DNA from: a virus
Length of the DNA: 64,000 nucleotides
Strand: one strand, 5' to 3'
Virus record (IMG/VR): IMGVR_UViG_3300034170_000023
Location: 19,208 to 83,207 of that record
Part shown: one piece after another, positions 1-64,000 of the stretch
How positions within the stretch are numbered: position 1 is the first letter of the stretch
How the letters are laid out: each line of letters starts with the position of its first letter
The notes under the pieces: generated by a model
Databases searched by the model: none
Told to the model about the DNA's origin: nothing
The model's input: the letters and a program-made list of their open reading frames with translations, nothing else
Position numbers and translations under genes: made by a program

Positions 1-83
1 GCTTTCAAGGATCCCCTAACGCAAAAGGTTACGGGGATATAAATGACTCAACAGTTGGTGGCGTCTACGCCCAGCTCATCTAA
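1..83 (+). CDS. C-terminal end of probable baseplate wedge protein (partial)
   Basis: Frame from nt 3 reads FQGSPNAKGYGDINDSTVGGVYAQLI*; directly precedes the tail fibre gene. Confidence 0.45.
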   Translation, partial: FQGSPNAKGYGDINDSTVGGVYAQLI

Positions 84-98
84 AAAGGAAACATTAAA

Positions 99-1553
99 TT
101 GACCGAGATTCTTAGACCAGACATGACTTACCAGTGGGCTTCTGGTGGTGTGATGGTAACTCCATCCAGTGTTAAGATGCAAACAGGATGGGGTGCTGAA
201 GTCCCACCTTACCAGTGGGAAAACTATATTCAGAATCGCCAAGACAATGCTATCACACACCTATTTCAGAAAGGTGTGAGTGTTTGGTCAGCGACTCAGG
301 ATTACTACTATGCTGTAGGTGGGACTCGTGCATTTGTGCAAGGCAGCGACGGTAAAGTTTATGAGGCTGTTGCTAATAGCACTAACCAAAACCCATTAAC
401 AGATACTACCAACACCTACTGGAAGATTGCCTTTCGTGACCAGTCCGGTAGTGCCCTCTACGCACTAGACACTGGTACAGCTAACGTATACAAAGCCGAC
501 TATGCTCCAGTAGTTAAGACTTTAGTAGATGGTATGGTGCTGAAGTTTAAAGCACTTAATGCTAATACATCTACAGCAACGTTCACCCCAGCTAACGGTG
601 TTATTGCAGCAGCCCCCATTGTTGGTGGTTCACATAGTGCCCTACAAGGGGGTGAGATTGCGGCATTAGGCGATGTGTGGGTACAGTGGAACACTTCTAT
701 TGGTGGTGGCAGTTGGGTACTGATTGATAGTACAGGTGGTGCTCTACAAGTTGGTGCTGCAACTAAACCTTTACAAGCACTTCAGTTAGGTCAGGCACAA
801 GCTCTATTCTCACCGTCAGTGATTGGATCTTCCCGTAATGTCAAAATGTCAGTGCCAACTGCATCAGCAAGCGCCACTTTAACAGCAGATGAGATTATCC
901 TTGGTACAGTACTTGGGGGGCAGAATTATAGAGTTGCAAGCTTCAGTAAAACTGTAAACCTTGCAACAACAGGTGCAGGAGGTATGGACACAGGTACAGC
1001 CCCGGTATCAGGTTTTGTATCTATCTATGCCATATATAATCCAACAACCCTTACTTCAGCCTTACTAGCCTGTGCCCAAGCAACCTCAAACGGTAGTGTA
1101 TACACAGGTGGAAACATGCCGTCTGGGTTTACATCTTCCGCACTTGTCAGCTCTTGGTCAACAAATGCAAGTAGCCAATTTACTGTAGGGTATCAAGTAG
1201 ATAGGACTGTAAGTTTTGCCAGTATACAGGTATTAAGCACTACAGTACAACAAGGCAGCTCTACTTCATTAAGCATCGCAGCAGCCGTTCCATTAAACGC
1301 TACTAAGGCAAAATTGCGGGGGAGTGTTGCATCAAGCACAGCGGCAGTGGTTGGCACAATGACACTTGCTGCAACTGCAACTCAGATCGGTATTTCACAA
1401 CTTGCCGCTGTGCTCCCAACAGCCTCTATCGCTTTTACCGCTGAAATGGGTGTAATCCCTTTGTTGACACCTCAGACAGTATATTACACACTGGCACTAA
1501 GCACAGGTGCAGTAAGTGGTGCTAACTTTACCGTAACGGAGTATCAATTCTAG
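99..1553 (+). CDS. Tail fibre protein
   Basis: 484 aa, Ala/Gly/Ser/Thr-rich; N-terminal baseplate-attachment segment (GW..EVPPYQWEN); NLATTGAGGMDTG..PVSG segment typical of Pseudomonas phage fibres. Confidence 0.85.
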   Translation: MTEILRPDMTYQWASGGVMVTPSSVKMQTGWGAEVPPYQWENYIQNRQDNAITHLFQKGVSVWSATQDYYYAVGGTRAFVQGSDGKVYEAVANSTNQNPLTDTTNTYWKIAFRDQSGSALYALDTGTANVYKADYAPVVKTLVDGMVLKFKALNANTSTATFTPANGVIAAAPIVGGSHSALQGGEIAALGDVWVQWNTSIGGGSWVLIDSTGGALQVGAATKPLQALQLGQAQALFSPSVIGSSRNVKMSVPTASASATLTADEIILGTVLGGQNYRVASFSKTVNLATTGAGGMDTGTAPVSGFVSIYAIYNPTTLTSALLACAQATSNGSVYTGGNMPSGFTSSALVSSWSTNASSQFTVGYQVDRTVSFASIQVLSTTVQQGSSTSLSIAAAVPLNATKAKLRGSVASSTAAVVGTMTLAATATQIGISQLAAVLPTASIAFTAEMGVIPLLTPQTVYYTLALSTGAVSGANFTVTEYQF

Positions 1554-2176
1554 TGAAGAAAATACTATTCTGCGGTGATTCAACAATGGTCGGCCGTACC
1601 CGAAAACCGGGGATTGCTGACCTAGTGGTGTCAGAGTTTAATGAGCCTAAGGTTTGCAATGACTTACTTGTTGCAAAGTATGGTGCAGGTGCGGTCACTA
1701 TTATTAATGCTGGGATTGGAGGCACTAACTGTATCCAGTGGTGTAATGGTGACCCATCCTTCGCTATGCCTTCAATGTCTGCTAGGATGTTACTTCCTGA
1801 GAATGCTGATGTAGATATTGTAGTAGTGCAGATTGGTATTAATGATGCCTTCAATGGATCTGTTACTATTGATGCTTTTAATTGGTGCTTGCAAGAGATG
1901 TGGCGAATTGTTGTTAAGGTGCATGGTAAGAAGATTATTTTTTGTACACCATCTCCGATTGACAATGCTGCTGGTCCACGTCTCTGGACAATGCAGAATG
2001 GTATGAAGCAAGTGGCTGCTGCTTGTGGTGTTCAAGTTGTTGACCACTATGCATCCTTACTATCCGTAGCAGCGGGTTGGACTATCCTCTTATCAGATAA
2101 TACACACCCAACAGATGAGCTGTATGCTTTCAAGGGTCATGCAATGTTCTTAGCCCTAATTCCACATTTCAAATAG
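1553..2176 (+). CDS. SGNH/GDSL hydrolase (esterase)
   Basis: Blocks GDS, NAGIGG, GIND and D-x-x-HP (DNTHP). Confidence 0.85.
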   Translation: MKKILFCGDSTMVGRTRKPGIADLVVSEFNEPKVCNDLLVAKYGAGAVTIINAGIGGTNCIQWCNGDPSFAMPSMSARMLLPENADVDIVVVQIGINDAFNGSVTIDAFNWCLQEMWRIVVKVHGKKIIFCTPSPIDNAAGPRLWTMQNGMKQVAAACGVQVVDHYASLLSVAAGWTILLSDNTHPTDELYAFKGHAMFLALIPHFK

Positions 2177-2186
2177 AGGTATCACT

Positions 2187-2336
2187 ATGCAATATGTTCA
2201 GTTTGCAGACACTGACCAGAAAAGTATCACTAGTGTCTTTGGATGTGCTCAGGACGAAGTAGATCATCCAAATCAAGGTAAGGTGGAAGATAATGATCCT
2301 CGATATCTGGCATTCCTAGAAACCTTAACTGAATAG
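2187..2336 (+). CDS. Small tail-fibre-associated protein (49 aa)
   Basis: MQYVQFAD...SVFGCAQD...PNQGKVEDNDPRYLAF with GAGGT RBS; this type usually follows Pseudomonas phage fibres; below the ORF-track size cutoff. Confidence 0.6.
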   Translation: MQYVQFADTDQKSITSVFGCAQDEVDHPNQGKVEDNDPRYLAFLETLTE

Positions 2337-2343
2337 GGAACTT

Positions 2344-2868
2344 ATGAGCACCAACTCTAATTTGTATAAAAAGCTTCTTGGAGTTGGGCTTGGCTCAGCT
2401 CTCGCTATTAGTGGGGCATTCTTAGTCAGCCCGTCAGAGGGTCTTGTAAATAAAACATACAAAGACCCTATTGGTATCATTACGGCGTGTAGAGGGCACG
2501 TAGACAGTTCATTGAAGATGGGACAAACATTCACAACAGATCAGTGTGACGCTATCTTTGCAGACGATCTTGTAAAGCATGATAGGCAATTACTCTCTGT
2601 TGTAACTGTCCCTTTCAAGTCAGACTACGAACATGCAGCAATGTTATCCTTTGTTTATAACGTAGGTATTGGGAAGTTTAAATCCTCTACAATGCTCACT
2701 AAACTAAACAATGGTAATCATGCTGGCGCCTGCTCTGAGTTGACTAAATGGGTATACGCAGCAGGAAAGAAATTAAATGGCTTAGTCACTAGACGCACAC
2801 TAGAGTATAAGATGTGCATAGGTGAAGTTCCTTTGGAGATTGCTAATGAAGTTAGTGGAAAACAGTAA
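2344..2868 (+). CDS. SAR-type endolysin (GH24 lysozyme)
   Basis: Gly/Ala-rich N-terminal hydrophobic helix followed by the catalytic E-x8-D-x5-T (EGLVNKTYKDPIGIIT); FVYNVG and GLVTRR motifs. Confidence 0.9.
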   Translation: MSTNSNLYKKLLGVGLGSALAISGAFLVSPSEGLVNKTYKDPIGIITACRGHVDSSLKMGQTFTTDQCDAIFADDLVKHDRQLLSVVTVPFKSDYEHAAMLSFVYNVGIGKFKSSTMLTKLNNGNHAGACSELTKWVYAAGKKLNGLVTRRTLEYKMCIGEVPLEIANEVSGKQ

Positions 2869-3079
2869 GAACCTTTGGAAGAGTTACAGCGTCATCTCTC
2901 ATATACTAAACCTTCTAGTGGCTATCTCAGCAGTAGGACTAAGTGCCTTACCAATCCTAAGTGATTACATTGCTCCGGGATTGTTATTTGGTATTGTAGG
3001 TTGTCTTAGTCTGGCTGGGCTAGTTGGCAGGTATGTGAAGCAGTCGCTAGATGAAGAAAAGGATAAAGAAGATGTTTAA
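2846..3079 (+). CDS. Holin/pinholin (2 TM)
   Basis: Two hydrophobic helices, charged C-terminus, overlaps the endolysin end. Confidence 0.65.
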   Translation: MKLVENSKNLWKSYSVISHILNLLVAISAVGLSALPILSDYIAPGLLFGIVGCLSLAGLVGRYVKQSLDEEKDKEDV

Positions 3080-3539
3080 TGGTGTCTTCTTTTACTTATC
3101 CATATTCTTAGCGATTACAACAGCCTCTGTTGGCTGGTATTCTGTGCATGAAACAGCGTTGTTAGCTGTAGCTGAACATTCCCTCAAGGAACAAGAGAAC
3201 GTCGTTTTATCCCTACAAAACTACCTCACTTTACAGGATAAATCTTGCAAACAAGATGTCCAGAGTGTTGTAGAAGTGGAAGCTCAGAAGATTAACCTAA
3301 GACTGAAGATGGATGCTGTTACTGAACAGATTGCTTCTCTCAATTCTGGCCTTAAACAAGAAGCTACTGTAGAAACTCCCTCAACAACCAAACAAACTAA
3401 TAAGGTGGTGAGTATTAATGCAACCTCTAAAAGTAATGTCCTTACTGGCCCTGAGTTGCTTAGCCCTCAACTTATCGGCTTGTTACACCAATCCTTCTGT
3501 AGTGCAGAGACCACAGACAGTCAATGTCTACCCAAGTGA
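3072..3539 (+). CDS. Inner-membrane spanin (Rz-like)
   Basis: N-terminal TM, coiled-coil periplasmic part, C-terminal Cys residues. Confidence 0.65.
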   Translation: MFNGVFFYLSIFLAITTASVGWYSVHETALLAVAEHSLKEQENVVLSLQNYLTLQDKSCKQDVQSVVEVEAQKINLRLKMDAVTEQIASLNSGLKQEATVETPSTTKQTNKVVSINATSKSNVLTGPELLSPQLIGLLHQSFCSAETTDSQCLPK

Positions 3540-3705
3540 TGCACTCTTAGTTGACCCCTGCAAAGCTGTCAGTGCTGGTGAGAGTTTAATTGAACTAGCT
3601 CAAGCCTACAACAAGAACACATCTTGCATTGGGATGTTCCACTTGCAGATGAATAAGCTTCGTGAAAACAAAGCTGCACAGGAAGTTCTCTATCATGTCA
3701 AATGA
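3436..3705 (+). CDS. Outer-membrane spanin lipoprotein (Rz1-like)
   Basis: Lipobox LSAC after a signal peptide; overlaps the i-spanin 3' end in a different frame. Confidence 0.7.
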   Translation: MSLLALSCLALNLSACYTNPSVVQRPQTVNVYPSDALLVDPCKAVSAGESLIELAQAYNKNTSCIGMFHLQMNKLRENKAAQEVLYHVK

Positions 3706-4012
3706 CGATACTAACATTAAGATCAACAACCTGTGGGAAAGGCTGTGTCTAGGACTTCTCTCCTTCATTGTTAGCTGTCTATTCCTTTTCTATCAAGGTC
3801 AGCGTGAAGACTTTAAAGGGCTTGAAGAGAAAGTTGTGACGATGCAGACAGGTAAGGTCAACAAAGAAGACCTCCGAGAGGTTGAGGCAAGGCTTAACAC
3901 TAAAATGGATGCTGGCTTCTCCAACTTAATTGCTAGGAGTGCTCAGGATAAAGCTGATGTGATTTCTCGTCTAGACTTATATTTTAGTCAGGTGAAGAAC
4001 ACTAAGCGATAA
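3695..4012 (+). CDS. Single-TM coiled-coil membrane protein, lysis region
   Basis: One TM followed by a coiled coil; overlaps the o-spanin end. Confidence 0.5.
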   Translation: MSNDDTNIKINNLWERLCLGLLSFIVSCLFLFYQGQREDFKGLEEKVVTMQTGKVNKEDLREVEARLNTKMDAGFSNLIARSAQDKADVISRLDLYFSQVKNTKR

Positions 4013-4020
4013 GGGGATTT

Positions 4021-4359
4021 ATGATTTGGTTAGCGATTGAAAGGGCTATACATCTAACCACTCTAGTATTATTGATAATCATGATCTCTATCATTTTCTC
4101 TAATAACAAAAGTACACAAGAAGTAGGCAACTTTAGCATTAAGCTTGATTCTGTCAAACAAGATATCTATAAAGTGATGAGTAATAATGTTGATTATCAA
4201 GACTCAAGGATTAATAAACTAGCTGAGAATCAAGACTCATATCAAGTGGGTACTGACCAGAGAGTTTACTTGCTAGAACAACAGATAAAGTTAGTGCAAG
4301 CAACCAATAAGAATAATAATCGTATTGTGAACACTAACATTAATACTGTGAATAATTAA
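4021..4359 (+). CDS. Single-TM coiled-coil membrane protein, lysis region
   Basis: N-terminal TM, coiled coil, AAGGGG RBS. Confidence 0.5.
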   Translation: MIWLAIERAIHLTTLVLLIIMISIIFSNNKSTQEVGNFSIKLDSVKQDIYKVMSNNVDYQDSRINKLAENQDSYQVGTDQRVYLLEQQIKLVQATNKNNNRIVNTNINTVNN

Positions 4360-4421
4360 AATAATATTACAATAAGAAACACAAACAGGTGACTGCCCTT
4401 ACCTGAATCTCGGATACAATT

Positions 4422-4460
4422 AGGCCCGGCCATCCTGTGAAGGAGCCGGGCCTTTCTTTG
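4422..4460 (+). terminator. Intrinsic terminator ending the late operon
   Basis: AGGCCCGGC...GCCGGGCCT stem plus TTTCTTT, at the convergence of + and - genes. Confidence 0.85.
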
Positions 4461-4472
4461 TCTAAAATAAAG

Positions 4473-4733
4473 TTATTCAGTGTACTTCACAGCAATTTCG
4501 AAAGGTTGTACACTCATAGCCGTATAGCTAAATTCTTTTTTAACTTTATTCACAGAACTTTCCTTTGGAAACACCTTCACCCCCTCTTGTGGTGATTGCT
4601 TAATAACTTCAATCACTCTCTTGTGTTCAGTTTGTTTAATGAGCTTATTCTCTAGGTAATAATAGCCTCCGAAGAGTGTGATAGCTAAAGCTAAGAGGAT
4701 ACAGGATATGTCGCAGAGTAGATACTTTTTCAT
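4473..4733 (-). CDS. Hypothetical membrane protein
   Basis: ORF with N-terminal TM, in operon. Confidence 0.55.
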   Translation of the reverse strand: MKKYLLCDISCILLALAITLFGGYYYLENKLIKQTEHKRVIEVIKQSPQEGVKVFPKESSVNKVKKEFSYTAMSVQPFEIAVKYTE

Positions 4734-4890
4734 TAGATTTCTTCTCCGTTAAGTGAGATAAAGTCAGCACACAACTTCTTGAAATTGCCATCATAACCTT
4801 CTGATGAGAGCCGTAAAGTGGCTTCATATAGTAGAGCTAAAGATTCCTCTAGCTTCAGTTTCAGTTGGATAATTTTATCTTTCTTTTTCA

Positions 4891-5262
4891 TTAGATATAG
4901 CACTCCGAATAAAGGGTTCCGGGACAAGTATCTTCACGGATAATCTGACCTGCTGCTTTAGCAATTACATAAGCTTCTTTACGGGCTAGAAAGTTACCGT
5001 ATTGGTCAGTGAAGCCTTGTACCATTCCACCAAGTCCACACCACTCTTGCAACTCTTCTTCCATCACCATAATCTGCATTTCCATGATAGGGCAACTATG
5101 ACGTGTGCCTGTTACAATATAGCCATTATAGTTATAGGCAGCTTGGGCGATTCGACGTTGTACACCATAATATTCCCAACGCATACGTCCATCTTCCATA
5201 ATGTTACCACGTAGACGTTCTTGGTATTGTTCTACGACAGCTTTGATTCGTTCAATTGACAT
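4891..5262 (-). CDS. Conserved phage hypothetical protein
   Basis: GTRH...QGFTDQYGNFL.RKEAY..A...GQ...LYSE motif. Confidence 0.6.
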   Translation of the reverse strand: MSIERIKAVVEQYQERLRGNIMEDGRMRWEYYGVQRRIAQAAYNYNGYIVTGTRHSCPIMEMQIMVMEEELQEWCGLGGMVQGFTDQYGNFLARKEAYVIAKAAGQIIREDTCPGTLYSECYI

Positions 5263-5512
5263 TTGTATTTTCCAAAGCTTTAGAATACACGAATACGAAT
5301 AATTGTTCAAAGCTTATCTCTATAGTTTCTTCGTTGGTGTAGTCTAGATTGGTTTCATACGAAGGCAGATATTCAATCTTTACAGTCCAACCTGTCAAAG
5401 ACCTTGTGTACTTGTTTACAGTTAGGTGCTTGTTGTGTTTATCCCAGTAAAAGTCATGGGTGTCTTGTGAGCCTGACCTAATGAAGTCTGCAAGTAGTGT
5501 TTCAAAATTCAT
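5252..5512 (-). CDS. Hypothetical protein
   Basis: ORF with AGGAG RBS. Confidence 0.6.
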   Translation of the reverse strand: MNFETLLADFIRSGSQDTHDFYWDKHNKHLTVNKYTRSLTGWTVKIEYLPSYETNLDYTNEETIEISFEQLFVFVYSKALENTNVN

Positions 5513-5591
5513 TTGTTAATCTCCTAATAAAGAAAAAGCTCCACCTGATTTCTCAAGCAGAGCCAAATTATGAATCATTTATGGGGTTGTG

Positions 5592-7325
5592 TCAAGCACT
5601 GCACGAAATACATTCATCCTTCACCACAACACCACTACGAGAGTAGATGTAATACTGACTCAAGATGTTCTCATCTAGCAACACCTTTGTCAACAGTGTA
5701 GCAATCAAATCCTCACTCCCATCCTCTGGAACATAGAAGTTTAAACTCTGACCTTGACAAGTATACTGCTGGCGTTGACTTGCGTGGCGTAGAAGAATCT
5801 CTTGATCCATTTCAAAGCCATTTAGATATACCAACTTCTCTTCTTCATCAGCCCAATCAACATGTTGAATAGAGCCAAGGTGGTCGATAATATCTTTAAC
5901 AGTCTCTTCTGTGTAAACTCCCTTGTCCTTCATAAACTTATAGAACATTGGAGGAATACGTCGTAGCTCTCCAACACTACTACCAGCATCAAAGATCATG
6001 CCCGGATCTGGGAACCATGATTCACTAACACCACCCATCAACAAGCTTGTAGTCTTAGTTGGGGCATAGGCTGTACGGTGTGTATTACGAACACCATAAC
6101 CTTCACACCACTCAGGACTTCCATACTCTTTAGCTAACCACTCACTTGCACGCAAGGATTCATCATTCAAGTGTTTAGCAATGCGTGTACTTAGGAACTG
6201 AGCTTCCAAACTAATGTAAGGGATGTTCTTAGATTGCAAATAAGTATGGAAACCTAAAACACCCAAACCAATTGCACGACCTTTAATTGTAAACTCACGA
6301 ACCTTTTCAAGACCTGTAATGTCTACAGACTTTTCAATGAACTCTGAACACAAGCAGTCAAGGAAGACGGTTGCAATGAACACTGACTCACGTTCTGGTA
6401 TAGTATCCCAGTGAACAAGGTTCAAGGAAGCTAAGATACAAGAGTAGGTTAGCAACTCAGAGCTGTGCAACATAATTTCCGTACAAAGGTTTGAAGCTTC
6501 AATAAACAAGCCCCAGTCTTTGTACATCTTAGGACGGTGACGGTTTGCACAATCTACCTTAAACAGATAACCTTTGCCAGTTGTCAGCTTAGTGTATACA
6601 GCTTTAATCCAACGACGATTCGCTTCTGGGTCATTCTGTTTTAACTTCTCAATAAAAGTATCTTTAATGATCCAACCATAGTTCTTACCATTATGATCAT
6701 GAGCAAGGGAATCACATGCTTCTTCCCAATCACCATGTTCAATGTCTAGGTAGGCGCCAATAGAGCCTCGACGAGCACCACCTTGACTGATCTTAGCTAC
6801 AGCAGTGAAGTAATCATCAATTACTGGGACAGCACCATTAGCTTTACCACCAGCACTAATCTTACTGCCTCGTGGACGGATATGGCTAAAGTTTGCACTT
6901 GTACCAAAACCCTCTTTTGATAACAAAGCAGTCTCTTTAATACCATCGTAGAAACTTACAACACTATCACCAATCAATTGACCAGAGCAAGCTACCATCA
7001 TCCCACGATCAGTGCCTGTATTAGCCAAAGCTGGTGAACTAGGGGAGAGAATACCATCCCACAACTCATTAAAGAACTTCTGTTCCCACTCAGCTTCACG
7101 ACCTTTCATATGTTTCGAGAGGGTATTAGCAATCTTCTGATGACGACCTAAAACCGCAGCTTCGTCTTTATAAGCATACTTCTCACGGAACATTTGCCAC
7201 CCTTGTGTTGAATACCACTCAGGTAGGTGCCCTTTCTTTTGTAGCTTCTTACGTTCTTTACTTAGCTGTTCAAACTTCTGTAGTTCCTCTTCAGGGATGT
7301 CGCCTACACTGTCTTCAATTAACAT
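5592..7325 (-). CDS. nrdA: Ribonucleotide reductase class Ia alpha subunit
   Basis: SPALAN, ASNLCTEI, CILASLNL, APT, YY pair and C-terminal CxxC; no ATP cone. Confidence 0.95.
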   Translation of the reverse strand: MLIEDSVGDIPEEELQKFEQLSKERKKLQKKGHLPEWYSTQGWQMFREKYAYKDEAAVLGRHQKIANTLSKHMKGREAEWEQKFFNELWDGILSPSSPALANTGTDRGMMVACSGQLIGDSVVSFYDGIKETALLSKEGFGTSANFSHIRPRGSKISAGGKANGAVPVIDDYFTAVAKISQGGARRGSIGAYLDIEHGDWEEACDSLAHDHNGKNYGWIIKDTFIEKLKQNDPEANRRWIKAVYTKLTTGKGYLFKVDCANRHRPKMYKDWGLFIEASNLCTEIMLHSSELLTYSCILASLNLVHWDTIPERESVFIATVFLDCLCSEFIEKSVDITGLEKVREFTIKGRAIGLGVLGFHTYLQSKNIPYISLEAQFLSTRIAKHLNDESLRASEWLAKEYGSPEWCEGYGVRNTHRTAYAPTKTTSLLMGGVSESWFPDPGMIFDAGSSVGELRRIPPMFYKFMKDKGVYTEETVKDIIDHLGSIQHVDWADEEEKLVYLNGFEMDQEILLRHASQRQQYTCQGQSLNFYVPEDGSEDLIATLLTKVLLDENILSQYYIYSRSGVVVKDECISCSA

Positions 7326-8333
7326 TTATACCAATTCCTTTTTAAAACCCAAGAGGTGTTTAGACCAGTTACGTGTGTACTGTAGCTGTGTGCTTGCAAA
7401 GAAGTCTGGAACCTTAACAGTAGACAGTTGTTGATAGAACCAACCACTAATAACACTCTGTTTACGTTCAAACATTGGTGGTCGATCAAGTCGATTCATC
7501 ACAATATTAATTCGATCTTCCAAGAATTCAATACACTCTTTCTTCTTCACAACACGATTCTTTCCAATCTCAAACATTTTGTCTATGATAAGAAGCTCAT
7601 GATTATACACATCCAAGGCAATCTTATCAATCTTTTCATTCAGGATATTGTCACGACGTGTGCTGTGATTCCCTAAATCTTTACGTTCAGCTTTACATTG
7701 TTTAAACAAGTTGGCTGATGCAATAGAGTGAAAATTCTCATCCTTAGCACTTCCATCGATACCACTAACGAAGTGTGGTATTAAGTTAAAACCACGACTG
7801 TTGAAACCTTTGAAGTAACCAAACACTGAGAATAGGATGGCACCTTCCATAAAGGCTAAGGCTGCTGTTACTTCAAGTGCATCATTACTGCTTGCACACT
7901 GACTAATAAACTTAATTCGTTCTGATAGTACAGGGTCCAGTTTCCATTGAGTGTAGAACTCATCTGTTGCTTTACCCAGCACTTTGTTACCTAGATCGTA
8001 GAAGGGTGCATGGCTACCCAATTCAACATTAGCAAAGCAAGCGCACATCCGTTGAATTTCTGGACGTGGAAATAGCTTTGCAATCTTACCACCCCACAAC
8101 TCATCACCCCCAATCATCAGTTCATATTGAGTAAGAATAGATTGTGCTGTCAGAATACCGTGCAATTCACCCGCAGTTAGATTAGTTCGGAAATCTTGTT
8201 CATCGTCATCAACACCTAACTCTTCAGCAGGCCAGAACAACGACTGTTGTTGAATAGCCATCTCAGTTGCCCAAGGGTAGTGTGTAACATATGAATCGGT
8301 TGGTGTTTCAATTTGACTTAAGTGCTTTGACAA
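7326..8333 (-). CDS. nrdB: Ribonucleotide reductase class Ia beta subunit
   Basis: FWPAEE, E..H...Y radical tyrosine, MEG..LFS.F, DENFH, PDFF. Confidence 0.92.
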   Translation of the reverse strand: MSKHLSQIETPTDSYVTHYPWATEMAIQQQSLFWPAEELGVDDDEQDFRTNLTAGELHGILTAQSILTQYELMIGGDELWGGKIAKLFPRPEIQRMCACFANVELGSHAPFYDLGNKVLGKATDEFYTQWKLDPVLSERIKFISQCASSNDALEVTAALAFMEGAILFSVFGYFKGFNSRGFNLIPHFVSGIDGSAKDENFHSIASANLFKQCKAERKDLGNHSTRRDNILNEKIDKIALDVYNHELLIIDKMFEIGKNRVVKKKECIEFLEDRINIVMNRLDRPPMFERKQSVISGWFYQQLSTVKVPDFFASTQLQYTRNWSKHLLGFKKELV

Positions 8334-8343
8334 CTTCTACCCC

Positions 8344-8703
8344 TTAATTGGCATGTTTCTGCATATGATTAATAATACTTGCTGTACTATCTTGTTGCTG
8401 ACCAATAGTCTTCAAAGCAATTCGTAGTTCTAGGTCACAACTATTAACCGTATTCTCCCAACTACATCCAATACTTTTAAGCCACTTTGGGTCATCCCGT
8501 TCATGTGCTTCCCAACGGAGACAAGTAACAACTTTACCTTGTAAGTTACGGTGCTGACATACTACCTCATCTACCCCAAGGGAGCAATCTAATCCATTAT
8601 CCCACAAATACTTATTAATCTTTTCTTTATCATCTGAACCAAATGCTTCTGAAAACCCTTTGACAAGTAGCATATCCGACAAACTTAGGCTGTGACCAAT
8701 CAT
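8344..8703 (-). CDS. Hypothetical protein
   Basis: ORF with RBS, in operon. Confidence 0.6.
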   Translation of the reverse strand: MIGHSLSLSDMLLVKGFSEAFGSDDKEKINKYLWDNGLDCSLGVDEVVCQHRNLQGKVVTCLRWEAHERDDPKWLKSIGCSWENTVNSCDLELRIALKTIGQQQDSTASIINHMQKHAN

Positions 8704-8875
8704 ACAATTTCCTTAAATTCTTCTACATCTTTATAATTAATGTTAAACCCTAGAAACGTAAAAGCATCGTGGAAGGCTGCTCCAAGCTCCTGAGCCTCAA
8801 AACAAGCATTTTGATCATTTATTAGAACTCGGTAGAATCCCTCACAGCCATCATCTACGCATTCGACTTCAATAT

Positions 8876-9559
8876 TCACAACTGTTTCTCCATCAATTGT
8901 TCTAGGAACGGGAAGTGAGCAATAATAGCAGGCTTAACTTTCCGTGCTAAGTCTACATGCTCTTTCTGTGTAACACCCAAATCATCACGAACTTTCAGAT
9001 AAGTAATCCACTGACGTACAGTGCCATTTGCATACATATAACTCATTGTGTTACCTTCAGGAAGGATAACACGAGCACACTCTTTAGCGATATCATTATC
9101 TAATGCCCAACGGTAATTCTCTCGTACTAGATCCAACACTTGAGTCTGTCGTTTATTCCACTCAAACATTAAGTTAAAGTCAAGCTGATTAGTCAAATCA
9201 AGTTCAACACTATTCTGTCGATTCTTGGTATCTTGCATACGAGTTTCACGGATTACAAAAGTTTGGGCTTCTGCGTATCGTTGTGAGAATTCTTGAAACT
9301 TAATGCTTGAATGTCGCAGCACTTGACGAGCAATATCTCGTGGAGCTTCAATCTCAATCACAATATTAGACATATCGAATACTGACCAATGTCCTACACG
9401 CATACAATACTTTAGAAGTCCTGCTGCTGTGTCAAAGTTCTTCTGGTTCTCAGGGTTACTGACACGAGCGCAGTATGCTGGGAGGTCTTCTGCTGTAGGA
9501 ATGTAATCAACTACTGGAGTTGTTACACCAATTACTTTTGCACTGATAAAATCAAACAT
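8876..9559 (-). CDS. thyX: Flavin-dependent thymidylate synthase
   Basis: GHWS, RHSSIKFQEFSQRY (RHxxxxFxxxSxRY), ARVILP, QKEH. Confidence 0.95.
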   Translation of the reverse strand: MFDFISAKVIGVTTPVVDYIPTAEDLPAYCARVSNPENQKNFDTAAGLLKYCMRVGHWSVFDMSNIVIEIEAPRDIARQVLRHSSIKFQEFSQRYAEAQTFVIRETRMQDTKNRQNSVELDLTNQLDFNLMFEWNKRQTQVLDLVRENYRWALDNDIAKECARVILPEGNTMSYMYANGTVRQWITYLKVRDDLGVTQKEHVDLARKVKPAIIAHFPFLEQLMEKQL

Positions 9560-9736
9560 TACTACTCTCCTTAACCCCGTTAACACTCTTCAAATATTCA
9601 TCAACCTCTTTCCAACTAATATTTGGAAAGTAGACGTACATCATTCCACTTTTAGCTAGATTGTCATAGTCTTCTTTCACCTTAATCAAGTCTTTCCAGT
9701 CTAGTTTACCACGTTCTGTTGGGACTGTTGCATGGA

Positions 9737-10216
9737 TCATTTGAATTCCTTCCCAACAAACTTCTCTAGTGTTGGTCGCTTATGGTCAGCTAGTTTCAAT
9801 ACCTTCCCATCTTCTTGTCGCTTGACACAATACAGTGTTTCACCTTCATAAACTGTTTGATCAATATAACATGGAACACCATTCTCTTCCAGCACTTCTT
9901 TACTCATCAAAGCATATGTGTAGGAAGTTGTAATCTTACTTGTATTATTCTCACAAACAGCTTTTAGAGCTTTCTTTGTATCACAACCAAAGGAATACAG
10001 GAGATGCTCTAGCCAAGTGTTGAGGTACTGAATGTCACAATAAGCATCTAGAGCTTCGGTCATGTCATTCTCTTCACAAGCATCTACAAGCTCATTTGCT
10101 TCCTCTAGGATAAGCTTTGCTTGGAGTTTCAGTTGCTTCCATACATCATATTGATCACCCATTGTAGGAGGAGAGCCAATACCGTAGTTGAATTTTTTAA
10201 CTTCTGACTTGCTCAA
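9737..10216 (-). CDS. MazG-like / all-alpha NTP pyrophosphohydrolase
   Basis: LILEEANEL...EALDAYCD...V..NN.SK...DGKVLK pattern. Confidence 0.75.
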   Translation of the reverse strand: MSKSEVKKFNYGIGSPPTMGDQYDVWKQLKLQAKLILEEANELVDACEENDMTEALDAYCDIQYLNTWLEHLLYSFGCDTKKALKAVCENNTSKITTSYTYALMSKEVLEENGVPCYIDQTVYEGETLYCVKRQEDGKVLKLADHKRPTLEKFVGKEFK

Positions 10217-10225
10217 TTCTCTTCC

Positions 10226-10450
10226 TTAAATTGTAATGTTGTTTGGTACTTGTTTATTATTAAAGTGTCGTCTTACTGCGTAGCCCCTCATCAAACTCCA
10301 GCAAGTACACGCAATAGTTGTGGAAGTTGCAATACCAATAGGGCTTGTAAAGAACATCAAGCAGCCTAGAGTTAGTAGCCAACTTCCGATCATGCCTATC
10401 GTAGTACTTGTTGCTATTTCAATCAAGGATTGTTTTCTAGTTTGTGTCAT
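10226..10450 (-). CDS. Small membrane protein
   Basis: QTRKQSLIE...2 TM...R.YAVRRHFN. Confidence 0.6.
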   Translation of the reverse strand: MTQTRKQSLIEIATSTTIGMIGSWLLTLGCLMFFTSPIGIATSTTIACTCWSLMRGYAVRRHFNNKQVPNNITI

Positions 10451-10928
10451 CCTTAGCCTTCTCCTGAACTAGTACACGTTCTGCAAAGAATACCAGCTTT
10501 TCAGCATCATAGACAGAGTTATTACCTTTCTTTTTCTTGCCGTTACGATCAGCAGCCATTCGCCAGATTGCCTTAAACAGATTCCCTTCAGCAAATGTCA
10601 AACCAAGAGATTCAATAATATCATTGGCTTCAGCATCATAAGGTCCAGCAAGTGTTGTAGGGTGGGCTACATGAACCTTGTAATAGTTAACAGAGCCTCC
10701 TGTGTGTTCGGCTTCTTGTGTAGTGGTGACCTTACTGACACTCAACAACTCAAGCTCATTCTCAAAGAATGCTTCTGGTCCAGTAGTACCTTCTGCATAT
10801 ACTTCGTACCCCCATCGGGTGTCAGTGCCTAGTACATAACCAATCCAACCTTCCGGTACAGTTGGTGTATCACGGATAGCAATAACTTTGTCGCCAATAT
10901 TAAATTTCTTACTTTCCACTACCGTCAT
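10437..10928 (-). CDS. DUF3310-like protein
   Basis: GGSVNYY...EANDIIE..G.TF.EGN.FKAIWR. Confidence 0.55.
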   Translation of the reverse strand: MTVVESKKFNIGDKVIAIRDTPTVPEGWIGYVLGTDTRWGYEVYAEGTTGPEAFFENELELLSVSKVTTTQEAEHTGGSVNYYKVHVAHPTTLAGPYDAEANDIIESLGLTFAEGNLFKAIWRMAADRNGKKKKGNNSVYDAEKLVFFAERVLVQEKAKDDTN

Positions 10929-11056
10929 TATGTAACTCCTTTAGTCTGCGAATTTGTTCGATCATATCTGCTTGTTGTTGACGCATATTGTGCATCTCCT
11001 TGTGAAGCTTGTCAACAACTGTTTCTAGTGTTTCTACTCGTTGGTAGAGTCTGAAA

Positions 11057-11611
11057 TCACGCATCTGTATGCCTTTCTGTGTACCCTGCACCTAGATTAT
11101 TAAGCTCTTGTATCATTTTATCACGGTACTCACAAGCTAAAGTAAAAGCTACCTCTCCATACTTTTTGTCTGTGAATGTTTTTGATTTCGGCTTACCATT
11201 GATATCTTTCCACTCAGCCCTCCACAACCACCTCTCTTCTCCTGCTATGTTGTATGCAATCCTGTATACCCCTAGGGTTTCATTAATACTATCAATATTC
11301 CTTTTTCTATTCCTCTGATTAATTTTAATCTCCACAAGACGAATGTTTTCAATACTATTGTTTAACTTGTTTCCATCAATATGATCAATAACTAGTCCAG
11401 TGGGTATAGGTCCGTTTATAGTCTCCCATAAAACTCTGTGAATCAGTTGAGTCCTACCATACCAACCCAATTGCCAATATCCGTGGCTGCCTACACACCC
11501 TACAATAGACCCCTTAGGCTTCTTCAGTCTTCCCCAAGAGTCACGGATATCCCTCTTAGCTACTATACCAGAAGGGCTTTCGCAGTTGTACTCTATATCC
11601 TCAATTTCCAT
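11057..11611 (-). mobile_element. Free-standing HNH homing endonuclease with AP2-like C-terminus
   Basis: HRVLW...IDHIDGNKLNN..EN.R...NQRN; C-terminal KTF...KYG..AF.LACEYR. Confidence 0.85.
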
Positions 11612-12374
11612 ATTTACTCATCACAAAATCTAGTGATATAAAAGAAGGTAGTCCAAACCCATCCTCAACTTCATGCAGCATTGTCAAACCCCTGAAATGA
11701 TTGTTACCTTGATGGCCCTTGTAATCCTCGTCAAATGGGTAACAAGCCCCGTTAATAACTCCAATCTGCATCTTACCATTCAGTGTTGGGCGGAGTGACA
11801 CATCTAATAACTGTTTATGTCCGACGACGAAGGAGCACCCCACAGTCTTAAGTTGTGCAAGAGCATTCCCCCCATAAGGTTTACCTGTAAATGGGTTAGC
11901 TAAGTAATGTACATAATTGATCCCATCAACAACAGCAGGCTTTAAAAACGGATACACAGTCCACCCATACTTCTCAAGGTTTAGCTGGGATGTTCCTAGA
12001 AAACCTGTGAACTCTGGATTATCATTTGCAAACCTATCAGCACGTGCCTCATGATTACCTAAGCAAAATACCATTTTTGGGTTATAGGCTTTCTTCTTGG
12101 CCTTTCGTTGGTTCTCCTGAACTCGCCAAATAGGTTCCATAATACGCCGCATTCCCTCATGACCAGCCTTTAGGTCATCTACTACCCTTCGGCCTTCAAA
12201 GCTTTTCTTGCCTTTGTCATAAGAACTTAGACTTTCCATATCAAAGTGATCACCAATATGCACAATCACATCTGGTTTCTTTGCTGCGATGTACTCGCCG
12301 ATTGCGGACAAATAGCTAAGGTCATGGCAAGGTTTGACTTGTGTATCGGCTATTACTAGATGTTTACGACTCAA
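11601..12374 (-). CDS. Calcineurin-like metallophosphoesterase
   Basis: DxQ, GDxxD, GNHE and GH motifs. Confidence 0.85.
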   Translation of the reverse strand: MSRKHLVIADTQVKPCHDLSYLSAIGEYIAAKKPDVIVHIGDHFDMESLSSYDKGKKSFEGRRVVDDLKAGHEGMRRIMEPIWRVQENQRKAKKKAYNPKMVFCLGNHEARADRFANDNPEFTGFLGTSQLNLEKYGWTVYPFLKPAVVDGINYVHYLANPFTGKPYGGNALAQLKTVGCSFVVGHKQLLDVSLRPTLNGKMQIGVINGACYPFDEDYKGHQGNNHFRGLTMLHEVEDGFGLPSFISLDFVMSKYGN

Positions 12375-12506
12375 TTTGCTTCTCCAATATAGTACCTGTT
12401 AGTTTAATATACATACAATCTAGGTCATTACTACTTGCGTAGAGTAGGTAGTCGTCTTCACTACTAAAGTCTACCCCACAGTATAAGAGGGTGTATTCTT
12501 GTAAGC

Positions 12507-12749
12507 TCACAGGATAACCTTATATTTAGCTTCAACAGCCATCTTATACAGATCATTGCAAATACTAATCATACTATCCAACACCTCTTGCTTTTTATAA
12601 ACACTGTTCTTGTGAAACTCATTAGAAATCTTCAGGTTACGTTCTTGCCAATTATCAATAAGCTCTTGTGGAGATTCTTGTTTATAATCACATTCTTTAT
12701 TGCTTGCAACATTGAATAAACTAATAACATTACTCACATCATGCCCCAT
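12507..12749 (-). CDS. Hypothetical protein
   Basis: ORF in operon. Confidence 0.45.
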   Translation of the reverse strand: MGHDVSNVISLFNVASNKECDYKQESPQELIDNWQERNLKISNEFHKNSVYKKQEVLDSMISICNDLYKMAVEAKYKVIL

Positions 12750-13176
12750 TGATTCATAGCTACAAACAAGAAGAGGTAATATTGAGATAGTGTAATATCA
12801 TCTTGGAATGCTGCTGAACAAAGGTAATTGTATAGTGTGGCGTATAGAGTTTTCATTCGTTCTCCTAGCAAACCATTTCAGGTTTATCAATACCAAGTTC
12901 TAGACAAAGTTTAGTAAGATTTTCGTCAGCCTCTTTCCATTTCTTAACGTATTCAATACTCCGTTCACGATTATCTTTTAGTTGTCCTGGAGTAAACTTT
13001 AAATCATTTAGGTTGAACTTGATCATTTTTCTAGTCCCTCTTCCTATTGTGGTATCCAATGCTTAGGTTTTGTTGCAGGGCCAGCTTTAGCTTGATAGAA
13101 GTATTGATTAACTTCCTGACGCAATTGTTTCAGTTCACTATCAAGTTGTGCAAACTTACGGAATAGTTCATCAATG

Positions 13177-13767
13177 TCACTCATTTTTATTCATCTCCTT
13201 ATTTAGTACATCACGAATAGCATTTCGTCTGGCTAATGGATTCTTTGCAGATGTAGAGCCTTTACTCTTAATCCATGCATCTTGCTGTGCTGCCTTCAGC
13301 TTACAGAGTTTGATAACCTCCTTCTCAATACGACTCTCTTCGAAGCTAATACCTAGAGACTCGGATAGTGTTTTGATTAAGTGATCTTCTTTGCAAAGTA
13401 CCTGCAATCCATCAAAGTTAACCATGAGAATATTATTGAAGTAAGACTCAAAGTCTGAGACTTTTGTAAAACTACTACCTCCAATATATTTATGGTCAAT
13501 TTCAATGTCAGCTAACTTAAACATGTTACCACATATCTCACACGGAACCAACCATTTTGTTCGTGTGGTGTCATCCATGTCAGGAATTGTTTTAGAGTAG
13601 AGATATGCTAACTTAACATCACTCTTCATCCATGCCTGCCTAATAGCTGACCTTACAACACTAACAACATGCTTCTCTTGTGGCGATCCATCTTCATTAA
13701 GTTTCTTTTTAAACTGTTGAAGTTTCTCTTCTCGCTTCTTGATATCAAATTGTGATGGGACTGTCAT
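13177..13767 (-). CDS. HNH-type (His-Me finger) nuclease of the replication module
   Basis: CEIC...IEIDH...LQVLCKEDH; coupled to the exonuclease gene. Confidence 0.7.
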   Translation of the reverse strand: MTVPSQFDIKKREEKLQQFKKKLNEDGSPQEKHVVSVVRSAIRQAWMKSDVKLAYLYSKTIPDMDDTTRTKWLVPCEICGNMFKLADIEIDHKYIGGSSFTKVSDFESYFNNILMVNFDGLQVLCKEDHLIKTLSESLGISFEESRIEKEVIKLCKLKAAQQDAWIKSKGSTSAKNPLARRNAIRDVLNKEMNKNE

Positions 13768-14711
13768 ACAAGATCAATCCCCATCTTACTCAAGGTTTGT
13801 TCTACATCCAACCTATCAGTTTCAAATCGTCGCATATGCGCACAATCCGTGTAAAGCTGCATCATCTGTAGCCAACTCCCTTTTACTTCTTCACCATTCC
13901 AAGCTGTGTACATAAACTCTTCTGGATACCAACCTTGATAAAGCTCCTTCATCTTCTCCCAACATTCTTTATCAGTAGTCAGTTGATCAAAGTCTTTGAA
14001 GGCGGATGCAGCACCATACTTAGCTGATACAAGTTCTGTAGGTTTATAACAGTCAGATGGATCACCTACACAGATTTGATAATAAAGAAACTTACGACCG
14101 TACCCCTTACCTTCTTTATTGAAACCACCTAACCCTGAGATATACATTGGCTCTTGCATCTTATCCCAGTTGTATAACCAACCCATGCACTGGTTTGCAT
14201 CCTTGTCAATCGTTGCCTGTACTATACGTTTTTTGGTAGTAAAACCTTCGTAAGCGTAAGCAGCTAGGACATCATCAGATTCCCGGCCATTAGCTTTTTC
14301 AGCCTTATATTTACCTATCAAGTAGTCTCTCGCTTCGGCTAAATGGAGTGGGCGCTGTGTATCTACACGGTTTGATTTGTACTTAGTTGGTAGGAGTAGA
14401 TTATCTCGGAAGTTGCCCTCACCTTGGACAACTACTTTCATTTCATCACAACCACTCTTCTCATGAATGCCTTGCAACATCATCTTCACAGTGTGTAGGC
14501 AGTTCTCTAAAGGTTCCGGTGTTTGTATGTCAGTGATTAAATAATCTTTAATATTCTTGTCAGCATCTTTAAGCCAAGCTTTGAATGCTGTCCGATTAGC
14601 AAACTCTACCTCTCGGTCATTATCAATATTCTTTACTAGGATTGTTCGTGTTTCACTTGCTGCTGATGCTTTGTAGCTGATTAAATCTCCATCGACTACG
14701 ACGAGGCTCAT
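13764..14711 (-). CDS. 5'-3' exonuclease (flap/T7 gp6-like)
   Basis: VDGD, NFR...YK.NR, ESDD, DKD, GDPSD. Confidence 0.9.
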   Translation of the reverse strand: MSLVVVDGDLISYKASAASETRTILVKNIDNDREVEFANRTAFKAWLKDADKNIKDYLITDIQTPEPLENCLHTVKMMLQGIHEKSGCDEMKVVVQGEGNFRDNLLLPTKYKSNRVDTQRPLHLAEARDYLIGKYKAEKANGRESDDVLAAYAYEGFTTKKRIVQATIDKDANQCMGWLYNWDKMQEPMYISGLGGFNKEGKGYGRKFLYYQICVGDPSDCYKPTELVSAKYGAASAFKDFDQLTTDKECWEKMKELYQGWYPEEFMYTAWNGEEVKGSWLQMMQLYTDCAHMRRFETDRLDVEQTLSKMGIDLV

Positions 14712-14724
14712 TCCTTACTCCTAT

Positions 14725-14749
14725 AAATAAGGGGCACGAAGCCCCTATT
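14725..14749 (-). terminator. Intrinsic terminator
   Basis: GGGGC-TTCGT-GCCCC plus TTATTT on the minus strand. Confidence 0.7.
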
Positions 14750-14764
14750 AAAACCAATCAAATC

Positions 14765-15046
14765 TTAGTAATTTGTCAACGTCTTATACTTAGCAATCAC
14801 CGCAGCGTTATCACCAGTAAACTCTTCAAACAATTGTTTAGCTTCTAGCTTAGCTGCCTGAGAAACGAATTTAATATCATCCTTTGAGATCCCTTTAGGA
14901 TTCTCATCCTTGTGAAATTTTGCATCAGCTTTCAAGGAAGCAATATCTTCAGAGAGTGTTAGTTGATCTGTAAAGAGTTTAACCAGACGATCAAAAAGTT
15001 GTTGTTCGTTCAAAGTTACTCGTGTCACTACGTTTGTATCAGTCAT
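14765..15046 (-). CDS. dsDNA-binding protein (T4 DsbA/GapR-like)
   Basis: RLVKL...LSEDIASLKADAK...GI helical pattern. Confidence 0.45.
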   Translation of the reverse strand: MTDTNVVTRVTLNEQQLFDRLVKLFTDQLTLSEDIASLKADAKFHKDENPKGISKDDIKFVSQAAKLEAKQLFEEFTGDNAAVIAKYKTLTNY

Positions 15047-15067
15047 TTGTAAATTCCTTTAGTTAAA

Positions 15068-15580
15068 TTAATATACGGTTGAAAGTGTTTGAATAGTATC
15101 AGAATAAACCCGTACAGCTTCTAGGTCATTATCCTTAATAGCTACTCGCAAAGCTGCAAAGAGAAGGCTTTCTGTTGAAACAGTTTCTTCCTGTGTCTGT
15201 GCTTGTACAACATAGTCATGAAGACGACTCTTTAGTTCATCACCTGAAATTGTAGGCTCTTTGACAAACTCATCATTCTCATCCAAGTCTACATTACTGC
15301 CATCAAAGTCTAGTGTAAAGAACAAACTCTTACAAAGTTTATAACCTTCTTCACAGCCACCATTGAAGTCTACATAAGCACTTACTTTATCGTAATCTTC
15401 TGCGTCAATATTGAATGGCTTTGATACTTTGTTAATTTTACTCAGCAAACTATTAACGCTAGGATTGTCATTATATCGAAGATTCCCCATAACGCAAGCT
15501 AGAATGTATGCTTCGGAATCTGTTAGGGATAGTGTGTGTTTTTTATTGCTCAAGTGTTTCTCCTTAAATTGGTGACTCAT
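15068..15580 (-). CDS. Hypothetical protein
   Basis: ORF in operon; true start probably downstream of the track start. Confidence 0.55.
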   Translation of the reverse strand: MSHQFKEKHLSNKKHTLSLTDSEAYILACVMGNLRYNDNPSVNSLLSKINKVSKPFNIDAEDYDKVSAYVDFNGGCEEGYKLCKSLFFTLDFDGSNVDLDENDEFVKEPTISGDELKSRLHDYVVQAQTQEETVSTESLLFAALRVAIKDNDLEAVRVYSDTIQTLSTVY

Positions 15581-15601
15581 CCTTGAGTCTTAGTTGTTAG
15601 A

Positions 15602-16246
15602 TCAGAACGGTAAATCAGACAGTTCGTCGTCTTCTAGCTCTACAACTTTCTTAGCAGTCTTCTTCACTGGTTCCTCAACCAAAGCTTTCTGTGCATCACT
15701 CTGCACTCGCTCAGGAATATCTGAGAAGTCATCTGCAAGTGATTCTACATCACCTAGCTCAGAGAAGTCATTAGATGCACCACCTTTCTTCTTATACTCA
15801 ACCAATGAATCAACCCGTACAGCCTTCAAACTAGAGAAGTGACCATACTCATTGTCTCGGATGTCATAACTAACAGTGCCTACAGAGCCGTTTGCAATGA
15901 GGATATCTTTAGTGATGTCCTGAAGCTTACCGTTATCACCTTTGAGGAAAGCACGAGGACGCATTGCATCAGGGATAGGTGTCAGATCCTTGTACTGAGC
16001 TGGCTTGCGAATAGCTAGAACGTAAAACTCATCATCGTCTGTTGGTGGTTCAATCTTGTAAGCCTTTTCAAAGTCTGAGCGATCAACTTCACGAGCTTTC
16101 TGTTTTGGAAATTCTTTGTTCCAAACTTTAGCTTCAGCTTTAGTGATGATCAAGTTCACTGAGAACTCTTTCTCTGTAGTAGAACCAAACTTGAAGTCTG
16201 GTTGTTGCAGTTTGACGTAAGCGAGAATGCCTGAAATAGTAGCCAT
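15602..16246 (-). CDS. Single-stranded DNA-binding protein (T7 gp2.5-like)
   Basis: IANGS motif; acidic tail ending DDELSDLPF. Confidence 0.75.
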   Translation of the reverse strand: MATISGILAYVKLQQPDFKFGSTTEKEFSVNLIITKAEAKVWNKEFPKQKAREVDRSDFEKAYKIEPPTDDDEFYVLAIRKPAQYKDLTPIPDAMRPRAFLKGDNGKLQDITKDILIANGSVGTVSYDIRDNEYGHFSSLKAVRVDSLVEYKKKGGASNDFSELGDVESLADDFSDIPERVQSDAQKALVEEPVKKTAKKVVELEDDELSDLPF

Positions 16247-16732
16247 GTTTAATATTTCCTTAAATTATTTCATCATTATTTACAGCGCTTTTGCCTAAAT
16301 GGCGTTATTGCTTTTACACAATTCTTTCTTAATGTTTCGTCTCTTTCAAGCCAACCACTTTACCACTCACCCCATCCTCTTGCAAGCTTTCTTTCAACAT
16401 TTCTTCAAGACTCGTTAGAGACTCTTTCAACACATTCTGTTTATAATCCCCCCACTTTAGGAAGTCTGCAAAATCACTGAATGTATATTCTGTTGTGAAG
16501 GAAGTGTCACCAACACGTTCAGATTCGCGGATGGTTACTAGAGACATATTAACTAACCACCTTACCAAAGATTGGCATGTATTGCTGCTTCACAATGTAA
16601 GCTTTCTTATCTGTCACTTTCAAAGCTTTCTTATACTCCCGTGCAAGCTTCAAAGAATTAGCTACAAAAGTAATTGTCCCTTTTGAAGAATGCACATCAT
16701 ACTTATAACTTAGTTTCATGTCAAGCTCCTAA

Positions 16733-16900
16733 TTATCGAATAACTTTCTGTTTGTTGAGTGTCCAGACATTCTGGATAATCTGAGACTTTACACCAACCT
16801 CGGTAAGCATTCGCTTGAAGTTGCGTGCCTCTTCACGAGTAGTAAAGCCACCAGTTGACCCATCTACATCTAGTACGACGTATTCAGTCTTAGTAGTCAC
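16733..16900 (-). CDS. Small protein, apparent paralog of the neighbouring 16923 ORF
   Basis: GTG start with AGGAG RBS; TREEAR...QKVIR versus TRSSAR...IKQVR. Confidence 0.5.
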   Translation of the reverse strand: MTTKTEYVVLDVDGSTGGFTTREEARNFKRMLTEVGVKSQIIQNVWTLNKQKVIR

Positions 16901-16922
16901 TTATAACTCTCCTTAGTCCCTA

Positions 16923-17096
16923 TCAGCGAACTTGTTTGATAGTAGTTGGAACGAATAGTGTCTGATAAATCTTAGCTGTCACAAACCCTTGTTCCTTAAC
17001 CTCTGCCAAAGCTGCTCGTGCAGAAGAACGTGTTGAAAGGTCATCTGCAAAGATGTTGGAAGCGTCTTGAATGCTGTAGGAATATTTAGTTTTCAT
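16923..17096 (-). CDS. Small hypothetical protein
   Basis: MKTKYSYSIQ..., GGGGG RBS. Confidence 0.55.
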   Translation of the reverse strand: MKTKYSYSIQDASNIFADDLSTRSSARAALAEVKEQGFVTAKIYQTLFVPTTIKQVR

Positions 17097-17097
17097 G

Positions 17098-17328
17098 TTA
17101 CTTACCCCCCGATTTAATTTGAATTGTAAAGTTGCTTTCAAACACTTTCAAGTCTTCATTATCTTGTGCAATGCCCTCAAGTCCATAGTAAACATTATCT
17201 ACAAATTTACGAACAGGACCACCTCCACCAATATTACCAAAGAGTTCATATACCCAATTAACTTCCTCTTGAGTTTCCAGAACAATACTCACTGGTTTGA
17301 AAGCTTCTGGTGCTTTAATGATTTTCAA
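17098..17328 (-). CDS. Hypothetical protein
   Basis: FKPVSIVLETQEE motif common in small phage proteins. Confidence 0.55.
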   Translation of the reverse strand: MKIIKAPEAFKPVSIVLETQEEVNWVYELFGNIGGGGPVRKFVDNVYYGLEGIAQDNEDLKVFESNFTIQIKSGGK

Positions 17329-17339
17329 TGTGTTTCCCC

Positions 17340-17669
17340 TTATTTAGTTTCGTAGACAGTGACCACTTTACTCTTTGCAAACACTTCTGTCAACTCAATT
17401 TCATCACTATCATTCTCATAAGCTCGCTCATCTTGGCATTCTGTCGCACCTACAGAGTAGGTTGAGCTATAGAACTTATTAGAGGTGAGGTCTTGATAAA
17501 TCACTTCGTGAATATTGCTCCAACGAGATGTGTCGATAAGCTCTGATTGGATGAGCTTAAATATTAGTGCTGGTTCACCATCAAACCAGTCTTCTTGCCA
17601 GTCAGATGTGTCTTCACCTACGGATAGTTCACCAGCTAGTAGTTGTGCAGTGGTCTTTGCAATCTTCAT
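17340..17669 (-). CDS. Conserved phage hypothetical protein
   Basis: SRWS...GATECQDE motif; AGGAG RBS. Confidence 0.65.
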   Translation of the reverse strand: MKIAKTTAQLLAGELSVGEDTSDWQEDWFDGEPALIFKLIQSELIDTSRWSNIHEVIYQDLTSNKFYSSTYSVGATECQDERAYENDSDEIELTEVFAKSKVVTVYETK

Positions 17670-17768
17670 TGTTTCTTCTCCTTATTTACTTTAGGGATTT
17701 CTATTCTAGACTTCTATTCCAGAAAACATATTCTACGTGTTATTGGTGAGGATGTACAGCGTTATTTT

Positions 17769-18314
17769 CTAGTTTGTGTGGGGTTGAGAAAGCATTTCTT
17801 TTTGCACAAACTCAAACAGTTCCCAGTTACTCCTGCCGTTGAACACGCTAGAAATCGTAGTACGCGGAAAGTCTAGCATGATTGCAATCTCATTAACACC
17901 TTTTCCTTGATGAGAAAGCAAAGCAATTTGACAAATGATTGACTCAGTTACCTTACGGTTTCGTTTGGGGCGATTTACATTGATTTTACCATCACGAATA
18001 CCATCAGCAGTATTTTGTTTAGGTGTTGTCCAATATAAATTGCTGACACTATTATTAGAGCGAGTGTGGTCCTTATGTCCAACCTGAGGTAGCTTATCAG
18101 GATTCTCAATAAATGCAATAGCTACTAAGCGATGAACATATCGAATACGAACTGCACTTCTAGGACCTTGAAGCCCCACATTCATATAACCAGCACCGTT
18201 ATCATGCCAAGCCATATACTTTTGGTTCTTCAAGTCTATTACGCGACCTAAGCTGCTGACTGCATACCTCTCTTGAATATCATCAATCAGTAATGGTTTC
18301 CATACTTCTTTCAC
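17769..18314 (-). mobile_element. NUMOD4-HNH homing endonuclease
   Basis: EVWKP...Y.VSSLGRV (NUMOD4); VHRLVA.AFI.NP...V.HKD..R.NN...NL.W...N; C-terminal HTH; overlaps the polymerase 3' end. Confidence 0.88.
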
Positions 18315-20499
18315 AATTTTTACCTTGTTTATCAGTTACATCCTCCGACACGGCTTCAATAAGTTTAGCTGCCTGATCAATGTAATACTTATAGTCAACT
18401 CCCCAAGAGAAGTCATTAATGTTATTGCATGTTCTCACATTCCAATCTGTATCAACACCTAACCGTCGATACTCACCACCTTCTACCATTGGCGGCATAA
18501 TCTTGATTAGTTTCCCACCCTCCTTTGCTGGATAATAACGGCAAATATTCTGCTGAGGGATATCTTCACCATCCTCAACAATCACCAAGCTACTACTGCG
18601 AGGCACTTTAGTCCTCAACATAAAATCATACTTGTTCTCATGCAGTCGAATAAATTCCTCAAAGTCAACACCATCAAGTAGCTGAGCTTTCACAGCCATC
18701 GGTATTACCATAGCCGAGTGGTTTTTATGCCATCCCAGTTTATCAAAGTCCATAAATTCATAGGCTCCTTTAAGCTTCACCTTACCGGACTCAGTTACCG
18801 AAATATAATTATTTACGTCTCGGATGAACATCTTAGAATAAGAGTCACCTTCCATTTGAAGCTTAGTAAGATCCTCCCACCATTTTACCCATTTATCAGC
18901 CTCTTCAAACTTGTCAACATCAATAATGTATTCAAACCCATCAGTATTACACATGATAATCCGGGCATCACAATGGTCAATTAGTTTTTCCATCAGCATA
19001 CACAGTGATAGCTGACCACCAATAGTGATCGCCATTGTGTATGCTGGATCAAGTAATGGGCTGAACTCATTATTCGAGTCTCCGTATACACCGTTCAATG
19101 CCAGCTTTAACGCAGCATTAGATGCTGACCCTTTTGGGGTTGCCTTTCGTTGCTCATATAGGTCAGAGTACACCTTACAGAATGTCTTACCCAAATGTTG
19201 CGGGTAAATCTGGTTAGCAATGGCCATATTTGGGTAGTAGCTAGCAACGTCAAGCGTCCTAACCTTACGAGTCTCAGTGCTGTGGATATTACCTTGGGTC
19301 GCCCCGTGAATACCACCCACGCCATAATCGTAACGAAATCCGTTAATAACTACATTCAATGTTTCCGCAACACTCCAGCACCAATAATAACTCTTCGCTC
19401 CTTTCGGTGATTTAAGTTCTTTCTCTTCAATCCAACCTAATGGTTGTTCTTTCTTAAGATCAATTATATGGAGTTGTTGAGGGTAGAAAGTTTTACTTCT
19501 AGTCCCTTTATAATCATCAAATCCATACTTTGTACAATCATTCAGATTTCCAAGTTTCTTTTTCTTCACAACCATTTCAGCATACTTAGCAACATCACCA
19601 AGTTGGTGTTCCATCAAATCACTAAATACGCCTTTTGTCTCAGTAATGATCTGACCTTGGAACCACTTATGAATAGCTTTGAACTCTGGTCTATCGAATG
19701 TGATATATGGGAATAGACAATCCTTGATAATGATCTTAGCTCGCTTTGTCTGTCTCACCTCACGCCCATACTCAGTTTTCAAGTAGCAGCTTCCGGGGGC
19801 TTCCTTTTCCAGTGTGCGGATAAACAACTCTTTACCAATCTTTGTATCATTGAAATTTGTACAATCAAAGCCAAACTGTGTTGTCAGCTCTGCTCGGAGT
19901 TTCAGGTTCTCATAGGAATACCAATAAAACTTTAGTGTCTCACTGACATCGTGCTTGTTATATTTGATAAGTACATCTTTTTCTGCATCAGTCAATACTG
20001 TACCCACAGGGTATGGAAGGTCTTCAATATTAGTAGACCTCATGTTGTATTCAAGCATCTTTAGGGATGTTGAGCGTGCCCTGTTATCAAAGTGATGAAT
20101 CTTAAACAGATCGACTTGTGGAATTACAACATCTTTTTCTTTGATTGCGCTACCAAACTTTTCGTCCTTATTAGAGTTGATAATTTTCATTGCAACATCG
20201 TAAAGCTCTTTAGCTGTCACTTTGAGTTTCTTATCTGTCCCATGAATCTTTCGGGCTTTCTGCAAAATGTGATGAACCACAGGGTAGTCGAAGTTATTGT
20301 TGTTGAAGCCGACAAACCTATGACCTGCACTCTTGACTTTACGAAAGAACTCAAGAAGCTCACCTACTTCATTTTTACGGTCACTAATTTCAAAGGCTCG
20401 CATACCTTTACCATTCGCATATACAGCAGCAAATGTAAAGGTGTTTGGGAAAGTTTCAATATCAAACACCCAGTCACCATTAAAGAATTTCTTTTCCAC
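18283..20499 (-). CDS. DNA polymerase, family B type, with 3'-5' exonuclease
   Basis: Exonuclease DIE, FNN..FD and YNKHD; polymerase DVASYYP, KLALNGVYG and NTDG. Confidence 0.9.
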   Translation of the reverse strand: MEKKFFNGDWVFDIETFPNTFTFAAVYANGKGMRAFEISDRKNEVGELLEFFRKVKSAGHRFVGFNNNNFDYPVVHHILQKARKIHGTDKKLKVTAKELYDVAMKIINSNKDEKFGSAIKEKDVVIPQVDLFKIHHFDNRARSTSLKMLEYNMRSTNIEDLPYPVGTVLTDAEKDVLIKYNKHDVSETLKFYWYSYENLKLRAELTTQFGFDCTNFNDTKIGKELFIRTLEKEAPGSCYLKTEYGREVRQTKRAKIIIKDCLFPYITFDRPEFKAIHKWFQGQIITETKGVFSDLMEHQLGDVAKYAEMVVKKKKLGNLNDCTKYGFDDYKGTRSKTFYPQQLHIIDLKKEQPLGWIEEKELKSPKGAKSYYWCWSVAETLNVVINGFRYDYGVGGIHGATQGNIHSTETRKVRTLDVASYYPNMAIANQIYPQHLGKTFCKVYSDLYEQRKATPKGSASNAALKLALNGVYGDSNNEFSPLLDPAYTMAITIGGQLSLCMLMEKLIDHCDARIIMCNTDGFEYIIDVDKFEEADKWVKWWEDLTKLQMEGDSYSKMFIRDVNNYISVTESGKVKLKGAYEFMDFDKLGWHKNHSAMVIPMAVKAQLLDGVDFEEFIRLHENKYDFMLRTKVPRSSSLVIVEDGEDIPQQNICRYYPAKEGGKLIKIMPPMVEGGEYRRLGVDTDWNVRTCNNINDFSWGVDYKYYIDQAAKLIEAVSEDVTDKQGKNCERSMETITD

Positions 20500-20544
20500 C
20501 GCTAAATCTCCTAATCTGAACGGAGGATTCTAGCCCTCCTTATT

Positions 20545-22293
20545 TCAAAAGTCAACAATATGTGCAGGTACTTCTAGATTTTCTACTGATGGTGGTTCCA
20601 ATAGTTCTTCAATATATGGGTCAGAGGTTGCAAACATATGTGTTGTAGCACCATCATAACGTAACCATCCTGCATCTCCGGTGTTCCCAGTACGACGACA
20701 CTTAACTAATTGGAGCTTGGTAGCTGACTTTTTGATTGGGTCAGGATTCATCTTATCGCGGCTGATTAGAATTGTATTGAATGCAATTTGATTTAAAGAA
20801 CTGGAACCCATTAATTGGTATTCGGTGACAGCGTGCGGATTCTCTTCAGAAGGCTTCCTCATGTGACTAATCGCCACCACACAAGTATCTGTTTCCTTTG
20901 CAAACTTCAATAGTGTATCCATGAACTCAATGATCGCACCATTATCGCTACTATTCACACCTGCCTGAACTGGGTCGATAACAATTACATCACAGTTTTC
21001 AGCCTTCGCTAAGTAATTGAGCTTATCAAAAATCTCAGTGGTTGAAATGCTACCTTGGTGGTCAACATACACAAACTGATCTTTCTTTGCAAGGTTCTCA
21101 AAGAATCGATTCTTCAGCGCTTCAATATCCACATTCTCACGATTCACTGTACGCAAGTTCATACCGGCATCGAGTGAGAGCAGATCACGCACCACTTCAC
21201 GTTTAGTGCCTTCTAGATACATTGCACCCACTTTAAAGGTGGTGTTCTCAATGAGTGAATACACAATATTATTTACGATTGAACTTTTACCAATAGAGGT
21301 CAAAGCACCGATAATTGTAATCTCACCCTTTTCCATTCCCCCATTCATCATTTCATTAAGGTGTGCCCAAGAAGATGGAAATGGAATCTTTACGTTATTG
21401 TCTTCACTTTCAAAGTCATCCCACATTTGACTAAGGTGAAGGACATCTACACGACTGAATGGTGTGGCTTTCCAGAACAACTGTTTAAGCTCTGCTGTCC
21501 GACCAGTTTTAACCATATCGGAGGCATCTTTAACACCTGCTGGGAGCTTGGCAATAAAAGCTTTACCCGGAGTGAGTAGACGGGCAGCCTCTTCTACATA
21601 TTTTTGTGCTGATTCGTCTTGATCAAACGATAGGATTACTTTAGAGAAGCTATTAATGTATTCAAAGTTAGCCTTGAACTGTTTAATGATACTACCATCA
21701 CCACAAGTGACACTAACGCATGGTGTCCAGTATTCCACACCATCTTTCTTTGAGTAAAGTGCTTGAGCAAACGCTAAAGCATCTTCTTCCCCGGTCGTTA
21801 TGACCAAGTATTTCTGACCAGCTTCAAAGACAGATTGACCAAATAATTCATTAGTTGCTTTTGTGTTACCAATCCCAACGAAGTCTTTAGGGTTCAAACG
21901 TTTCTTAAAGCCTACAATTTTACCATCTGATGTTGATGGGTAGTAACGTGCTTTCACATCATAGTCATTCTCAATCTCTGTGTGAATACCATACTTGGTT
22001 GATACAGGTTGACCAATACCACGCTCACGCCACCCACGGAATGGGATTGCTTCAATATTTGAAAAATCAACTACTTCTGACACTTTGTTTTTCCCTTCTT
22101 TAATTTTAATACCAACTTCTTCAAGTTGATCGTGGTTGAAATAATTAGTGCAGACAAAGCAGAAAGCATCGTGTACTGGCTTCCCATCAATCTCTTTTAC
22201 ATATACTGCCATACCATCTGAAGAAGAACAATCATCTCCGATACAAGCGGCATGATATAGAAGCTCCCCTTCCGGTTTTTCGTATTTACTCAA
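20545..22293 (-). CDS. Primase-helicase (T7 gp4-like)
   Basis: Zn finger, Toprim (GEEDA, FDQD, KDASD), Walker A ALTSIGKS, SHMRK, GSSS, KCRRTG.TG. Confidence 0.92.
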   Translation of the reverse strand: MSKYEKPEGELLYHAACIGDDCSSSDGMAVYVKEIDGKPVHDAFCFVCTNYFNHDQLEEVGIKIKEGKNKVSEVVDFSNIEAIPFRGWRERGIGQPVSTKYGIHTEIENDYDVKARYYPSTSDGKIVGFKKRLNPKDFVGIGNTKATNELFGQSVFEAGQKYLVITTGEEDALAFAQALYSKKDGVEYWTPCVSVTCGDGSIIKQFKANFEYINSFSKVILSFDQDESAQKYVEEAARLLTPGKAFIAKLPAGVKDASDMVKTGRTAELKQLFWKATPFSRVDVLHLSQMWDDFESEDNNVKIPFPSSWAHLNEMMNGGMEKGEITIIGALTSIGKSSIVNNIVYSLIENTTFKVGAMYLEGTKREVVRDLLSLDAGMNLRTVNRENVDIEALKNRFFENLAKKDQFVYVDHQGSISTTEIFDKLNYLAKAENCDVIVIDPVQAGVNSSDNGAIIEFMDTLLKFAKETDTCVVAISHMRKPSEENPHAVTEYQLMGSSSLNQIAFNTILISRDKMNPDPIKKSATKLQLVKCRRTGNTGDAGWLRYDGATTHMFATSDPYIEELLEPPSVENLEVPAHIVDF

Positions 22294-22450
22294 AACGCTC
22301 TCCTAAATTATTCCCAACTATCTAACCAATCTTCCTAACCAACCCACTCTACCACACGCCCTATCACATTAGAATAGCCTAATCATAGCGTCTTTTAAGC
22401 CCTCTCGGGAGCGTTAGCGACCAACCCCTCACAAGGACACTCCCAAGTCC

Positions 22451-22484
22451 TCTAAACGCCTAGAAGGGTGCTAAAACGTGCATG
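22451..22484 (+). repeat. Dispersed intergenic motif, copy 1 (AAACGCCTAGAAGGGTG)
   Basis: Identical 17-mer at 27877-27893; related inverted copy at 53102-53135. Confidence 0.75.
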
Positions 22485-22506
22485 TTGAGGGGTTATTGTT
22501 TGACGC

Positions 22507-22872
22507 TTACCAAGAAGCTGATACAACTTCTTCATCGCCATACTTTAGAGTACAGAATGCTCCATAGCTCCAACCTGAGCCAGACCCTGCTGATAGATCA
22601 TACCCTAGAATCAGACCTTTCTCACCTCCAAGATCAAAGATGAAGTTAGCAACAACTCGTTCACCATCGCCACCGTCGTCATTGTAATCAATCTTAACGA
22701 TATCAAACAAGACTGCGTTATCAGCGTCTTCCAAGTCTTTTACTGCATCAATAACCTCTACGTCAGCACAACCACAGCAATCACCATCGTCCTGTTCAAT
22801 AGAAAGCGCCTGAACGATTTCTTTGTAAGTCTTACCGACCAAGTGTTGCATTATCTTTTCAGTTTTCATCAC
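22507..22872 (-). CDS. Hypothetical acidic protein
   Basis: ORF with GDCCG and GSGWSYG motifs. Confidence 0.6.
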   Translation of the reverse strand: MMKTEKIMQHLVGKTYKEIVQALSIEQDDGDCCGCADVEVIDAVKDLEDADNAVLFDIVKIDYNDDGGDGERVVANFIFDLGGEKGLILGYDLSAGSGSGWSYGAFCTLKYGDEEVVSASW

Positions 22873-23258
22873 TCATCCTCCCCAACAATCACCCAACTAT
22901 CATCTGTATAGTTAAACAGAACACTCTCATTCCCATCATATTCATCAATACGATACATGTTGCTGTCACCACTCTCTGCAATCTTTAATTCGGCGTATCG
23001 ACCAGAGGCATCATCACCTAATTGCTCTACCACTTGAACCAATACCTTATCATGTCGTTCGATGTTGTCATAGTACAACTCTTCTCGTCGGTCATCTACT
23101 AGGGCAACGCCTGTGACTGGTTGGAGGTAGTAGTGTGTGCATCCGTAAGAACCCTTCTCAGGATAAATATCAATCCCTTTCAATTTAGCATAAAGAATAT
23201 ATGCCTCATCACTCAGACCAAAACCACCATAGCAAGCATTGTACACTACTTTTAACAT
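22869..23258 (-). CDS. Conserved phage hypothetical protein
   Basis: KVVYNACYGGFGLS...RHD..LV.VVE.LG...YRIDEYDG.E. Confidence 0.7.
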   Translation of the reverse strand: MLKVVYNACYGGFGLSDEAYILYAKLKGIDIYPEKGSYGCTHYYLQPVTGVALVDDRREELYYDNIERHDKVLVQVVEQLGDDASGRYAELKIAESGDSNMYRIDEYDGNESVLFNYTDDSWVIVGEDE

Positions 23259-23811
23259 TATTTGTTTTCCTTTAGAATAGGAGCCTGCACAGCCACCATA
23301 ACACAATGCTCAGTTCGTGCAAGAGATTGTTCACAAATACGAATATCTTTCTTCATCTGATCAATGTCCCATACATATCCCATAGAAATAATACCCATTA
23401 GAAGTCCAAAAGTCCAAACATAAAGATTCTGTAGAATTTGCATTATTTAATCCTTTAACATTTTAATAGCAGAGAAGTTCATTCCTGCACATGCTGCACC
23501 AATGAACACGTTAAGATAGGAAACAAACTGTGCATTTCCCATAAGAATTTGTGTGCAGCTCATAGTGACCAACCCTACCCCAAACCATGCACCTAGTCTA
23601 CACATTGTTATGTCTTTCATCTTTCTCTCCATTTGTGTTTTCAATGGCACCCACTTTAACACATCAATTCCACCTGTCAACCCTCATCCCAACAAAATAC
23701 CCCTCAGTCTTCCTTGCTCTCCCATTGAATAAATTCACATCTATGAAAATCCCCTCTTGACTTCACCCCTTGATCTGTTATGATTGGCCTACATTAATTG
23801 AGGGGATTGTT

Positions 23812-24012
23812 ATGAAGAAACTTAAATTTGATAACCGTCGTTGTGTCTATTGTGAAGGTACCGTTGTAGCGATCTGGAGGGAATCAGGTACAGCCCCAAT
23901 CAAATTTGCTTGCGAGGCACACAAAGAAAAACTGCAAGCTTATGAAAGAACACAACGAGAGAAAGAAGGTTACTGTAAAGCCGCTGATTGGGCTACTTGG
24001 ATGAACCTATGA
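23812..24012 (+). CDS. Small Cys/His protein, first gene of the rightward block
   Basis: CxxC...CxxH; GAGGGG RBS; divergent promoter upstream. Confidence 0.55.
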   Translation: MKKLKFDNRRCVYCEGTVVAIWRESGTAPIKFACEAHKEKLQAYERTQREKEGYCKAADWATWMNL

Positions 24013-24060
24013 AACAAATCACAGCAGAAGATGTACGCCTACTCTAGAAAGAAACTGGTA
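24009..24060 (+). pseudogene. Remnant of an EF-Ts-N/UBA-like small gene
   Basis: MKQITAEDVRLL*KETG resembles the EF-Ts N-terminus pattern ITAxxVKxLRExTG; TAG at 24045-47. Confidence 0.4.
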
Positions 24061-24220
24061 CGGACTGGCGTCCTCTACACTCAAACGCCGTTATGGGCTT
24101 AAGGAGCAAAGAGATAAATTCTCTCCAAATTGACCAAACAAAAGATAAATTTACTTGCACCTGAAGTCTGAGATATCAGACAATTCACTTATGAATTTGA
24201 GTGACAACGAGGAAATAAAA

Positions 24221-25459
24221 GTGCAGACTAAAATTGAGCTTCTTGATTCAATCATGGGAAGTGGTAAGACACAGGGTGTGATTCAGTGGATGCTGAACAA
24301 TCCTCAGAACAAATACCTGTATGTTAGCCCAATGCTGACAGAAGTAGAAGAACGTATTCCTACAGCTTGTCAAGCACTGGAATTCACATACCCTTGCACA
24401 GAAGAATACAAGACTAAGGGCCAACACCTTCTTAAGCTTCTTGAAGAGGGCTGCAACGTTTCCTTTACACACTCGTTGTTTACTGACTTGACAAAGCAAC
24501 ACCTTGCACTGATACGGAAACATGAATATGTGTTGATTGTAGATGAAGAAGTAGCTTTCATTGAGCCGTACAAAGGTAACTACAGTCGTGATGATATTGT
24601 ATCGCTTGAGAAAGCTGGTCACATCAGGGTAGAAGAAGACAATCTTGGTCGTGTAGTTTGGCAGTGGTATGATGATAATGAAATGAATGACACTGCATAC
24701 AGCAAGCTTAAGAGAATGTCTGATCTAGGCATGTTGTACTGTGCTAAACGTGATCGTAAGATTATGGTTGTCCACTTACCAATTGAGTTAGTACAGTCTT
24801 CAAGACGTGTTATCCTTCTTACCTACCTCTTTAAAGGCAGTGTGATGGAATCCTTTATGGATCTTAAAGGGATTGAGATTGTACCATTTGCAGAAGTAAG
24901 ACCACTTAAATCAACAACTGATGTACTTAGTAAAGCTAAAAGCCTTATTACTTTTATTGATACAACTACTACAAAAACAGTTTCTAATCTCTCTATGTCT
25001 TCCACTTGGTACAGTAAAAATGCTACTACAGCAGATTTAGAAAAGGTTTCAAATGCTATCTTTTCTGTTTACCGTAAGTTTGGAGATAAAGAAAGTTTTA
25101 TCTTTACAGCTCCTAAGTCTCTGGCTGACTACCAATATGTAAAAGATGAAAAACTTAAACGTAACATTATACACAAGAAGATGCCTAAAGACGTAGACTG
25201 GATTTATTGTGGTACTAAAGCAACTAATATGTGGTCACATAAGTCTATTGCTGTCCATGCTTATAATAGATTTGTAAATACAGCTATCAAGGCTTACTTA
25301 CAGGATTATGGTACACCACCAGATGATGATATGTTTGCTTTATCTGAGATGGTACAGTGGATTTTCAGGACTTGTATCCGCAATGATGAGCCTTTACAAC
25401 TGTGTATTTTGAACAACAGAATGAAAGGTTTGCTTTGTAATTGGCTTAATGGAAATTAG
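24221..25459 (+). CDS. SF2-like helicase/ATPase, copy A
   Basis: Walker A MGSGKT, Walker B LIVDEE, motif VI-like QWIFRTCIR; GTG start with GAGG RBS (track ORF begins at 24155). Confidence 0.8.
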   Translation: MQTKIELLDSIMGSGKTQGVIQWMLNNPQNKYLYVSPMLTEVEERIPTACQALEFTYPCTEEYKTKGQHLLKLLEEGCNVSFTHSLFTDLTKQHLALIRKHEYVLIVDEEVAFIEPYKGNYSRDDIVSLEKAGHIRVEEDNLGRVVWQWYDDNEMNDTAYSKLKRMSDLGMLYCAKRDRKIMVVHLPIELVQSSRRVILLTYLFKGSVMESFMDLKGIEIVPFAEVRPLKSTTDVLSKAKSLITFIDTTTTKTVSNLSMSSTWYSKNATTADLEKVSNAIFSVYRKFGDKESFIFTAPKSLADYQYVKDEKLKRNIIHKKMPKDVDWIYCGTKATNMWSHKSIAVHAYNRFVNTAIKAYLQDYGTPPDDDMFALSEMVQWIFRTCIRNDEPLQLCILNNRMKGLLCNWLNGN

Positions 25460-25494
25460 TATTTGGGAAGTGAAACGTCCCACTTTTTTCTGGA

Positions 25495-25536
25495 AGCCTT
25501 GATCTACAAGGGCTGTAGAGGTGATCCCTTATAGTA
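25495..25536 (+). repeat. Conserved motif downstream of helicase A
   Basis: AGCCTT-loop-AGGGCT..AGAGGTG..CCCTTATAGTA; equivalent motif after helicase B. Confidence 0.75.
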
Positions 25537-25565
25537 AAAGATACTAAGAAGAGGGTTGATTTATC

Positions 25566-25859
25566 ATGACTATTGTGGTTAATAAATACAAAGTTAATAT
25601 GTCAGATCCCGATATTGTTTACATTGGAAGGGGTAGCCTATTTGGTAATCCTTTCAAAATGCATAAGGAAGATGACAGACTTAAAGTCATTGACCTGTAT
25701 AGGCATTGGCTATGGGAAGCTTTACAAGATGGTAAGATTACAAAAGAGATGCTTTTAGCTCTTGACGGTAAGAGGTTGGCCTGTTATTGTGCACCTAAAG
25801 CATGTCATGGTGATGTGTTGATTAAAGCTATTGAGTGGGCTAAAGGAGAACAGGGGTGA
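25566..25859 (+). CDS. DUF4326 protein
   Basis: VYIGRGS.FGNPF...L.GK.LACYCAP..CHGDVL. Confidence 0.85.
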   Translation: MTIVVNKYKVNMSDPDIVYIGRGSLFGNPFKMHKEDDRLKVIDLYRHWLWEALQDGKITKEMLLALDGKRLACYCAPKACHGDVLIKAIEWAKGEQG

Positions 25860-26222
25860 AAATAGAAATTCCAGATTTTGATAGGTTCAAAACAGAGTAT
25901 AATGAAGCTGTACAAAGAGGGTTGGCTGAATACAGATCGGATGATGAGCTTGTTATTCTCATCTTACAGTGTAATTTAGCTTCGTCGAAACGCTGGCAGA
26001 ATTTGTTTGTCCCAATTGGAGAATATCAATGAACTCTCGTGAAATTGTTTTGCTGAAATGGGTGCTATCTGAGTACAACTGGTCAAGTTCAAAACAGACA
26101 CAAGATCAGATGGTTAAAGAGTTATCAGGCTTACTTGAAAGCTAAGTGGGTAGAATGGGCTTGTAGAGAGAAGCCTATTAAGGTAGTATGGACGGGTAGA
26201 AATCAACCGGAGTGGGTGTAAT

Positions 26223-26435
26223 ATGAGAAATAAAATTATTGAGTATTCCTACAGAATTGTTGACATGGGTTGTGGTTGCTGCCAAGAAGGTCAATCTCAA
26301 TATTCTGTATGGGAGGATGGTGTACCGACTGTAGCAGACGAAGACTGCCCTATCATGAGTGACGAACAGGATCTGAGGGACTACCTCTCACACCTTGAAC
26401 CTTTTGATATTGATAAAGATTGTGAATTCTTTTAA
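26223..26435 (+). CDS. Hypothetical protein
   Basis: ORF with CGCC motif. Confidence 0.5.
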   Translation: MRNKIIEYSYRIVDMGCGCCQEGQSQYSVWEDGVPTVADEDCPIMSDEQDLRDYLSHLEPFDIDKDCEFF

Positions 26436-26510
26436 TAAGAGGTTACAGAATATGATTGAAATTAAAGATGTGATTGAGAGTGTGAATAAGTATATTAAGG
26501 AGATGAATAA

Positions 26511-26723
26511 ATGAACATAGCAACCTTTATCAAATGGCTCGAAACACATGATCAGGAATTGGAAGTAGCTGTTGTAGAGTATCGTGAAGAAGATGATTGG
26601 TGCTATAATGGTGAGGATGAGGTATTAAAAACTTTTGAATACGCTGATGGTGTTTGCTTTGATGACCCTATTAGGCAAGCTCGTGCGACTAAATACACAC
26701 TGACTCTAGGTGTTGAGAAATGA
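26511..26723 (+). CDS. Hypothetical protein
   Basis: AGGAG RBS. Confidence 0.55.
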   Translation: MNIATFIKWLETHDQELEVAVVEYREEDDWCYNGEDEVLKTFEYADGVCFDDPIRQARATKYTLTLGVEK

Positions 26724-26923
26724 AAGACATCCTAGGTACACCTATCCTCCTCAATCAGAAAGTAGTATTTGGCTCAGCAGGAAGTATGTCTCTTCGCGTT
26801 GGAACTATTGTCAAGGTATGCCCTAAGACAGTGATTATTAAACATGAAGAATATAATAATGGCTCTTACAGCACTATTGTAGAATCCCGTAGAAACTTTG
26901 ATGATGTGGTGGTGATAGGATGA
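26720..26923 (+). CDS. Small SH3-like hypothetical protein
   Basis: KD.LG......KVV...G.IVK..PKTV pattern. Confidence 0.55.
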   Translation: MKDILGTPILLNQKVVFGSAGSMSLRVGTIVKVCPKTVIIKHEEYNNGSYSTIVESRRNFDDVVVIG

Positions 26924-27430
26924 AAATACGACAAAGGTATCAAATGCTTCTCAGCATCCCATTGTGGTTTCCTGTAGTGGGTGTTATATTATTACTCTTA
27001 CTGATTTTTCTCCCTAAAACTTTTAATAGTAGTGGAAAGGAGTTTATTGAAATCTTGAAATTTGCGTGGAGGAATTAAATGACACTCCCTAAAACAAAGC
27101 TTGACATAGTGCTCTGCCTATCCGATAATTGTCCTAAGCGCTCATCTTGTACACGCTTTCTACAGGAGCCTAGAGCTATTCACCAAGCTTATTTGATATT
27201 GGCTGTTAGTGTGCCAGATGTGAATAAATGCAGATTTTACATTGAGGAGAAATGAGATGACCTTATTTGAAAGAGAATTAGATAACGCACTTAATATTAC
27301 AGAGCACTCCTATGATCATGGTAAATACCTATTCTCACGGGAAGAGTTAAAGTCACTTGTAGAGTGCATAAGCCTTGCTGTTATCTATAATCCAGAACTT
27401 CGTGACGAGATTTACAAGGAAAACAATTAA

Positions 27431-27646
27431 ATGAAACCTAAACGCACAGCTACTGTAAGTAAGAAAATCACCGACAACACACTAAAGAATAGTACTCGCT
27501 GGAATTGGCTCCTTGAGAACTATAGTAAGAAGTGGGAAGAGTTGTCGGAGGAAGGGAAAGAGTTCTTTGAAGCTCTAGAGACAGGAATGTTTGAGTTGAT
27601 TAATGAAGCGGCTGATCAGGCTTTGGCTGCTGGGGAGAAAGCTTAA
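27431..27646 (+). CDS. Hypothetical protein
   Basis: ORF with RBS. Confidence 0.5.
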   Translation: MKPKRTATVSKKITDNTLKNSTRWNWLLENYSKKWEELSEEGKEFFEALETGMFELINEAADQALAAGEKA

Positions 27647-27876
27647 TGATTATATTTGACAAATCATATTCAGACGAGAGTTTAGTTGACTTGAGCGAAC
27701 AAGTTATGGATGCTATTTGTGATGACTCTTTAAACCTACCAACAGATGAATATGGACTCCGTAAAGGTATTTTTAAAGTGGTAGTAACTTGGGAGAGTGA
27801 AGACTAACGAGGCTTAGAAACAGCCATATAAACACGCAGTGTGACAAACCCTATACATTCACCTAGGGAAGCTTGC

Positions 27877-27893
27877 AAACGCCTAGAAGGGTG
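27877..27893 (+). repeat. Dispersed intergenic motif, copy 2
   Basis: Identical to 22454-22470. Confidence 0.75.
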
Positions 27894-27942
27894 ATATAAT
27901 GCCTACAGAATCGGTATTTATGATTGAATTTGAGGAGAGGAT

Positions 27943-28386
27943 ATGAAAGATTTTAAATTGGCAATGGATAAAGTTAGTGTTGAGTGGACAGTGTACCAAT
28001 GTGATACATTCTCAGTAACTGTGAAATCTTGGAAGACTAAGAATTATGAATTCATTGAGAAAGGTTATGGTTCAGAATTCCGGCATCATTGGAATGTTTA
28101 CGCTAACATCTTCCACACACACCCAATCTATGAGACACCAGAGCTAGCCAAGGATCTACCTCTTCATGGTGGGTGTACATTTGACAAACAAACAATTTCT
28201 CAGCCAATCGGCGGTATTAGATATGATTGGCAGAAAGTAAGTAATACTCTTAAAGTTGGATCAGATTATAGTCACTACATGGATCACTTTGAAGATGAAG
28301 ATCCAGCTCGTGGCATCCCTCATGAAGTTTTTAATGATGCTGAAGCGTTGGTTGATGCTTTGTTGAACTGGAAAGAGTCGGAATAA
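27943..28386 (+). CDS. Conserved phage hypothetical protein
   Basis: WNVYA...HP...HGGCTF...G.DY.H..D motif. Confidence 0.65.
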   Translation: MKDFKLAMDKVSVEWTVYQCDTFSVTVKSWKTKNYEFIEKGYGSEFRHHWNVYANIFHTHPIYETPELAKDLPLHGGCTFDKQTISQPIGGIRYDWQKVSNTLKVGSDYSHYMDHFEDEDPARGIPHEVFNDAEALVDALLNWKESE

Positions 28387-28580
28387 TGGACACCACACTC
28401 TCAGATAAACTAACATCCCGTAAACTATGGATTGCTGTATGCTTTGAAATTGTCTTTACAATCCTTCTATGTTATGGCAAGTTACCTACAAGTGTTTATG
28501 AAAGCTTGTCTTATATGTTGTTAGGTGGTTATTATTTGAGCAATACAGCAACTAATATTATGTTGGCTAAGAAGAGTTAG
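28386..28580 (+). CDS. Small 2-TM holin-like membrane protein
   Basis: KLTSRKLW followed by two TM helices. Confidence 0.45.
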   Translation: MDTTLSDKLTSRKLWIAVCFEIVFTILLCYGKLPTSVYESLSYMLLGGYYLSNTATNIMLAKKS

Positions 28581-28584
28581 AGAT

Positions 28585-28935
28585 ATGTTGTCATATTGTA
28601 TAAAGAAAGCTTCAGAACTGCCCTTCACTCCTGATCAGAAGCGTCTGTACAGCGTCGTCCTAAACAAGAGAGGTCACATCATCTCAGAAGGTGCCAACTC
28701 TTACACTAAGACATCTAGTCGCCAATACAGGGCAGCTAAACGTGTGGGAATGCCTGAGAAGGTGTGTCTCCACTCAGAAGCGATTGCTCTCTTCAGGAGC
28801 AAGGGTAAAGGTGTAAAATTAGTAGTTGCACGAGTAAATTCTAAAGGAGAGGCTTGCCTATCTAAACCCTGTGACGTGTGTATGGAATTGGTGAGGTTAC
28901 ATGGTGGGATAAAGTCAATAGAATTCTCTGTGTAA
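28585..28935 (+). CDS. Zn-dependent cytidine/deoxycytidylate deaminase-fold protein
   Basis: HSE and KPCDVC zinc-ligand motifs. Confidence 0.8.
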   Translation: MLSYCIKKASELPFTPDQKRLYSVVLNKRGHIISEGANSYTKTSSRQYRAAKRVGMPEKVCLHSEAIALFRSKGKGVKLVVARVNSKGEACLSKPCDVCMELVRLHGGIKSIEFSV

Positions 28936-29027
28936 AAATTGTTGACAGCTATGTGGAAGTGATTCATAATCAGCCACAACATAGGCAAGAAGAGCTTCTT
29001 GCAAATATAATTAATTGGAGAGACGTG

Positions 29028-29396
29028 ATGACCACATTTACAAAAGATATGCTGCGTACAGGTATGCGTGTCAAGTACAATAATGATCAAACTGCAATGG
29101 TACTGAAAGACATTGGTATTCTTGCAATGGATGGCGGCTTTAATTTTCTTTCACACCTAGATGATGACATTCAAGACAAGGATAACAACGACAATACAGA
29201 ATGGAGCATTGATTCTGTATATGAAGGTTATGAAGGCAACTCTAATATTCTAGACTTAAAGAATCTTGGCAAATTAATCTGGAAACGTGAGGACAAATCA
29301 CCCGAACAAGTCCAACTGGACATTCTTCTAAAACAAATCTCAGAACTAAACACACAAGCTAATAAACTTCAAGAAACTATCAATGTGAAGGCATAA
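29028..29396 (+). CDS. Hypothetical protein
   Basis: TKDML.TGMRV...LIWKRE; GGAG RBS. Confidence 0.65.
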   Translation: MTTFTKDMLRTGMRVKYNNDQTAMVLKDIGILAMDGGFNFLSHLDDDIQDKDNNDNTEWSIDSVYEGYEGNSNILDLKNLGKLIWKREDKSPEQVQLDILLKQISELNTQANKLQETINVKA

Positions 29397-29407
29397 GGAG
29401 AGACATT

Positions 29408-29623
29408 GTGGAAATTGATATTCGTAAAGAAGACTTGACAGAAGTAGTTGATGTTATCCGGTTCAATGAAGATGGTATTTTGCAGAACGCACTAGACCAC
29501 TGTGTATTTGTAACAGACTCTGAAGATGGTGATCGATTTGCTGTTGAGTTGAATACAAAGAAAGATGCAGAACATCTCATTAAAGCTTTGGAGAAAGCCA
29601 TCAGTTTGGGGTGGTGGAAATGA
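29408..29623 (+). CDS. Hypothetical protein
   Basis: AAGGAG RBS. Confidence 0.6.
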   Translation: MEIDIRKEDLTEVVDVIRFNEDGILQNALDHCVFVTDSEDGDRFAVELNTKKDAEHLIKALEKAISLGWWK

Positions 29624-29877
29624 GCGATTGGTTTGATAGGGCAGAACAAGAAATCTCCAAAGATCATGACAATGGGGATCTCACTGATAAAGAGTATCAG
29701 CAAGCTATGAAAGACCTTCACCGAGAGTATGACGACTATGCTCACCAAGAAGCTCAGAACACCTACGACAGCTTCTATTAATCTGTAAAATAATCGAACA
29801 CACAGCTTGCTTTCCTTTACACACAACGTAGAATTGACGTCAGAAGCGGCATAAGCCGTCCAAAGGAGCTTAAAGAA

Positions 29878-30171
29878 GTGACTAACACAATTAATAATGT
29901 TGTCAAGTCAGCACAAGAAAACATTATCACCTTCCTAGAGGCTATGAATCAGGATAGTGACGCTGTACAAGATTGTAAATTTGCAGTTGGCCTGAATGTA
30001 AGCCTCTTAGAGAACCATTTCCAGCACTGGTTGTGGGTGGACTCGCCTACTTGGGTGGGGTATGACGAAGAAGAACGAGCTTATGCGCTTGATTTGGGAA
30101 GGATTGAAGAAGAAATGGCGTTGAATGGCTGGATTTACGACGCTGATGAAGGAAGCATCATTTCAAAATAA
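29878..30171 (+). CDS. Hypothetical protein
   Basis: AAGGAG RBS. Confidence 0.55.
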   Translation: MTNTINNVVKSAQENIITFLEAMNQDSDAVQDCKFAVGLNVSLLENHFQHWLWVDSPTWVGYDEEERAYALDLGRIEEEMALNGWIYDADEGSIISK

Positions 30172-30332
30172 TTAAATTCTCTTGTTGACAGACGTTTTTA
30201 CCTGAGCTAATCTATAACTACTGAAGCAGAGGTTGCTACCAAGAAGCCGGTAGCAGAAGTAAGGAAGTTCTTCAGAAGGTAGTAAGGAAACAACCTCACA
30301 TTTCGTGAGTCCTCCTGAAAATTTCTAGTAGA

Positions 30333-30554
30333 ATGGTGAATATTATGGCCGCATCGACTCAAGCAAAAGGTTCTTTTAGCCCTATCAACGGTAGCAAAGT
30401 TCGCCGTGTCTTTAATGAACATGAAATGTTCCTAGGCACCATTACAAAACTTGATGATGGCTCAGGTTACAGGGTTTTCAGGCTAAAAGATGGTAAAATT
30501 CGCACCAAACGTTATCTGGCAGATGCCTTTAAAAGTATTCGCCGCGACAATTAA
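30333..30554 (+). CDS. Small basic hypothetical protein
   Basis: ORF. Confidence 0.5.
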   Translation: MVNIMAASTQAKGSFSPINGSKVRRVFNEHEMFLGTITKLDDGSGYRVFRLKDGKIRTKRYLADAFKSIRRDN

Positions 30555-30619
30555 ATTTCAAAGCAACATATTGTAATAAAAGCCCCTTAAATGGGGTTTA
30601 TCTATTTAGGAGATTTAAA

Positions 30620-31315
30620 GTGAAAACAATTAACATACTGAATGTTCCTGATTTTAAAAGGCCCGATGGGAGTTGGGGAAAGTCTTACTCTGAAGCGGCA
30701 GAAGATCATAGACTTTCCATGCACACACGGTCCTCTATTCTCTGGAATAATCTCAAAAGTAGGTGCAAAGATGGTAGTGCGCAACGTAAAAATTCTACAA
30801 GCTATGCGGGCATAGAAAATCACTTTGAAAATTATGACATTTTCACCTCTTGGTGTCAGACTCAGTATGGGTATCTGAACAAGAATAGAAATGGAACTTT
30901 TTGGAGCTTAGATAAAGACTTACTATACCATGGGAATAAAGTGTATAGTCCGGACACTTGTATGTTTATACCTCATGACGTAAACTGTCTTATGATGTCC
31001 TCGGATGTTTGTCGGGGAGTGTATCCAGTAGGAGTTGAGCCCGATTACCAAGTTAACAAAATTAGGTACATTGCCTGTTGCCGTAAAAGGACTGGCAGCA
31101 AATTTATAGGTGTTTATGACACACCTATAGAAGCTCATAGAGGGTGGCAGGAAGTAAAGATTTCAAGGATTATGGAGGAAGCTGACCACAATAAAGATCA
31201 TATTAAAATGTGCGGAGCGCTTTTGTCCATGGCTACTAGGATCCAAAGTGATTATGATAACGGAAGGGAAACAAAGGTAGAGTGGTGGACAGATCGAGGC
31301 TTGACAATACACTGA
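30620..31315 (+). mobile_element. Free-standing homing endonuclease (His-Me finger variant)
   Basis: F..W....GY...W.LDKDLL..GNKVYSPDTC.F.P..VN, followed by an AP2-like segment. Confidence 0.75.
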
Positions 31316-31358
31316 CCTAGGCTACTCTGTACCTACACACCACAGAAAGGATGGCGAC

Positions 31359-31727
31359 ATGACTAACTCTAAAGTTGTGGCTTGGCTTATCGAGGGGCAC
31401 GGACGCTCCTCTGTGTTCACTACAGAACAACCTTGGGCACTTGAGGATGAGAATTACAAAGTAACTCCCTTGATTGGTATGTCTGAGAGCGCACCAATAC
31501 ATTCCTTGACAGACGACACACAAGAACGTATTAGTATTATGGAAGAACTCTATGAGCTAATGCAGCAAGAAATAGACGAGTTGAAGGAGCGACTAGAAGC
31601 TGCTGTTGAGGTGATTGAAGTTGTGGAAGAGTTCTCAGCCAAGAAGAGTGATAATTTCATGGAGAACAAAGCTACCTTACTTCTCATCTCAGCAGCTTGC
31701 CGGGATTGGTTGAAGTCAAGCGAATAA
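31359..31727 (+). CDS. Hypothetical coiled-coil protein
   Basis: ORF after promoter. Confidence 0.55.
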   Translation: MTNSKVVAWLIEGHGRSSVFTTEQPWALEDENYKVTPLIGMSESAPIHSLTDDTQERISIMEELYELMQQEIDELKERLEAAVEVIEVVEEFSAKKSDNFMENKATLLLISAACRDWLKSSE

Positions 31728-31746
31728 AGTTTAAAGAATTTACCTC

Positions 31747-31782
31747 AGGAGCCTTGACTGGCTCCTTTTTCTTGTCTACAAT
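31747..31782 (+). terminator. Terminator hairpin with a -35 box in its loop (fused terminator/promoter)
   Basis: AGGAGCC-TTGACT-GGCTCCT-TTTT; TACAAT 17 bp after TTGACT. Confidence 0.75.
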
Positions 31783-31812
31783 AGCCACATACAAACCAAC
31801 TGGAGATACAAA

Positions 31813-32064
31813 ATGAAAACTATCCTGATCTTTGATCAACTCTTTGAACGTCCTGTAAGCTTTCGTGTTGTCGAAGGTGATTACTCTTTCCTCAATGAAG
31901 CGTACGTCAACTCAGTGGAGACGTCAGAGGAAGACCAAGATGTACTGATGGGACTCTTGTACAAGGACGAAGAAGGAAACCTGCACGATGATTGGCTGTC
32001 AGAGTTCCCTGTTGAACAAGTAGCAGCGAACACTAAAGTTATCGTGGTTGGGTTTCTTCCGTAG
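31813..32064 (+). CDS. Hypothetical protein
   Basis: GGAG RBS; ends VIVVGFLP. Confidence 0.6.
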   Translation: MKTILIFDQLFERPVSFRVVEGDYSFLNEAYVNSVETSEEDQDVLMGLLYKDEEGNLHDDWLSEFPVEQVAANTKVIVVGFLP

Positions 32065-32082
32065 ACTTTGTTAGCTTAAACT

Positions 32083-32110
32083 AATCCCTCCTCGCCCGAG
32101 GGATTTTTAT
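32083..32110 (+). terminator. Intrinsic terminator
   Basis: AATCCCTC...GAGGGATT plus T-run. Confidence 0.75.
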
Positions 32111-32409
32111 TGCCTAGAATTTAATAAATAATTGAAAAGAGATGTTGACGAGGGTGGGTGATAGGACTAGAATCACCCCAAACAGGAAGCGAATAGCTTC
32201 TAATACAGACAAAGGAATACTCCAATGATCACTATAAAGACACACGCCATGAAAGCTATGATCCAGAAACAGTTCCCTTGGGCAGAAGACATTGAACTAG
32301 ACTTCACAATTGATGAGACTGGTAAAGAGACTATCAAAGTCACTTTGAATGATGAAGGAACACCTCGGGAATTTATTTTGACGATTGACTTGAAGGAGGT
32401 GGAGCTATA

Positions 32410-32613
32410 ATGTCCAGTCAAGTGATGTGCAACTGTAGGGTGTGCGGAATAAAGCCCGGTATCCGTACTGGTCTGAGCGGCGTCGCTCATGTTGGTAACC
32501 TGTTCTTATGCTTCTTGACAGGCTTGTTATGGGTGTTGCCGTACCTACTGATTTGGGCTTGTAGCTATAAGGTACAGTGTATGTCGTGCGGACGCTACGC
32601 ACGAAGGTTCTGA
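32410..32613 (+). CDS. Small membrane protein with split Zn-knuckle (LITAF-like topology)
   Basis: CxxC - hydrophobic hairpin - CxxC. Confidence 0.55.
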   Translation: MSSQVMCNCRVCGIKPGIRTGLSGVAHVGNLFLCFLTGLLWVLPYLLIWACSYKVQCMSCGRYARRF

Positions 32614-32677
32614 CGTAAGAGTTGTAAATAATCACCCCTTAGATGGGGCATTTTGCCATTAAATAGGATGGTTTATA

Positions 32678-33427
32678 ATGGCTGTTGTGCGTAAAAGTTA
32701 CAAAGTTGGAGATGTTTGGCCGACTAAATCAGGGGTAGATGTTGAGATTATAAAGACCTTTAAGGGCTCTCAGAGGGTTGTGATTAAATGGTTAGATGAG
32801 TACCAGCATACAACAGAAATTTATCAGTGTGCATTACCAAGATCTAACCTTAAAAATCCATATGAGAGGACTATCATCGGTGTGGGGTTCCTAGGGACTA
32901 GTTATGCAGCACAAAACCCTCTGAAATTTAAGAGGGAGAAGATTGTTTGGAGTGGTCTATTTAAGAGGGCTTACGATGAGAAAACTCTGATAGAACGCCC
33001 CGGATACGCTGGTGCAACAGTGAATGCTGGCTGGCACGAGTTTGGAGGTTTTGTAGACTGGACAGAGCAGGCTGTTGGTTGGAAAAACAAAAATTGGCAT
33101 GTAGACAAGGATCTTATTTTAAGAGGTAACAGGGAATACGGACCAGAAACTTGTTGCATGTTGCCACCTGTGGTTAACTCCGCATTGTGGGTAAGAGAAC
33201 ACATTTTGCCTCCGGGAGTTACTAAACTTCCAGACGGGTACTACAGGGGCGGTTTTTATGAAGATGGAAAGGTACAACAAAAGAGGTTTAAAACACCCGA
33301 AGAAGCTTTTGAATTTTATAAGCCACTGAAGGAGGGTAGAATAAAACAACTAGCAGATGAGTATAGATATCAGATTGATCCTAGAGCCTATGATGCATTG
33401 ATGACTTGGGAAATTGGTCTTGATTGA
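32678..33427 (+). mobile_element. Free-standing homing endonuclease, same family as 30620
   Basis: W..F..F..W....GW....W.VDKDLI..GN..Y.PETC...P..VN; FKT.EEAF..YK..KE. Confidence 0.78.
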
Positions 33428-33514
33428 AAATAAACCCTAAAGAGCCCTTGCGGCTCTTTCTTTTTGCTTGTACAATTACCTCATCGAAACAACAAAGCTT
33501 CAGGGAGACACAAC

Positions 33515-34147
33515 ATGACACGCATGTACATACAACCATCATTCCTAAATAGCTGTGAAGAGCACGGCTTATGGTCTGGTGGAAATGACCAATACCGTGG
33601 CGACAGGTCTGTTGACTTCAGCACATTTGATAAGAATGGTCGTGCTCGTGTTGAGGCTTTCTCTGATGCTGCACTTGAAGCCAACAAAGAGAAAAGGAAA
33701 ACATCCGTTCCATTAAAGGATAGGATTTTACCACAGGCACGGCGCGTTGCTGTCCTAACTGAGCAGCTTATTGAGTTGGAACAAGTGTACAGGTCTGGTA
33801 ATATGTCTATCAATGAATACTCCACATTACGTGCAGTGTTGGTAAACAAACGCAACAGAAGTCAAGTGTTGTATGAACGTGCAATCTCTGTTAAAGAGCC
33901 TTCATATGATGACCTTGAAGAGTGTGCCGCTACATACAAGAATACATCAACCAAATCAACCTATTCATGCGGGGAAAGTGGCTCTGAAAACGATGATAGC
34001 GGTCAACCTATGCCATCGTGGCTCTCAAGCATTAGCAATGAAAATAGCCTGAAAAATACGCTAATAAAAGCTTGCAAGGTTGGCGAGACGTTGGTAAGAT
34101 GGCACCAGAAAGCAAGAAACTACATAAACGAATTGAAGGCACTTTGA
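33515..34147 (+). CDS. Hypothetical protein
   Basis: GGGAG RBS after promoter. Confidence 0.6.
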   Translation: MTRMYIQPSFLNSCEEHGLWSGGNDQYRGDRSVDFSTFDKNGRARVEAFSDAALEANKEKRKTSVPLKDRILPQARRVAVLTEQLIELEQVYRSGNMSINEYSTLRAVLVNKRNRSQVLYERAISVKEPSYDDLEECAATYKNTSTKSTYSCGESGSENDDSGQPMPSWLSSISNENSLKNTLIKACKVGETLVRWHQKARNYINELKAL

Positions 34148-35487
34148 AATGACTGAACAATTGACAGCTAACGAAAAAGCTTATGATCTTGGCTACTCTG
34201 ATTGTGTAGAAGGTAATTTCATGATTAGCTATGAAGACTGGTGTCAAGAAGGTAGGGAAGGATCTCATTCAGCTTATAAAGCTGGGTACGAGGACTGTGA
34301 ACAAGACAATCCAGAATGCAGTGAAGAGGAATAGTACAGTGATCATCCAACTACCAAACCACACTAATAATTCTGTGTCAAGCTTTGACAGCTTCCCCCT
34401 TCAATACTCTGACGATTGCTCATCAGCTCTGTTACAATGTGTAGACGCTGGGAAGGAGTGGTTGAAGCAGTGGTGCTGTGTTGAGATGCGGCAGAAGGCT
34501 ATTTTTAATTCTATTAATGGTGAAGTGTAATGAAACTTACAGACCTTGAACACGCTATACAAGAAATCAAAGAACACTTTGGCGAGCATATGGCTCAAGC
34601 TGACATCTTCTTTGATGACACATTTGGTGGAGAGTTGGTGATTGTTGTTACAGAAGACGTACTAGATCGAATCTGCCCCATGCCTACATTGGAAATCGGT
34701 AAATGAAACCTATTAAATTCAATATGTCAAACAAAGATTACACGTATTCCCTTGAAAAGAAACAACAACTAAAGCAGCATAAGAGCTTGCGAGATGCTAA
34801 GAAAGGGCGTAAACAAGTGTGGCAGGAGGCTGAGTGATGAACAATAAACAGAGGGATTGGGCACGACAGTACAATTGGTTTTATTGCAGTGACTCCAAAG
34901 CAATATGGGTTAAAGATTCTGATGGGCAAGTCTTGAAATTTACCAGTATGAGGGCACTGAAGTCGTGGACGACTCTATAAACCCTCGCTGGCAAGCATTC
35001 TGTAATCTTTGCTTAAAGGATGGAAAAGCTATTGACAAGTTTGAATACATGATTTGGGTGTGGGAGATGAAACATCTTTACCTAGATTCAATAGGTGACT
35101 CGCAGTCATCCTCTATTCATGGAACTATTTCTGATCATGCTGCGTTCACAAAGTTTATTGAAGAATATGTGAAATAAAGGGTTGACGTGTGTTCTGTATG
35201 GGTTAGAATAGACACATAGGAAGCGAGAACGCTTCTGCGGACAGAAGAGAGATAAGATCATGATCAGCGAAGTCAAAGAATTATATGAAGTGGCTAAGTC
35301 TTTCGTTTCAGGTGACGAAGAATGCTCTATTAAGCAGCTTGATGATGCGTTTCTAGTGATTGAACTGGTAGAAGATGGGGCTTATGAAGAGGCCTTCAAG
35401 GTTGGTATGATTTACTGAAAATAAAGATTTACAGAGGTTCGAAAGAGCCTCATAATCCTCCTACACCAACCAAACAGAGCTACCGCC

Positions 35488-35724
35488 ATGACAACTTACA
35501 CAGCCACACAGTTCATGTCCTCTCCAGCATTTGTAAAGATTGCTTTCGAGGATGCTATCAAATTGGTAGCTAAGACGAACAACCAAACTGTTGAATTGAC
35601 TCAGAAGGCTTTCGATATGGAAGTAACAACTGTCGTTGTTGCAGTGGCTAAGCTTATGGTGAAAGCTGCCGAGGTATGTGCTCAGGAAGCTAACCAAGGG
35701 ACTTTGTGGAAGGCTAATGTATGA
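35488..35724 (+). CDS. Hypothetical protein
   Basis: ORF after promoter. Confidence 0.55.
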   Translation: MTTYTATQFMSSPAFVKIAFEDAIKLVAKTNNQTVELTQKAFDMEVTTVVVAVAKLMVKAAEVCAQEANQGTLWKANV

Positions 35725-36011
35725 CTACCTATGAACAACTCTACACATTCCTGAAACGACACTACAAACATAGTCGGTTTGAAGATAGGAACGCTTGGGG
35801 TGTTGGTTGGGGCGACTACTCAAAGTCAGTGACACGTCGCTACCTGACTCATCTAGATGCTAACGGCTCAGCCTGTATAACATGGCATGAAAGCAATACA
35901 GGGATGGAGGTAGTGTTTGATCAAGAATTGAACATCTTAAACCTTGATGTGACTCCTGTACAGCGTTCTAGCTGGTCGAGTGGTAAGGGTAATTTGTCTG
36001 GTTTATTCTGA
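35721..36011 (+). CDS. Hypothetical protein
   Basis: ATGA-coupled ORF. Confidence 0.55.
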   Translation: MTTYEQLYTFLKRHYKHSRFEDRNAWGVGWGDYSKSVTRRYLTHLDANGSACITWHESNTGMEVVFDQELNILNLDVTPVQRSSWSSGKGNLSGLF

Positions 36012-36110
36012 TAGGATTGTTTTGATAATTAGGTGTAGACAAGCATGGTGGGATGTTAGATAATAATGCCATCAGGGCGAGTAAGCTCACAACATACAGG
36101 AAGCTTTCAA

Positions 36111-36506
36111 ATGACCACTATCAAACAATCAACAATCGAAGCTATTCATGATAGCAAGAATATCCTTGTTAACTTCTGTAAGTATGGCACTCACACAGGT
36201 GCAAAGACTAAAATCAGCATGACATTCCATGACACCACTTATGCCTACACAGTAAGCTGCTACGCTGTAATTTCCCATCAGAAATACCTTTCCTTGCATT
36301 CTTACAATGACATTGTTGAACTGTTGAAACCAACAGAATATGACGCTGTAATGACTCACAAGGAGACGGGAGAGGACTGTATTCATAGCAACCCATCAAA
36401 GGTTAAAGAACTCTTCAAAGTATTGTGCAGCGAGCTGGCAGAGCGTACAGATAGCGTATATCTGGATATGTATCAATCATTCAGCAAGAAGCCGAAAGCC
36501 TTATAA
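36111..36506 (+). CDS. Hypothetical protein
   Basis: ORF after promoter, AGGA RBS. Confidence 0.55.
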   Translation: MTTIKQSTIEAIHDSKNILVNFCKYGTHTGAKTKISMTFHDTTYAYTVSCYAVISHQKYLSLHSYNDIVELLKPTEYDAVMTHKETGEDCIHSNPSKVKELFKVLCSELAERTDSVYLDMYQSFSKKPKAL

Positions 36507-37273
36507 TAGTTTAGAAATAAGTGAAAAGACCCCTTTACAGGGGTTTCTTGCGTGTTATACTAAACCCATCAAGACAGCAAACGCAGTCTTACAAAGCAAG
36601 GTGATACCAAATGACTACTCAAAACACTGTTTACACTCTGATGACTCAGGAACACGAGCTGTCTGTTGCCGAGTATCGTGAAACTGAAAGTCTTTCTTTT
36701 GCTGAGAAAATGGGCACACAAGGCGGCTTCTATAAAGTACAGTTGATTGATGAAGTGGGTGTGATTGTAGCTGAGTGGAAAGCATAATGATTATTGAAGA
36801 ATACAAACTAGCTTGCAAGCGTGGCTATGAGGAATGCTCAAAAGACCTTGAAACCCTCCCCCTGTCGGAGTGTGTAGAAAAGCTGATGGGCATGACAAAG
36901 TTTACCAATATGATGAAGGATGGAAGACACAAGCATTACTTTGCAGTTGGCTATAATGATAGATTGAAGGAAGAAAAGAGAAAATAATCCTTTACAGGGT
37001 GTTGGTGAAGCATTATAATCTACCTATCGAAACAAAACATCTTCTTAAAGGAATCACCAAATGTTCAACATCATCGACACACAAGATCGCTCAGTAGTTG
37101 CAACCCGTAAAACTCTGGCTAGCGCCAAGAAGTGGGCAGTAGGCTTGAATGAAGGTTTTAAAGTGGCTCGCTATGTTGTGTCGAAAGCAGCTTAAAATAG
37201 ATTTAAATAACGTTGTACAGGGCTGACAAATGGCTGTACAATAACCCTACACCAAGCAGACAAGGGCTCTATC

Positions 37274-37543
37274 ATGAACTACCTAGACGCTGTCACCTAC
37301 AAACAGGCTCTTTACACAAAGAACAATAAAGCTAGTGAAGCTTTGAAAGAGTTTGACAAGTATGGCAAATCATCCATGGGTATGACACCAGATCACGTTA
37401 AATCAATGCCTCAATGGCAAGCAGCAAAGCTCGCCTTTGATGTTTCCTTTGCTGAATTGAGAAACTTTAATGGTTGGTTCGCAAAGACTTTCAAAGCTGA
37501 GATTAAGAAAGAGCCAAGGGTGTATGGTAACAAAGCTTTGTAA
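37274..37543 (+). CDS. Conserved phage hypothetical protein
   Basis: MG.TPD.VK..P.W...K..FD..FA.LR.FN motif. Confidence 0.65.
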   Translation: MNYLDAVTYKQALYTKNNKASEALKEFDKYGKSSMGMTPDHVKSMPQWQAAKLAFDVSFAELRNFNGWFAKTFKAEIKKEPRVYGNKAL

Positions 37544-37826
37544 ATAGACGAAAATAAAGCTTTACAGCTAAGCTCAAAGTGTTAGAATAGACACATCAGA
37601 AGCAAACAAGCTTCTACCAACCAAAGAGAACACAGACATGAACAGCCTTAACACTTCCTCTTCTAAAGCTTGCATGAATCGTTGTGTAGCAGTATGGGAA
37701 AAGACAGTTCACTTGGAAGGTAAATGCTCCAAAGAAGCACAACGACGTGCCCACCGTCTAGCACTTAGCATCTTCGGTCAACTGGTACGTGACTGATCTG
37801 TATAGTAATTCAAGCAGGATTATTCT

Positions 37827-37850
37827 AAGCCCACTATCAAGTGGGCTTTA
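37827..37850 (+). terminator. Terminator ending the early block
   Basis: AAGCCCACT-ATCA-AGTGGGCTT. Confidence 0.75.
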
Positions 37851-38329
37851 TGCTGTCTGTAATATGACTACATCCTCCGTTCTAGTCACAATGTGAGCTA
37901 CTTTCTTAGTCTCTTTACATCCTCCTACAAAGTCCCTTCTAAGTCTTACACAGTGTGGTGTGGACAATCCTATTGGTTGAGCCTGTAAACAGCTATACGA
38001 CGCTATAAGTGGCTTGTTGAGATGGGTGATAAGGTGTAGTCAACTAACCTCATGGGGTTAAGCATTACAACATCCCTCGCTCCAACTCCCCTCATCCCCA
38101 TATCACACCCACTTCAAAGTGTCAACTAACACACTAAACAATCATTCCTATCAGTATTTAATAGTTAATATACAATGTCTATCAGTGTCCTGTTCACCTC
38201 AATAGTGATAGAGGGTGATTAGAGTATCAATAGGCCAAGTCTATAAGGTAACATTTAACATAAGGTATCTTCGGCGTAGTGTTACCTTATGAGACACCTA
38301 GTGATGAGTTATAGCTATCGATGAAGAGG

Positions 38330-38395
38330 TTGGCACGAGTGTTGCTTAGAAGAGATTAGTCAATGAGTGGTAGGTAAAGTGGCATGAGTCTTGCT
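38330..38395 (+). promoter_or_regulatory. Two tandem sigma54 (RpoN) -24/-12 consensus sites
   Basis: TGGCACGAGTGTTGCT (38331-46) and TGGCATGAGTCTTGCT (38380-95); consensus TGGCACG-N4-TTGCW. Confidence 0.65.
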
Positions 38396-38623
38396 AGATA
38401 TTTTAAAGGCTCAGATCAAGGGCGAGATCAAGATCAAGTACTGGTTAAGTCGGTAGGAGCACTATCCAATAATTCACAGAACCTAAGAGTGTTGCCTAAG
38501 TAATACTGCCTCAGAGTATTCACACATAAGCCTTATAGATATTCTGGACACAATAAAATAGGAGTCACTAATACAAGCTGACTCCCAAAATAGGGGGAAT
38601 TGGAAAGTTACACTGTCAAGACT

Positions 38624-38845
38624 TTACTTACGCTTCCTGTTGTAACTACGTTTCTTATACATCTTCAATGCTTCCTTCTCTTCTTGCTCCACCTTATCAG
38701 CATACTCAAAGTGTTGCTTACACAGAAGCTGTCTGTGTTCCTGAGTCATTCCTTTAGTAGCTACAGTGTCCAGTGTTAATATTTCACCACCTAGTTTACG
38801 GTAGTAGTCTGGAACAGATAGCTCTGATTTTATATCATGTTTCAT
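38624..38845 (-). CDS. Small basic hypothetical protein
   Basis: AAGGA RBS; last gene of the leftward block. Confidence 0.5.
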   Translation of the reverse strand: MKHDIKSELSVPDYYRKLGGEILTLDTVATKGMTQEHRQLLCKQHFEYADKVEQEEKEALKMYKKRSYNRKRK

Positions 38846-38880
38846 GTAAAGGTTTTCCTTTTCTTATTTAATGTAGTTCC

Positions 38881-38923
38881 TACTATAAGGGCACACCTCT
38901 GTAAGCCCCGGTTTATAAGGGCT
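38881..38923 (-). repeat. Conserved motif downstream of helicase B
   Basis: Minus strand AGCCCTT-loop-GGGGCT..AGAGGTG..CCCTTATAGTA. Confidence 0.75.
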
Positions 38924-38956
38924 GTAGGTTTTGAGTGTGGAAGCCTCTCTACAAAC

Positions 38957-40183
38957 TTATTTCTTAGTCATTCCTAGCCACTGTTTAAGTAGTAATTCCA
39001 TACGCTTATTCAACACACAGAGTGTTATAGGTTCATCATTTCTGATACGACTTCTCCATATCCATTGTATCATTTCAGACAATGCAAACTTATCTTCATC
39101 TGGTGGTGTACCGTAGTCCTGTAAGTAAGCCTTGATAACAAGGTTAGGAAACCGATTATAGGCATGTACTAATACAGACTTGTGTGAGTAGATATTTGTT
39201 GCCTTTGCACCTGAGTATAGAAACTGGTCATCTGGTATATCTTTGTGTAGGATTGTTCGTTTACGCTTCCTTCCTTTGTCATCATACCTAGTGCCTACTT
39301 CCTTAGCTGATGTAAACAAGAATTCTCCTTTAGGTGCTTTCCTATACATACTGAGCAGTGCTTTAGAGATTAGATCCAGTTCTTCTTTTGATGCAGAGTT
39401 AGCATACCAAGTGAAAGACATAGACAGCTTCTTAACGGCTTTGGTTGTTCTAGTGTCTACAAAGTTAATAAGCCTCTTTGCTTTATCTTTGGTGTCTGTA
39501 TCAGAGTAGTACCCTAAATCAGTAAACTTGGATATTTCCACACCTCTCATCTTCATAAAGCATTCCATAAGACTGCCTTCAAATAGATAGGTTAGGAGAA
39601 TAGTACGTTTGGAACAGGACACTAACTCTAATGGTAGGTGGATAACCATCATACTCCTGTCCCTCTTTGCACAGTACAACATATCTAGATCACACAGTCT
39701 CTTCAGTTTAGAGTATACAGTGCTTCCCTCCATATCATCCCATGTCCAACTAACCTTTCCTAGATTATCAGTGTCAACAAAGATATGCCCGGATTTCTCC
39801 AAGCTAACGATATCATCTTTACCGTACCCACCTTTGTATGCCTCTATGAAGTTTAGTTCCTCATCTACAATCAAAGTGTATTGGTGTCTTTTGATCCAGT
39901 ATAGGTGCTCCTTAGTCATATCTGAGAACAAAGAGTGAGAGAAAGATATGTTCTTTCCATCCTTTAGAAGTTCCAGAAGGTGTATTGATTTAGTTTTATA
40001 TTCCTCTGTGTTAGGGTATGTGAACTCCAAGCTTTCACAAGCTGATGGTATTCGTTCTTCCACTTCACTCAGCATAGGACTTACATATAGGTACTTGTTC
40101 TGTGGGTTATCTGTCATCCACTTAATGATACCTGTAGTCTTGCCGCTACCCATTACGGCATCCAATACTTCTATCCTAGTCAA
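38957..40183 (-). CDS. SF2-like helicase/ATPase, copy B
   Basis: MGSGKT, LIVDEE, QWIWRSRIR; colinear with copy A over its full length. Confidence 0.8.
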   Translation of the reverse strand: MTRIEVLDAVMGSGKTTGIIKWMTDNPQNKYLYVSPMLSEVEERIPSACESLEFTYPNTEEYKTKSIHLLELLKDGKNISFSHSLFSDMTKEHLYWIKRHQYTLIVDEELNFIEAYKGGYGKDDIVSLEKSGHIFVDTDNLGKVSWTWDDMEGSTVYSKLKRLCDLDMLYCAKRDRSMMVIHLPLELVSCSKRTILLTYLFEGSLMECFMKMRGVEISKFTDLGYYSDTDTKDKAKRLINFVDTRTTKAVKKLSMSFTWYANSASKEELDLISKALLSMYRKAPKGEFLFTSAKEVGTRYDDKGRKRKRTILHKDIPDDQFLYSGAKATNIYSHKSVLVHAYNRFPNLVIKAYLQDYGTPPDEDKFALSEMIQWIWRSRIRNDEPITLCVLNKRMELLLKQWLGMTKK

Positions 40184-40411
40184 TCTCCACCCACCCTACA
40201 TATTCTTCTAGTCCATTAATTGAAAGATAACCATCATCAGCTAGATGAAAGGATAAACGATACTTTCCATCATTATCTAGATTAATTGTCTGAAACAAAG
40301 ATCCATTAAAGAACATCTCCTCTACATAATCAGATTTAGGATAGATACTGTTTAGTGTAATCGTCTCACCGTAGTAAGTGATTGTGTATTCTACTTTGTA
40401 TTCCATTTTAT

Positions 40412-40969
40412 TTAACTCTCCACAAATTTAATCAGTCGTTGTTTATCTTCTTCATTGTGCAAATTGAAACAAGGGATATCATACTTCTTAGCTAACTCCC
40501 AAGCTGTCTTAGTACCACCAGAGATATTACCGTGTTTGTCAACTTTCGCCCAGCAGATAAGGAAATTACTTGGGGTACTAAGATTTGATCCTAGCACTTG
40601 AAATGTGTTCCGTGCATGTAAAGCCTTAGCTCCTGTAGAGCACCTATCCCATGCTGGGTGTATTTCAGATGCTAGCTGATAAGCTTCTACTTTCTTAGGC
40701 ATCCTATCCAACACCTTGTACCAGTCTTTGTAGTAATCATCATACTTAACGAATGACGCCCAAGGAATATAGAGTTGTGCAAGTGTTACACGTTCGTCTA
40801 TCTGTTCAGCATATGCCTTAGCACCTTCCTCAAAGGCTGTATCTGCACCACCGGCTGAACCACTTCTAAGGATAAACCCTTTCTGTGCAAGCTTGAATGC
40901 AATATCTGTCATAAGCTTTAGGATATCTTTAGGCGTCTCTCGTGAACCAATTCCTGTATATGTTTTCAT
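40412..40969 (-). CDS. SLOG/DprA-like nucleotide-binding protein
   Basis: YTGIGSRETP, RSG.AGGAD.AFE.G, HPAW, RN..QVLG, GGT. Confidence 0.8.
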   Translation of the reverse strand: MKTYTGIGSRETPKDILKLMTDIAFKLAQKGFILRSGSAGGADTAFEEGAKAYAEQIDERVTLAQLYIPWASFVKYDDYYKDWYKVLDRMPKKVEAYQLASEIHPAWDRCSTGAKALHARNTFQVLGSNLSTPSNFLICWAKVDKHGNISGGTKTAWELAKKYDIPCFNLHNEEDKQRLIKFVES

Positions 40970-42016
40970 CTCTCACCACCTACCTTTTCTATACCAAGGG
41001 TTCTTAGGGCGTTCATTCTTATCAAACTCTTCCAGTGCAAACTCAATAAGAGCTTGTCTGATTTGTTCGTGTGTCTCTTTAAAGATTGGTTTATCATCAG
41101 CCCACCCTGTAATCTCTACGCCATCAATCCATAAAGAAATGTCTTCTGAACTATACTTCACTTATACCTCCACATTAATAAAAGTTTTAATGTGCTGGAT
41201 ATCTACACCAAAGCTAGTAAGGTACTTACAAATCTTCAGGGCAGCCACACTATCAACACACTTACCTGTGATAAGTATACGACTATTTTCCTTATCAATC
41301 TCCAGTACTATCAGTGTGTCCTGCGCATTCAACTGATTCCAGATATGACATACGCACTCAACAACCTTAACATCACCTAGCTTTGTGTGCAGGTACCCAA
41401 GACTTGTGTATTCTACTGGTAGATTATAGTTTAAATAGCTCATCTCTAGCTACCTCTTCTCCTTAACTACAAACCCGTCAAGATGCCCTAGTAATAGCTC
41501 AATCTGTTTTTGTTTACTCTCGATGTTCTGGAATTCGGCAGTAAGATCTTTTATCTTATCAGCCTGTTTACCGGTAGTCCATAATAGGCTGATCCATACA
41601 CCAAGAAATAGGCAAGCTAACGTACTGGTTTTCATTCTTCTTTCTCCTGTACCACAAATGTCATCTCTCACTCACCCTCTCAACATCCCCATCACACATC
41701 TCCCTAAGCGTTTTCATACTTTCCTCTATGCTTGAATAAAACTCTACACACTCACACTCTTGGTAGCAGCCACTCTTCACCCTACTCCACCAGAATGTAT
41801 TATCAACATCCACAGAGTTGTAAGGAGCTTCTAGTAGGAATGCGTATACATCCCACCAACTGTTAAATGATTTAGTCATCTGCCCTCCACTCATCAAGTG
41901 CCTCAGTTAAACCTTTATGGAATATCTTAGGATCTGACACATATCTCTGTGCGTACTCCTTGATTGTCTCATTCATAAGTAATTCTCTCCATAATACAAT
42001 ATCTCCAGTATAACAT

Positions 42017-42554
42017 TCAGAGCAGCCTACATTTTTCATTCAATAGCTCCTGTAGTTCATCTAGAGGATACTCATCTAAGTCACTTTCTAGTTTAAACCC
42101 CTTACCAGCCACTTGAATCATACCATCTCCAGCTTTGTCATTATCACCAATACCAATTAGGTTGTAATCCATAGTGTGCAACCAAGACTTCATTGGCTTA
42201 GGGTGACTGGTGAGTAGGGCTAGTGCATTGTATCCTAACATATGCAGAGTAGATGCTTTGAAGATCCCTTCCACTAGATACAAATCTTTCTTATTAGGGT
42301 CTAGCGTCTCCAATCCCCAGCAAGCATTAACTCCCCGTTGACTGTATGTGAAGTATCGGCTAAGCCTTGGATCATTCAGACGTTTAGCTTGCTCATCTGG
42401 TCTATATTGCTGGTCTATATTGCTGGTATCCTAAGAACTGTCCACACAAGTTAGTGAGATATACAGTAAGAATATTATTATCTTCATCTAAGACTTGATT
42501 CACATATCTGGTTGAATCGTAGTGTCTCGATAGTAAATGTTTTTGTAGACTCAT
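42017..42554 (-). pseudogene. Small Toprim (primase-like) gene frameshifted by a 13-bp tandem duplication
   Basis: Removing one CTGGTCTATATTG copy (42397-42422) joins MSLQKHLLSRH...GYQQYRP to DEQAK...WGLETLD...VEGIF...GDNDKAG. Confidence 0.75.
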
Positions 42555-43447
42555 AAACACTCCCCACTTAATTACTGTTTATGAAACCTTCTGTATAACC
42601 AATCCAAGTTTCATAATGATATCTTCCAACTTCATCAGTGTCAACTTCCCATTATGATCTTTCACAAACGTACTCATCACACCATTAGTATTCACCACTG
42701 TAAACACATCATCACTCCCTTCAAAGCTTACTGAGGATACACTCTTCAGAATAGCTCCATCAAGAGTTTTGAAGATTGGTGTATTGTTTGTAGACATACG
42801 GCATTTAATTTGATTCATTAGTCCCAACGTCCTTTACGATAATATGGTTTAGGTTTAATATTACTAATCTCCTCAGAACACTCAACTTGATCATGAGTGC
42901 TATTAAGGATATATTTCATCCTAAGATGTTCCTCAATGCTTGCAAGCTTAATATCAATCTCTTTCCATTGGTCCTGTGACATACCTGATGTGTCTATACC
43001 AAGGTGGGTTATCATTCGATCAATAATCATTACAAATTCTCCAAGTCTCTTTCAAAATAATAATCCCTAGCATCATCCACACCATCCCAATAACCTCTCC
43101 GGTAATCCATCCAAGATGTCTGTGTAGAAAGAGAGCAGAATACGTCTCCGCACATCTCAATATCACGTTCAGAGATTGTACAGTGTTGGATGAATGACGC
43201 TAGGAGTTCTTCTTGTGTTTTCAACGTCGTCCACTATTCAGGAGATTAATGATTTCAACTTTTACCCTACCAAGGTACTGCCAAGCTTCTACTGAGAAAG
43301 AATTTGTATAGTGAATAGCTTCCCCAATATTTAAGCCCATACATTTATACTCTTGTTCAATCATATAAATCTCAGATTCGACCATGTGTAGAAGTGCAGC
43401 GTTGACAGCCCGCATCTGGAACATTTCTTGATACTGCTCTAAAGTTT

Positions 43448-43885
43448 TCATTCTCCAAACATCCTACTCTCAAGTTTCCTTACAACATCCAGCACACCAT
43501 CAAAATCAAAGTTGTAAGCTAGGTTCCTAATATTGTGTAGGTCTTCTCGGAATTCTCCAAACACAGCTTGAATGATTGAGCGCTTTGTTTCTTCTAGTGC
43601 AATATTAAGTTTACTTGCATGGTGCGGTCCTTCTTGAATAATAATAGAAGTCTCTAGTATCACGCCAAGCTTATACACAGTTCCTATTGAAGACAGACTA
43701 CTAGGTGTATATTCTGACTCCACACTCAAATAGCTTTGCAGCGGTGAACATATAGGTTTTCTTACGTTTGTTTGCACAGCTTTAATCTGTTTTGATAGCT
43801 CACTCATGAGTTTCTCCTTACATGCATGATTTATGGGGTATAAACCATCGCCACTTACTAAGTAGTATGTTTGCTTGTCTTTCAT
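43448..43885 (-). CDS. Hypothetical protein
   Basis: ORF; ends IIQAVFGEFR. Confidence 0.6.
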   Translation of the reverse strand: MKDKQTYYLVSGDGLYPINHACKEKLMSELSKQIKAVQTNVRKPICSPLQSYLSVESEYTPSSLSSIGTVYKLGVILETSIIIQEGPHHASKLNIALEETKRSIIQAVFGEFREDLHNIRNLAYNFDFDGVLDVVRKLESRMFGE

Positions 43886-43916
43886 ATTATCGTCGTTTTA
43901 CACCCCATTTACTCCC

Positions 43917-44327
43917 TCACTTTACACTCTTTTGCCTCGATTTGAAAGGGATTTCTACAGGGAATGTTGGTGGATTAGTGAAATGCTGCTCAATATACTC
44001 TAAAAGTGGCCCTACAACACCAATTGCTGACAGATGTTGGTTCAAACTCACGTATTCTTTGATATTGGAACATCCTGTACTCTCTACGAATAGGTTGATG
44101 TCAAAATTAGCCTTCTTAGCGATACGTCGAAGGTATTTATAGTCACTAGAAGGTTTCCACCACATTGGGAGCTTAGAGCCATACTTTGAAGCTAATTCAA
44201 CCCAGTGTGTGTGGTCAGAGTATTCAGTTTTGAAGTGTGAACGGGCATATTCTTGTTCCTCTAGACGATTGATCTGTATTTGTGCTCTCTGTTCGTCTGT
44301 CATGATGGTGAATGGACTGGTTTTCAT
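43917..44327 (-). CDS. Hypothetical protein
   Basis: ORF. Confidence 0.55.
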   Translation of the reverse strand: MKTSPFTIMTDEQRAQIQINRLEEQEYARSHFKTEYSDHTHWVELASKYGSKLPMWWKPSSDYKYLRRIAKKANFDINLFVESTGCSNIKEYVSLNQHLSAIGVVGPLLEYIEQHFTNPPTFPVEIPFKSRQKSVK

Positions 44328-44686
44328 TTAGTATGCCTTCTTATATAAAATCTTACCACAGCAAATACACTGTAAACTGTACCAAGTACCTTCATAACTA
44401 CCACTATCTTTCTTAATGGAGTACGGTCCTTGAGATATAATCTTAAATTCATGTACTCCTAAGAAGCACCATAGCTTAGTTTTCATGTGTTTCTCCAATA
44501 TTAATCATTCTTTCTCTCCTTCAGCATCATTAGCACATTCCAATAACATATTAATTTCCTGTAAAGCCTCTTCAAGAAGGATATTCTCAGGTATATTTAA
44601 AGCCTTACTAATCTTCTTTGAGCGTGTATAGGCTTTTAGAAGGTCTTTGTGTAAGAGTGTGAGGTGTTTGGTTAGTTGTTTTGGTG

Positions 44687-45193
44687 TCATTTATAAGTCT
44701 TCTCTTTGATGTCTAGTCGTTTACGGACTTCATTAAGGTCAATTGGAAAGTAGCCTGTATGTTCCATACAAACATTCAAGTATTTAGGGTCATCAATTTT
44801 GTCAAAGTGCATATGCCCATGAACATTAAACTTTCCACGAAGCTCTTGTGGATGTATTGGTGCATGACTCAACCACATACCCTTGTACTTATGTAAACTA
44901 TATACAGCATCGTATGTGTCACACAAGTCTTTCATGGAAATGCCACGCTCAAGGTCATGATTGCCACAGATCAATACTTTCTTCTCAGCAGTCCATGTCT
45001 TAATGTCCACTAAATGCTCTTTAGTAAAGCACATGTCGCCCAACATAAACACTACATCTCGTTTAGTCACGATTTTGTGATAGTTCTCCTTGATGGCATC
45101 ATTATGCTCATCCACAGAGCTAAACTGACTCCTAAAATTACAGATATTCTTGTGCCCCATATGAGCATCACTCATAAACCATACGTTTGCCAC
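44687..45193 (-). CDS. Metallophosphoesterase
   Basis: SDAH.GH, LGD, GNHD, SH.P, HGH.H. Confidence 0.88.
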   Translation of the reverse strand: MANVWFMSDAHMGHKNICNFRSQFSSVDEHNDAIKENYHKIVTKRDVVFMLGDMCFTKEHLVDIKTWTAEKKVLICGNHDLERGISMKDLCDTYDAVYSLHKYKGMWLSHAPIHPQELRGKFNVHGHMHFDKIDDPKYLNVCMEHTGYFPIDLNEVRKRLDIKEKTYK

Positions 45194-45511
45194 TAAAATT
45201 CTCCTTCTCTATTTACCAAGCACCAATTATAAAGAAAGCCGTCTCCCTATGCAAGCAGAAACGGCTAATATTACTCAAATAAATGTTCATTTTCTAGGAA
45301 ATAGTCAGAAAGCATCTCGCTCAGCTCTCGATCAGACCAATCACCAGCTCCAACGTTGATTTCTACATATTCTCCGTGGTGTGAGTATTCTTTGGAGGTG
45401 TATTCAAAGTCTTTTAGCCATTCTTCCTGAACCTCCATACCAAGATACGTGTCATGACCACCCAAACGTGTTCTACTAATCATTGAACTGTAAGAGGACC
45501 AAGTATACTTG

Positions 45512-46603
45512 TCAAATATCTGGATAAAATTCTCCATTTTTAAATTCCCCGTCTCTAATGCAAAGTCCAGTAGGAAACTGAGGCAGCTTGCTGTCCTTGT
45601 AGCGAGTTTGGAATTTTACAGTAAGCTTCTTACCAATAAACTGGCTCGGAAACATTAACTGATACTTTCGTTGTTCAAAGTCACCATAGGTTACCGTAAA
45701 GTAATCTTTTGCTACGGAATCATATACCTCAAATACAGCATTGTTGTTCTTATCCTCTAGAACTGCAACAATCTCAAACTCTTCGTCTAGAAATTCCTTA
45801 TATTTCTGACTATCTGCTGAACGCTTACCTGATTCATATACACCAGAGCCATTACGAAGCATCAACCCTTCAAACCCACGAGCAACACTGTCTTTATGGT
45901 GGACTTTCATGTCTTGCTCAGATTCAACATTGACATAATCAATAACTTGTACCTGTGTTCCTAGCATACGCTTTGTCAAAGCTCTGATTGTATTGACTCG
46001 TGTACTAAACTCTTCATCATTAACAACATCAAATACTACAAACCCAAGAAAAGGTGTTAGTTCATTAGGTTTCTTGATAGCAGAAACAATCTCTTCTAGG
46101 TAATTACCCTTAATGAACAGTTCACCATCCCAAATCTCACCCTCTTTCATAATGGCAGATAGTTGACCTTGAAGGTGCTTCACATCATATAGCTTACCAC
46201 CACGGGATTTCAAGGTGATAACACCATCTTCACAGATAGCTAAAGCTCGGCATCCGTCCATCTTGTCACTGCCCCAGCAAGGATATTTAATACGATGTCC
46301 TTGTTTGGTGTAGTCAGCACTCAGCATTGGAAGGATATCTAAGTCTTGCAACTCTTCTTTATTCTCTCGATAACCCTTATCTTTCTGTTTAGCTACTTTA
46401 CTGAGAGCTTCTAGTTCAGCTTGTTGTGCTGGAGTAGTTTCATTGCTACGTCCAATATTCTTACCCTTGATAGATTCAATCTTTAGCTGAATCTTACCGT
46501 TTTCTTGACCAAACTCAATAAAGATTTCTTCGTCTTTGGTTTCAACAGCCCACAGCTTGAAGCCTCCCGCTTTATTGAGGCCGTACAGTGTAATCTTTTC
46601 CAA
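45512..46603 (-). CDS. ATP-dependent DNA ligase
   Basis: KMDG.R, DGE, FDVV, EGLMLR, Y..GKRS, PQFP; WGR-like N-terminus. Confidence 0.92.
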   Translation of the reverse strand: MEKITLYGLNKAGGFKLWAVETKDEEIFIEFGQENGKIQLKIESIKGKNIGRSNETTPAQQAELEALSKVAKQKDKGYRENKEELQDLDILPMLSADYTKQGHRIKYPCWGSDKMDGCRALAICEDGVITLKSRGGKLYDVKHLQGQLSAIMKEGEIWDGELFIKGNYLEEIVSAIKKPNELTPFLGFVVFDVVNDEEFSTRVNTIRALTKRMLGTQVQVIDYVNVESEQDMKVHHKDSVARGFEGLMLRNGSGVYESGKRSADSQKYKEFLDEEFEIVAVLEDKNNNAVFEVYDSVAKDYFTVTYGDFEQRKYQLMFPSQFIGKKLTVKFQTRYKDSKLPQFPTGLCIRDGEFKNGEFYPDI

Positions 46604-46614
46604 TTTAATTCTCC

Positions 46615-47022
46615 TTAAATTTTAAGTGTTGGTATTCCATGCAGCTTTAAATACTCAATACCTTCTGTAGACCTATAATCATGTCGGTAGAATACCTTCT
46701 CAACTCCAGCTTCAACTAATTCTACACTACAAGCCAAACATGGGCAATGACTAACCACAAGAATTGCACCAATAGAAGTTTCAGTTGATTTCCTGAGCTT
46801 ATCTAGGCAAGCAATTTCTGCATGACGTGTAGCTGCTGTAGTTTTACCTTCTGAATCCTCGCATTGATTAGTGCGCCAGCCTGATCTTGTCCCATTAGTG
46901 CCAAGAGCAATGATGTTATCGTTCTTATATAACAAGCTACCTACTTTTAAGCGTGTTGCTTCGCTAGTCTCCCCAAACCTGCAAGCCATATCCATAAGTG
47001 CCTGTAAATATTTCTCTTTAAT
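46615..47022 (-). CDS. dCMP deaminase
   Basis: G.NG, HAE, PCLAC; probable ATT start 7 nt after AAGGAG (track start 46995). Confidence 0.88.
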   Translation of the reverse strand: MKEKYLQALMDMACRFGETSEATRLKVGSLLYKNDNIIALGTNGTRSGWRTNQCEDSEGKTTAATRHAEIACLDKLRKSTETSIGAILVVSHCPCLACSVELVEAGVEKVFYRHDYRSTEGIEYLKLHGIPTLKI

Positions 47023-47263
47023 TTTAATTCTCCTTATTCACCAAGTCAACTCTGAGCCGTCTTCATCCAATAGCTTAATCTCAACACCTTTGTCACGGAG
47101 TATTGCTAGTAAGTGGGATTCTGAAAAGGCTTCATAAGTAATACCCTCTTGTTCAGCAATAGAGTTGAGATGATCACCTAGCCAGTACATACCAACTCCA
47201 TCCATCTCGTAAATACCATCTTCTTTGTCAATGTACTGAATTACATAGCTCATTAGTTTCTCC

Positions 47264-47599
47264 TTAACTTGGACGAAGGTTTGCTGCAAAGCCCCTGCGT
47301 GTATTTGTTCCCGTGCAGCTATAACCAGAGTTTTCTTGTTTACTTTTACTCTTGATCGTCTTACCAGTCTTTACAACATAACGTGACGTACCAAAGATTT
47401 CATCACATTTATCTTGGGCAGCTTTCCTATCTGATGTCTTATAGAAGTAGTAGTCTTGCATAGCACTAACTGAGAAATAAGTGCCCGGCTCCACAAAGTC
47501 ATATGAAGTATAATCTGTAAAGGACACAATAACTACCTCGACCTCTTTTACCTTTACTTTCTTTTCCAATGCCTTAGCCATACTATGTAAATCTCCCAT
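47264..47599 (-). CDS. Hypothetical protein
   Basis: ORF in operon. Confidence 0.6.
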   Translation of the reverse strand: MGDLHSMAKALEKKVKVKEVEVVIVSFTDYTSYDFVEPGTYFSVSAMQDYYFYKTSDRKAAQDKCDEIFGTSRYVVKTGKTIKSKSKQENSGYSCTGTNTRRGFAANLRPS

Positions 47600-48413
47600 T
47601 AGTTATTTCCACAATACTTGTATGACAGCTTCATTCAATTTACCTTTCTTGGTGACAAACTCTACTTTAGTTAGAGTAGCTTCATTGCCAAGTCGATCTA
47701 TAAACTCTTCTTTCCATTTCTTAATTAAAGTGTTGCCATCAGCTAGATAATAAGGAATGTGTGGAATAATCTTAACAACACCCATCATTGCATATCATCC
47801 CAACCATCATAATTTGCATAGTCATCTTCTGGGTATGTTGCTGGTTCATCATCCCAAACTAAATCTAGAGGTTCTTCATCTTCGTAGTATTCATCAACAC
47901 ATTTATCCAAGAAGATATCATAAGCTGAATTACTCATATTCAATCCCATCCATAATAGCTGCCATAATTTCCTCACCAAGCTCCTCTAGCATATCTTGAG
48001 AGGACAAATCAAAGTGTTCATATTGCTGTGAGTGTGTAAAGTAAGAGTAGAAGTTGTTCATACATCCTCCTCTTCAGATTCTTTGTAGGAGTCAAGTTGT
48101 TCTTGGAGTTCTTGTTGATATTCTTTAGTTAGTTCTTGAATCTCTTCTTGTGAAATCATTTTGTTTCTCCTTTAGGTAATACAGCAGCAGTTCGTAGTTT
48201 TAACCAAGCATCACCAACTAAATCTTGAAACTGATCTTTACCACGTACACCATCTTCAAGAATGTATTGTTCTAGTGTATAGAGAACAATATCAATAGGG
48301 TTAATTGTATTTGTGTGTACAAGGTTGTCGATAACGTCTTCGTAGTTCATGTGTCTCCCCTTTAATTTGTCTAGGTGCCCATTGTAAGCAGCACCCTATA
48401 TCTTGTCAACCAT

Positions 48414-49148
48414 TTATTTAAGTTTCTTTGCAGCCTTTTCAGCAGCGAGAGTAGCCTTTTGGGCTGCGATTCGTTCAGCGGATAGTGCTGCTTGTACACC
48501 TTTCTGCACAGCTTCTTGGATAATTGACTCTAGGGATGCTTCTGGTTCGTCAGAATTGCATTCTGTGCAGTCTTCTTTGCCACAACCTTGATTCTCACGA
48601 TATTCTTGCAAACTGTCAAGTCGTTCTGCAATATTCTCTACATCAAAGTAAAATGGTGTCCCTTTAATCACATCTGACAGCTCATCAACACTAAGGAATC
48701 CAGAATATACGTTATTATACAATCGTTTTAGCTGACCTCGTGAAAAATTAGCATGTTCAAGTATGTCCGTATCCTTTCCTGATAGTCCATAGCTACTTGT
48801 GTGGATCATTAGGCTAGAAGTATCATCAATAATCCATTCTCGTGCAGACAGGGCAATGATACTACCAGCAGAAGCCACTTCTGGTCCAATAACTGCAATA
48901 GTATGAGCCGAACAACTGTTTAGTGCCCGTACAAATAGCATTGCTGTGTCTAGATAGCCTCCCGGAGTACATAGGTCAAGAATTACAGTATCTTGCTCAC
49001 CAGCACCATTGATTACGTCAAACTCTTCTACCCATTCAGTTGGTTCAGAGATAGGTTCATGGATTTTAATAACATAAGTCATACCACCATTATGGCTTGA
49101 GGTAATACGTGACTGTTTTGGTAGTAGCATCAGTTCTTCATGTTTCAT
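48414..49148 (-). CDS. ClpP-like serine protease
   Basis: TPGG, VASAGS, LMIH motifs. Confidence 0.8.
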   Translation of the reverse strand: MKHEELMLLPKQSRITSSHNGGMTYVIKIHEPISEPTEWVEEFDVINGAGEQDTVILDLCTPGGYLDTAMLFVRALNSCSAHTIAVIGPEVASAGSIIALSAREWIIDDTSSLMIHTSSYGLSGKDTDILEHANFSRGQLKRLYNNVYSGFLSVDELSDVIKGTPFYFDVENIAERLDSLQEYRENQGCGKEDCTECNSDEPEASLESIIQEAVQKGVQAALSAERIAAQKATLAAEKAAKKLK

Positions 49149-49157
49149 GGAAATTCC

Positions 49158-49949
49158 TTATCGTGGTGACGGGCCTTCAGCTTCAAAGATTTCTACAAAG
49201 ATGCGAGTAAGACCCGACCTTACAATATCTGCTGGTGTGAATTCAACTACACCACAATTTGGGATTTTATGTTTCTTAACCAAATCACACAGATATTGAA
49301 TGCCAGACAAACCCGGAATGTCACGTTGCTTATCGTCCCCACAGAATGCAGCCTGACTTCCTGTTGCTAGCCGAGTAACAAGACTTCTTACTTCATCTGG
49401 TGTGCAGTTCTGCGATTCATCAATGATGACATAAGTTTTGAAATCAAAGTTCATGCCCCTTACTGCTTCCATTGGCTGGATTAAAATATTCTTACCAAAG
49501 TCAGCTTCATACTTTGCAGCGCCAATTGTATCTTTAATAGTGTTTAGGATCGGCAAAAGGTATGGTTCCAACTTGGCACGAATATCTCCGGGCCAAAAGC
49601 CTGATGATTTACCCATGCCAACTAATGGTCGCATCACTACAATCTGATCAATCTCACCTTTAAGGTATTTATTAGCTGCAACACTAGCTGCACACCATGA
49701 CTTACCACTGCCTGCACTTCCACGCCCCACTGTAATTGCTGAGAATTGCAAGCTATCAAGGTACAGTTTCTGGTTCTCTGTCTTAGCAATGATAGGTTTT
49801 ACTCGTACTTCCTTTTCTTCACGGAACTTTTCAGCAACACTCTCAGGTTTACCACCCTGCCGTGTCCGTCGAGTTTTCTTACGAGGCTGCTCTACTTCAA
49901 TACCATCAATGATTTCAATGAAATGCTTGTTGTGACTTCCCATTATCAA
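49158..49949 (-). CDS. phoH: PhoH-family ATPase
   Basis: GSAGSGKS, RP, GF.PG, RG, IIDESQN, TRL, GD..Q.D, DIVRS. Confidence 0.92.
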   Translation of the reverse strand: MIMGSHNKHFIEIIDGIEVEQPRKKTRRTRQGGKPESVAEKFREEKEVRVKPIIAKTENQKLYLDSLQFSAITVGRGSAGSGKSWCAASVAANKYLKGEIDQIVVMRPLVGMGKSSGFWPGDIRAKLEPYLLPILNTIKDTIGAAKYEADFGKNILIQPMEAVRGMNFDFKTYVIIDESQNCTPDEVRSLVTRLATGSQAAFCGDDKQRDIPGLSGIQYLCDLVKKHKIPNCGVVEFTPADIVRSGLTRIFVEIFEAEGPSPR

Positions 49950-49978
49950 TATCCTTACGTTTAGTTTAGAAAACTCTC

Positions 49979-51505
49979 TTATGAGAGCCGAGCACGGATT
50001 GTATCAAGTGTTACACGATTCAACAATACACCATTTTCAAAGATAGTTTTAAGTTCTCCTTCTGTTTCTAACTGTTCGCTAACTTGGTCAATAAGAATAA
50101 ACTTACCATTGGCATCCTTTTCTACTTTCAACAAACCTTTTGCAGACTTCTTTTTACTGTCAGTCTTTGGATCTTTAAAGATATTCACAGGATTACCATT
50201 GACAACTGAGTAGGTAGCCTTTACAGCAAAACCAAAAGTGTCTCGTGTATTGCACTGATAGGTATAGCTACCAACTCCAAACACTACGTTACCACTTGCA
50301 AAACCTTTCTTCTCCAGTCGAGTCAGAATCTCAAGAGCACGTTTGGTTGTAATACTATCCCCATAGATCAAGCCAATATGAGAGTCAAGTAGTTTATAGC
50401 CTTTGTCTGTGATTGTACCACCGAAGGTTTCCCACAACACCTCAATTGCACCTTTGTATTCAGCACTGCCTACTTCAGCTTCTTCGTCACCACAAACAAC
50501 TTTTACAGGATCACCAGAGTCAGGGCGGATAACAAGCTTGCCCGGAGCTACATTTGAAGCTTCACGATTAACAATAACTTCTTTCAATGAAGGTAGAATA
50601 TCTGTAAGTACGCTCCAGAAGTCAAAGGAGTCTGCAACATAACTCACAATCCCTTTTGGGTACTTCTGGGTGATAAGATTGTTCATGAAAATACGTTCAG
50701 CATCTAGTCGAGTATTATGGTCATGATTCAAACCCTGCTCAATACTCAAGATATTATTTGTAGCTACAGCATGTTCTGTTGCTGGTACGCTAATTGCAAT
50801 CAAACCAGTTGCATCATAATAGTCTTCAGCATAATCCATTGCTGGAAGAGTGTCTGTGCCAATAAAACTTGTAAGGTGAGCGAAGCCCGAACGAGCTGCA
50901 TCTTCTGGACCACTCATTCCACGCTCTGAGAAGTCATGACACTGAATGCTAACTGTAAAATCATCTGTACCTGTCAGAGCAGCAAAGTGTTGACAAATCT
51001 TCTTGTATTCACGAGCAATCGTAGCGTTTGTTGCTGTCTTCCAAGTAAGGTTACTGATTACCGTTTCAAGGTAATTAACTAGCCAGAATGCAGAGGGAAG
51101 TGTGTTAGTAATGGTGATTACAGGAACACCCATAGGTACTAGTGAGCCTTCTGGAAGAGCCTTGAACACTAGTGGCAGGTAACCAATATCGTGTAGGTCT
51201 GATAGCTGTTGTGTGGCTGCAACTTCCCCACCGAGATAACCAGCCATACGTGTAGCATATTTACCAATCACTTTCTCTTTAGGTTTTGAGAAGAAGCTGT
51301 CATCCCAAAGCTCTTTAATTTCCTGTACTGCACCTTGAGCACCAACAAACACAAGATTACCATCATAGTATTCTGTAGCATTCCGTGCATAGATCTTATC
51401 AGACCGTGGTGTCAGGTTTGAATAAACCTTTGTTGTTCCGTTGGCATACATACTGCCGTGAGCTACTTTATACCCGTCTGTCACTGTGGCTGCATTCAAT
51501 TTCAT
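49979..51505 (-). CDS. Nicotinamide phosphoribosyltransferase-family enzyme (NadV/Namat-like)
   Basis: TDGYK..H, HDFS.RG, PATEH, RPDSGDP, GLIYGDSIT, RDTFGFA.KAT, KKSAKG. Confidence 0.92.
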   Translation of the reverse strand: MKLNAATVTDGYKVAHGSMYANGTTKVYSNLTPRSDKIYARNATEYYDGNLVFVGAQGAVQEIKELWDDSFFSKPKEKVIGKYATRMAGYLGGEVAATQQLSDLHDIGYLPLVFKALPEGSLVPMGVPVITITNTLPSAFWLVNYLETVISNLTWKTATNATIAREYKKICQHFAALTGTDDFTVSIQCHDFSERGMSGPEDAARSGFAHLTSFIGTDTLPAMDYAEDYYDATGLIAISVPATEHAVATNNILSIEQGLNHDHNTRLDAERIFMNNLITQKYPKGIVSYVADSFDFWSVLTDILPSLKEVIVNREASNVAPGKLVIRPDSGDPVKVVCGDEEAEVGSAEYKGAIEVLWETFGGTITDKGYKLLDSHIGLIYGDSITTKRALEILTRLEKKGFASGNVVFGVGSYTYQCNTRDTFGFAVKATYSVVNGNPVNIFKDPKTDSKKKSAKGLLKVEKDANGKFILIDQVSEQLETEGELKTIFENGVLLNRVTLDTIRARLS

Positions 51506-51533
51506 GTGTTTCTTCTCCTTAATTAAGATTTAT

Positions 51534-52343
51534 TTACAGAGTAATCCAAGTGATCTTATCATCTTTCAATTCTTCAGGTACATCACCGTGGAATGAGTTT
51601 GTAGTGTAGATGTGATCATATGCTTCTGTCAACTGTTTTGTTCCTTTACTGAAAATACCGTGCGTTACGAATAGCTCAAGTTTGTTAGCACCTTGTAGAC
51701 ATTTAGCAAGCTCTGTGAACGTCTTACCACCTTCAATAATATCATCTATCACCAGAAGATTCAGTCCTGTCACATCAGCATCCACTTTAACACTAACAAT
51801 CTGCCCTGTCTTCACATCCCGTACTTTATTTGCAGTGATAACACCTAAAGCATTCTTTTCTTTAGCCCACTTATGAGCTTTCTTATAAGCACCAGCATCA
51901 GGGGCAACAATATAGTACGATTCAAGGTTCTTATTCTTTAGGATATTGTAGCTTTCAAGCACTTGACAGTTATTAATCAAGGCTGATGTCACATCACTAT
52001 GAGGGTCTGCAATCTTAACTTTACTGAAACCACAAGAGTTAATCAACTTAGTCATTACAGAGATACTAAGACTTTCACCTTCGTTACACACGCGATCTTG
52101 ACGAGCATAGGGAATATACTTTAAGTCAAGGACTTTCTTAGCTGATGTGTACTTCCTGTCAATTGCATCACTGACCAATAATAGTGACATAACATCATCG
52201 CTATTCTTCAAGTGTGCAATCACTTCTACAGATTCTACTTTGTCAGCATTAGGATGATATTGGATCTCAACACTAACTTCTCCTGCTGGAAATGTGAACT
52301 GTTTGATACTTTGTGTAATATTTCCAACCTTAATTTTAATCAT
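51534..52343 (-). CDS. PRPP synthetase-family enzyme (Adps-like)
   Basis: FPAGE, Y.PYARQDR, DPHS, PDAGA, DDI..GG.TF, THG.FS. Confidence 0.9.
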   Translation of the reverse strand: MIKIKVGNITQSIKQFTFPAGEVSVEIQYHPNADKVESVEVIAHLKNSDDVMSLLLVSDAIDRKYTSAKKVLDLKYIPYARQDRVCNEGESLSISVMTKLINSCGFSKVKIADPHSDVTSALINNCQVLESYNILKNKNLESYYIVAPDAGAYKKAHKWAKEKNALGVITANKVRDVKTGQIVSVKVDADVTGLNLLVIDDIIEGGKTFTELAKCLQGANKLELFVTHGIFSKGTKQLTEAYDHIYTTNSFHGDVPEELKDDKITWITL

Positions 52344-52682
52344 TTAACACTCTCCACCACTTTATCACAACCACTCCCCATCAATCTAGCAGTAACGCCA
52401 TCTAGAATATCAGGAGTACCAGCACACAATACAATCCACAGTGTGATGAAACCAAAGAACCACTTATCATTATTGCTCATTTAATCTCCCCTTCCAAAGT
52501 AACATACATAGACTCAGCACTAATAATCTTAATACTAGAGCTATTCTTATTAATAACACTTTGTAGTTGTTGTTTAGCTTCTCGTGTGGCTTGGTCACGT
52601 AAGTTAAGGAATGTTGCATCTGCTCCCCAATTACCAACAGTGACTTCTACAACGAGTTTTACTCGTACTGTTGCTGATACCA

Positions 52683-52832
52683 TTACTTCATCTCCTCAAT
52701 TATATTAATTATCTTATCAACAATCTCTTCTACAGAGAACTCACCCTTATCTTCTAGGTCTTCACTCACTTTGTCAACCTATTTCTTGTATTCTGTTAGG
52801 ATGCGTTCACGCTCTTGTTGGGTGAATGTCAC
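52683..52832 (-). pseudogene. Small gene with an internal TAG
   Basis: MTFTQQERERILTEYKK*VDKVSEDLEDK...EEMK; start and stop coupled to both neighbouring genes. Confidence 0.5.
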
Positions 52833-53101
52833 TTACTAGCTCCACATAGGTCAATGTGATCCTTGTCTTTGTTTGCTAGCCAGAATTCCACAAGGTACTC
52901 TAAGCTCTCTATGACACTCGGAATTAAGTTGTCTTTTGTTATTGAACAACCACCATGGCTCTGTGGCCTAATGTGTGGATTAAGTATTTCTTGACAATCA
53001 TCATATATCTCTTCGTAAAAGTTATGCATACTCCCTCCTCTAAGTTAATCTAGCACACACTACCACTCAGCTACCTTATACATCAATCAAAACACACTTT
53101 A

Positions 53102-53135
53102 TATGCATGAATTAGCACCCTCTGAGGCGTTTAAA
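53102..53135 (-). repeat. Dispersed intergenic motif, copy 3
   Basis: Minus strand TTTAAACGCCTCAGAGGGTGCTAATTCATGCATA; 26/34 identical to copy 1. Confidence 0.65.
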
Positions 53136-53177
53136 CTGAAAAGGTAGGCTACCCTACTGGGTTGGTGTTGTCGAGAG

Positions 53178-53480
53178 TTATTTACCCTCAAACTCAGCCT
53201 TTAGGCGACGATACATTTCTTTCTTGTCATCTTCCTTAAGCTTAGCTTCGTGATATTCTTTCTGCAACCTTTCTTGGTATTCACCCTCAGTCTCTTCACG
53301 TTCATACTCAAAGCACATACGGAATTCATCGTCGTCATAGCCATCTACCCAGATTCTAGCTACCGAATCTCCCGGAGCGGTCTTACGGATTTCTTGCAGA
53401 TACTCAATGACATCATCAAGGGTTTGTTTCTTCCAAGAGAATGTGATATCTATGGATTCGTCTTCTATGATCTTTTTCAT
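53178..53480 (-). CDS. Hypothetical protein
   Basis: R.ET..EY..R...Y.RLK.EFE tail common in phage proteins. Confidence 0.6.
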   Translation of the reverse strand: MKKIIEDESIDITFSWKKQTLDDVIEYLQEIRKTAPGDSVARIWVDGYDDDEFRMCFEYEREETEGEYQERLQKEYHEAKLKEDDKKEMYRRLKAEFEGK

Positions 53481-54017
53481 TGGTACATTTTCTTTACAAG
53501 AATAGCTTTATGAATGGCATTGTTATAATTCAGCATGCACTTGATATCATGAACATCATTCTCTGCACCAAAGTGGTACTCTAGGAATGCGTCATTAGCC
53601 TCCTCAAAGGCTAGGTACTCAGATAGTGGAATGGTGATTGTGGGTTCGTCTTTAGTATTCATTTTGTTTCTCCTTATTAATTTGATGGGTAGAGGATAGC
53701 ACCTGTGTAGGTGGGAAAGCAATAGGAGATGTGTAAAGATTTCTTTGGGGTTGGTGGTTGACAGAGAGATATGTTCAGGTCATAATCCGTTGGTTGGAAA
53801 TGGAGCTAAATAGCTGCAGAGGAGAATCACCCACACAATTTGAAAAAGTGGGTATCAAAACAATCTGCACACCGTAGCCTGTGGTTATGTCATCTTGTTC
53901 CTTATATATAAGGAAACTACAGCAAGTGATAAAGGTATTAGTATATAAGATTGATTGGGTATTGACATTAGCACCAATTTAGGATAGAATTGGTGTACAC
54001 ATAGAGGAGAAACAGCT

Positions 54018-54749
54018 TTGATTATTGAAGATGGTGAACGGACTTTCTGGGTAGATACTGATACTGGAGAGATTGAGGCTGAGCAAGTAAACTTTGTAAC
54101 CACTAATAAAAAGAGAAAGAAAGAAGATAAATACTATTCTGATTCCCTACTCAGCACTACAACAGCCCGTAGTAAAGATGATATTGAGGCTTTCATTAAG
54201 GCAACTATAGACAAGCGTAAACTAATCACACTAAACAATGCACGTCTGTACCATGATGTAAACTGTGGTGAAGTGATGAGGAACGGAACAAAGAATAACT
54301 TTACAGTGCCAGCATACAATATAATGGAAAAGCTAATTAATGCCTTAACACTAAACAACTGTATTATTTGTACACCAGAAGATTTAGGTGTAATCTTGGA
54401 TTGTGATCCAAAGCATAATAAACGTACATTAGAATCTTGTAAGTCTTTGGTTAGGTATCAAGGTACTAGAGACATGCAACGTGGTTTTGTTAAGTTGTTT
54501 ATCAACCCTGCATTCGGTTGGAAGGGTGATTGTTCTATAGCTTACCGAAATCAACAGCGTGCAACAGGTGATTGGTATAGTGGTTTGAATACAGATTTAA
54601 AAGAGTTTGATGTAGGTGCATCTGGAGATATGAAGTTCAGCCCGACATTAGATAAATGGTTACTTGAATTGACAAGCAGAGCTAAACCCTTCAGCGAAGA
54701 TGCAGACTTATTTCGTGCATCATTTTTTAGTATTAAAGGTATGATTTAA
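54018..54749 (+). CDS. Putative RepL-like / winged-helix replication or DNA-binding protein
   Basis: VD.DTGEI start, HTH-like segment, LFINPAFGWKG; own sigma70 promoter at 53962. Confidence 0.4.
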   Translation: MIIEDGERTFWVDTDTGEIEAEQVNFVTTNKKRKKEDKYYSDSLLSTTTARSKDDIEAFIKATIDKRKLITLNNARLYHDVNCGEVMRNGTKNNFTVPAYNIMEKLINALTLNNCIICTPEDLGVILDCDPKHNKRTLESCKSLVRYQGTRDMQRGFVKLFINPAFGWKGDCSIAYRNQQRATGDWYSGLNTDLKEFDVGASGDMKFSPTLDKWLLELTSRAKPFSEDADLFRASFFSIKGMI

Positions 54750-55732
54750 TGAAGTATGAGGGATCTATCACAGAGTTAAGACATGATAATGAGCTATCAG
54801 ATAAAGGTCAGTATAAATATGTTGGGAGTTTCCAAGAGAAAGGCGTAGTTAGGATATTCATCTTTCTTTGTACTGTTTGCGAGAAAGATAAAGAGTTGTT
54901 TGGAGATGGCCTATTCTGGACAAGAAAGCAAGACTTTAAGAATAATCAACTCTTTTGTGGTTGTGCTAAAAAGGTGACTTGGACACTAGAGCAGTCAGAA
55001 ACTAAGTCAATAAGGGCCGCGTCAGAAGCTGGTAATACATTTGAAGGTATAATAGAGCCATATATTGGTGGCTCAAGTAGGTGTAACCTCTCTTGTGCTG
55101 TATGTAACCATAAATGGACATCTAAGCTATCTAACTTATGGGCCCTTAAGAGGGGTTGTCCAAGTTGTAGGACTATAAAATTTTTAACTGCTGCTAAATT
55201 TGCAAATTTAAAACCGGATTCAATTATCACTAAGTCTTTTATGGAAACAGGAGCCTACCACCCACACACCATATTTACAAAGATTGACAGGAAGGCTAAA
55301 AATTCTAAAACTAATTATTGGAGTGTGTATTGTCCAATATGTGAAGAGACGTCTGAGTGTCAGCAAGGTCACTTACTAAAAGGCAGCATTTCGTGTGGGT
55401 GCTCTATGCACAACCAAATGGAGTCTTATATTAATCTAGTGAAAGATGGAGATGAAGTCGTAGCTATAAAATTTGGCATATCAAAAGATTCCCATAAGAG
55501 ACTAGTATCTCACAACTATAATACAACGTATAATGTTGAAATGCTGAGTATTTTTAAATATGATAAAAGCATAGATTGTAAAGCAGCAGAGCGGGAGTGT
55601 CTAGATACACTAGCGTGCGGTATAATTGAAAAAGAAATGTTTCATGGCGGCTGGACCGAAACAACATACCCATACAATATAGATGTTGTGTCACGTATAT
55701 TTAAGAAGTTTGGAGGTGTGCGTATATTTTAG
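54749..55732 (+). mobile_element. Homing endonuclease: Zn-ribbon repeats plus C-terminal GIY-YIG/T5orf172-like domain
   Basis: Multiple CxxC; SYI...IKFGIS....R...E...GWTET. Confidence 0.7.
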
Positions 55733-56068
55733 ATATTTATTTTACACTATGCTTGACATTCACACAGTAAGTTTGATAGAGTCCTCCTATTGAAACCAAC
55801 TAAGGAGTCCACAATAATGGGCGAAGTAAACTTTTGTTCAGAATGTGGACGAATTAACAACTACTGTGTATGTCATATTGAAGTAGAATACTTAGAAGAA
55901 AGCACTGAAGTATTCCGTGGAGAATATGCTTTTGAGGGCCTAACAGACCCAGATACAAGTATGTTTAAAACTATTTTACCTAAATATGAATAAATAGTTG
56001 ACAAATTAATATAAGTATGCCAGTATTAGGTATATCTAGTTGAAAGGCTGGATATACCTAATCAATCG

Positions 56069-56400
56069 AAGTACACATGTACCCCGGCAGATAGTGTATG
56101 GCTTCATTGCACGTAGGGTGAGACGTTGGTTACTGGCAATTGAATGCTTTACAGGTCACTTATTAATAAATTAAAACTCACTCTGGTTAATCTTAAGTGA
56201 GTTAATGTTTATTGTAGTGAGTTTTAAAGTGACACGGATACTACGTTCATACGCGGCGTAGTACGTTGACAAGTAGGCTCAGTCAATTCAACTTGGATGC
56301 TAGATTAACAAGGGTGGACTACGAGAGCCATACAAATCTAGTAGCGTCTACGAAAAGACAGGGTGTAAAATAGAAGTGTACCTTGGGCTAAATGCTCAGC
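56069..56400 (+). ncRNA. Large multibranch structured RNA (unassigned)
   Basis: No ORF of 60 aa or more; nested long-range helices with G-U pairs; TTGACA promoter at 55998. Confidence 0.6.
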
Positions 56401-56690
56401 ACTCCTAACAACAAAGCTCCTATAAACTCCCTCTCCTTATAAAGCTTTGTTCTCCTCGCAGGCTTATGACAACTGCTGCTTTCCTCCTTCTCAGTAGTTG
56501 TCTCCTTAAATAGTCCTGCATTAAAGACCCTTTATTTCCTCTCCTTAGTAGAGTGGTCTTTGGCATCTTATACGTGTTTACTCTCCTATCACGTATAAGA
56601 TGTATTTCTTAAGAATCTTCCTTCTGTTGAATATTGTACGGAATTTGGTATTTAGCCAATATAGTCCTACGAGGATTCTTAAGAAATGCA
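56401..56690 (+). ncRNA. Hairpin array displaying anti-Shine-Dalgarno CUCCU motifs
   Basis: 8 CTCCT copies in about 190 nt; four hairpins with C/U-rich loops; terminal 20-bp stem. Confidence 0.65.
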
Positions 56691-56722
56691 TTTAATTTAA
56701 AATAACAATGTTTGAGGTAATT

Positions 56723-57055
56723 ATGTCACTAATTATGAAGCGTGGTGATAGCGTAAATTACCTCGCAGTTATTCCAGATACATTTCCAGATGGCTACTTC
56801 ACAAATTGGTCAGTAGCAAGTCAGATCCGTACAGCTCAATATGACATCTTAGTCACTTCTCTAACGTGTACATGGGCAGACCCTCTCACTACACGTAACC
56901 TTCTAGTCACAGAGATTGTGACAACAGATTGGAAACTTGGTAAGGCTCTTATTGATATTCAATTCGTAAGAGACAGTGATGGCTTCACTCTTAGTACAAA
57001 TACTCTAGAGATTGAGATTGTACGTGACATTACACATCCAGATACAGTGGTGTAA
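56723..57055 (+). CDS. Virion structural protein (BppU-N-like Ig fold)
   Basis: KRGDS...W.VASQIR...T.DW..G...DIQF...ST..L.I...DIT pattern. Confidence 0.5.
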   Translation: MSLIMKRGDSVNYLAVIPDTFPDGYFTNWSVASQIRTAQYDILVTSLTCTWADPLTTRNLLVTEIVTTDWKLGKALIDIQFVRDSDGFTLSTNTLEIEIVRDITHPDTVV

Positions 57056-57057
57056 GT

Positions 57058-57396
57058 ATGTCAGATCCTTGCATTATCAATGTCACGTTTACAAATAACA
57101 ACCCATCCTTTGTACTATCTCCTGTAAGTCCATCATCCCTTCCTATTGATATTGTTGATGCTATCAAAGGTGAGAAGGGTGAGCAAGGTATTCCGGGAGA
57201 CAGTACAAGCTTTGTGTGGACACAATCCATAGCATTAGACACTTGGACAGTTCCTCACAACCTTAACAAGTACCCTTCAGCTAGTATAGTTGATACAAAC
57301 AATAATCTTGTATTATCAGATGTATCCTACGTTGACATGAACACTATTCAAATCAAGCACGGCTCAGCATTTGCGGGCAAAGCATACCTAAACTGA
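57058..57396 (+). CDS. Fibre-associated protein with short collagen repeat
   Basis: GEKGEQGIPG; WTVPHNLNKYPS...AFAGKAYLN. Confidence 0.6.
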   Translation: MSDPCIINVTFTNNNPSFVLSPVSPSSLPIDIVDAIKGEKGEQGIPGDSTSFVWTQSIALDTWTVPHNLNKYPSASIVDTNNNLVLSDVSYVDMNTIQIKHGSAFAGKAYLN

Positions 57397-57412
57397 GCAC
57401 GAGGCTTCCTAC

Positions 57413-58135
57413 ATGAAAGTTACAAACGTACTAGACCTAAATGGTTTTAAAGCTATCAATGCTGTAGATGGTGTAAGCCCACAAGACTACGCCACAGTAA
57501 ATCAGCTTAATGCTGCTGTTCAAGGTTTCTCTTGGAAACAACCTGTACGAGCTGCTACAACAGCTAACATTACATTGTCTGGTGCTCAGAGCATTGATGG
57601 TGTCAGTGTTGTTGCTGGTGACCGTGTATTGGTTAAAGCACAGACTACAGGTAGCGCTAACGGTATTTATGTTGCAGCATCAGGGTCATGGACTCGTGCA
57701 ACAGATATGGATATCTCCTCAGAGCTATTGCTAGCTACAGTCTTTGTCAGTGAGGGCACTACTCTAGGCAACTCTGCTTGGACAATGACTACTGATGCAC
57801 CTATCACTCTTGGTACAACGTCGTTAGTGTGGGCACAAACCTCTGGTGGCAGCTCTTACACTGCTGGCAATGGTATCACCATCACTTCTGGTGTGATTGC
57901 CGTAGACCCAACTGTAACAGCCCGTAAAGCATCCGCAACGATTGGTGATGGTACATCTACAACTATCACATTTACACACAGTCTTAACACACAAGATGTT
58001 ATTGTGAGTGTAAAAGAGGTTAGTACAAATGCTGGTGTACTTGTTGATTGGGTAGCTAACGGCGTTAACACTGTACAGCTTACTTTTGGCACAGCACCAA
58101 CAACTGGTCAATATCGTGTGTCAGTGGTGGCTTAA
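57413..58135 (+). CDS. Head/tail fibre-like virion protein
   Basis: WKQPVRAATTANITLSG.Q.IDGV...GDRVLVK.QT...NGIY...W.RATD. Confidence 0.7.
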   Translation: MKVTNVLDLNGFKAINAVDGVSPQDYATVNQLNAAVQGFSWKQPVRAATTANITLSGAQSIDGVSVVAGDRVLVKAQTTGSANGIYVAASGSWTRATDMDISSELLLATVFVSEGTTLGNSAWTMTTDAPITLGTTSLVWAQTSGGSSYTAGNGITITSGVIAVDPTVTARKASATIGDGTSTTITFTHSLNTQDVIVSVKEVSTNAGVLVDWVANGVNTVQLTFGTAPTTGQYRVSVVA

Positions 58136-59091
58136 TGAAGTACCTTGGTGGATCAACAGCTAACACCAAAGATGTAGTAACACAAGATCAAATTATAGGT
58201 ATTGCAAACTTCACCCATACACTGAATATTGCATCTCCTAATGCAACAGTGCCTGTGATTGGACTAGGTGTTGTAAGTACGGCAACAAATGCTGACTTAG
58301 CTATCACTCCAAAAGGTACGGGCGCGATAACTGCGCAGGTTGCAACAAGTACAGCTGTGGGTGGCAATAAAAGGGGATTAAATGCACTGGACCTTCAAAC
58401 AAGCCGATCTGGAGCAGCACAAGTTGCATCTGGAAACTACTCAGTTGTTATGGGGCAAGGCTGCACAGCTAGTGGTGCAAACTCCACAGCTGTAGGTTAT
58501 TTCTGCACTTCCTCGGGGATAAGCTCAATAGCATTGGGCGATACATGCACGGCTAGCGGAACAGATTCCGTTTCCATGGGAGTAAATAATACAGCCAGTG
58601 GCTCTGCATCTACTGTTTACGGTGGCCAGTACGGTACTACTAGAGGTATTACAGGAGCCACAGCTTGGGGTTCCTATAGTGCTGCACTAGGGCAAACACA
58701 GACTGGACAGTTTCTTCTACGTGCTGATACGGTTGGTGCAACTCCTACAAGAGTAACAGAGACAGGTGGAGCTGCGTCTTCTAACAACGGTCCAGTCCTC
58801 CCTAATACTTCAACTTACTACTGTCGCATTCGCGTCTTAGCCCGTAACACTACAAACGGTGATAGTGCTAGTTGGAGTGGAACAGCCCTGATACATAGAG
58901 AAGCTAACGCTGCAAGTACAGTGTTGATTGGGACTCCCGTTATAACACAAGACTACGCAAGCGCATCTCTAGTGACTGCCGCAGTAACTATCTCAGCAGA
59001 TACTACTCTAGGTGCTTTGGCAGTGACAGGGATTGCAGCTACTAACATTCGATGGGTAGCACATGTAGAGACTCTGGAAGCTACTAACTAA
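58135..59091 (+). CDS. Fibre protein with YadA/Hep_Hag-type head repeats
   Basis: Five 14-aa repeats ASG..S.A.G...T. Confidence 0.65.
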   Translation: MKYLGGSTANTKDVVTQDQIIGIANFTHTLNIASPNATVPVIGLGVVSTATNADLAITPKGTGAITAQVATSTAVGGNKRGLNALDLQTSRSGAAQVASGNYSVVMGQGCTASGANSTAVGYFCTSSGISSIALGDTCTASGTDSVSMGVNNTASGSASTVYGGQYGTTRGITGATAWGSYSAALGQTQTGQFLLRADTVGATPTRVTETGGAASSNNGPVLPNTSTYYCRIRVLARNTTNGDSASWSGTALIHREANAASTVLIGTPVITQDYASASLVTAAVTISADTTLGALAVTGIAATNIRWVAHVETLEATN

Positions 59092-59095
59092 GGAT

Positions 59096-59509
59096 ATGAT
59101 CATGGCAGGACCAACTAAAGATAAGCAAACAGCAGCTCAGAAAGCTACAAGGTTTGATGGTGAGAAAAGTAACCGGAATCAACGCTCAAATAGTAAGGTC
59201 CGTATTCAGAAGTCTAAACTTCGTATTACTGCTGAGAAACTTCGTGAGATTGAGCCAACTGCACTTGAGAATATCAAGAATAGTGTAGAAGGTAAAGATG
59301 TTGAGGCTAAGATGCTTTCCACTTCTCAGTGGGTTATCACTAGCATTATTGCTCTAGATCGTGCTGCTGCTGGGGAAGAAACATCCCTCACTAAGCTTCG
59401 TCTTGAAGGTAAACGAGATGATGACGAAGAACAAGAAGTTGCAGAGATTGTGAAACTTGTTCCTAAGACACGCCTTGAGTTGAACTGGATTGATCCAGAA
59501 GCTAAATGA
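59096..59509 (+). CDS. Probable terminase small subunit
   Basis: KATRF..E..N basic N-terminus, helical core; upstream of TerL. Confidence 0.5.
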   Translation: MIMAGPTKDKQTAAQKATRFDGEKSNRNQRSNSKVRIQKSKLRITAEKLREIEPTALENIKNSVEGKDVEAKMLSTSQWVITSIIALDRAAAGEETSLTKLRLEGKRDDDEEQEVAEIVKLVPKTRLELNWIDPEAK

Positions 59510-59649
59510 TTTACCAGTTACCTTTGAGATATAGGGTAACTTAATAAGTCTTTTAAAATAATTGAAATATAACTTATAGAAGCTTGACTTATAGTGTAGT
59601 ACAGTGGTATTCTTTGCTCCTTGAAACAACTAACACAAGGAGACGAACA

Positions 59650-60000
59650 ATGCTACAAGATATTAAGGTGATGGCCACCGACCCAATTGAATTCTTTAAA
59701 GTATCACAAGAAGCTATCATTCGTGGAGCACGACTTAAGAGTAATACTTTTGTATCTCTCAAGACAATGCCTCTCATGGTTGAGCTTACAGTGGAAGTAG
59801 AAGATCCTGAGAGTCAGTGGACAGATAAGGGTCCAAACATTTGGGCAACTCCTATTGCAGCTAAGGTTTACACTAAAGAAGAATTGGATGGGTTAGAGTG
59901 GGAAGCTTTCAAGAAGCTAGTAAAAGATACTACAGGCGAGACTGGTAGGGACCGTAACCTACTTATTACTAAGTATTTGAAACATACAAATCAAATTTAA
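59650..60000 (+). CDS. Hypothetical protein
   Basis: AAGGAG RBS; promoter at 59585. Confidence 0.6.
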   Translation: MLQDIKVMATDPIEFFKVSQEAIIRGARLKSNTFVSLKTMPLMVELTVEVEDPESQWTDKGPNIWATPIAAKVYTKEELDGLEWEAFKKLVKDTTGETGRDRNLLITKYLKHTNQI

Positions 60001-60012
60001 GGAGTTAAACAA

Positions 60013-60315
60013 ATGAATGAAGTAGAGATTGAGCAAGAGATTCAATACAAGAATCTCAATGCCCCACGCCTTACCCCTACACTGATTGACTCCAAGATTG
60101 TCGGTGAAGATTACTATGTATTCCCTAAGACTACAGTTACAGTGTGTTGTTTGAAACTAGAGAATGGATTCACAGTTGTTGGTGAAAGTGCTTGTGCTAG
60201 CCCTGAGAACTTTGATCAAGAGATTGGTAAAAAGATTGCTCGTGAAAATGCGCGAGAAAAGATTTGGTTGCTTGAAGGTTATCTCTTGCGTCAAAAGCTT
60301 AGCGAGGCTATCTAA
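60013..60315 (+). CDS. N4 gp49/Sf6 gp66-family protein (Acb4-like nucleotide sponge candidate)
   Basis: APR.T...I...T.TVC.L.L.NGFTV.GESAC.SPENFD.EIG.KIAR.NA..KIW.LEGYLL. Confidence 0.8.
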   Translation: MNEVEIEQEIQYKNLNAPRLTPTLIDSKIVGEDYYVFPKTTVTVCCLKLENGFTVVGESACASPENFDQEIGKKIARENAREKIWLLEGYLLRQKLSEAI

Positions 60316-60705
60316 ATGAACATGGGCGACCTTATTGCTCTCTTGTTCCTCTCACGAGAACAAGCACATCGAGCACACTTTAAAGCACAAGGGAACGGTA
60401 GCTACGCTGCCCATGTAGCCTTGAATGACTTCTATGATGCTATCATTGACAACGCTGATACGATTACAGAAAAGTATCAAGGTGAATTTGGTGTGCTTAT
60501 TGACATTCCTTTTCTAGAGCCTAGTGAAGCCTCTGTAGCTGATGTCTATGGGACAATTCTAGAAGAGTTGAAATCTCATAAGGGCTGGATTGATCAGCAT
60601 CGTTATGAAGTGTGTCCTAAAGAGAAGACAGCAATTCAGAATTTGATTGATGAAAGTGTAGCCACTTATGAAGAAGCTATTTATAAGTTGACGTTTTTGA
60701 AGTAA
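60316..60705 (+). CDS. Ferritin/Dps-like four-helix protein (DUF5856-like)
   Basis: H..H...SYA.H.AL..FY......D...E.YQG; QN.IDE...YKL.FL. Confidence 0.7.
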   Translation: MNMGDLIALLFLSREQAHRAHFKAQGNGSYAAHVALNDFYDAIIDNADTITEKYQGEFGVLIDIPFLEPSEASVADVYGTILEELKSHKGWIDQHRYEVCPKEKTAIQNLIDESVATYEEAIYKLTFLK

Positions 60706-60797
60706 TATGTAATGAGAGCGAAAAGGCTGGCCAGCCCTGATGATTGCCGATACAATCGCCTAGCTCTCACCTAATTTATGTCTTATCGGAGATTGAA

Positions 60798-61634
60798 ATG
60801 ATTAAAAACAGTATTAAAGATTATGCTGGTCAAACCAATAAGTTCCTGACAATTATTGAACGTCATGAACCAACTGAGATGGATACAGCAGACACAGCAC
60901 TTTGGAAAGCTAAATGTATTTGTGGTGTTGAGTGTGTCATTGCTCACAAGTCCTTCCGTAAGAGAACAACTTGTGGTTGTGGCATCAGAAGTACTAAATA
61001 CCAAGCTGGAAATAAGTATGGATTACTAACTATTGTAAGCGAAGGCCCTAAAGCAGAGTATGCCAACAAGCGTCAAGTCTGGTGTAAATGTGACTGCGGG
61101 AATGAAAATCTTACGCTAGTTTCCACAAATAATTTGGTTTCTGGCAACACTTCAAGTTGTGGATGTGTTGGTGAAGAAAGTCGAAAGACTCACGGCATGT
61201 CAAACACACGAACTTACCAGATTCATGAAGGAATGATTCGTCGTTGCAAACCCCATCTAGCAGATGACTTCCCATATCACGCGGGAAAAGGAATTAAGGT
61301 TTGTGAAGAATGGGAAGTATTTGAAAAGTTCTACGAAGACATGGGCGAATGTCCTGATGGACTAAGCCTCGACCGGATTGATGTGCATGGTAACTACTGC
61401 AAAGAAAATTGCCGATGGGCAACTAATAGTGTTCAAGGCTATAACAAAGGTTTAGATCCAAATAACACTTCTGGTAAGTCTGGCGTAAGTTGGTATACAC
61501 AGAGTGAGAAATGGTCTGCTGAAATCCATGTAGAAAACAGACATATCCGATTAGGTATGTTCTCTAACTTTGATGACGCAGTTAAAGCTCGCGAAGAAGC
61601 AGAACTTAAATACTACGGATGGAATAAACAATGA
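60798..61634 (+). mobile_element. HNH-AP2 homing endonuclease with Cys-rich N-terminal repeats
   Basis: C.C.CG repeats, THGMS, F..DMG, SLDRIDV.GNY..ENCRWA, NNTSG..GV AP2 domain; stop overlaps the TerL start (ATGA). Confidence 0.88.
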
Positions 61635-63372
61635 GTAATAAAGAGAAGGAGGTCCGCATTGGGCCTTCGTCCACTTTCCAAGCAAAATACCTCAACTCAG
61701 ATGCTCAGATCATGCTGGTTGGTGGAGCGGCTTAACCTAGATCGGGTCGCTATAAACTCCTCTAATTCAGGGAACGCTAAGGGAGAAATCCTATGCCAAT
61801 CCTGAGCGAAGCCCTTAAAAGGGAACGTGCAGAGACTAGTCGAAAGACGTAGGATGCAAGCGCATTCGAAACGGGGGGCAACTTTGTAAGTTGAAGATAT
61901 AGTCCAGTTACACTAGAAATAGTGGAAAAGAAGTAGCGTTCTTATAATTATCGGGATCATCAAAAAGTTACGTCGGGTTGATGAGGCATCTACGCTTCGT
62001 CCACGACAGCAACTATAAAGCATACTGCATTCGTAAAAACTCCAGTGCCATTATGGCTTCTGGTGGTTTGTTCTGGGAAGCTGTGAAGTTATACACACAG
62101 TTTGAACCGAACATTAAAGTTAAACTTAAAGATCAAAAGATTGTTTTTCCTTCTGGCGCTGAAATTAGCTTCTCTCACTATGAGAATGACACAGCAGCTA
62201 AGAAGTATCAGGGTATTCAAATCTCAAATATTTTTTATGATGAGGTTACGCACGCCGATAACGAAGAACAACTATGGTGGTTATGGTCACGTCTTCGTTC
62301 TGATGCAGAAAACGTACACTCAATGTGGTGGTCATGTAACCCAGATAATGCTAGTTGGGTTCTTAAGTATGCAATGTGGTGGTTGTTCCCAGAAGGTCAC
62401 GAATTAGCTGGTCGTCCAGATCCAGAAAAGAATGGCAAGATTCGGTATCTTCTTCGGATTGCTGGTGAGCTGGTTTGGGGCGATACAAGAGAAGAATTGA
62501 TTGAGAAGTATGGTAATCATAAACTCTCTGTTGAACATGAAGACCAAGTAAAACCAATTAGTTTTCAAGGGTTATTTGGCACCATTGATGACAATCCCGA
62601 TTTGCGGCGATCTAACCCACTCTACAAATCAAATCTTCAGGCGCTCCCAAAACTAGACCGAGAAAGATTACTTTTTGGGAACTGGTTTGCAAGGCCAGAT
62701 GGCAGTTCGTATTACGATAGAACAAGTTGTAAAGAACTTACTAGCATTCCAAGTGAAAGAGATTTCACAAAGATAGTTAGGGTTTTCGACGTAGCGGGCA
62801 CAATTCCACATGACGGTAACAGATCGCCAGATTACTTTGCAAGCGTCAAGATGGGCAAGTTAGTATCTGGAAATTATGTCATCCTAGATATAGTCCGTAC
62901 ACGGATTACCTTTGGTAGTTGGTTGGAACATATCTTAGGTCTTGCAAGAGAAGATGGCCCTAATGTGGATATCGTTCTTGGTGAAGATCCTAACCCAGCA
63001 GCCAAGGCAGCGATCAACTTGCTTGCAAGAGAGATTATTGAAGCGGGCTTTGTTTGTAAAACCAAACGTGCATCTGCTGGTAAACTTGATTCTTTCAGAC
63101 CCTTCGCAGCAGCAGCAGAATTAGGTGCTGTAGATATTGTTAAGAACTGTGGGAATGACTTATGGAATAAGATTGTTAGTAATAATGACTTCTTCTATAA
63201 AGAGTTGGAAAACTTTGATGGTACTCGAAAGGGTGGCGAACTAGGCCATGATGATATGGTCGACTGTTGTTCTCTAGCATTTATGTACCTAGCCCAGAAA
63301 GTTCACATCGGAAACTTCCTCCCCGGCATCCAATCAATTGACCTCTCACAAAAGAACGCATTCAAATTCTAA
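61631..63372 (+). CDS. terL: Terminase large subunit, spliced: join(61631..61732,61954..63372)
   Basis: Splicing restores Walker A GGAA|GSSKS; Walker B FYDE, CNP, RLL.GNW, nuclease FDVA, HDDMVD. Confidence 0.92.
61733..61953 (+). mobile_element. ORF-less group I intron (IA2-like), 221 nt
   Basis: P1 AGCGGCU/GGUCGCU with U-G at the 5' splice site; R GCAGAGACUA (61829); S AAGAUAUAGUCC (61894-905); P7.1, P7.2, P8, P9; terminal G. Confidence 0.93.
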
Positions 63373-63437
63373 TGTTAATAAGTGTAACTAAACACTTTAC
63401 TTAGAAATCACCCAAACATAAATAAAGGGAGGTACTA

Positions 63438-64000
63438 GTGACCGATGCCTATTTAGATGCAGGAAACGTCCTAGCTAATAGCGTGGATGGCACTGCCTCT
63501 TTCGCTGTAGAAATGCCCCCTTTATCAATGGGTCAGATTAGCTCGAATGGCTTAATCACTCTCGGTGGAGAAATTTTTGAGCAACATCAATGGGAAATTC
63601 GTTGGCCTTATGCCACTGAAACCTATAAGAAGATGGCTCTTGATGAGACTATTGCTCCAGCTCTTAACTTAGTTGAAATGGCTATCTCTCGTGTACCTTG
63701 GACTGTTGTAAACCCTGAAGGGTATGAAGATGAGTTGAAGGAAGAGAAACAGTTTGCATTAGAACTTATGCATGACATGGAACACACTTGGGGTAGTTTT
63801 ATTCGCCAAGCTGTGACAATGAATCGTTATGGCTTTTCATGTCATGAAAAGGTGCTAAGAAAGCGTACCAAGAAGAATGGCAGTAAATATTCTGATGGTA
63901 AGATTGGTATTAGATGCCTTCCTATTATCACCCAAGATAGTATTGCTTCTTGGCAATGGGATCAAGAGACTGGCACTAAGATTACAGGGATGCTTCAGTG
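63438..64000 (+). CDS. Portal protein (partial, runs off the window)
   Basis: GGGAGG RBS; open frame with EIRWP...YKKM..D.TI, directly after TerL. Confidence 0.75.
   Translation, partial: MTDAYLDAGNVLANSVDGTASFAVEMPPLSMGQISSNGLITLGGEIFEQHQWEIRWPYATETYKKMALDETIAPALNLVEMAISRVPWTVVNPEGYEDELKEEKQFALELMHDMEHTWGSFIRQAVTMNRYGFSCHEKVLRKRTKKNGSKYSDGKIGIRCLPIITQDSIASWQWDQETGTKITGMLQ

What the first reader, a model, noticed from the sequence alone, without database searches (positions are those of the whole stretch)
56069..56400. Unassigned ~320-nt multibranch RNA upstream of the virion/packaging genes
Seen (+ strand pairings): GUACAC 56071/56376; UGUACCC 56078/GGGUGUA 56361; UGUAUGGCUU 56095/GAGCCAUACA 56325; AUUGC/GCAAU arm; UGAAU/AUUCA; GUCACUU 56155/AAGUGAC 56227 enclosing a 12-bp stem; UACUACGU/GCGUAGUA; UUGAC/GUCAA; and a possible pseudoknot GCUAGAUU 56299/AAUCUAGU 56335. 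It follows a TTGACA promoter (55998) and a 13-bp hairpin (56027-60). It lacks hallmarks of tRNA, tmRNA, RNase P or group I/II introns. It lies upstream of terminase and just after a homing endonuclease, where related phages often keep tRNAs. Inference: a new large phage ncRNA (ribozyme, scaffold or decoy).
Basis: partly seen in the sequence, partly recalled or inferred. Interest (0 to 1): 0.8.

Follow-up and report, generated by a model that had tools for sequence, protein, structure and literature searches.

The report
Two new modular phage noncoding RNAs
The flagged stretch is a real, unannotated RNA gene region of an uncultured phage, but it is a string of two independently inherited, pseudoknotted RNA modules that match no described RNA family and whose job is unknown, not one 320-nt RNA.

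Summary
Partly confirmed. The region lies in a 700-nt ORF-free gap, has no tRNA/tmRNA, and matches no Rfam family even at E<10. Relatives from IMG/VR and metagenomes show that only two parts are conserved. (1) A 74-nt 5' module (56059-56132): a closing stem around an H-type pseudoknot. (2) A ~120-nt core (56234-56352): a hairpin, a loop-to-linker pseudoknot and a three-way junction with a GAGA tetraloop. Covariation for the core is strong: 99% of cells paired, 17 of 29 pairs with compensatory changes, slid controls 28-43%. For the 5' module it is moderate: 95% paired, 8 of 22. G-U pairs, promoters and terminators in relatives place the RNA on the + strand. The modules occur alone, together, or at variable spacing. 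They sit beside tRNAs or upstream of terminase genes in at least two unrelated phage groups. No bacterial genome matched the core pattern. Function is unknown. My best guess is stable, trans-acting accessory RNAs that bind a protein. This scan noted look-alike RNA islands before on other DNA (e1-6076735, e1-5851305).

The parts
55998..56026 (+). Promoter-like site: TTGACA (55998-56003), 17-nt spacer, weak -10 CAGTAT (56021-26)
   Evidence: Read from the sequence. The consensus scan did not call it because the -10 is poor. Relatives have clear sigma70-type promoters at the same place and orientation: L030 TTGACA-N16/17-TAATAAT, L034 TTGACT-N16-TATAAT, L022 TTGCAA-N17-TACAAT.
56025..56062 (+). 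17-bp hairpin with a GAAA tetraloop. Its loop and 3' arm carry the motif GAAAGGCUGGA, which in relatives lies downstream of the 5' module.
   Evidence: strand folding: -21.7 kcal/mol, z = -6.8. The same motif is seen in M1, L005, L033 and L022 at other positions.
56059..56132 (+). 5' module (74 nt). Closing stem Pa 56059-66/56125-32. H-type pseudoknot: S1 56071-76 with 56094-99; S2 56081-84 with 56116-19 and 56087-90 with 56107-10.
   Evidence: 13 homologues (A4): 94.8% of cells paired against 26-46% when slid; 8 of 22 pairs have changes on both sides. Model R2 scores 85-101 bits in 12 loci. 88% identical over 69 nt to Pseudomonas phage vB_PsaM_M1.
56146..56230 (+).
   Evidence: strand folding z = -3.7. 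Absent from all homologous loci, where the linker is 9-165 nt of unrelated sequence.
56234..56352 (+). Core module (~120 nt).
- H1 56239-45/56257-63, with the conserved 11-nt loop UUCAUACGCGG.
- Pseudoknot 56265-69 with 56288-92 (loop of H2).
- Px 56273-77 with 56347-51, closing a three-way junction.
- H2 56283-86/56293-96.
- H3 outer 56299-306/56335-42.
- H3 inner 56314-17/56328-31, capped by C-GAGA-G 56322-27.
   Evidence: 16 homologues (A2): 99.1% of cells paired against 28-43% when slid; 17 of 29 pairs have changes on both sides, including 3 of 5 pseudoknot pairs. Px occurs in five compensatory variants at one register: GUAGA/UCUAC, GUAGGC/GCCUAC, GCAGA/UCUGC, GCAAC/GUUGC, GGAGG/CCUCC. Model R1 scores 112-151 bits with one copy per locus.
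56353..56400 (+). 3' tail (AAAGACAGGGUGUAAAAUAG...).
   Evidence: Sequence comparison. No significant fold of its own (z = -0.5).

Best explanation
Shown: 56059-56352 encodes, on the + strand, two autonomous, evolutionarily conserved, pseudoknotted RNA modules. One is a 74-nt 5' module and the other a ~120-nt core. Here they are joined by a lineage-specific hairpin and preceded by a promoter-like site and a GAAA hairpin. They belong to a non-coding RNA island that in related phages also holds tRNA genes and other structured modules. The island lies just upstream of the virion/packaging genes, on the same strand.

The modules behave like separate genes. Each occurs without the other, with variable spacing and order, and in at least two unrelated phage groups. 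Close relatives differ in whether they carry them.

Inferred (about 35-40% of my belief): they are stable, trans-acting accessory RNAs, made from a strong promoter alone or as part of a polycistronic non-coding transcript that is cut up as tRNA arrays are. Their compact tertiary folds would then bind and titrate or redirect a protein, for example a host RNA-directed defence, decay or translation factor, or a phage partner. On this view they do not act by long antisense pairing, by catalysis, or in cis.
For: Reality and strand:
- Covariation in both modules.
- 53 of 464 cells are G-U wobbles, including three nearly invariant G-U pairs. These would be A-C mismatches on the other strand.
- Promoters lie upstream and U-tract terminators downstream in L033, L042, L043, L052 and L053.

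Independence of the modules:
- R2 but not R1 hits in M1, L003, L016, L052, L054 and L055.
- R1 but not R2 hits in L026, L031, L035, L038, L043, L044, L046 and L047.
- Both hit in the window, L005, L015, L033, L042 and L053.

Stand-alone genes: L052 is promoter + 5' module + terminator. L043 and L046 carry the core between terminators.

Accessory and horizontally spread:
- The core is 66-75% identical between the window's Felix-O1-like lineage and the L033/L043 types.
- The window's TerL is ~50% identical to Pseudomonas phages SYP, M1 and phiPMW.
- The L033 type's TerL is ~72% identical to the ~40-kb lambdoid-layout phage KLEP17-4.
- The cultured relatives SYP, phiPMW, KLEP17-4, Lbo-JY16 and PB15 lack both modules, and M1 lacks the core.
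- The one match to the core pattern in 185,579 prokaryote species genomes is a chance hit in a coding region.
- A homing-endonuclease ORF sits inside the H1 loop in L032, and an endonuclease gene lies next to the RNA here.

A fold built for specific recognition: invariant unpaired nucleotides (the H1 loop, ACUAC-GAGA-G, AAGGG, ACGGAU), a GNRA tetraloop and pseudoknots. No long complementary targets for the conserved loops occur in the phage.

Weak hint of expression: contigs from RNA libraries of three studies (peat, soil, permafrost) hold the core or the adjacent hairpin array of close relatives.
Against: - No experiment bears on function, and no partner protein is identified.
- No conserved neighbouring protein is shared by the different phage groups.
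- The phage has no Ro60/TROVE or RtcB gene.
- In the window no terminator separates the RNA from the virion genes, so a cis role as leader is possible here.
- RNA-library contigs do not prove transcription, strand or ends.
- Much of the 5'-module covariation rests on one split between two clades.
Confidence: 0.45

Rival explanations
1. Cis-acting leader of the late (virion/packaging) operon. The modules would sit between a strong promoter and the late genes and control readthrough, in one of three ways: put-like RNA-mediated antitermination, a binding site for an antiterminator, or a 5' stabiliser. This would be like the pR'-tR' leader of lambdoid phages.
For: - Constant position just upstream of, and co-oriented with, holin-like/TerS/TerL genes in the L033 type, and with virion genes in the window.
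- In L052 and L053 the 5' module starts at the predicted 5' end of the transcript, and the RNA ends in an intrinsic terminator directly before the late genes.
- KLEP17-4, the closest cultured relative of that type, has NinB/NinG genes followed by a ~660-nt non-coding gap up to the end of the record, with TerS/TerL at the start of the record.
- No terminator lies between the RNA and the virion genes in the window.
Against: - The core also occurs after the TerS-like gene (L035, L015, L026, L038, L047).
- It also lies between terminators in arrays of small RNA genes (L043, L046), and before tRNAs (L034, L005). It therefore has no constant downstream gene.
- Module order and number vary.
- Close relatives manage late transcription without the modules.
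Confidence: 0.2
2. The core (or the 5' module) is a new small ribozyme, for example a self-cleaving or processing RNA that cuts the non-coding array into units.
For: - Size, pseudoknots, a three-way junction and many invariant unpaired nucleotides are typical of small ribozymes.
- It lives in polycistronic RNA arrays that need processing.
- In the L033-type RNAs the 5'-terminal motif AAUACGGAU recurs downstream of the core: longest common substring 7-9 nt, p<=0.03 in 3 loci.
Against: - No match to any self-cleaving family in Rfam, even at E<10.
- No conserved candidate cleavage site.
- The repeated-end motif is missing in most homologues, including the window.
- tRNA arrays are normally processed by host RNase P/E (established knowledge).
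Confidence: 0.1
3. One reading: one ~320-nt multibranch RNA closed by the long-range helices 56071/56376, 56078/56361 and 56095/56325.
For: The complementary segments exist, and the MFE fold of 56060-56400 uses them.
Against: - z = -1.5 only.
- The 5' strands of these helices are committed to covarying local pairs, and GAGCCAUAC to H3 inner.
- The homologous 3' tail is present in L031, which has no 5' module.
- The modules occur separately.
Confidence: 0.05
4. Not an RNA gene: a short protein-coding ORF (frame YGYYVHTRRSTLTS...DYESGTS) or a DNA-level site (pac/cos, or an endonuclease target).
For: One frame is free of stops over the core in 11 of 16 homologues, and three of the four variable H1-loop positions are synonymous in it. 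Position next to the terminase genes.
Against: - 5 of 16 homologues have in-frame stops.
- Indels that are not multiples of three put the 3' half in three different registers: ADYESGTS, GRLRELYKSS or GPTTRVVQ.
- Substitutions in the stems are radical at the amino-acid level but compensatory as RNA pairs.
- There is no conserved start codon or ribosome-binding site.
- Conserved G-U pairs argue for selection on a single-stranded RNA of the + strand.
Confidence: 0.03

Closest known systems
PAK_P3 sRNA1 and sRNA2 (Pseudomonas phage PAK_P3; Chevallereau et al. 2016, PMC4933390)
   Same: Small (~83 and ~134 nt) non-coding RNAs of a virulent Pseudomonas myophage. They are encoded beside or between phage tRNA genes, at the end of the record whose first gene is the large terminase. 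They are among the most abundant late transcripts and their function is unknown.
   Different: Not homologous: models R1 and R2 find nothing in the whole PAK_P3 genome. sRNA2 contains a tRNA-like T-arm, and our modules do not. Expression is shown by RNA-seq for PAK_P3 but not for ours.
Phage T4 small stable RNAs (band C/D, species 1 and 2; rnaC, rnaD)
   Same: Stable non-tRNA RNAs encoded in the tRNA region of a virulent phage, with function unknown since the 1970s (as stated in PMC4933390). A homing endonuclease (SegB) lives in that tRNA region (PMC2330249 abstract).
   Different: No sequence match: blastn of the window region against 50,697 phage records hit only M1. Structure was not compared here, because I did not fetch the T4 sequences.
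GOLLD and ROOL large ornate RNAs (Rfam RF01998, RF03087)
   Same: Structured RNAs of unknown function that are often phage- or prophage-borne and lie next to tRNA genes (own knowledge; bioRxiv 10.1101/2024.12.08.627333, listed).
   Different: Those are single RNAs of ~580-800 nt. Ours are separable modules of 74 and ~120 nt. No Rfam hit at gathering score or at E<10.
Leader RNAs of lambdoid late operons (the pR'-tR' '6S' transcript; StxS sRNA) and HK022 put RNA
   Same: In the L033-type phages the RNA sits between a promoter and an intrinsic terminator directly upstream of holin-like/terminase genes. The put RNAs are ~70-nt structured elements near the 5' end of transcripts (own knowledge).
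   Different: No sequence or family relationship was tested or known. Our core also occurs away from that position, and no antiterminator dependence is shown.
phi29 prohead (packaging) RNA, pRNA (Rfam RF00044)
   Same: A phage RNA of ~120-170 nt with a three-way junction and loop-mediated pairing (own knowledge). Ours lies near packaging genes.
   Different: No Rfam match. The core is absent from close relatives that package DNA normally: M1, SYP, phiPMW. Its pseudoknot partner is a linker, not a second loop.

Membership tests
tRNA / tmRNA | Cloverleaf with anticodon arm, or tRNA-like domain plus tag reading frame | tested here: not met
   ARAGORN finds no gene in the window or in the rest of the genome. 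The Rfam tRNA and tmRNA models do not hit.
RNase P RNA (bacterial A/B, archaeal) | A P4 helix formed by conserved regions CR-I (GGAAAGUCC) and CR-V, and a match to the Rfam models | tested here: not met
   No RNase P hit at E<10 in the window region or in the L033 homologue. The GAAAGGCYGG element that superficially resembles CR-I is optional, since L042 lacks it, and it changes position between phages.
Group I intron (RF00028) | P3-P9 core with a P7 G-binding site; interrupts a gene; Rfam model match | tested here: not met
   The same search finds the true group I intron at 61644-61926 (93 bits), and introns in L015, L026 and L031, but nothing on this element. There are no flanking exons.
GOLLD / ROOL / HEARO and other catalogued large or phage RNAs (Rfam 15, 4227 families) | Score at or above the family's gathering threshold | tested here: not met
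   cmscan at gathering score on the window and 9 loci, and at E<10 on 55900-56750 and on L033: only chance-level hits.
PAK_P3 sRNA1/sRNA2 | Homology of sequence and structure to the annotated sRNAs at 85348-85430 and 86344-86477 of KC862299 | tested here: not met
   R1 and R2 give no match in L056 and L057, the whole PAK_P3 genome. The position is analogous.
Conserved structured RNA (general criterion) | Compensatory base changes that maintain the helices, above alignment-shift controls | tested here: met
   Core: 99.1% paired, 17 of 29 pairs with double changes, covariation score 0.47 against 0.02-0.10 when slid. 5' module: 94.8% paired, 8 of 22, score 0.39 against 0.02-0.08.
Protein-coding gene | One reading frame kept open and conserved across homologues | tested here: not met
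   Stops in 5 of 16 homologues, and three different registers in the 3' half.
Expressed RNA | A discrete transcript with defined ends and strand | tested here: inconclusive
   Only assembled contigs from three metatranscriptome runs cover the core (56207-56384, 56234-56355) or the hairpin array (56407-56528) of close relatives. DNA carry-over, strand and ends cannot be judged.

The most novel reading that the evidence does not exclude
The ~120-nt core, and separately the 74-nt 5' module, are founding members of new classes of horizontally mobile phage RNA 'genes' with a specific biochemical activity. That activity would be either a new small ribozyme or a high-affinity decoy that disarms a host RNA-directed defence or takes over a translation or decay factor. 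Phages would then trade functional RNA modules in their tRNA/late-leader islands just as they trade anti-defence protein genes.
Probability: 0.2. Interest if true: 0.85.

Novelty: new variant of a known kind. Interest (0 to 1): 0.6.

Why it matters
Virulent phages are known to make a few abundant small RNAs beside their tRNA genes (T4 species 1 and 2, PAK_P3 sRNA1 and 2), and none has a function. Here are two such RNAs whose folds are well defined by covariation and include pseudoknots. They are shared by unrelated phages and no bacterial genome matched the core pattern. They are small enough (74 and ~120 nt) for in-line probing, pull-downs and structure determination. The 5' module is also present in a cultured phage, Pseudomonas phage vB_PsaM_M1, so experiments are possible now. 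The mix-and-match inheritance suggests that the non-coding islands of phages are exchange sites for functional RNA modules, much as accessory-gene islands are for proteins.

Tried and rejected
- Rfam at gathering score and at E<10: nothing on the element. The sub-threshold hits lie in the neighbouring hairpin array (LhrC, CcsR1) or on terminators (abiF, Trp leader).
- RNase P idea, based on motifs like GAAAGGCCGG and GUAAGGUGAGA: rejected. The first element is optional and mobile, the second pairs locally, and no model hits.
- Hammerhead idea (CUGACGAG...CGAAA): rejected. GUUGA is held in a covarying pseudoknot, and the motif is not conserved (window UUGACAA, L030, L046, L047).
- Sarcin-ricin-loop mimic (ACUACGAGAG against AGUACGAGAGGACC): rejected as a mimic. 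The 3' GA of the bulged-G motif is replaced by a covarying Watson-Crick stem; only the GAGA tetraloop is shared.
- tRNA-like reading of the 74-nt module: there is no cloverleaf, and the T-loop-like GGNUUCA is not conserved (UUGA and UAGA variants).
- Target-site duplication or mobile-element reading of the core: flanking direct repeats are significant only in the L033/L042/L053 group, L046 and marginally L047. They are absent in most homologues and in the window.
- Group I-type splicing of the core out of the L052-like RNA: the flanking repeat cannot give both a U before the 5' splice site and a terminal G.
- Antisense targets of the conserved loops in the phage genome: only self matches and one chance 10-mer.
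- Extra tertiary pairs from column correlations: swamped by phylogenetic signal.
- Ro60/Y-RNA-like system, a lead from e1-248795: no TROVE and no RtcB gene in the genome.
- Cultured carriers of the core: none. Not in M1, SYP, phiPMW, PAK_P3, KLEP17-4, Lbo-JY16 or PB15, and blastn of two variants against 50,697 phage records found none.
- Bacterial genomes: the one pattern match is a chance hit inside a dehydratase-like coding region.
- Supplementary tables of the 2023 catalogue of 10,006 viral candidate RNAs (PMC10690425) are not held, so I cannot say whether these motifs are among its unnamed candidates.
- Read laying: only short contigs were available. Parts of the stretch without cover are not evidence of anything.
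- The simple terminator scan missed the terminators of L053 that are visible by eye, because their loops are 9 nt.

Full report
**Where it is.** The window is bases 19208-83207 of an 83,207-bp IMG/VR virus record with terminal repeats. The flagged stretch lies in a 700-nt gap without credible ORFs, 55994-56707.

Upstream are an endonuclease gene (54749-55732; CapR and T5orf172 domains, phrog_681) and a ~58-aa zinc-ribbon ORF. Downstream, on the same strand, come virion-protein genes, an HNH endonuclease and a large terminase split by a group I intron at 61644-61926 (93 bits). The nearest cultured phages by TerL are Pseudomonas phages vB_PpS_SYP, vB_PsaM_M1 and phiPMW, at ~50% amino-acid identity. 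The whole genome has no tRNA gene.

**The observation.** As a single molecule, though, 56060-56400 is not more stable than shuffled sequence (z = -1.5). The opposite strand scores slightly better (z = -2.4), so thermodynamics decides nothing.

Rfam 15 has no match on the element, at gathering score or at E<10. ARAGORN finds nothing.

**Homologues.**
- blastn against 50,697 phage records found one hit: 69 nt, 88% identical, in Pseudomonas phage M1. It lies in a 426-nt intergenic region just before tRNA-Pro, tRNA-Asn and tRNA-Thr.
- Exact-pattern scans of IMG/VR and of JGI/ENA metagenomes, seeded from conserved stretches, recovered about 25 distinct loci.
- A scan of one genome from each of 185,579 prokaryote species gave a single match, which is a chance hit inside a coding region.

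**Two conserved modules, not one RNA.** The alignments showed that conservation is confined to two blocks.

*The core (window 56234-56352)* is 66-93% identical to its homologues. I derived its structure from the sequences and tested it on 16 distinct homologues:
- Hairpin H1, with an almost invariant 11-nt loop.
- A 5-bp pseudoknot between the linker GUUGA and the loop UCAAC of hairpin H2.
- A two-tier helix H3, capped by a C-GAGA-G tetraloop with a 4-nt bulge.

Of all cells, 99.1% form standard pairs, against 28-43% when the 3' partners are slid by 1-3 columns. Seventeen of 29 pairs change on both sides, including 3 of the 5 pseudoknot pairs, and no shuffle reached the observed covariation score.

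A further helix, Px (56273-77 with 56347-51), closes a three-way junction around H2 and H3. It appears at one register in five compensatory versions: GUAGA/UCUAC, GUAGGC/GCCUAC, GCAGA/UCUGC, GCAAC/GUUGC and GGAGG/CCUCC.

*The 5' module (56059-56132)* is a closing stem around an H-type pseudoknot. On 13 homologues, 94.8% of cells pair against 26-46% when slid, and 8 of 22 pairs change on both sides. Most of those changes separate just two clades, so support is moderate.

**Strand.** Fifty-three of 464 cells in the core are G-U pairs, three of them nearly invariant. On the other strand they would be A-C mismatches. Relatives have good sigma70-type promoters just upstream and U-tract terminators just downstream in this orientation. 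The window's own promoter has a perfect -35 but a weak -10, which is why the scan did not call it.

- Two of its helices are right: H1 and GCUAGAUU/AAUCUAGU. The latter is an ordinary nested helix, not a pseudoknot.
- The three long-range helices that close its 320-nt model use strands that are committed to covarying local pairs. Their 3' partner segment is conserved in L031, which has no 5' module.
- UUGAC/GUCAA is replaced by the pseudoknot and H2.
- The long AT-rich hairpin between the modules (56146-56230, z = -3.7) and the GAAA hairpin in front (56025-56062, z = -6.8) are real but lineage-specific.

**Independence of the modules.** Covariance models of each (R1, R2) were run over all loci held.
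- 5' module alone: M1, L003, L016, L052, L054, L055.
- Core alone: L026, L031, L035, L038, L043, L044, L046, L047.
- Both: the window, L005, L015, L033, L042, L053, with linkers of 9 to ~165 nt.
- L022, L030 and L034 carry the core with a divergent form of the 5' module, which scores only 15-17 bits in L022 and L034.

L052 is simply promoter, 5' module, small hairpin and terminator. Its close relative L053 has the core inserted after the 5' module. Other conserved hairpin modules appear before or after the core in different phages. The picture is beads on a string.

**Context in other phages.** In the Felix-O1-like relatives the modules lie among or before tRNA genes, next to a TerS-like gene.

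In a second, unrelated group (L033, L039, L042, L052-L055) the RNA has its own promoter and terminator directly upstream of a holin-like gene, TerS and TerL. This group's TerL is ~72% identical to the ~40-kb Pseudomonas phage KLEP17-4, which has NinB/NinG genes. The position is that of a lambdoid late-operon leader.

The cultured relatives of both groups lack the core, and all but M1 lack the 5' module. The modules are therefore accessory and move horizontally. In L032 an endonuclease ORF of the HNH/AP2 type (judged by eye, not searched) is inserted in the H1 loop of the core. That fits a very conserved DNA target in a recombination-prone island.

**Rivals.**
- *A protein-coding reading.* This deserved a look because one frame is open across the core in 11 of 16 homologues. 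It fails: five homologues have stops, indels put the 3' half in three different registers, and stem substitutions are radical for a protein but compensatory for RNA.
- *A cis leader or antitermination role.* Plausible for the 5' module and for the window, where no terminator precedes the virion genes. It does not fit the core's variable position or its occurrence between terminators.
- *A ribozyme.* Cannot be excluded. No known self-cleaving family matches, and no conserved cleavage site is evident.

**Expression.** Runs holding near-identical sequence include three metatranscriptomes from different studies. Their contigs cover the core (56207-56384 in a peat library; 56234-56355 in a soil library, flanked by L034-like sequence) or the downstream hairpin array (56407-56528 in a permafrost library, preceded by sequence that looks like a tRNA 3' end). 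No adjacent coding sequence was recovered. These are assembled contigs that may include DNA, so this is only a hint.

**Closest known.** They are ~83- and ~134-nt RNAs that are strongly expressed late. They lie beside and between the phage's tRNA genes, at the end of the record whose first gene is the large terminase, and their function is unknown (PMC4933390). They are positional analogues, but neither model matches them. The same paper names T4 band C/D RNAs as the only other small RNAs of a virulent phage.

**Verdict.** This is a real and apparently undescribed pair of phage RNA families with well-supported pseudoknotted folds. I commit, at low confidence, to stable trans-acting accessory RNAs that bind a protein. 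The same kind of island, and probably the same core family, has been flagged before in this scan on other genomes: e1-6076735 shares 7 of 28 short words and e1-5851305 shares 2 of 28.

Noticed in passing
window 56401-56690: Array of hairpins with CUCC(U)-rich loops directly after the RNA, with no terminator in between. A similar array follows the core in L030, and a permafrost metatranscriptome contig covers 56407-56528 of a close relative. Weak Rfam resemblances only: LhrC 22.8 bits, CcsR1 18.3 bits. On the opposite strand the loops would read GGA/AGGAG. This is separate finding e1-6108260.
   Followed up: partly
window 61644-61926: Bona fide group I intron (RF00028, 93 bits) between the two large-terminase ORFs (60744-61634 is an HNH endonuclease; 61978-63372 is TerL). 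Related loci L015, L026 and L031 also carry group I introns.
   Followed up: partly
L032 (reverse strand), about 60-910 of the reverse complement: An endonuclease ORF, of the HNH/AP2 type by eye, plus an extra hairpin is inserted in the H1 loop of the core RNA gene. GUUGGCGAG is duplicated, and the loop's 3' part and most of H1's 3' strand (GCGGCG) are lost. This is either a disrupted RNA gene or one that tolerates a huge loop insertion.
   Followed up: partly
L033 11843-11886 (-), L042 997-1038 (-): The terminator hairpin ending the L033-type RNA resembles the Rfam abiF RNA motif (CCAAGCCU...GCUCAAAUCGG; 28.2 bits, gathering score 37). The motif is named for the abiF abortive-infection genes. 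A phage copy could be a decoy, but the score is below threshold.
   Followed up: partly
window 56040-56056; L001 ~4065-4085; L005, L033, L022: A short motif, (U)UGAAAGGCYGGA in a hairpin, lies upstream of the 5' module in the window, downstream of it in M1, L005 and L033, and far downstream in L022. It is another mobile element of the island.
   Followed up: no
L022, L026, L038, L005, L015, L031, L035 (downstream or upstream of the core): Further conserved modules not present in the window. One is a bulged hairpin, GUGUGAUCGCUACYUAAGCAUCA, which covaries GCU/AGC with GCA/UGC. The other is a ~80-nt element, GCACCGGG...CCCGAGGAGNACACGGCUGA...GAGGGUGCCUAAC, found after the core in L022 and L026 but before it in L038. 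No Rfam hit at gathering score in L022 or L026.
   Followed up: no
L003 ~4180-4290 and L022 ~1640-1745: A conserved ~100-nt element ending in a T-arm-like GAAGGUUAGAUUCCUUC that ARAGORN does not call as a tRNA. It may be a tRNA-like RNA.
   Followed up: no
L052 against L053 (IMG/VR relatives): L053 equals L052 plus the core flanked by a 7-nt direct repeat (UGAUGUA). It also has a second 32-nt insertion that starts with the core's first 9 nt (AAUACGGAU) and ends with CGAAA, like the core's 3' end. This hints at how the modules are gained or decay.
   Followed up: partly
whole genome G000 (window plus L058): This phage has no tRNA gene at all, although its relatives (M1, phiPMW, L005, L034) keep tRNA clusters at the homologous site. 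The island here holds only non-tRNA RNAs.
   Followed up: yes
window 55817-55993: A small zinc-ribbon protein (CxxC...CxC, then F-R-x-E-Y/W-A-F-E) is encoded just upstream of the RNA island in the window, L030, L034 and L047. Zinc-ribbon ORFs without that motif hold the same place in L022 and L026. M1 has an annotated 'zinc ribbon domain protein' nearby. No Pfam or PHROG family matches.
   Followed up: no

Follow-up and report, generated by a model that had tools for sequence, protein, structure and literature searches.

What is encoded in a 714-nt gap without open reading frames (55994–56707) that lies between a 58-aa gene and a 110-aa gene of a phage genome, and what could a run of hairpins with anti-Shine-Dalgarno loops do there? 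The window analyzed here, a stretch of 64,000 nucleotides, comprises bases 19208–83207 of a complete 83,207-bp IMG/VR virus genome with 127-bp direct terminal repeats. Its large terminase (TerL) is ~50% identical to those of the Pseudomonas phages vB_PpS_SYP, vB_PsaM_M1, and phiPMW, and its gene order is that of phiPMW, with a minus-strand PRPS/NAMPT block and then a plus-strand block that, as in phiPMW, contains small genes, the tRNA region, a few virion genes, and TerL. An earlier note made from the sequence of this window described an array of hairpins in the gap and proposed that they form an RNA that masks Shine-Dalgarno (SD) sequences of host or early phage mRNAs. The features of the gap and its downstream boundary, with the hairpins as predicted by folding, are as follows.

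55998–56026, plus strand: candidate sigma70-like promoter TTGACA-N17-CAGTAT, read from the sequence and below the scan threshold, which would drive the whole non-coding gap.
56410–56451, plus strand: hairpin 1, with loop ACUCCCUCUCC and a two-tier stem, AACAAAGCU / UAUAA.
56452–56467, plus strand: linker 1, UCUCCUCGCAGGCUUAU, with a single-stranded CUCCU; invariant in the related contigs L003 and L016.
56468–56502, plus strand: hairpin 2, with an 11-bp stem and loop CUUUCCUCCUUCU, which includes CCUCCUU as in the 16S 3′ end.
56503–56521, plus strand: linker 2, (C)UCCUUAAAUAGUCCUGCAU.
56522–56562, plus strand: hairpin 3, with three G-U pairs and loop UCCUCUCCUU, also given as (U)CCUCUCCUU(A).
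56563–56603, plus strand: hairpin 4, with a 14-bp stem and loop UUUACUCUCCUAU.
56599–56692, plus strand: terminal long hairpin of 94 nt, with a lower stem of ~22 bp, AUUUCUUAAGAAUC.../...GAUUCUUAAGAAAU.
56723–57055, plus strand: first downstream gene, 110 aa, function unassigned, with the SD sequence GAGG, heading the virion-gene block.

The plus strand carries CTCCT at 56402, 56417, 56433, 56452, 56484, 56502, 56541, and 56583, exactly the eight positions that had been reported. The window as a whole contains 83 copies of this motif in 64 kb (1.30 per kb), equivalent to ~0.26 expected per 200 nt, and the second-highest count for any 200-nt segment, be it of the 64-kb window or of the full 83-kb genome, is three. 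The base content of 56395–56610 is 28% C and 13% G, and neither GGAG nor AGGA occurs there on the plus strand. The minimum free energy (MFE) fold of the plus strand over 56395–56700 reaches −96.1 kcal/mol, with z = −9.9 relative to dinucleotide shuffles, compared with −85.1 and z = −5.7 for the minus strand. This fold reproduces, at 56410–56451, 56468–56502, 56522–56562, and 56563–56603, the four hairpins described in the earlier note, which are adjacent, 35–42 nt long, and have CU-rich loops of 10–13 nt that all contain CUCC. The motif CUCCU is repeated in the two linkers (56452 and 56502), again as described, and the closing stem, which had been given as 20 bp, corresponds to the ~22-bp lower stem of the terminal hairpin. 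Above this stem, the terminal hairpin also has a CU-rich internal loop and an apical AUAUUG-stem-loop. The five hairpins contain nine G-U pairs on the plus strand and two on the minus strand, in agreement with the strand assignment in the note. The lower stem of the terminal hairpin has the size of an RNase III substrate, and the hairpin is possibly an RNase III or other processing site. No intrinsic terminator-like site was found within 55400–57200; the terminal hairpin is rich in A and U, and UUUAAUUUAAAAU comes after it.

Relatives were fetched from IMG/VR by their TerL, giving 35 loci, while a probe of the same database with the downstream 110-aa protein returned no relatives. By blastn, the array is 87% identical in L003 and L016, the latter of which has a TerL 98% identical to that of the window. 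RNAalifold predicts 95 pairs from the three copies, with compensation on both sides in 9 of the 95, all in hairpins 2–4, and with the loops CUUUCCUCCUUCU, UCCUCUCCUU, and (U/C)CUCUCCUU maintained across the alignment. In hairpin 1, the stem is identical in L003 and L016 and the loop differs, yet remains CU-rich (ACCUACUCCCUCUCC and AUUCCCCUCC). Hairpin 2 has an invariant loop and compensated stem columns (73–76/94–97), and hairpin 3 has a conserved loop with compensated columns at 130/153 and 133/150. The stem of hairpin 4 is largely different in the two relatives and its loop keeps (U/C)CUCUCCUU, and each arm of the terminal hairpin is one base shorter in L003 and L016, the two deletions compensating each other. 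On the plus strand, the three-sequence alignment comprises 256 Watson-Crick cells, 23 G-U cells, and 4 non-pairs; read on the minus strand, each of the 23 G-U cells is a C-A, which brings the non-pairs at the same positions to 27. None of the six reading frames is open in all copies. A covariance model of the terminal hairpin (R1), which was built from plus-strand sequences, scores 107–116 bits on the plus strand and 24–36 bits on the minus strand. Conservation of loops with covariation of stems in related phages, which the earlier note had named as a check of its proposal, was thus observed.

At least nine more diverged contigs (L013, L021, L015, L032, L150, L091, L022, L023, and L029) share this architecture on unrelated stems, with two to four hairpins that have CUCUCCU or CCUCC loops and, in most cases, a long AUUUCUUAAG hairpin. 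Three CU-loop hairpins are present in each of L013 (=L019), L021 (=L073), L015, L032, L150, and L091, and the same six have homologous terminal hairpins with covarying middle stems. The long hairpin that they share can be written as AUUU(U)CUUAAG...CUUAAGAAA(A)U, and also as AUUU(U)CU...AGAAA(A)U, with an apical AUAUUG-CAGG...CCUG. In L013, L015, L032, and L150, unrelated stems carry one and the same 8-nt loop, CCUCUCCU. L022, L023, and L029 are looser variants that lack the terminal long hairpin, and L029 has a perfect TTGACA-N17-TATAAT promoter as well as a U tract after its last hairpin. A covariance model from the three near-identical sequences found only L013 and, weakly, L043; because it recovered few of the diverged members, these were compared by hand. 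MAFFT followed by RNAalifold gave no consensus for seven terminal hairpins because the stems were misaligned. As a negative control, the 330 nt upstream were inspected at 119 loci hit by an unrelated pattern of 16 nt; no more than one CU-loop hairpin was present at 115 of them, and the other four were three members of the family and one dubious case.

The segment 56401–56692 is a plus-strand copy of a conserved, non-coding, multi-hairpin RNA module. In this module, CUCUCCU or CCUCCUU is exposed by two linkers and by four hairpins whose stems evolve freely, and a long conserved hairpin closes the structure. The family is confined to a clade of phages of roughly 83–91 kb that are related to phiPMW, SYP, and M1.

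Two of these cultured phages were seen to have single hairpins of this type. In SYP (L171, ~3930–3965), the hairpin GGUGAUAGU[CCCUCUCCU]ACUGUCAUU follows a TTGACA-N17-TATAAT promoter and precedes the tRNA cluster. In phiPMW (L170, ~5975–6005), the hairpin CACCACC[CUCCUAA]GGUGGUG follows tRNA-Trp, and its other strand is annotated as a terminator.

In every copy whose locus holds TerL, the array lies on the TerL strand, ~2.5–6.5 kb upstream of that gene; in the window the array is at 56.4 kb and TerL at 61.6–63.4 kb, and L016, L013/L019, L021, L022, L023, L029, and L032 have the same layout. The array invariably separates the tRNA/early block from the virion genes and lies 30–100 nt before the next ORF. 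Homologues of the 110-aa gene come after the array in L003 and L013, and genes of a different family do so in L016, L015, L021, L023, and L029. A tRNA gene is located ~40–270 nt before the array in L016, L021, L022, L023, and L032, and relatives have one to six tRNAs at the locus equivalent to the non-coding gap. No tRNA gene was detected in the whole 83,207 bp of the present genome (G000). Therefore, the usual tRNA neighbor has been lost here, and the arrangement in the window is derived. The candidate promoter in the window is also weaker than its counterparts at the equivalent place, which are TTGACA-N17-TAAACT in L016, TTGCAA-N17-TACAAT in L091, and TTGACA-N17-TATAAT in L029.

Several other features of the region were recorded. 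The arrays of L016 and L003 are immediately preceded by tRNA-like 3′ ends (…GCACCA, GGTTCGAATCC…). Two genes upstream of the gap, at 54749–55732 (+), is a gene for a homing-endonuclease-like protein of 327 aa (phrog_681, E = 5e-44), which fits the mosaic, module-shuffled state of the locus among relatives. At 55780–55816 (+), a cis anti-SD, GAGUCCUCCU, lies upstream of the 58-aa gene, just 3′ of a TTGACA-N18-TAGAGT promoter, and can pair with that gene's own AAGGAGUC ribosome-binding site (RBS). TerL starts at 61633 (MSNKEKEV...), and a group I intron (61644–61926 in the Rfam listing, 93 bits; region 61633–61978) interrupts it after ~34 codons; related phages have one or two group I introns in TerL. 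A perfect 10-nt match between loop 2 of the array and codons 4–7 of TerL (GAGAAGGAGG, 61643–61652) was considered as a possible pairing and rejected, as it is at chance level and absent from the TerL genes of L013, L021, and L022.

The gap contains two further conserved elements between the promoter and the array. The first, a 69-nt element at 56063–56131 (+), comes after the promoter, matches an intergenic segment of Pseudomonas phage vB_PsaM_M1 at 88% identity, and occurs in 10 IMG/VR contigs with tRNA genes following. The stem CAAU/GUUGG encloses it, one pair covaries from C-G to U-A (ACCC/GGGU to ACCU/AGGU), and the element may be pseudoknotted. The second, a core at ~56230–56365 (+), consists of GGAUACUACGUUCAUACG..., a hairpin with a UUCAAC loop, a hairpin with a ACUACGAGAG loop, and a GCUAGA/UCUAG pairing. 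This core is common to seven contigs (L004, L005, L010, L012, L013, L014, and L015), with several compensatory changes. A search of Rfam gave no match for either the 69-nt element or the core. The earlier note had suggested that the array might be the effector domain of one ~620-nt RNA that includes this upstream structure, and here the comparison speaks against it. L003 and L016 combine the 69-nt element, a tRNA, a small ORF, and the array and lack the core, and L004, L005, L010, L012, and L014 have the core together with tRNAs and lack the array. The modules are separate in relatives, and thus the array is a module of its own and a single ~620-nt RNA is not required. In the window, the weak TTGACA promoter at 55998 may serve the 69-nt element, the core, and the array in a single transcript. 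In a 543-nt contig from a permafrost metatranscriptome, a tRNA 3′ end (...CCA) runs directly into hairpins 1–3, and short contigs of the upstream core were found in two other RNA libraries or studies; these matches are contigs that cover small shares of the stretch and are without strand, ends, or level, and DNA carry-over is possible.

The array matches no RNA family catalogued in Rfam. Searches of Rfam with the window and eight relatives, both at the gathering threshold and at E ≤ 10, assigned no family to the array, and the best sub-threshold matches, all on the plus strand, were LhrC, CcsR1, and ar14. An RNA released from the 3′ side of a tRNA would have a parallel in 3′ETS-leuZ, reportedly a 3′ external transcribed spacer RNA of a bacterial tRNA operon that sponges specific sRNAs through one site. 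The arrays of relatives similarly start right after the CCA end of a tRNA, but 3′ETS-leuZ is not known to be a multi-hairpin anti-SD array. Among 50,697 records of cultured phages, blastn detected nothing homologous to the array; its only match was to the upstream 69-nt element, in Pseudomonas phage M1. When the literature was searched for phage RNAs with the loop motif, only papers on miRNAs and thermometers came up. These searches bear out the statement in the note that no such phage array was known. The abundant, tRNA-adjacent sRNA1 and sRNA2 of PAK_P3 were considered as well and are not CU-loop arrays.

The nearest design, to which the note had pointed and with which the sub-threshold matches agree, is that of the cuckoo RNAs of Alphaproteobacteria (RSs0680/CcsR1-4 and SmelC397/NfeR1), which consist of two to four adjacent hairpins of 24–50 nt with loops of 9–27 nt (PMC4615179). 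Every loop of these RNAs presents the same anti-SD-like pyrimidine motif, and they are presumed to act by occluding the RBS (PMC4615179). Their stems are dominated by compensatory changes, so that only the loop motif is conserved (PMC4615179). The array shares with them the adjacent hairpins, the identical anti-SD-like motif in the loops, and the hypervariable stems. However, the cuckoo loop is CCUCCUCCC, which is absent from all loops of the array, where the motif is CUCUCCU or CCUCCUU. Cuckoo RNAs are encoded beside a DUF1127 gene on alphaproteobacterial chromosomes, whereas the array family is found next to tRNA genes in lytic-type phages and has an extra long terminal hairpin. The cuckoo covariance models score the array far below their gathering thresholds (CcsR1, RF02791, 18.3 vs 65.3; ar14, RF02344, 16.7 vs 58.8) and do not match the relatives L013, L021, L032, and L015. 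LhrC (RF00616) likewise scores 22.8 bits against a gathering threshold of 110. Occlusion of an RBS by C- or CU-rich loops is described for the cuckoo RNAs, RNAIII, and SprX (PMC4615179, PMC4005690). As in LhrC1-5 of Listeria and RNAIII and SprX of S. aureus, with their UCCC/CU-rich loops, the array has several CU- or C-rich single-stranded sites that could each pair with an SD sequence (PMC4005690; PMC4615179). Unlike those chromosomal sRNAs of Firmicutes, which have specific targets, it is a phage RNA with six to eight sites. Membership in the cuckoo or LhrC families fails on motif, covariance model score, and genomic setting, and the array is therefore best described as a separate, putative phage-borne regulator of cuckoo-like design.

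If the loops address RBSs, a trace might be expected in the RBSs of the phages themselves. We called genes in every genome with the same home-made procedure, in which ORFs are maximal and starts are chosen by SD strength, start codon, and length. With early and late classes defined by strand blocks anchored on TerL only, so that gene starts and timing classes are heuristic, and among genomes that are related and not independent, an AGGAGA RBS precedes 107 of 468 early genes (23%) and 3 of 153 late genes (2%) in the four array-bearing complete genomes (G000–G003; p = 2e-11). The five array-less relatives (G006, G007, G008, M1, and phiPMW) show a weaker trend in the same direction, with AGGAGA before 101 of 574 early genes (18%) and 16 of 176 late genes (9%; p = 0.006). 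For late genes, the difference between array-bearing and array-less genomes has p = 0.008. In 22 kb of late sense strand, AGGAGA is likewise rarer in the array-bearing genomes, with 1, 4, 3, and 1 copies, than in the array-less genomes, with 5, 3, 6, 10, and 7 copies. In each of the four array-bearing genomes, early RBSs pair more strongly than late ones with the loops of the same genome (p = 0.02, 0.03, 9e-5, and 0.03), and the energy of pairing to the 16S anti-SD hardly differs between early and late RBSs. No early/late difference in RBS pairing was found in phiPMW, and none was found for plain GGAG or AGGAG when the present genome was considered alone (p = 0.2–0.4). The loops are complementary to (A)AGGAGA(G), and all eight bases of UAAGGAGA are paired in a duplex with UCUCCUU(A). 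In a duplex with the 16S tail, the final A of UAAGGAGA is mismatched, and consequently the loops could out-compete ribosomes at exactly such sites. The partition of AGGAGA between early and late genes fits a masking of early-gene SD sites, as far as it can be read from sequence. Thus, of the overall interpretation in the earlier note, the structured plus-strand RNA stands and the RBSs fit its masking role, and the single ~620-nt RNA is not supported.

We consider the chances about even that the array is a trans-acting, multivalent anti-SD RNA that silences early RBSs of the AGGAGA type. In such a mechanism, the array RNA would be made within a tRNA or leader transcript, right after the tRNA in relatives and from the promoter at ~55998 here, and could be released by processing at the terminal hairpin. 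The freed RNA would act in trans, its loops pairing with (A)AGGAGA(G)-type sites over at least one base more than the 16S tail. This pairing would occlude the sites on early phage mRNAs, and possibly on host mRNAs, and late mRNAs, from which the motif has largely been lost, would remain translatable. Overall, the RNA would be a counterpart of the shut-off of GGAG(A) early sites by RegB of phage T4. RegB, acting with S1, inactivates early and not late mRNAs by cutting GGAG that has a purine-rich sequence after it (PMC1702504, PMC3014915), with GGAGRAYARAA as its strong sites (PMC3014915). The proposed logic is alike, as early RBSs are rich in AGGAGA and late ones are not; however, RegB is a protein nuclease, and the agent proposed here is an RNA that would pair without cutting. 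A search of the genome for RegB (PF10715) gave no match, and control genomes gave none either.

A more ambitious version of this mechanism, which we hold only tentatively and with the odds somewhat against it, has the array read an "RBS code" used throughout the phage. With rising amounts of the RNA, the six to eight UCUCCU sites that it carries would shut off the roughly one-fifth of early genes marked by AGGAGA, outpairing the 16S tail by one or two base pairs, and late genes, purged of the motif, would escape. The result would be an early-to-late switch made of RNA only, in place of a RegB-type nuclease, and host mRNAs with the same RBS might be silenced too.

Several considerations count against action in trans. 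Its targets would include 20% of the early genes of the phage itself and, probably, many genes of the host. It would compete with ~10^4 ribosomes, which raises questions of stoichiometry and selectivity. In addition, the late operon follows the array immediately in cis, with no clear terminator, and the very strict conservation of CCUCUCCU also fits a sequence-specific protein site. The last two points lead to two alternatives.

The first, which we consider unlikely, is a role in cis, in which the array insulates the late (virion) operon or forms its leader. Rho would be loaded on the C-rich, G-poor loops and linkers, or these would pair with downstream SD sequences of read-through transcripts, the long hairpin would be a site for RNase III processing or stability, and the whole would keep early/tRNA transcription from expressing late genes. 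The invariable location of the array at the tRNA/early-virion boundary, 30–100 nt before the next ORF, would suit such a role, as would the excess of C over G across 56395–56610, the lack of a predicted intrinsic terminator here, the match of the 22-bp stem to RNase III substrates, and the combination of a terminator and a phage promoter that phiPMW has at the corresponding site. A rut site is ~80 nt of C-rich, G-poor, largely unstructured RNA; the array region is 28% C and 13% G and lies mostly in stable hairpins. However, loading of Rho would require just unstructured YC-rich RNA, and neither covarying hairpins nor an invariant CUCUCCU. Sequestration in cis would similarly need just a single anti-SD. 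Two unrelated gene families are found downstream of the array among members, the version in L029, with its own promoter and U-tail, resembles a free-standing sRNA gene, and the loss of AGGAGA over the whole late block would be left unexplained.

It is quite improbable, in our estimate, that the array is instead a sponge or platform for protein, in which the repeated CCUCUCCU loops bind several copies of a pyrimidine-specific RNA-binding protein and so titrate or recruit it. Ribosomal protein S1, Rho, a cold-shock protein, a phage-encoded protein, or a KH-domain protein such as Era, which reads the CCUCC tail of 16S rRNA, would be candidates. The occurrence of the same 8-nt CCUCUCCU on unrelated stems in L013, L015, L032, and L150 is tighter than degenerate SD pairing requires, and multivalency, which is typical of the sponges CsrB, RsmZ, and CrcZ, also speaks for this reading. 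Nevertheless, no candidate protein was identified or found to be co-conserved, and the partition of AGGAGA between early and late genes is not predicted by a protein sponge. Moreover, the cuckoo motif is equally invariant and yet is interpreted as an anti-SD (PMC4615179).

That the array has no function of its own, and is a decayed tRNA-cluster spacer, a set of tRNA remnants, or chance pyrimidine-rich palindromes, is very unlikely. All tRNA genes are gone from this genome, and the arrays of relatives adjoin tRNAs or tRNA-like 3′ ends, but decay or chance does not account for compensatory stem evolution with invariant loops in at least 12 contigs, for a fold with z = −9.9, or for eight motifs where 0.26 are expected. 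Finally, a minus-strand RNA acting as a CsrA/RsmA-type sponge through AGGAG/GGA loops is all but ruled out by the 23 of 23 G-U cells that become C-A mismatches on that strand. In its favor, every loop of the reverse complement contains GGA, and Pseudomonas, the host of the nearest cultured relatives, has the Rsm system; against it, the minus-strand fold is the weaker one (z = −5.7 vs −9.9), no minus-strand promoter or terminator was found, the neighboring genes, the tRNAs, and the L029 promoter and terminator are all on the plus strand, and the loops are 8–13 nt long rather than ANGGAN penta- or hexaloops.

The regulatory RNAs of lytic phages are, to our knowledge, barely known, and we know of no phage RNA described as addressing RBSs as a class. 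The genome analyzed here adds to the family a member without tRNAs, in which four loops and two linkers are fused behind another conserved structured RNA. The present analysis further adds the metatranscriptome contigs, the single-hairpin versions in SYP and phiPMW, and the early/late partition of RBSs. The loops and their target motif are short and defined, and a cultured carrier of one such hairpin exists in Pseudomonas phage vB_PpS_SYP. If the silencing of AGGAGA-type early RBSs in trans is true, the module would be a compact, programmable, multivalent translation silencer. The temporal program of a whole phage clade would then be enforced partly at translation initiation by one small RNA, and the genome would carry the signature of this regulation in late genes that are free of the motif.
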